Part shown: positions 1-10,495 of the stretch, in pieces | How the letters are laid out: each line of letters opens with the position of its first letter | Numbering within the stretch: position 1 is the stretch's first letter | DNA from: a virus | Lineage: Duplodnaviria > Heunggongvirae > Uroviricota > Caudoviricetes | Length of the DNA stretch: 10,495 nt | IMG/VR virus record: IMGVR_UViG_2671181188_000007 | Strand: one strand, 5' to 3' | Position numbers and translations under genes: made by a program | Notes under the pieces: generated by a model | Told to the model about the DNA's origin: nothing | Databases searched by the model: none | Seen by the model: the letters and a program-made list of their open reading frames with translations, nothing else

Positions 1-255
1 TTAAAAAATGAGGTGTCAAAAGGAAAACTGATTGACACCGGGTTCTGTATTTTTGCCCTCAGTAAGCTGGCAATGGCGTTATCCAGTACGCTTGATTCCA
101 TCCCTTTATCCATGCAGCGACAGTTTCCTGATTTAACACCGCGCCATCTTGACCATCTGAAAACCCTTATTGCTAAGGGGGCAAATCAGTGTGCGCGGGC
201 AGGGGATAAATTACCGGATTTACTTGATGAATATATCAGAGCAACAACTGAATAA
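1..255 (+). CDS. nu1: Terminase small subunit (lambda Nu1-like), C-terminal part; 5' end lies upstream of the window
   Basis: Frame 1 is open from base 1 to the stop at 253-255. The translation (..TGFCIFALSKLAMALSSTLDSIPLSMQRQFPDLTPRHLDHLK..LPDLLDEYI..) aligns with the C-terminal ~75 aa of lambda Nu1 as I recall it (..TAFCTFVLSRIAGEIASILDGLPLSVQRRFPELENRHVDFLK..IPGLLSEYI..). It overlaps the start of the next gene, as in lambda. Confidence 0.85.
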   Translation, partial: LKNEVSKGKLIDTGFCIFALSKLAMALSSTLDSIPLSMQRQFPDLTPRHLDHLKTLIAKGANQCARAGDKLPDLLDEYIRATTE

Positions 256-2156
256 TATGATGAGCGCTGTCACAACTGCATTACAGCCCCTGATAAGGGC
301 ATTGCCGGTGACGCCAGTTGAATGGGCTGATCAAAATTATTATCTGCCTAAAGAATCTTCATATGGTGAGGGCGAATGGAAAACGCTGCCATTCCAGATC
401 GCCATCATGAACAGTATGGGGAATGATCAGATCCGCACTGTTAATCTGATTAAATCTGCCCGTGTTGGCTATACAAAGATGTTGCTGGGGGGGGGGCGGG
501 TATTTTATTGAGCATAAATCCCGAAACAGTCTGCTTTTTCAGCCCACGGATTCTGCCGCTGAAGATTTTATGAAGTCTCACGTGGAGGCGACGATTCGGA
601 ACGTGCCATGCCTGAAAGACCTTTCCCCATGGCTGGGTCGTAAACATCGTGACAATACTCTCACGCTGAAACGCTTTTCATCGGGCGTCGGTTTCTGGTG
701 CCTGGGCGGCGCTGCCGCCAAAAACTACCGTGAAAAATCCGTTGACGTGGTCTGCTATGACGAACTTTCCTCGTTCGAGCCGGATGTCGAAAAAGAGGGC
801 TCGCCAACCCTGCTGGGGGATAAGCGTATTGAGGGGTCGGTGTGGCCAAAATCCATTCGCGGCTCGACGCCTAAAATCAAAGGCACCTGCCAGATCGAAA
901 AAGCCGCTAACGAGTCGGCGCATTTTATGCGTTTTTATGTGCCCTGCCCGCACTGTGGGGAGGCGCAGTATCTGAAATTTGGCGATGAGTCCACGCCTTT
1001 TGGGCTTAAATGGGAGAAGGACAGCCCTGAAAGTGTTTTCTACCTCTGTGAACATCATGGCTGCGTGATCCATCAGTCTGAACTGGACCAGAGCAACGGG
1101 CGGTGGATCTGTGAAAACACGGGCATGTGGACCCGTGACGGTCTGACGTTTTTCAGCGCCCGGGGTGATGAAATTCCGCCGCCGCGCTCCATCATGTTCC
1201 ATATCTGGACGGCGTACAGTCCGTTCACCACCTGGGTACAGATTGTCTATGACTGGCTGGATGCACTGAAAGATCCCAACGGCCTGAAAACCTTTGTGAA
1301 CACCACGCTGGGCGAGACCTGGGAAGAGGCCGTGGGCGAAAAACTCGATCACCAGGTACTGATGGATAAGGTGGTGCGTTACACGGCGGCGGTGCCTGCC
1401 CGGGTGGTTTATCTGACGGCGGGCATTGACTCGCAGCGAAACCGTTTTGAGATGTATGTCTGGGGATGGGCTCCGGGAGAGGAAGCCTTTCTGGTGGATA
1501 AAATCATCATTATGGGGCGTCCTGATGAGGAAGAGACGCTGTTACGTGTGGATGCGGCGATCAACAAAAAATACCGCCATGCGGATGGCACCGAAATGAC
1601 TATTTCCCGTGTCTGCTGGGACACCGGGGGGATCGATGGTGAAATTGTTTATCAGAGATCAAAAAAACACGGTGTTTTCCGGGTGCTGCCGGTAAAAGGC
1701 GCATCTGTCTATGGCAAGCCGGTGATCACCATGCCAAAAACCCGCAATCAGCGGGGCGTGTATCTGTGTGAAGTGGGAACGGACACCGCAAAAGAAATTC
1801 TCTATGCCCGTATGAAAGCCGATCCCTCGCCTGCGGATGAAGCCACGTCGTATGCCATCCGTTTTCCTGATGATCCGGAGATTTTTTCGCAGACAGAGGC
1901 GCAGCAACTGGTGGCGGAAGAGCTGGTGGAGAAGTGGGAAAAAGGAAAGATGCGTCTGCTGTGGGATAACAAAAAGCGGCGTAACGAAGCGCTGGACTGC
2001 CTGGTGTATGCCTACGCGGCATTACGTGTGTCCGTGCAACGCTGGCAGCTTGATCTGGCTGTACTGGCAAAATCCCGGGAAGAAGAGACGACCCGGCCAA
2101 CCCTGAAAGAACTGGCAGCGAAGCTGTCCGGAGGAGTGAATGGTTACAGTCGCTGA
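227..2156 (+). CDS. A: Terminase large subunit (lambda gpA-like), reading frame broken by a 1-bp frameshift in a G10 run at 487-496; present as two ORFs (227..511 and 462..2156)
   Basis: ATG at 227 gives MNISEQQLNN...VEWADQNYYLPKESSYGEGEWKTLPFQIAIMN...KSARVGYTKMLLGGG, which matches the lambda gpA N-terminus (MNISNSQVN...VEWADANYYLPKESAYQEGRWETLPFQRAIMN...KSARVGYSKMLLG). The match continues in the +1 frame (ORF 462..2156: ..YFIEHKSRN...GFWCLGGAAAKNYREKSVDV...TAYSPFTTWVQIV...FVNTTLGETWE...KRRNEALDC..) through to the gpA C-terminus. Removing one G from the run restores a single ORF of lambda-like length. Confidence 0.9.
487..496. repeat. G10 homopolymer tract inside the terminase large subunit gene; site of the frameshift
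   Basis: Direct read: ctg-gggggggggg-c-ggg. Lambda-like homology is in frame 2 before the run and frame 3 after it. Confidence 0.9.
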
Positions 2157-2346
2157 ACTGCAGGCGCTGCGTCAGGCGCGCCTTGATTTATTAACCGGTA
2201 AACGGGTGGTGTCTGTCCAGAAAGATGGTCGCAGAATTGAATATACGGCGGCTTCTCTGGATGAGCTTAACCGGGCGATCAATGATGCGGAGTCGGTACT
2301 GGGGACAACCCGGCGTCGCCGTCGTCCGCTGGGAGTGAGGTTATGA
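2140..2346 (+). CDS. W: Head-tail joining / head completion protein (lambda gpW-like)
   Basis: 68-aa ORF with GGAGGAG ribosome-binding site upstream. MVTVAELQALRQARLDLLTGKRVVSVQKDGRRIEYTAASL.. matches lambda gpW (..[24 protein letters not shown]..). Its stop overlaps the portal start (ATGA). Confidence 0.9.
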   Translation: MVTVAELQALRQARLDLLTGKRVVSVQKDGRRIEYTAASLDELNRAINDAESVLGTTRRRRRPLGVRL

Positions 2347-3935
2347 AACGAACGCCTGTCCTGATTGATGTGAACGGCGTTCCGCTTCGTGAGAGTCTCA
2401 GCTACAACGGGGGCGGTGCAGGATTTGGCGGGCAAATGGCGGAGTGGTTGCCACCGGCGCAGAGTGCCGATGCGGCCCTGCTGCCCGCGTTGCGTCTGGG
2501 GAATGCCCGGGCAGATGATCTGGTGCGCAATAACGGAATAGCGGCCAATGCGGTGGCACTGCATAAGGATCACATTGTCGGGCATATGTTTCTTATCAGC
2601 TACCGTCCGAACTGGCGCTGGCTGGGGATGCGGGAGACCGCAGCAAAAAGCTTTGTCGATGAGGTGGAGGCGGCCTGGTCGGAATACGCCGAAGGGATGT
2701 CTGGCGAGATCGACGTGGAAGGAAAACGCACGTTCACGGAATTTATCCGTGAAGGTGTGGGCGTTCATGCGTTTAACGGCGAAATCTTTGTGCAGCCGGT
2801 CTGGGATACGGAAACCACGCAGTTATTCCGTACGCGTTTTAAAGCCGTGAGTCCGAAACGGGTGGACACGCCAGGACACGGTATGGGGAACCGTTTTCTG
2901 CGGGCCGGGGTGGAGGTCGATCGATATGGCCGTGCCGTTGCGTACCATATCTGTGAGGATGATTTTCCTCGCTCCGGGAGTGGACGATGGGAACGGATCC
3001 CGCGTGAACTTCCCACCGGGCGTCCGGCCATGCTGCATATTTTCGAGCCGGTGGAGGACGGGCAGACCCGTGGGGCCAACCAGTTTTACAGCGTCATGGA
3101 ACGGCTGAAGATGCTCGATTCCCTGCAGGCAACACAGCTTCAGTCGGCCATTGTGAAAGCCATGTATGCAGCGACGATTGAAAGTGACCTTGATACCGAA
3201 AAGGCCTTTGAATATATCGCCGGTGCGCCGCAGGGGCAGAAGGATAATCCGCTTATTAATATTCTGGAGAAGTTCTCCAGCTGGTATGACACGAATAACG
3301 TGACGCTGGGTGGTGTCAAAATTCCGCACCTTTTCCCCGGGGATGATCTGAAACTACAGACTGCGCAGGATTCAGACAATGGATTTTCGGCGCTTGAACA
3401 GGCGCTGCTGCGGTATATCGCCGCCGGTCTTGGCGTTTCCTACGAACAGTTGTCCCGTGATTACTCGAAGGTCAGTTATTCAAGTGCCAGGGCCTCTGCC
3501 AATGAGTCGTGGCGCTATTTTATGGGGCGGCGAAAATTTATTGCGGCCCGGCTGGCCACGCAGATGTTTTCCTACTGGCTGGAAGAGGCACTTCTTCGGG
3601 GGATTATCCGTCCGCCACGGGCGCGTTTTGATTTTTATCAGGCGCGATCAGCCTGGTCACGGGCAGAGTGGATTGGTGCCGGAAGAATGGCCATTGACGG
3701 GCTCAAGGAGGTTCAGGAATCGGTGATGCGCATTGAGGCCGGACTGAGCACGTATGAGAAAGAGCCGGCGCTGATGGGCGAGGATTATCAGGACATTTTC
3801 CGCCAGCAGGTCAGGGAATCTGCAGAGCGGCAAAAAGCCGGACTCTCACGTCCGGTGTGGATAGCGCAGGCGTATCAGCAGCAGATAGCGGAGAGTCGCA
3901 GGCCGGAAGAGGAGACAACACCCCGTGAGACGTAA
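2343..3935 (+). CDS. B: Portal protein (lambda gpB-like)
   Basis: 530-aa ORF in the position and of the size of lambda gpB (533 aa), immediately after W and before the protease/scaffold gene. The start overlaps the W stop. Confidence 0.9.
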   Translation: MKRTPVLIDVNGVPLRESLSYNGGGAGFGGQMAEWLPPAQSADAALLPALRLGNARADDLVRNNGIAANAVALHKDHIVGHMFLISYRPNWRWLGMRETAAKSFVDEVEAAWSEYAEGMSGEIDVEGKRTFTEFIREGVGVHAFNGEIFVQPVWDTETTQLFRTRFKAVSPKRVDTPGHGMGNRFLRAGVEVDRYGRAVAYHICEDDFPRSGSGRWERIPRELPTGRPAMLHIFEPVEDGQTRGANQFYSVMERLKMLDSLQATQLQSAIVKAMYAATIESDLDTEKAFEYIAGAPQGQKDNPLINILEKFSSWYDTNNVTLGGVKIPHLFPGDDLKLQTAQDSDNGFSALEQALLRYIAAGLGVSYEQLSRDYSKVSYSSARASANESWRYFMGRRKFIAARLATQMFSYWLEEALLRGIIRPPRARFDFYQARSAWSRAEWIGAGRMAIDGLKEVQESVMRIEAGLSTYEKEPALMGEDYQDIFRQQVRESAERQKAGLSRPVWIAQAYQQQIAESRRPEEETTPRET

Positions 3936-5430
3936 TCTTTCACACATTATTGCCGCAGCATTCAATGAACCGCTGCTTCTGGAGCCCGCCTATGCGCGGG
4001 TTTTCTTTTGCGCGCTCGGGCGCGAGATGGGGGCAGCAAGTCTTTCGGTACCACAGCAGCAGGTACAGCTTGATGCTCCCGGAATGCTGGCTGAAACGGA
4101 CGAGTACATGGCCGGAGGTAAACGACCGGCCCGTGTTTACCGGGTGGTGAACGGTATTGCTGTACTGCCGGTGACCGGCACGCTGGTGCACCGGCTGGGG
4201 GGTATGCGGCCATTTTCCGGAATGACAGGCTATGACGGCATTGTCGCCTGTCTTCAGCAGGCAATGGCGGATAGCCAGGTGCGGGGCGTACTGCTGGACA
4301 TTGACAGTCCGGGCGGGCAGGCCGCCGGCGCGTTTGACTGCGCTGACATGATTTACCGCCTCCGTCAGCAGAAGCCGGTCTGGGCACTGTGCAATGACAC
4401 GGCCTGTTCTGCAGCCATGCTGCTGGCGTCGGCCTGCTCCCGACGGCTGGTTACCCAGACATCCCGTATCGGCTCCATTGGCGTGATGATGAGCCATGTC
4501 AGCTATGCCGGTCATCTGGCGCAGGCCGGTGTGGATATCACGCTGATTTACTCAGGGGCGCACAAGGTGGATGGCAATCAGTTTGAAGCCTTACCGGCAG
4601 AGGTTCGCCAGAACATGCAGCAGCGCATTGATGCGGCGCGCCGGATGTTTGCCGAAAAAGTGGCCATGTTTACCGGTCTGTCTGTTGATGCCGTCACGGG
4701 AACAGAGGCCGCCGTTTTTGAAGGTCAGTCCGGCATTGATGCCGGGCTGGCGGATGAATTAGTCAATGCGTCGGATGCCATCAGTGTGATGGCCACGGCG
4801 CTGAACAGTAATGTCAGAGGAGGCACTATGCCGCAATTAACTGCAACGGAAGCCGCCGCGCAGGAGAACCAGCGAGTGATGGGGATCCTGACATGCCAGG
4901 AAGCGAAAGGACGTGAACAGCTTGCCACGATGCTGGCAGGACAACAGGGCATGAGCGTTGAACAGGCCCGGGCGATTCTGGCCGCGGCGGCACCGCAGCA
5001 GCCGGTGGCATCCACGCAGAGTGAAGCCGATCGCATTATGGCGTGTGAAGAAGCGAACGGTCGTGAACAACTGGCGGCAACGCTGGCGGCGATGCCGGAG
5101 ATGACGGTGGAAAAAGCCCGCCCGATCCTGGCTGCTTCACCGCAGGCGGATGCCGGACCCTCACTCCGTGATCAGATCATGGCACTGGATGAGGCAAAAG
5201 GGGCTGAGGCGCAGGCTGAACAGCTGGCTGCCTGCCCGGGAATGACTGTGGAGAGCGCCCGGGCTGTGCTGGCTGCGGGATCAGGTAAGGCAGAACCGGT
5301 CTCTGCATCCACAACCGCCCTGTTTGAACGCATCATGGCGAACCATTCACCGGCTGCGGTACAGGGTGGCGTGCCACAGACGTCAGCAGACGGTGATGCG
5401 GACGTGAAAATGCTCATGGCCATGCCATGA
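3925..5430 (+). CDS. C: Head maturation protease / scaffold (lambda gpC-like, ClpP/S49-type serine peptidase fold) with C-terminal scaffolding region
   Basis: GTG start at 3925 preceded by GAGGAG at about 3908-3913. The N-terminus ..AAFNEPLLLEPAYARVFFCAL.. matches lambda gpC (..MAFNEPLMLEPAYARVFFCAL..). The centre (GIAVLPVTGTLV...LLDIDSPGG...AGAFDCADMI...KPVWAL...SRRLVTQTSRIGSIGVMM...ITLIYSGAHKVDGN) is the conserved peptidase core. The start codon is less certain than the gene call. Confidence 0.88.
   Translation: MRRNLSHIIAAAFNEPLLLEPAYARVFFCALGREMGAASLSVPQQQVQLDAPGMLAETDEYMAGGKRPARVYRVVNGIAVLPVTGTLVHRLGGMRPFSGMTGYDGIVACLQQAMADSQVRGVLLDIDSPGGQAAGAFDCADMIYRLRQQKPVWALCNDTACSAAMLLASACSRRLVTQTSRIGSIGVMMSHVSYAGHLAQAGVDITLIYSGAHKVDGNQFEALPAEVRQNMQQRIDAARRMFAEKVAMFTGLSVDAVTGTEAAVFEGQSGIDAGLADELVNASDAISVMATALNSNVRGGTMPQLTATEAAAQENQRVMGILTCQEAKGREQLATMLAGQQGMSVEQARAILAAAAPQQPVASTQSEADRIMACEEANGREQLAATLAAMPEMTVEKARPILAASPQADAGPSLRDQIMALDEAKGAEAQAEQLAACPGMTVESARAVLAAGSGKAEPVSASTTALFERIMANHSPAAVQGGVPQTSADGDADVKMLMAMP
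4828..5430 (+). CDS. nu3: Nu3-like scaffolding protein, nested in-frame within the 3' part of gene C
   Basis: In-frame ATG at 4828 with a strong Shine-Dalgarno GAGGAGG at 4816-4822 lying inside the C reading frame. Same arrangement as lambda C/Nu3. The product corresponds to the repeat-containing C-terminal region. Confidence 0.6.
   Translation: MPQLTATEAAAQENQRVMGILTCQEAKGREQLATMLAGQQGMSVEQARAILAAAAPQQPVASTQSEADRIMACEEANGREQLAATLAAMPEMTVEKARPILAASPQADAGPSLRDQIMALDEAKGAEAQAEQLAACPGMTVESARAVLAAGSGKAEPVSASTTALFERIMANHSPAAVQGGVPQTSADGDADVKMLMAMP
4873..5292 (+). repeat. Three diverged tandem copies of a ~47-53-aa scaffold module within C/Nu3 (intragenic protein-level repeat)
   Basis: Translation shows RVMGILTCQEAKGREQLATMLAGQQGMSVEQARAILAAAAPQ / RIMACEEANGREQLAATLAAMPEMTVEKARPILAASPQA / QIMALDEAKGAEAQAEQLAACPGMTVESARAVLAAGSGK. 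Unit starts are near 4873, 5032 and 5173. Boundaries are approximate. Confidence 0.7.
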
Positions 5431-5466
5431 AGTCAGTGCTGACCATCAACAGGAGGTTTTTACAAT

Positions 5467-5814
5467 ATGGTAACGAAAAACATCACTGAACAGCGTGCGG
5501 AAGTACGTATTTTTGCCGGTAATGATCCGGCTCATACCGCCACAGGCAGCAGCGGGATTTCCTCGGCAACACCGGCACTGACGCCCCTGATGCTGGATGA
5601 AGCCAGCGGGAAACTGGTGGTCTGGGACGGACAGAAAGCCGGTAGTGCAGTTGGCATACTGGTACTGCCGCTTGAAGGCACAGAGACGGTACTGACCTAT
5701 TACAAGTCGGGGACCTTTGCGACGGAGGCAATCCGCTGGCCTGAAAGTGTGGATGAACACAAAAAGGCAAATGCCTTTGCCGGCAGTGCCCTGAGTCACG
5801 CGGCGCTGCCGTAA
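5467..5814 (+). CDS. D: Head decoration protein (lambda gpD-like)
   Basis: 115-aa ORF with AGGAGG ribosome-binding site upstream. ..NDPAHTAT...TPLMLD...KLVVWDG...AVGIL...YYKSGTF...AFAG.. matches lambda gpD motifs (..SDPAHTAT..TPLMLD..KLVAWDG..AVGIL..FYKSGTF..AFAG..). Confidence 0.92.
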   Translation: MVTKNITEQRAEVRIFAGNDPAHTATGSSGISSATPALTPLMLDEASGKLVVWDGQKAGSAVGILVLPLEGTETVLTYYKSGTFATEAIRWPESVDEHKKANAFAGSALSHAALP

Positions 5815-5821
5815 CACGTTA

Positions 5822-5843
5822 TCAGGCCACCGCGGTGGCCTGA
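5822..5843. repeat. Perfect 22-bp palindrome TCAGGCCACCGCGGTGGCCTGA in the D-E intergenic region
   Basis: Direct read: the sequence equals its own reverse complement. It can form a GC-rich hairpin on the transcript. No U-tract follows, so it is not a classical intrinsic terminator. Confidence 0.8.
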
Positions 5844-5871
5844 CTGATTTCTGAATGAAAGGAACTGATTT

Positions 5872-6138
5872 ATGGGATTGTTTACGACCCGCCAGTTACT
5901 CGGTTATACCGAACAAAAAGTGAAATTTCGTGCGCTGTTTCTGGAGCTGTTTTTCCGCCGTACGGTGAATTTCCATACCGAAGAGGTGATGCTGGACAAA
6001 ATTACCGGAAAAACGCCGGTGGCGGCCTATGTCTCTCCGGTTGTTGAAGGAAAAGTGCTGCGTCATCGCGGTGGTGAAACCCGCGTGTTACGTCCGGGCT
6101 ACGTCAAGCCGAAACACGAATTCCCCTGGAGCCGGTAA
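5872..6138 (+). pseudogene. E: Major capsid protein (lambda gpE-like), N-terminal ~83 codons only; truncated by a deletion
   Basis: ATG at 5872 with an RBS. MGLFTTRQLLGYTEQKVKFRALFLELFF...[31 protein letters not shown] matches the lambda gpE N-terminus (MSMYTTAQLLAANEQKFKFDPLFLRLFF...[31 protein letters not shown]). Homology stops at KPKHE and the ORF ends 5 codons later; lambda gpE is ~341 aa. Confidence 0.85.
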
Positions 6139-6860
6139 AAGGAGCCGGTACCACCCTGTGGGTTTATAACGGTCAGGGTGACGCCTATGCAAACCCGTTG
6201 TCAGACGATGACTGGCAGCGACTGGCTAAGGTGAAGGATCTGACGCCGGGCGAGATGACGGCAGAATCCTACGATGATAACTACCTGGATGATGAAGACG
6301 CGGACTGGACCGCGACCGGGCAGGGGCAGAAATCTGCAGGTGATACCAGTTTTACGCTGGCCTGGAAACCGGGAGAGGAAGGCCAGAAAGGGCTTATAGG
6401 CTGGTTTGAAAGCGGCGATGTCCGGGCCTATAAAATCCGTTTTCCGAATGGCACGGTGGATGTGTTTCGTGGCTGGGTCAGCAGTATCGGTAAGGCCGTG
6501 ACGGCGAAAGAAGTGATCACCCGCACGGTGAAAGTCACTAACGTGGGTAAACCTTCTGTAGCGGAAGAACGCAGCAAAATTACGCCGGTCAGTGCGATTA
6601 AGGTGACGCCGACATCCGGTACGGTGGCAAAAGGGAAAACAACCACCCTGACGGTTTCTTTTGAGCCGGAAAGTGCAACCGACAAGACGTTCAGAGCGGT
6701 TTCCGCCGATCCGTCGAAAGCCACCATTAGTGTGAAAGATATGACAATTACGGTAAACGGCGTGGCGACAGGTAAGGTGCAGATCCCTGTGGTGAGCGGA
6801 AATGGTCAGTTCGCCGCAGTGGCTGAAGTCACCGTTACTGAAGCGGGCGCTGCAGGGTAA
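6126..6860 (+). CDS. V: Major tail protein (lambda gpV-like) with C-terminal Ig-like domain; lacks its native start and first ~8 codons (ORF track picks TTG at 6198)
   Basis: Frame 3 reads ..[78 protein letters not shown]...[41 protein letters not shown]...[28 protein letters not shown]. This is near-identical to lambda gpV from residue ~9 ([37 protein letters not shown]...). There is no in-frame ATG or GTG upstream before the stop at 6075-6077. Confidence 0.85.
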
Positions 6861-6873
6861 ACGGAGGTCATAC

Positions 6874-7305
6874 ATGTTTCTGAAAACAGAACAATTTGAA
6901 TATAACGGTGTGTCTGTCACGCTTTCCGAATTGTCTGCGCTGCAGCGTATCGAGCATCTTGCCCTCCTGAAACGGCGTGCAGAACAGGCAGAATCCAGCG
7001 GCAACCTGCAGGTAAGCGTGGAAGATCTCGTCAGAACCGGCGCGTTTCTGGTGGCGATGTCCCTGTGGCATAACCATCCACAGAAAACGCAGTCACCGTC
7101 AATGAATGAGGCCGTGATGAAGATAGAGCAGGAAGTGCTCACCACCTGGCCTGCCGATGCCATTGCCCGGGCGGAAGACGTGGTGTTGTGCCTGTCCGGG
7201 ATGAGCGGGGCTGTTCGTCCGGATACTGATATTACTGAAGTGGCGAAAAATAACACGCTGACTGATGATGATTTTTCTGCGGGAAAGTCTTCGACGGCGA
7301 GCTGA
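6874..7305 (+). CDS. G: Tail assembly chaperone (lambda gpG-like)
   Basis: ATG at 6874 with GGAGG at 6862-6866. MFLKTEQFEYNGVSVTLSELSALQRIEHLALLKRRAEQAES...TGAFLVAMSLWHNHPQKTQSPSMNEAV..IEQEVLTTWP.. matches lambda gpG (MFLKTESFEHNGVTVTLSELSALQRIEHLALMKRQAEQAES...). It ends ..SAGKSSTAS*. Confidence 0.92.
   Translation: MFLKTEQFEYNGVSVTLSELSALQRIEHLALLKRRAEQAESSGNLQVSVEDLVRTGAFLVAMSLWHNHPQKTQSPSMNEAVMKIEQEVLTTWPADAIARAEDVVLCLSGMSGAVRPDTDITEVAKNNTLTDDDFSAGKSSTAS
7281..7287 (+). promoter_or_regulatory. -1 programmed ribosomal frameshift slippery heptamer G GGA AAG (G to G-T fusion)
   Basis: GGGAAAG lies in the G zero frame as G.GGA.AAG, 6 codons before the G stop. The -1 frame downstream is open to 7745 and encodes the gpT homologue. 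This is the same heptamer and position as the well-known lambda G-T frameshift. Confidence 0.85.

Positions 7306-10495: not shown

What the first reader, a model, noticed from the sequence alone, without database searches (positions are those of the whole stretch)
470..520. Large terminase gene broken by a single-base frameshift in a G10 homopolymer
gpA homology switches from frame 2 to frame 3 exactly at the 10-G run (487-496). With 9 G the reading would be KMLLGGGGYFIEHK, collinear with lambda KMLLGVYAYFIEHK, giving one intact ORF. As written the N-terminal ~95 codons end at TGA 509-511 and the rest restarts from GTG 462. This is either a homopolymer sequencing/assembly error, a genuine inactivating mutation consistent with a decaying prophage, or a slippage-prone tract that could toggle terminase expression. 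I know of no programmed frameshift in lambda-like large terminase genes, so I would not claim one.
Basis: partly seen in the sequence, partly recalled or inferred. Interest (0 to 1): 0.5.

Follow-up and report, generated by a model that had tools for sequence, protein, structure and literature searches.

The report
Slippage-prone poly-G frameshift, prophage terminase
A run of ten Gs breaks the DNA-packaging (large terminase) gene of an already crippled lambda-like prophage of E. coli O157:H7. The run changes length between strains (7 to 12 Gs), so this is an ordinary slippage mutation in a decaying gene, not a special decoding mechanism.

Summary
G10 lies at 487-496. gpA homology runs in frame 2 up to the run (ATG 227, stop TGA 509-511, 94 codons) and in frame 3 after it (to 2156). 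Removing one G gives a 642-aa protein colinear with lambda gpA (66% identity).

The window is the Sp4/Sp14 (CP-933M-type) late region of E. coli O157:H7. These are two near-identical defective prophage copies that share a 2.5-kb deletion from E into V.

Other E. coli prophages read GGGGGTGGTC (LGVVGY) at this site. Two T>G changes made an in-frame G9 (LGGGGY), which Sakai has in both copies and EDL933 in CP-933M.

Run length varies. Complete genomes with an exact copy: G8 34, G9 194, G10 174, G11 34, G12 3. The two copies in one genome often differ. Three assemblies of strain 86-24 all show G8, so length is reproducible.

G10 is therefore a real +1 slippage allele, annotated "frameshifted" by PGAP. 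The window itself looks like a draft scaffold (N runs), so an error in this copy cannot be excluded.

Nothing supports programmed frameshifting, and there is no evidence of selection for switching. Interest is low.

The parts
1..255 (+). 3' remnant of nu1 (terminase small subunit), with stop TAA at 253-255. Window base 1 corresponds to the first base after the ISEc8 insertion in Sakai Sp4.
   Evidence: PGAP annotates a partial 'terminase small subunit, missing N-terminus' at the matching place in TW14359 and EDL933. The ISEc8 repeat_region ends at L014 29827, and window base 1 aligns to 29828.
227..511 (+). N-terminal fragment of terminase large subunit gene A in frame 2: 94 codons plus a premature TGA at 509-511.
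   Evidence: Translation. Pfam GpA_ATPase profile positions 4-45 match. The start MNIS matches lambda gpA.
487..496 (+). G10 mononucleotide run, one G longer than the in-frame G9 allele. This is the frameshift site.
   Evidence: G9 in Sakai Sp4, Sakai Sp14 and EDL933 CP-933M. G10 in TW14359 Sp4 and FRIK2455 Sp14. G11 in strain 7784 Sp14.
497..2156 (+). Remainder of gene A in frame 3: the rest of the ATPase domain and the whole nuclease domain. The frame is open from 450 and the first listed start is GTG 462.
   Evidence: Pfam GpA_ATPase positions 49-247 and GpA_nuclease positions 4-286 match. Colinear with lambda gpA residues 92-638.
5872..6138 (+). Truncated major capsid gene E. The deletion junction lies at about 6113-6122 and fuses it to the start of V. 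E C-terminus, FI, FII, Z and U are missing. This is context showing that the prophage is defective.
   Evidence: The window is colinear with phage PhiR12_1 up to L018 6439 and resumes at 8952. PGAP calls it 'major capsid protein, missing C-terminus' in both the Sp4 and Sp14 copies.

Best explanation
The window is the late (head/tail) region of the Sp4/Sp14-type (CP-933M-type) defective lambdoid prophage of E. coli O157:H7.

In this lineage, two T>G substitutions turned the usual GGGGGTGGTC (Leu-Gly-Val-Val-Gly-Tyr) into an in-frame G9 run (Leu-Gly-Gly-Gly-Gly-Tyr). The run lies early in the ATPase domain of gene A (large terminase, gpA family), at Pfam profile positions 45-49 of 247.

A run of this length is prone to strand slippage during DNA replication (inferred). 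The window carries the +1 product, G10.

Consequences in the G10 state:
- Translation from ATG 227 ends at TGA 509-511, giving a 94-residue peptide.
- The remaining 550-odd codons, covering most of the ATPase and all of the nuclease, lie in another frame without a convincing start.
- No functional terminase is expected (inferred).

The gene sits in a prophage that has already lost E-FI-FII-Z-U, and nu1 as well in the Sp4 copy. The frameshift is therefore one more lesion in a decaying element, and the run now drifts in length between strains and between the two paralogous copies.
For: Frameshift anatomy.

Identity of the element:
- 99.98% identity over 9.2 kb to TW14359 Sp4 and FRIK2455 Sp14.
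- Sakai annotation of Sp4 and Sp14.
- PGAP flags the gene 'frameshifted'.

Origin of the run:
- O55:H7 CB9615 and O103:H2 12009 read GGGGGTGGTC in intact genes.
- The same allele is in at least 120 IMG/VR contigs. The poly-G allele is in only 8.
- PhiR12_1 reads GGGAGTCGCC and lambda reads LGVYAY.

G10 is a real allele: an exact 90-nt match in 174 complete genomes.

Length polymorphism:
- Complete genomes with an exact copy: G8 34, G9 194, G11 34, G12 3.
- Exact protein products of G7, G8, G9, G10, G11 and G12 were seen on 5, 52, 982, at least 1000, 98 and 30 contigs.
- The two copies differ within one genome. Strain 7784 is G10/G11, strain 319 is G9/G11, F7349 is G9/G8 and TB21-1 is G10/G11.
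- Length is reproducible. Three assemblies of strain 86-24 all show G8 at the same copy.

Decay context:
- The 2.5-kb E-to-V deletion is present in both copies.
- nu1 is disrupted by ISEc8 in Sp4 (PMC2669165).
Against: - The window has N runs and starts exactly where the Sp4 and Sp14 copies begin to coincide. It is probably a draft, possibly collapsed, contig, and its own G count could be wrong by one.
- Many complete genomes are long-read assemblies, whose residual errors concentrate in homopolymers. Some of the G8/G11 counts may be artefacts.
- I did not place run lengths on a strain phylogeny, so the number of independent slippage events is not measured.
- Loss of function in the G10 state, and function of the Gly-Gly-Gly-Gly (G9) protein, are both inferred and not shown.
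Confidence: 0.8

Rival explanations
1. Sequencing or assembly error in this particular window. The true sequence of the source strain is G9 and the gene is intact there.
For: - The window contains two N gaps inside the tape-measure gene, standing for about 184 and 99 nt.
- It begins at the ISEc8 junction, where the Sp4 and Sp14 copies converge.
- It carries two private SNPs absent from seven other O157 copies.
- All three features are typical of a draft scaffold of a two-copy repeat.
- G9 is slightly commoner than G10 in complete genomes, 194 versus 174.
Against: - G10 is found at this site in 174 independent complete genomes.
- The G10-specific 94-aa product is on at least 1000 contigs.
- G10 is therefore a common real allele, and nothing specific indicates an error here. 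The window's flanks are identical to G10 strains such as FRIK2455.
Confidence: 0.12
2. The run is a functional phase-variation switch (contingency locus). Slippage turns the Sp14/Sp4 terminase ON (G9, G12) or OFF, and this modulates trans-packaging and transfer of defective prophages.
For: - Both in-frame and out-of-frame lengths are common, and copies vary independently.
- Asadulghani et al. reported that Sp4 DNA is packaged in Sakai, which has G9 in both copies, and proposed that the Sp14 terminase does it (PMC2669165).
- An A8 run in espW also varies in O157:H7 (PMC12078548).
Against: - Both prophages lack the major capsid gene and four head/tail genes, so any benefit needs several helpers.
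- The length distribution is centred on G9/G10 and falls off symmetrically (34/194/174/34/3). In-frame G12 is rarer than out-of-frame G11. That is what neutral slippage predicts, with no enrichment of in-frame states.
- Three assemblies of strain 86-24 agree, so switching is not very fast.
- The run replaces a Val that is conserved in the four other alleles read here (O55:H7 CB9615, O103:H2 12009, PhiR12_1, lambda) with Gly, so even the ON form may be impaired.
Confidence: 0.06
3. Programmed recoding. Full-length gpA is made from the G10 allele by +1 ribosomal frameshifting or by RNA polymerase slippage on the G run.
For: - tRNA-Gly can re-pair perfectly in the +1 frame within GGG GGG GGG G (by reading).
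- The zero-frame codon after the run is CGG, a rare Arg codon in E. coli (own knowledge).
- Some low-level leakiness is plausible for any long run.
Against: - The frameshift-requiring arrangement is not conserved. Lambda, PhiR12_1, O55:H7, O103:H2, Sakai and EDL933 all have a single ORF.
- The out-of-frame alleles fall into both alternative frames. G8 and G11 need a -1 shift and G10 needs a +1 shift, so no single mechanism fits.
- There is no stimulatory RNA structure. The fold of 470-590 has z = +1.0, and 171 of 200 shuffles fold at least as well.
- The recoding review mentions only a Streptomyces phage terminase bypass (PMC5009743).
Confidence: 0.02

Closest known systems
Phage lambda gpA (terminase large subunit) and related gpA-family terminases, such as that of the lambdoid phage PhiR12_1
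   Same: - Same two Pfam domains, GpA_ATPase and GpA_nuclease.
- 66% identity to lambda gpA over the full length once one G is removed.
- Same gene order, nu1-A-W-B-C-D-E, with A overlapping the end of nu1.
- 96% nucleotide identity to the active phage PhiR12_1.
   Different: - The reading frame is broken at codon 90.
- The Val-Tyr/Val-Val/Val-Ala of the other alleles is replaced by Gly-Gly, encoded by a G run.
- The surrounding prophage lacks E C-terminus, FI, FII, Z and U.
Prophages Sp4 and Sp14 of E. coli O157:H7 Sakai (ECs_1106, ECs_2735) and CP-933M of EDL933. Described as defective prophages by Asadulghani et al. 2009 (PMC2669165).
   Same: - 3-4 differences in 9.2 kb.
- Same E-V deletion.
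- Same poly-G allele.
- The window starts at the ISEc8 junction of Sp4.
   Different: - Sakai (both copies) and EDL933 CP-933M have G9 and an intact A ORF. The window has G10, as do TW14359 and EC4115 Sp4 and FRIK2455 Sp14.
- The 2009 paper treats the Sp14 terminase as intact and attributes the Sp4 packaging defect to nu1::ISEc8. It does not mention the run.
- The 3' end of H and gene M in the window match the Sp14 copy of FRIK2455 and strain 7784, not Sakai or EDL933.
Homopolymeric-tract variation in bacterial genes (contingency loci). A nearby example is the A8 run of espW in O157:H7 REPEXH01 (PMC12078548).
   Same: A mononucleotide run inside a coding region, with +1 and -1 length variants among closely related isolates that shift the frame.
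   Different: - The gene here lies in a prophage that cannot build a capsid.
- No phenotype is known, and switching within a clone has not been measured.
- The length distribution shows no excess of in-frame states.
Lambda G/GT programmed -1 frameshift (tail assembly chaperone)
   Same: It is a genuine recoding site in the same gene cluster, and its slippery GGGAAAG is present in the window at 7281-7287.
   Different: That site is conserved across lambdoid phages and lies at the end of G. The poly-G run in A is confined to one allele lineage, varies in length, and its in-frame form needs no recoding.

Membership tests
gpA-type large terminase (Pfam PF05876 + PF20454) | N-terminal GpA_ATPase domain | tested here: met
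   Repaired protein: 183.8 bits, profile positions 4-247. As written, the match is split 4-45 (frame 2) and 49-247 (frame 3).
gpA-type large terminase (Pfam PF05876 + PF20454) | C-terminal GpA_nuclease domain | tested here: met
   241-242 bits, profile positions 4-286 of 294.
gpA-type large terminase (Pfam PF05876 + PF20454) | Colinear with lambda gpA and in nu1-A-W-B synteny | tested here: met
   66% identity over 639 residues. Synteny.
gpA-type large terminase (Pfam PF05876 + PF20454) | Single uninterrupted ORF (functional gene) | tested here: not met
   Stop at 509-511 after 94 codons. PGAP flags the identical sequence as a 'frameshifted' pseudogene.
Sp4/Sp14 (CP-933M-type) defective prophage of E. 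coli O157:H7 | Near-identity to the Sakai, EDL933 and TW14359 copies, and the shared E-to-V deletion | tested here: met
   2-4 differences in 9211 nt. The deletion junction is shared.
Sp4/Sp14 (CP-933M-type) defective prophage of E. coli O157:H7 | Assignment to the Sp4 copy (nu1::ISEc8) or the Sp14 copy (intact nu1) | tested here: inconclusive
   The window starts at the ISEc8 junction. Its 3' kilobase is identical to Sp14 of FRIK2455 and strain 7784 and differs by 4 SNPs from TW14359 Sp4. It may be a collapsed draft contig.
Phase-variable homopolymeric tract (contingency locus) | Run of 8 or more identical bases inside a coding region, with length variants among close relatives that include in-frame and out-of-frame states | tested here: met
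   Exact copies in complete genomes: G8 34, G9 194, G10 174, G11 34, G12 3. Products of G7-G12 are in the protein collection.
Phase-variable homopolymeric tract (contingency locus) | Variation is biological and not sequencing noise | tested here: inconclusive
   For: three assemblies of strain 86-24 agree on G8; Sakai and EDL933 are G9 while EC4115 and TW14359 are G10. Against: among the near-identical FRIK trio, the Sp14-copy span of FRIK2533 is one base shorter than that of FRIK2455, which could be real or a long-read error.
Phase-variable homopolymeric tract (contingency locus) | High-frequency reversible switching within a clone | not testable with these tools
   Needs read pile-ups or fluctuation assays.
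Phase-variable homopolymeric tract (contingency locus) | The switched gene confers a selectable phenotype | not tested
   Context argues against it, since capsid and head-completion genes are deleted in both copies. Trans-packaging of Sp4 was proposed only for Sakai.
Programmed frameshift / transcriptional slippage | The frameshift-requiring arrangement is conserved among homologues | tested here: not met
   All other alleles are single ORFs without the run. The same allele is in frame in Sakai and EDL933.
Programmed frameshift / transcriptional slippage | Stimulatory element next to the shift site | tested here: not met
   No RNA structure beyond that of shuffled sequence (z = +1.02).
Programmed frameshift / transcriptional slippage | Full-length product made from the shifted allele | not testable with these tools
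   Needs protein detection.

The most novel reading that the evidence does not exclude
The poly-G run acts as a heritable ON/OFF switch for the only potentially intact lambda-type terminase of the Sp4/Sp14 pair. Strains or subclones with G9 or G12 could then package and mobilise these otherwise defective, effector-carrying prophages with capsids borrowed from co-resident phages, and G8, G10 or G11 strains could not. That would be a contingency locus controlling helper-dependent prophage transfer in O157:H7.
Probability: 0.06. Interest if true: 0.6.

Novelty: new member of a known kind. Interest (0 to 1): 0.2.

Why it matters
Practical points:
- The A gene of Sp4/Sp14 flips between "intact" and "pseudogene" in O157:H7 annotations because of one unstable G run.
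- It should therefore not be used as a stable marker. It will also break or confuse short-read assemblies of this two-copy repeat.

Biological point:
- Asadulghani et al. (PMC2669165) proposed that the Sp14 terminase packages Sp4 DNA in Sakai.
- If that is right, many O157:H7 strains (G8, G10, G11 in that copy) would lack this activity. Conclusions drawn from Sakai about mobilisation of these prophages may then not carry over to other lineages.

Beyond that, it is a textbook case of a homopolymer created by point mutation and then drifting by slippage in a gene under little or no selection.

Tried and rejected
- **Programmed +1 frameshift or transcriptional slippage: rejected.** Homologues lack the run, the same allele is in frame in Sakai and EDL933, out-of-frame alleles occupy both other frames, and there is no RNA structure. 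A prfB-like shift at UAU UGA 506-511 was considered by reading and rejected, because tRNA-Tyr cannot re-pair on AUU and the G-rich stretch is poorly spaced.
- **Pure sequencing artefact for the allele: rejected**. It is kept only as a possibility for this window.
- **Restart at GTG 462: no support.** There is no SD-like sequence by reading. ATG 570 has only a weak GAAG upstream.
- **Stepwise origin of the run:** searches for the single-substitution intermediates GGGGGGGGTC and GGGGGTGGGC found none in IMG/VR.
- **Tract outside E. coli:** the poly-G pattern was found in none of the GTDB species-representative genomes.
- **Literature:** two full-text searches found no description of this run. 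Related items were the defective-prophage paper and the espW A8 run. A search for a citable statement of the lambda gpA Walker A position led nowhere useful.
- **Failed look-ups:** NC_002655 (the original EDL933 record) is not in the collection.

Full report
**1. Observation**

The window reads ...AAG ATG TTG CTG GGGGGGGGGG C GGG TAT TTT ATT GAG..., with exactly ten Gs at 487-496.

- From ATG 227 the frame-2 ORF encodes MNISEQ...SARVGYTKMLLGGGRVFY and stops at TGA 509-511, after 94 codons.
- A frame-3 ORF is open from 450 and runs to 2156.
- Pfam places GpA_ATPase profile positions 4-45 on the first fragment. Positions 49-247, plus the entire GpA_nuclease domain, fall on the second.
- Deleting one G gives a 642-aa protein that aligns end to end with lambda gpA (66% identity), with LLGGGGYFIEHK opposite LLGVYAYFIEHK.

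A run of 9 or more G is only mildly unexpected from composition (mean 0.27 per shuffle). What matters is that it sits exactly at the frame switch.

**2. What the window is**

The 1.9-kb gene region is 100% identical to many E. coli O157:H7 chromosomes. There, PGAP annotates it as "phage terminase large subunit family protein, frameshifted".

O157:H7 genomes hold two copies. One is in Sp4 (CP-933M), where nu1 is cut by ISEc8. The other is in Sp14, where nu1 is intact.

- Over 9.2 kb the copies differ from the window by 2-4 bases.
- Both copies share a deletion of about 2.5 kb. Relative to the active phage PhiR12_1, it removes the C-terminal three quarters of E together with FI, FII, Z and U, and joins E to the start of V.
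- Asadulghani et al. 2009 (PMC2669165) classed both prophages as defective in head and tail functions. They attributed the Sp4 packaging defect to nu1::ISEc8, and they proposed that the Sp14 terminase packages Sp4 DNA.

The window itself looks like a draft scaffold.

- It has N runs at 9212-9227 and 9392-9405, which stand for about 184 and 99 nt of the tape-measure gene.
- Its first base is the first base after ISEc8 in Sakai Sp4. That is the point where the two copies become identical.

**3. Origin of the run**

Intact homologues have no run.

| Source | Sequence at the site | Residues |
|---|---|---|
| O55:H7 CB9615, O103:H2 12009 | GGGGGTGGTC | LGVVGY |
| Phage PhiR12_1 | GGGAGTCGCC | LGVAGY |
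| Lambda | (no run) | LGVYAY |

- The GGGGGTGGTC allele is in at least 120 IMG/VR contigs. The poly-G allele is in 8. It is in none of the GTDB species representatives.
- The poly-G allele is therefore derived. Two T>G changes (Val-Val to Gly-Gly) merged G5, G2 and a following G into G9.
- Neither single-substitution intermediate was found.
- One IMG/VR contig (L007) has the same G10 in an O103:H2-like A allele. Only 6 bases differ from O103:H2 12009, and 3 of them are the tract. This indicates either short-patch conversion between prophages or a recurrent origin.

**4. Run length varies and G10 is real**

Directly read copies:

| Strain and copy | Run length |
|---|---|
| Sakai Sp4 | G9 |
| Sakai Sp14 | G9 |
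| EDL933 CP-933M | G9 (intact 1929-nt ORFs) |
| TW14359 Sp4 | G10 |
| FRIK2455 Sp14 | G10 |
| PV15-279 Sp4 | G9 |
| Strain 7784 Sp14 | G11 |

I used queries of about 90 nt, in which a single indel drops identity below 99%. The numbers of complete E. coli genome records with at least one exact copy were:

| Run length | Records |
|---|---|
| G8 | 34 |
| G9 | 194 |
| G10 | 174 |
| G11 | 34 |
| G12 | 3 |

Exact look-ups of the predicted products in the 15-billion-protein collection gave:

| Product | Contigs |
|---|---|
| G9 full length (642 aa) | 982 |
| G12 full length (643 aa) | 30 |
| G10 N-terminal peptide (94 aa) | at least 1000 |
| G11 peptide (115 aa) | 98 |
| G8 peptide (114 aa) | 52 |
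| G7 peptide (93 aa) | 5 |

- The two copies in one genome often differ. Strain 7784 is G10/G11, strain 319 is G9/G11, F7349 is G9/G8, and TB21-1 and ECP19-2498 are G10/G11.
- Three assemblies of strain 86-24 all give G8 at the same locus, so run length is a reproducible property of a strain.
- Some long-read homopolymer errors surely contaminate these counts. Even so, the G10 allele cannot be dismissed as an artefact.

**5. Mechanism**

The best-supported reading is replication slippage at a mononucleotide run that arose by point mutation. The slippage process itself is inferred, not shown.

- G10 is the +1 product of the in-frame G9.
- In the G10 state, the ribosome terminates after 94 residues, early in the ATPase domain at profile position about 45 of 247.
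- The rest of the ATPase and the nuclease domain are out of frame and lack a credible initiation signal (by reading).
- The length distribution is roughly symmetric around G9/G10, and in-frame G12 is rarer than out-of-frame G11. That is the pattern expected from neutral drift, not from selection for in-frame states.
- Both prophages cannot make capsids, so relaxed selection on A is plausible.

**6. Rivals**

- **Programmed recoding is not supported.** The arrangement is not conserved. The out-of-frame alleles fall in both alternative frames. No stimulatory structure is predicted (z = +1.0). The recoding review lists only a Streptomyces phage terminase bypass.
- **A functional ON/OFF switch cannot be excluded.** It would connect to the proposed Sp14-to-Sp4 trans-packaging, but nothing here requires it.
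- **An error in this specific window remains possible**, because the source looks like a draft of a two-copy repeat.

**7. Comparison and novelty**

The gene is a clear member of the gpA large-terminase family by domains, colinearity and synteny. In this window it fails only the "intact ORF" criterion.

The element is the already described Sp4/Sp14 prophage pair, and the frameshift is already flagged in RefSeq annotations.

What I did not find described in two literature searches is that the lesion lies in a length-polymorphic poly-G run created by two T>G changes. As a result, "intact" (Sakai, EDL933) and "frameshifted" (EC4115, TW14359 and many others) are alternative states of the same allele. 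That is a new example of a well-known kind of event, of modest interest.

**8. Verdict**

This is an ordinary slippage frameshift in a decaying prophage gene, with a small residual chance that it serves as a functional switch.

Noticed in passing
window 9212-9227 and 9392-9405: Two runs of N (16 and 14) lie inside the tape-measure gene H. Compared with complete O157:H7 genomes they stand for about 184 and 99 nt, so H appears 252 nt short and broken into several ORFs. This looks like scaffold gaps in a draft assembly, not biology.
   Followed up: partly
window 1 (start of window): Window base 1 corresponds exactly to the first base after the ISEc8 insertion in nu1 of Sakai Sp4. That is the point where the Sp4 and Sp14 copies become identical, and it suggests a contig that begins at a repeat boundary.
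   Followed up: partly
window about 6113-6122 (E/V junction); E remnant 5872-6138, V 6120-6860: A deletion of about 2.5 kb removes the E C-terminus, FI, FII, Z and U and joins E to the start of V. The same junction is present in both the Sp4 and Sp14 copies of several strains, so the two prophages share this region by duplication or conversion.
   Followed up: yes
window 7281-7287 (+): The lambda-type G/GT -1 slippery heptamer GGGAAAG is present near the end of gene G (ORF ending at 7305), upstream of T (7332-7745). This is the genuine programmed frameshift of this gene cluster.
   Followed up: no
L007 (IMGVR_UViG_2563366822_000003) 1-1957, minus strand: The same G10 tract sits in an O103:H2-like A allele that differs from the window at 58 positions. 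It differs from O103:H2 strain 12009 at only 6 positions, and 3 of those are the tract. This indicates short-patch gene conversion between prophages or an independent origin of the run.
   Followed up: partly
window 6036 and 6680: The window has T at 6036 and C at 6680. All seven other O157 copies compared (Sakai Sp4 and Sp14, EDL933, TW14359, FRIK2455, 7784, IMG/VR L009) have C and A. These may be strain-private SNPs or consensus artefacts.
   Followed up: no
window 9406-10495: The 3' end of H and gene M are identical to the Sp14 copy of FRIK2455 and strain 7784. They differ by 4 SNPs from TW14359 Sp4 and by 39-58 SNPs from both Sakai copies and EDL933 CP-933M. This part of the prophage is mosaic between O157:H7 lineages.
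   Followed up: no
L015 (Sakai Sp14) 23143-26621 and 29215-31793: In Sakai Sp14, the tape-measure gene and the host-specificity gene J are each annotated as two CDSs (ECs_2725/2726 and ECs_2719/2720). These are further frameshift lesions in the same prophage.
   Followed up: no

What the first reader, a model, noticed from the sequence alone, without database searches (positions are those of the whole stretch)
4810..4835. Strong internal ribosome-binding site and in-frame ATG inside gene C marks a nested Nu3-like scaffold gene
GAGGAGG at 4816-4822 followed by ATG at 4828 lies inside, and in frame with, the protease/scaffold ORF. This is the lambda C/Nu3 arrangement, where an internal start makes a separate scaffolding protein identical to the C-terminus of gpC. 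An ORF finder reports only the long ORF, so this gene is easily missed.
Basis: partly seen in the sequence, partly recalled or inferred. Interest (0 to 1): 0.4.

Follow-up and report, generated by a model that had tools for sequence, protein, structure and literature searches.

The report
Nested scaffold gene inside prohead protease
The internal ribosome-binding site and ATG are real and mark the start of a scaffolding-protein gene nested inside the head-protease gene, but phage 21 (98.6% identical here) has had exactly this gene annotated for decades, so the finding is correct and ordinary.

Summary
Confirmed and already known. ATG lies at 4828-4830, in frame with the 501-codon ORF 3925-5430. 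Read from that ATG, the product is 200 aa.

The window is a defective lambdoid prophage of E. coli O157:H7. Its gene is 98.6% identical to phage 21 gene 5. GenBank M81255 and OL657228 annotate nested gene 6 (scaffold) at exactly this ATG, with this RBS.

The motif alone is not above chance in the window. Comparison settles it. In 50 homologues below 90% identity (down to 34%), the aligned column is Met in 49. An SD core lies upstream in 48 of 50, against 3.9% of other internal ATGs. The Gly three codons upstream uses GGA in 37 of 39 cases, against 9% elsewhere. The start lies nine codons after the S49 protease domain.

One twist: the RefSeq lambda nu3 start (5132, Met239) does not align with this site. 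Lambda's conserved AGGAGG-N4-ATG at 5342 (Met309) does, as does phi80 gene 6.

RefSeq's annotation of a 100%-identical O157:H7 chromosome omits the nested gene. No expression data were available.

The parts
3925..5430 (+). Long ORF (501 aa, GTG start): gpC / phage 21 gp5-type prohead protease fused to a C-terminal scaffold domain
   Evidence: ORF list and translation. Pfam Peptidase_S49 2.8e-35. 98% aa identity to phage 21 gp5 and 59% to lambda gpC. PGAP name 'S49 family peptidase'.
4360..4803 (+). S49 (SppA-like) serine protease domain, residues 146-293 of the long ORF
   Evidence: Pfam PF01343, 122 bits, profile positions 3-151 of 154. PDB sequence matches to SppA over query residues 77-290.
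4817..4823 (+). Shine-Dalgarno sequence GAGGAGG (core GGAGG 4819-4823), encoded by codons AGA-GGA-GGC (Arg-Gly-Gly)
   Evidence: Anti-SD duplex -12.0 kcal/mol, the best of 39 internal candidates. Annotated as the RBS of gene 6 in phage 21. GGAGG is invariant in 55 distinct close alleles. GGAG/GAGG is present in 48 of 50 divergent homologues, and GGA codon use is 37/39 against a 9% background.
4828..4830 (+). Internal in-frame ATG start codon (codon 302 of the long ORF)
   Evidence: Same codon as the phage 21 gene 6 start. The aligned column is Met in 49 of 50 homologues, and each has an ATG within 15 residues of the column.
4828..5430 (+). Nested gene (200 aa, 20.5 kDa, pI 4.6, 23% Ala): Nu3 / phage 21 gp6-type scaffolding protein, identical to the C-terminal 200 residues of the long product
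   Evidence: Phage 21 annotation. PHROGs head scaffolding protein phrog_8399, 8.5e-36. Homology to the conserved unit of lambda Nu3. The exact 200-aa sequence is on record on 95 contigs. Mass and pI.
4895..4998 (+). Repeat unit 1 ('Tri1 box' of M81255), about 35-45 aa, predicted helical
   Evidence: Coordinates transferred from M81255 (offset +924). Repeat alignment. Predicted helices.
5035..5145 (+). Repeat unit 2 ('Tri box')
5176..5289 (+). Repeat unit 3 ('Tri3 box')
2343..3935 (+). Portal gene (gpB type). It overlaps the start of the long ORF by 11 nt.
   Evidence: Pfam Phage_portal_2, 4.8e-101. Annotation.
5467..5814 (+). Head decoration gene (gpD/shp type), immediately downstream
   Evidence: Pfam HDPD, 4.2e-24..

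Best explanation
One DNA segment, 3925-5430, encodes two proteins in the same frame. Ribosomes that start at the GTG at 3925 make a 501-aa protein with an S49 serine protease domain followed by a scaffold domain. That GTG overlaps the end of the portal gene. Ribosomes that bind the strong internal Shine-Dalgarno GAGGAGG (4817-4823) start at ATG 4828, nine codons after the protease domain. They make only the 200-aa acidic, alanine-rich, helical scaffold protein.

By analogy with lambda C/Nu3 and phage 21 gp5/gp6, the short protein would be made in excess and would chaperone polymerisation of the major capsid protein on the portal. The long protein would co-assemble through the identical C-terminal domain, which would carry a few protease copies into the prohead. 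The protease would then degrade the scaffold so that DNA can be packaged.

Shown here: the sequence anatomy, the identity with the annotated phage 21 gene 6 start, and deep conservation of the SD and ATG with synonymous-codon evidence.

Inferred: actual internal initiation, the stoichiometry and the assembly role.

In this particular prophage the system is probably not functional for its own capsid. The major capsid gene is cut after 88 codons and the large terminase gene is frameshifted.
For: 1. Exact positional identity with annotated nested gene 6 and its RBS in phage 21, which is 98.6% identical at the nucleotide level.
2. The start lies just past the end of the Pfam S49 domain: residue 293 against 302.
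3. It is the best internal SD-start of the ORF at -12.0 against -7.4 kcal/mol. It is stronger than the SDs of W, B, C, D and E in the window, and the long ORF uses GTG.
4. In 50 homologues below 90% identity, from Enterobacteriaceae to Vibrio, Aeromonas, Pseudomonas and Marinobacter (34-72% identity to the window), the aligned column is Met in 49 of 50. The site is the top-ranked internal SD-start in 34 of 50.
5. GGAG/GAGG lies upstream in 48 of 50, against 28 of 720 (3.9%) other internal ATGs.
6. The Gly codon three codons upstream of the ATG is GGA in 37 of 39, against 9% GGA elsewhere in the same ORFs. The GGAG-to-ATG spacer varies (2, 5, 8 or 11 nt) while the residues encoded over the SD differ between homologues. 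This fits a nucleotide signal better than a peptide motif.
7. The phi80 record annotates gene 6 as an 'internal in-frame translational start within gene 5' at the same column.
8. The C-terminal part matches PHROGs 'head scaffolding protein' and the conserved unit of lambda Nu3.
9. All 55 distinct close alleles keep GGAGG, the ATG and an intact ORF.
Against: No expression data (Ribo-seq, N-terminal proteomics) were available for this prophage or for phage 21. Papers with lambda Nu3 biochemistry were not held in the library.

The motif is not significant in the window alone.

The homologues are phylogenetically related, so the Fisher and Mann-Whitney p-values overstate independence.

The RefSeq lambda nu3 coordinate does not correspond.

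The prophage is defective, with E truncated and the large terminase gene frameshifted. Function in situ is therefore doubtful.

The AlphaFold model of the 200-aa product is low confidence, pLDDT 57.6.
Confidence: 0.9

Rival explanations
1. There is no separate gene. The scaffold fragment arises only by autoproteolysis of the 501-aa protein. The GGAGG-ATG simply encodes a conserved Gly-Gly-x-Met linker at the domain boundary.
For: Gly-Gly-x-Met is conserved as a peptide in the closest relatives. Head proteases of this class do process themselves (general knowledge of lambda gpC, not tested here).
Against: Synonymous choice is extreme: GGA in 37 of 39 against 9% elsewhere. In more distant homologues the residues over the SD change (Gly-Val, Gly-Ala and others) and the spacer shifts to 8 or 11 nt, yet GGAG is kept. 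The start codon is always ATG. Independent annotators of phage 21 and phi80 call an internal start here.
Confidence: 0.05
2. The SD-like sequence is a chance match or a translational pause site inside the gene, with no initiation function.
For: The motif count in the window is within chance. No unusual RNA structure surrounds it, z = -0.94.
Against: A chance match would not be kept at one aligned column in 48-50 of 50 homologues down to 34% identity. A pause site does not need an ATG 5 nt downstream in every lineage.
Confidence: 0.03
3. The nested gene starts elsewhere, at the position equivalent to the RefSeq lambda nu3 start (gpC residue 239) or at GTG318/ATG319 of the window ORF.
For: NC_001416, HK630 and phage 434 records put nu3 at Met239. 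Lambda imm21 puts it at a GTG near residue 207. Window GTG318/ATG319 have a moderate SD of -7.4.
Against: The window has Ile at the Met239 column, and that column is Met in only 5 of 50 homologues. Lambda Met239 has an SD of -2.7 kcal/mol, against -10.8 for Met309. The phage 434 record carries a note beginning 'real Nu3 start ...', which is cut off in the tool output.
Confidence: 0.02

Closest known systems
Phage 21 genes 5 and 6 (GenBank M81255; OL657228)
   Same: 98.6% nucleotide identity over the whole gene. Same 501-codon ORF with a GTG start, same internal RBS and ATG at codon 302, same 200-aa nested product and the same three 'Tri box' repeats.
   Different: About 2% of residues differ. 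The window copy sits in a defective O157:H7 prophage that lacks most of the major capsid gene and the FI-U genes. The nested gene is not annotated in the 100%-identical O157:H7 RefSeq chromosome examined.
Lambda C / Nu3
   Same: S49 protease fused to a scaffold domain (59% identity), between portal B and decoration D. Lambda has a conserved AGGAGG-N4-ATG at 5342 (gpC Met309) in the same alignment column, and one copy of the conserved scaffold unit.
   Different: Lambda's nested product from the conserved site is 131 aa with one repeat unit and a 36-aa acidic insertion. The window's is 200 aa with three units. The RefSeq-annotated nu3 start (5132, Met239, 201 aa) is at a non-corresponding position inside the protease domain.
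phi80 genes 5 and 6 (FN582354)
   Same: Annotated 'internal in-frame translational start within gene 5' at residue 311, in the same column, with a GGAGG SD.
   Different: 137-aa product with a single repeat unit. 52% identity to the window's long ORF.
Herpesvirus UL26 / UL26.5 protease-scaffold pair (from general knowledge, not tested here)
   Same: Same logic: a protease-scaffold fusion and an abundant scaffold that shares its C-terminus, encoded in frame within one ORF.
   Different: The nested product comes from a separate internal promoter and mRNA, not an internal SD on the same mRNA. The protease fold is unrelated. No sequence homology was examined.

Membership tests
Lambda C/Nu3-type (phage 21 gp5/gp6-type) nested protease-scaffold gene pair | N-terminal S49 (SppA-like) serine protease domain | tested here: met
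   Pfam PF01343, 2.8e-35, residues 146-293. PDB SppA hits.
Lambda C/Nu3-type (phage 21 gp5/gp6-type) nested protease-scaffold gene pair | C-terminal domain homologous to the Nu3/gp6 scaffold | tested here: met
   Alignments with lambda, phi80 and phage 21. PHROGs phrog_8399 'head scaffolding protein', 8.5e-36, matched in 3 stretches.
Lambda C/Nu3-type (phage 21 gp5/gp6-type) nested protease-scaffold gene pair | In-frame internal start codon with its own SD at the protease/scaffold boundary | tested here: met
   Identical to the annotated gene 6 start of phage 21 and in the same column as phi80 gene 6.
Lambda C/Nu3-type (phage 21 gp5/gp6-type) nested protease-scaffold gene pair | Position in the head operon: after portal (B), before decoration (D) and major capsid (E) | tested here: met
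   Pfam domains of the neighbours and the PGAP annotation.
Lambda C/Nu3-type (phage 21 gp5/gp6-type) nested protease-scaffold gene pair | Start corresponds to the database-annotated lambda nu3 start (NC_001416 5132) | tested here: not met
   Lambda Met239 aligns with window Ile inside the protease domain. The corresponding lambda site is ATG 5342 (Met309), which has the conserved SD. This is judged to be a problem of the lambda annotation, not of membership.
Lambda C/Nu3-type (phage 21 gp5/gp6-type) nested protease-scaffold gene pair | The short protein is translated independently of the long one and acts as a prohead scaffold | not testable with these tools
   No expression or genetic data could be reached. 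The lambda papers (Medina 2010 and 2011; Liu 2013) are not held.

The most novel reading that the evidence does not exclude
The standard lambda reference annotation of nu3 (5132-5737, 201 aa, copied into RefSeq, HK630 and 434) may be wrong. On this reading the true scaffold start throughout this protease-scaffold family is the conserved SD+ATG immediately after the S49 domain. That is lambda 5342, giving 131 aa and 13,394 Da, and it equals window 4828.

If so, the nested gene is systematically missing or mis-started in thousands of E. coli and Salmonella prophage annotations.

A weaker add-on concerns the copy number of the roughly 45-aa scaffold unit. Phage 21-type products have three copies and lambda-type products have one. 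Copy number might tune scaffold valency. Its function is listed as unknown in M81255.
Probability: 0.8. Interest if true: 0.25.

Novelty: already known. Interest (0 to 1): 0.12.

Why it matters
This is mainly an annotation matter. The scaffold gene is essential for head assembly in lambda (CRISPRi and literature table in PMC10695390). Even so, PGAP and most phage annotations of this gene give one CDS only. Lambda-type records carry at least two different nested starts, 5132 and about 5036. The product from a third site, the conserved 5342, is on record only as 'hypothetical protein'.

The comparative result gives a simple rule for annotating the nested gene in S49 protease-scaffold fusions of lambdoid phages: Met in 49 of 50 homologues, an SD in 48 of 50, and GGA codon bias. 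It has no wider biological surprise. In this window the prophage is defective.

Tried and rejected
1. Window-only statistics for the SD+ATG motif were not significant, so the case rests on comparison.
2. The first viral-contig scan gave only 98-100% identical loci. These served for allele invariance but not for deep conservation. An alignment-based scan of genome contigs was needed. Many of its loci in unrelated taxa carry a protein identical to lambda gpC. I take these to be lambda DNA in those assemblies, and they were collapsed before analysis.
3. The literature on the experimental lambda Nu3 start was not held: Medina 2010 and 2011, Casjens and Hendrix 2015, Liu 2013 Ribo-seq, and Liu and Mushegian 2004. 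Open-access papers mention Nu3 without a start coordinate.
4. Tandem Repeats Finder found no DNA repeat in the nested gene. The three units are visible only at the protein level.
5. RNA folding around the start shows no special structure, z = -0.94.
6. The TTGCN6TTGC 'CII box' annotated in OL657228 on the minus strand at the nested start (window 4833-4846) is at chance level, 2 found against 1.76 expected.
7. The search for homologues of the 200-aa product returned mostly fragmentary 'S49 family peptidase, partial' clusters.
8. The AlphaFold2 model of the 200-aa product had pLDDT 57.6 and pTM 0.23, too low for a fold search, so none was run.

Full report
**Observation**

The sequence reads ...aatgtcAGAGGAGGcactATGccgcaa....
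- ATG is at 4828-4830.
- The ATG is codon 302 of the only long ORF here, 3925..5430 (501 aa, GTG start).
- Read from the ATG, the product is 200 aa.
- The mechanical ORF list shows only the long ORF.

The motif alone is not above chance in the window. GGAGG-N3-9-ATG occurs 7 times against 3.5 expected, and 9 of 200 shuffles reach 7. GAGGAGG occurs 2 times against 1.5 expected.

Within the ORF the site stands out. Of 39 in-frame ATG/GTG/TTG candidates it has by far the best anti-SD pairing, -12.0 kcal/mol against -7.4 for the next. It also has the strongest SD of all head-gene starts in the window:

| Gene start | Anti-SD duplex (kcal/mol) |
|---|---|
| W | -9.5 |
| B | -6.8 |
| C (GTG start) | -9.1 |
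| D | -11.0 |
| E | -5.6 |
| Nested ATG 4828 | -12.0 |

**What the region is**

The window matches E. coli O157:H7 chromosomes at 100% identity. There it is part of a lambdoid prophage with this gene order:
- small terminase subunit, just upstream of the window, and a frameshifted large subunit;
- head-tail joining protein, portal, 'S49 family peptidase' and head decoration protein;
- a major capsid gene 'incomplete, missing C-terminus';
- tail genes (Pfam checks).

The long ORF has a Peptidase_S49 domain at residues 146-293. Residues 77-290 match SppA structures. The internal start therefore lies nine codons past the protease domain.

**It is the phage 21 gene 5 / gene 6 pair**

The ORF is 98.6% identical in DNA to phage 21. 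GenBank M81255 annotates gene 5 over the whole ORF. It annotates a nested gene 6 whose start maps exactly to window 4828, and an RBS that maps to 4817-4821. It also marks three 'Tri box' repeats of unknown function. The independent complete genome OL657228 annotates the same nested CDS as 'scaffolding protein'.

**Comparison with lambda**

The RefSeq nu3 start (5132, gpC Met239) does not correspond:
- It aligns inside the protease domain, opposite Ile in the window.
- It has an SD of only -2.7 kcal/mol.
- Its column is Met in only 5 of 50 homologues.

Lambda does have AGGAGG-N4-ATG at 5342 (gpC Met309). This is the best internal SD-start in lambda C at -10.8 kcal/mol. It falls in exactly the same alignment column as window Met302.

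Other records bear on this:
- The phi80 record annotates gene 6 as an 'internal in-frame translational start within gene 5' in the same column.
- Lambda-type records are inconsistent. They give 5132 (NC_001416, HK630, 434) or a GTG near 5036 (lambda imm21).
- The phage 434 record carries a note beginning 'real Nu3 start ...', which the tool cuts off.
- PHROGs holds both a 131-position 'head scaffolding protein' family and a 201-position 'capsid assembly protein' family.
- The 131-aa lambda product would weigh 13,394 Da. From memory, which I could not verify because the papers are not held, this matches the mass used for purified gpNu3 by the Catalano laboratory.

I conclude that the mismatch lies in the lambda annotation, not in the window.

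**Is the site selected?**

I collected homologues from phage records and from one genome per species. I collapsed them to 50 representatives below 90% identity. These are 34-72% identical to the window and range from Enterobacteriaceae to Aeromonas, Vibrio, Photobacterium, Pseudomonas, Marinobacter and others.

| Measure | Boundary site | Control |
|---|---|---|
| Met in the aligned column | 49 of 50 | - |
| ATG within 15 residues of the column | 50 of 50 | - |
| Top-ranked internal SD-start of its ORF | 34 of 50 | - |
| GGAG/GAGG upstream of the ATG | 48 of 50 | 28 of 720 (3.9%) other internal in-frame ATGs |
| Gly three codons upstream encoded by GGA | 37 of 39 | 9% of Gly codons elsewhere in the same ORFs |

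The spacer between GGAG and ATG varies (2, 5, 8 or 11 nt), and the residues encoded over the SD change between homologues. A conserved peptide would not explain this; a conserved ribosome-binding site does.

Among 55 distinct close alleles, GGAGG and ATG never vary and every ORF is intact. The sequences are related, so the formal p-values overstate independence. Even so, synonymous sites are saturated at these divergences.

**The product**

The 200-aa protein is acidic (pI 4.6) and 23% alanine. It contains three diverged units of about 45 aa. The second and third are 50% and 43% identical to the first, and the single unit of lambda Nu3 is 58% identical to it. AlphaFold2 predicts short helices joined by low-confidence linkers (pLDDT 57.6). 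This fits a flexible scaffold but is too weak for a fold search.

**Mechanism**

The mechanism is inferred from the lambda and phage 21 paradigm. A strong SD with ATG gives abundant scaffold. A GTG start overlapping the portal stop gives the protease-scaffold fusion; that it is made in lower amounts is inferred, not measured. The shared C-terminal domain would bring the protease into the prohead, where it would remove the scaffold.

**Context caveat**

This prophage cannot build its own head.
- Homology to phage 21 ends at about window 6122.
- The capsid gene stops after 88 codons and runs into the tail tube gene (6120-6860). FI, FII, Z and U are missing.
- The large terminase gene is frameshifted.
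- The tape-measure gene is interrupted.

The nested gene is intact but may be a relic, or may be useful only in trans to co-resident prophages. That last idea is speculation.

**Verdict**

It is already known. The only added value is practical. The nested gene is absent from the PGAP annotation of the O157:H7 chromosome examined and from most close phage records. The comparative data also point to lambda 5342, not 5132, as the family-wide scaffold start.

Noticed in passing
L004 (lambda NC_001416) 2533 versus 2743, i.e. lambda 5132 versus 5342; aligned to window 4828: The RefSeq lambda nu3 start (Met239, SD -2.7 kcal/mol) is not conserved: its column is Met in 5 of 50 homologues. The conserved SD+ATG is at 5342 (Met309, 131 aa, 13.4 kDa). 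Public lambda-type records annotate the nested start at 5132 or at a GTG near 5036, and the 131-aa product from 5342 is on record only as 'hypothetical protein'.
   Followed up: partly
window 5872-6138 and 6120-6860: The major capsid gene E is cut after 88 codons and abuts a complete tail tube gene (V type, 246 aa). Homology to phage 21 ends at about 6122. The FI, FII, Z and U genes are missing, so the prophage cannot make its own heads.
   Followed up: partly
window 170-511 and 462-2156: The large terminase subunit is split into two overlapping ORFs. PGAP marks it 'frameshifted' in the identical O157:H7 record.
   Followed up: no
window 7726-9246, 9487-10053; difference around 9212-9405: The tape-measure gene is interrupted by a stop at 9244-9246. 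The window is about 252 bp shorter here than the otherwise 100%-identical FRIK2455 record. Record segments of 183 bp and 99 bp are replaced by 16 bp and 14 bp in the window.
   Followed up: partly
window 4895-4998, 5035-5145, 5176-5289: The scaffold part has three diverged units of about 45 aa, predicted helical. These are the 'Tri boxes' of M81255, function unknown. Lambda, phi80 and most distant homologues have one unit. Gifsy-1 and the phage 21 type have three.
   Followed up: partly
window 4833-4846, minus strand: TTGCAGTTAATTGC matches the CII-box pattern TTGYN6TTGY just downstream of the nested start codon, and is annotated as a CII site in OL657228. The pattern count in the window is at chance, 2 found against 1.76 expected.
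   Followed up: yes
L102-L110, L125, L126, L129, L140, L148, L150, L151, L160 (genome-contig loci): Lambda-type C genes turn up on short or low-coverage contigs of unrelated taxa, including Neobacillus, Kitasatospora, Chromatium, Akkermansia and Paenibacillus. Eight loci carry a protein identical to lambda gpC. This probably reflects lambda control DNA contaminating those assemblies.
   Followed up: no

Follow-up and report, generated by a model that had tools for sequence, protein, structure and literature searches.

The window analyzed in this study, a 10,495-nucleotide stretch of viral DNA (IMG/VR record IMGVR_UViG_2671181188_000007), contains a major capsid gene E that is cut short and joined directly to a major tail tube gene V devoid of its start, an arrangement that almost certainly stems from a 2.5-kb deletion, real and inherited, in Sp4 (CP-933M), a defective lambdoid prophage of E. 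coli O157:H7. Judged by its sequence, the window is part of this prophage: positions 1-9211 match Sp4 of strain Sakai at 9,207 of 9,211 positions (99.96%; three mismatches and one gap), and only two mismatches in 9,211 bases separate it from strain TR01. The Sakai match lies inside the feature annotated as “prophage Sp4, lambda-like phage” (NC_002695.2 1161092-1210882), which adjoins serT and hyaA, carries sodC, pchA and tccP2, and includes the two genes of interest as ECs_1110 (“phage head protein”, 267 bp) and ECs_1111 (“phage major tail protein”). The serT/hyaA site, which lies beyond the window, and the sodC and tccP2 cargo were found in 3/3 carriers inspected (TR01, Sakai and OkiPb01687), and the layout of TR01 and OkiPb01687 is the same, including an ISEc8 element upstream.

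The join was mapped by alignment to four intact relatives, namely phage PhiR12_2_star, phage 21 and the prophages of E. coli MS 196-1 and 2002-3211, and it falls at 6122|6123, with E homology ending at 6122 and V homology running unbroken from 6123. On the E side, all four relatives read ...AAACACGAATT up to the equivalent of window base 6122 and then continue with TAATTACC; on the V side, they read ATG-SCA-ACA-CCA-AAT|CCC-CTG-G..., with window homology commencing at 6123. This parental breakpoint sequence is inferred from relatives, all four of which agree, the direct intact Sp4 ancestor not being among them; the flanks of the intact relatives are 96-99% identical to the window on one side and 90-99% on the other. 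Relative to these references, the window lacks 2,522 bp (PhiR12_2_star and MS 196-1), 2,521 bp (2002-3211) or 2,554 bp (phage 21), comprising E codons 85-342, the entire FI, FII, Z and U genes and the beginning of V, with its GAGGA ribosome-binding site and first five codons (MATPN or MPTPN in its own family). Because the number of bases lost is not divisible by three, the truncated E gene (E') ends four codons past the join and the headless V gene (V') is read in the -1 frame. The original prediction, made from the letters of the window, of a truncated E fused to V, with the E 3' end, FI, FII, Z, U and the V start gone, is thereby confirmed to the base. The upper end of its 2-2.5 kb estimate was right (the actual loss is ~2.52 kb), while the onset of V homology had to be moved from ~6126 to 6123, and its placement at V residue ~9 reflects lambda numbering, only codons 1-5 being lost in the gene's own family.

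E' (5872..6138, plus strand), delineated by its open reading frame, Pfam and alignment, comprises 88 codons: 84 native ones (5872-6123), the last of which (TTC) owes its third base to the first V-derived base, and four out-of-frame ones (PWSR), followed by TAA at 6136-6138. The stop thus lies five codons past the residues HE, as had been predicted. The product would read MGLF...GYVKPKHEF followed by PWSR, and over residues 1-84 it matches phage 21 gp7 and E of an intact E. coli prophage without a difference. The match to Phage_cap_E (PF03864, E=1.5e-14) covers model positions 1-80/329 only, which makes E' a fragment of a Phage_cap_E member, the complete capsid domain of the HK97 type spanning about 329 model positions, in line with the PGAP label “major capsid protein, incomplete, missing C-terminus”. 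The ribosome-binding site and start of the capsid gene are retained, behind intact upstream head genes.

V' (6123..6860, plus strand), defined by alignment and Pfam, retains 245 codons, the first being codon 6, and ends with the stop at 6858-6860; it aligns to residues 6-250 of a 250-aa V. With respect to E' its frame is -1, read here from 6120. Both tail tube domains are present, Phage_TTP_12 (PF16461) over its full model (E=2.1e-69, positions 1-135/135) and Big_2 over positions 2-79/79 (E=2.8e-18); together with the capsid match of E', these hits bear out, at a level well above chance, the earlier assignment of the 88-aa ORF and the downstream ORF as gpE and gpV homologues. What V' has lost is its own initiation codon and ribosome-binding site, the ATG, codons 1-5 and GAGGA having been deleted. 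There is no ATG, GTG or TTG in the V' frame between the last stop (6075-6077) and TTG 6198, and no Shine-Dalgarno sequence at the candidate starts of V', TTG 6198 included. Annotation pipelines place the start at different positions (ATT 6120 in PGAP, WP_029208397.1; GTG 6231 in Sakai RefSeq, ECs_1111) because no real start survives. A programmed -1 frameshift joining E' to V' was also considered and rejected, as there is no slippery heptamer of the X XXY YYZ type in the E' frame over 5872-6138, a range that covers the entire E'/V' frame overlap (6078-6138). Most likely, to judge from these sequence features, V' is untranslated or barely translated.

Several minor observations pertain to the same region. 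In a promoter and terminator scan, no element turned up that the junction had created. Inside V', shortly past the join, the 10-nt sequence GGAGCCGGTA occurs twice as an exact direct repeat, at 6128-6137 and 6141-6150 (13 nt apart); it is conserved at 9/10 in PhiR12_2_star and MS 196-1 and more weakly in the other two relatives, and resembles chance. In the MS 196-1 prophage, an otherwise intact relative, the V gene (3431-4183 of locus L007) is itself labeled a pseudogene and carries an internal stop near its start, where CCCCTTGAG replaces CCCCTGGAG.

Could the join be a product of the draft assembly, in which pieces were collapsed or misjoined and the real locus retains an intact E-FI-FII-Z-U-V? 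The window does come from a draft scaffold with two runs of N, and O157 genomes hold several similar lambdoid prophages (seven places per genome in TR01) that can confuse assemblers. Nevertheless, a 161-bp probe across the join is contiguous in 300 of 5,426 complete E. coli genomes, Sakai included, produced by many laboratories, and a 1.5-kb probe gave the same count; among the top-ranking rows that were sampled, the junction was 100% identical, and the carriers named and inspected, a subset of the 300, are O157:H7. Moreover, the two stretches of N (9212-9227 and 9392-9405) are gaps in the scaffold, arbitrary in length, that lie more than 3 kb downstream of the join, in gene H; in TR01 their place is taken by 183 and 99 bp of ordinary sequence. 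Misassembly is thereby refuted for the lineage, and there is hardly any chance left that it accounts for the join. Between the two options originally offered, a misjoin in a draft assembly and a decayed cryptic prophage, it is therefore the latter that holds, given the near-complete match to Sakai Sp4 and the additional interruption of nu1 by ISEc8 described below.

With respect to its distribution, the junction is a stable marker, given its presence in these 300 complete genomes. The exact junction 35-mer was also found in 10 IMG/VR contigs and is absent from species-representative genomes. The right end of Sp4 together with serT is present at ≥99% in 359 genomes (partial matches included), i.e., about 59 beyond the 300 with the junction, and a prophage end of the Sp4 kind occupies serT in 470 genomes. 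A search with a reconstructed intact query retrieved intact E-FI-FII-Z-U-V modules, colinear and as long as the reconstruction predicts, from 1,542 complete genomes, which identifies the short form as the derived one; the same query found no direct intact ancestor, i.e., none of these intact modules matched both flanks at the Sp4 level. The pre-deletion state was also sought at the serT site of strains CB9615 and RM12579 of the sister lineage O55:H7, where the site is empty and gives no information on timing, and in the serT prophage of O111:H8, which has no morphogenesis genes and thus offers no source of the ancestor. As a separate observation, the 3' segment of the window (9406-10494, covering the end of H, followed by M and L) shares 99.6% identity with TR01 and 94.7% with Sakai Sp4, the remainder being >99.9% identical to both, which points to a possible recombinational mosaic between O157 strains or prophages.

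The sequence around the breakpoint is suggestive of how the deletion may have arisen. Alignment to the four relatives delineates a patch of microhomology at the deletion ends (6113..6122, plus strand), where the window and the E parent read AACACGAATT and the V parent reads AACACCAAAT, identical at 8/10 positions, with the crossover at T6122. The original prediction had proposed to look for microhomology at the breakpoint, and this imperfect 10-bp repeat is what such a search revealed. Identity of at least 8/10 is expected for about 0.07% of random position pairs 1.5-3.5 kb apart in the same region, a figure to be read with the understanding that the 10-bp window was picked after the alignment had been seen and that the strict microhomology amounts to one base (T6122). 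The repeat fits a RecA-independent, short-homology illegitimate recombination, and we infer that a single event of this type, between the imperfect 10-bp repeats of E and V, may have joined E codon 84 to V codon 6. The deletion, inherited within the morphogenesis operon, leaves an E' that reads four codons into V before stopping and a V' in the -1 frame with no ATG, GTG, TTG or Shine-Dalgarno sequence for at least 75 nt.

An artificial origin deserves mention here, as the EcoRI site GAATTC at 6118-6123 spans the join exactly, as would be expected of a ligation scar from cloning or engineering. This site, however, was made by the join itself, with GAATT contributed by E and C by V, and none of the four relatives has an EcoRI site at either parental breakpoint (GAATTT in E, AAATCC in V), which makes a cut-and-ligate origin impossible; furthermore, the junction is found in hundreds of natural isolates from cattle, food and humans. 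The probability of such an origin is negligible. The second site near the join, GGTACC (KpnI, 6146-6151), is native V sequence. Both sites had been dismissed as coincidental at the outset, and rightly so.

Whether the scar of the deletion might have acquired a function of its own is a separate question. The E' fragment, or an E'-V' product made via frameshifting or non-canonical initiation, could in principle have a selected role, e.g., in interfering with capsid assembly of related phages or in providing a tail tube protein for co-resident prophages. Such functional remodelling would be compatible with the translation signals kept by E', with a V' frame that continues uninterrupted from codon 6 over its full length and keeps its domains intact, with the intact annotation of the downstream tail genes G to J, and with the fact that Sp4 DNA does reach particles (PMC2669165). 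These features are outweighed by others: the break in E' falls inside the Pfam capsid domain, as expected of a random deletion; neither a slippery heptamer nor a V' start codon with a Shine-Dalgarno sequence is available; identity among carriers reflects clonal descent rather than selection; and the same element has accumulated more defects (nu1 cut by ISEc8, the terminase gene frameshifted by G10, and copies of IS629/IS1203), with the related serT prophage of O111:H8 having lost its whole morphogenesis region. We therefore consider remodelling very improbable. The same low probability applies to its most specific version, for which there is no support, whereby an E' stub made upon induction would poison capsid assembly of the phage-21 type in a dominant-negative manner, or V' would be produced via non-canonical initiation and supply the tail tubes of neighbors. 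If true, it would mean that the scar has been co-opted in prophage-prophage interactions in O157.

The other genes delineated in the window all lie on the plus strand. At the left end of the window, a 3' remnant of the terminase small subunit gene nu1 (13..255; Pfam Phage_Nu1 positions 105-163/164) is directly preceded by ISEc8 in complete genomes, and window base 1 is the first base past the IS in TR01 and Sakai, so that the IS itself lies outside the window and the draft contig probably broke at it. The removal of the 5' part of nu1 by ISEc8 is a second, independent defect of Sp4. The terminase large-subunit gene of the gpA type (227..2156; Pfam GpA_ATPase and GpA_nuclease) is frameshifted by a run of ten G at 487-496. 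Sakai Sp4 has G9 and an intact ORF, which accounts for the 1-base gap in the alignment, and in TR01 the gene is labeled “frameshifted” by PGAP; other loci holding this tract have G9 in four cases and G10 in two, and an intact relative reads GGGGGTGGTC. The G10 tract may represent either real slipped-strand variation or a homopolymer sequencing error.

The next four genes are intact and of the phage-21 type: W (2140-2346; Pfam gpW), portal B (2343-3935; Phage_portal_2), protease/scaffold C-Nu3 (3925-5430; Peptidase_S49) and decoration D/shp (5467-5814; HDPD), and this W-to-D block (2140..5814) is 97.8% identical in DNA to the head genes of phage 21 (M81255). The space that separates the decoration gene from E' holds a perfect palindrome of 22 nt, TCAGGCCACCG/CGGTGGCCTGA (5822-5843). 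It scores as terminator-like in the scan and is matched in phage 21 and PhiR12_2_star too, suggesting that this intergenic hairpin is conserved. Downstream of V', the tail assembly chaperone genes G (6874-7305; Phage_TAC_2) and T (7332-7745; Phage_tail_T) are intact, and a motif search located the conserved slippery site GGGAAAG at 7281-7287 in the G/T region. They are followed by the annotated tape-measure gene H (7726..10053), which is 2,580 bp long in complete genomes and is interrupted here by the two N runs; its end was computed as 10305 minus the 252 bases omitted by the gaps. No RNA families were found in the window by Rfam. Overall, gene order and families are conserved, and the colinear set Nu1-A-W-B-C-D-E-FI-FII-Z-U-V-G-T-H is incomplete; the head-tail module is a degraded, non-functional member of the lambda/phage-21 type.

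The genes E, FII, Z, U and V are established essential morphogenesis genes of lambda, and by extension from lambda genetics no infectious particle would be formed without them. The prophage would be expected to make no capsid shell, no head or tail completion proteins, no tail terminator and, probably, no tail tube; combined with the nu1 gene cut by ISEc8, the deletion would leave it non-autonomous, its DNA presumably leaving the cell only in particles provided by co-resident lambdoid prophages. A second copy of the lost genes elsewhere in the genome, the search for which had been part of the original prediction, does exist, in at least one intact E-FI-FII-Z-U-V set, that of Sp8 (ECs_1635-1640), whose E is 57% identical to E' and whose V is 79% identical to V'. 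Along with Sp10 and Sp11, Sp8 is among the Sakai prophages scored as possessing every morphogenesis gene.

Published data on Sp4 (= CP-933M of EDL933; PMC2884950) are in agreement with this assessment. In earlier work, Sp4 was scored as defective for head, major tail, DNA packaging, excision and repressor functions, and as positive for portal, minor tail and host specificity, with nu1 disrupted by an IS (Asadulghani et al., 2009, PMC2669165). The same study reported that Sp4 was amplified via regional replication from the neighboring Stx2 prophage Sp5, circularized after mitomycin C treatment and recovered as packaged DNA, probably via the Sp14 terminase, with its identical cos site and Nu1, and that transfer to K-12 was not detected (PMC2669165). 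The original statement that such an element cannot assemble virions alone is thus consistent with the published evaluation, with the addition that Sp4 DNA is still packaged with the help of other prophages (PMC2669165). Another publication, PMC7175801, makes no mention of Sp4. We are dealing, therefore, with an already known defect of a known element, for which the base-level breakpoint alone may be unpublished. It provides a base-level reason why Sp4/CP-933M, a carrier of the virulence-associated tccP2, pchA and sodC, forms no virions of its own; the deletion is genuine but ordinary, and of little importance beyond bookkeeping.

A comparison with known systems places the window closest to Sakai Sp4, with which it shares the ISEc8/nu1' boundary, E' (ECs_1110), V' (ECs_1111) and the gene order through H, and from which it differs by G10 in place of G9 (an extra frameshift), three substitutions and the two draft gaps in H. 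The late operon of phage 21 and lambda (Nu1-A-W-B-C/Nu3-D(shp)-E-FI-FII-Z-U-V-G-T-H...) has the same gene order and families. The head genes of the window are about 97-98% identical in DNA to those of phage 21, and phage 21 V has 79% protein identity to V', whereas E codons 85-342, FI, FII, Z, U and the V start are present in phage 21 and missing from the window. A similar pattern is seen in other defective EHEC lambdoid prophages, the so-called defective prophage pool, where cargo such as tccP2 and PerC/pchA is kept while virion genes decay, and which likewise depend on co-resident prophages. An example is the tccP2 prophage at serT of O111:H8 strain 2009C-3675, in which tccP2 is intact and the genes for regulation, replication and lysis are kept, and which has no head or tail genes; this element has lost its entire morphogenesis region beside IS1203, in contrast to the clean 2.5-kb internal deletion of Sp4 with no IS at the join. 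The two elements also differ in their lysis genes: the lysis cassette of TR01 Sp4 (holin, lysozyme, lysis protein and PerC/pchA) is antisense to the late genes between two IS1203 copies (L001 5409-11078), and that of O111:H8 is co-directional with the Q gene and upstream late genes (L022 14770-17779), an arrangement that suggests a possible IS-mediated inversion.

In phage satellites (P4, PICI and cf-PICI), structural genes are absent by design and dedicated genes serve to hijack a helper. Assignment of the window to this class was considered and rejected, the capsid stub and the start-less V being deletion scars in what is otherwise a standard lambdoid late operon; the helper dependence of Sp4 is secondary.
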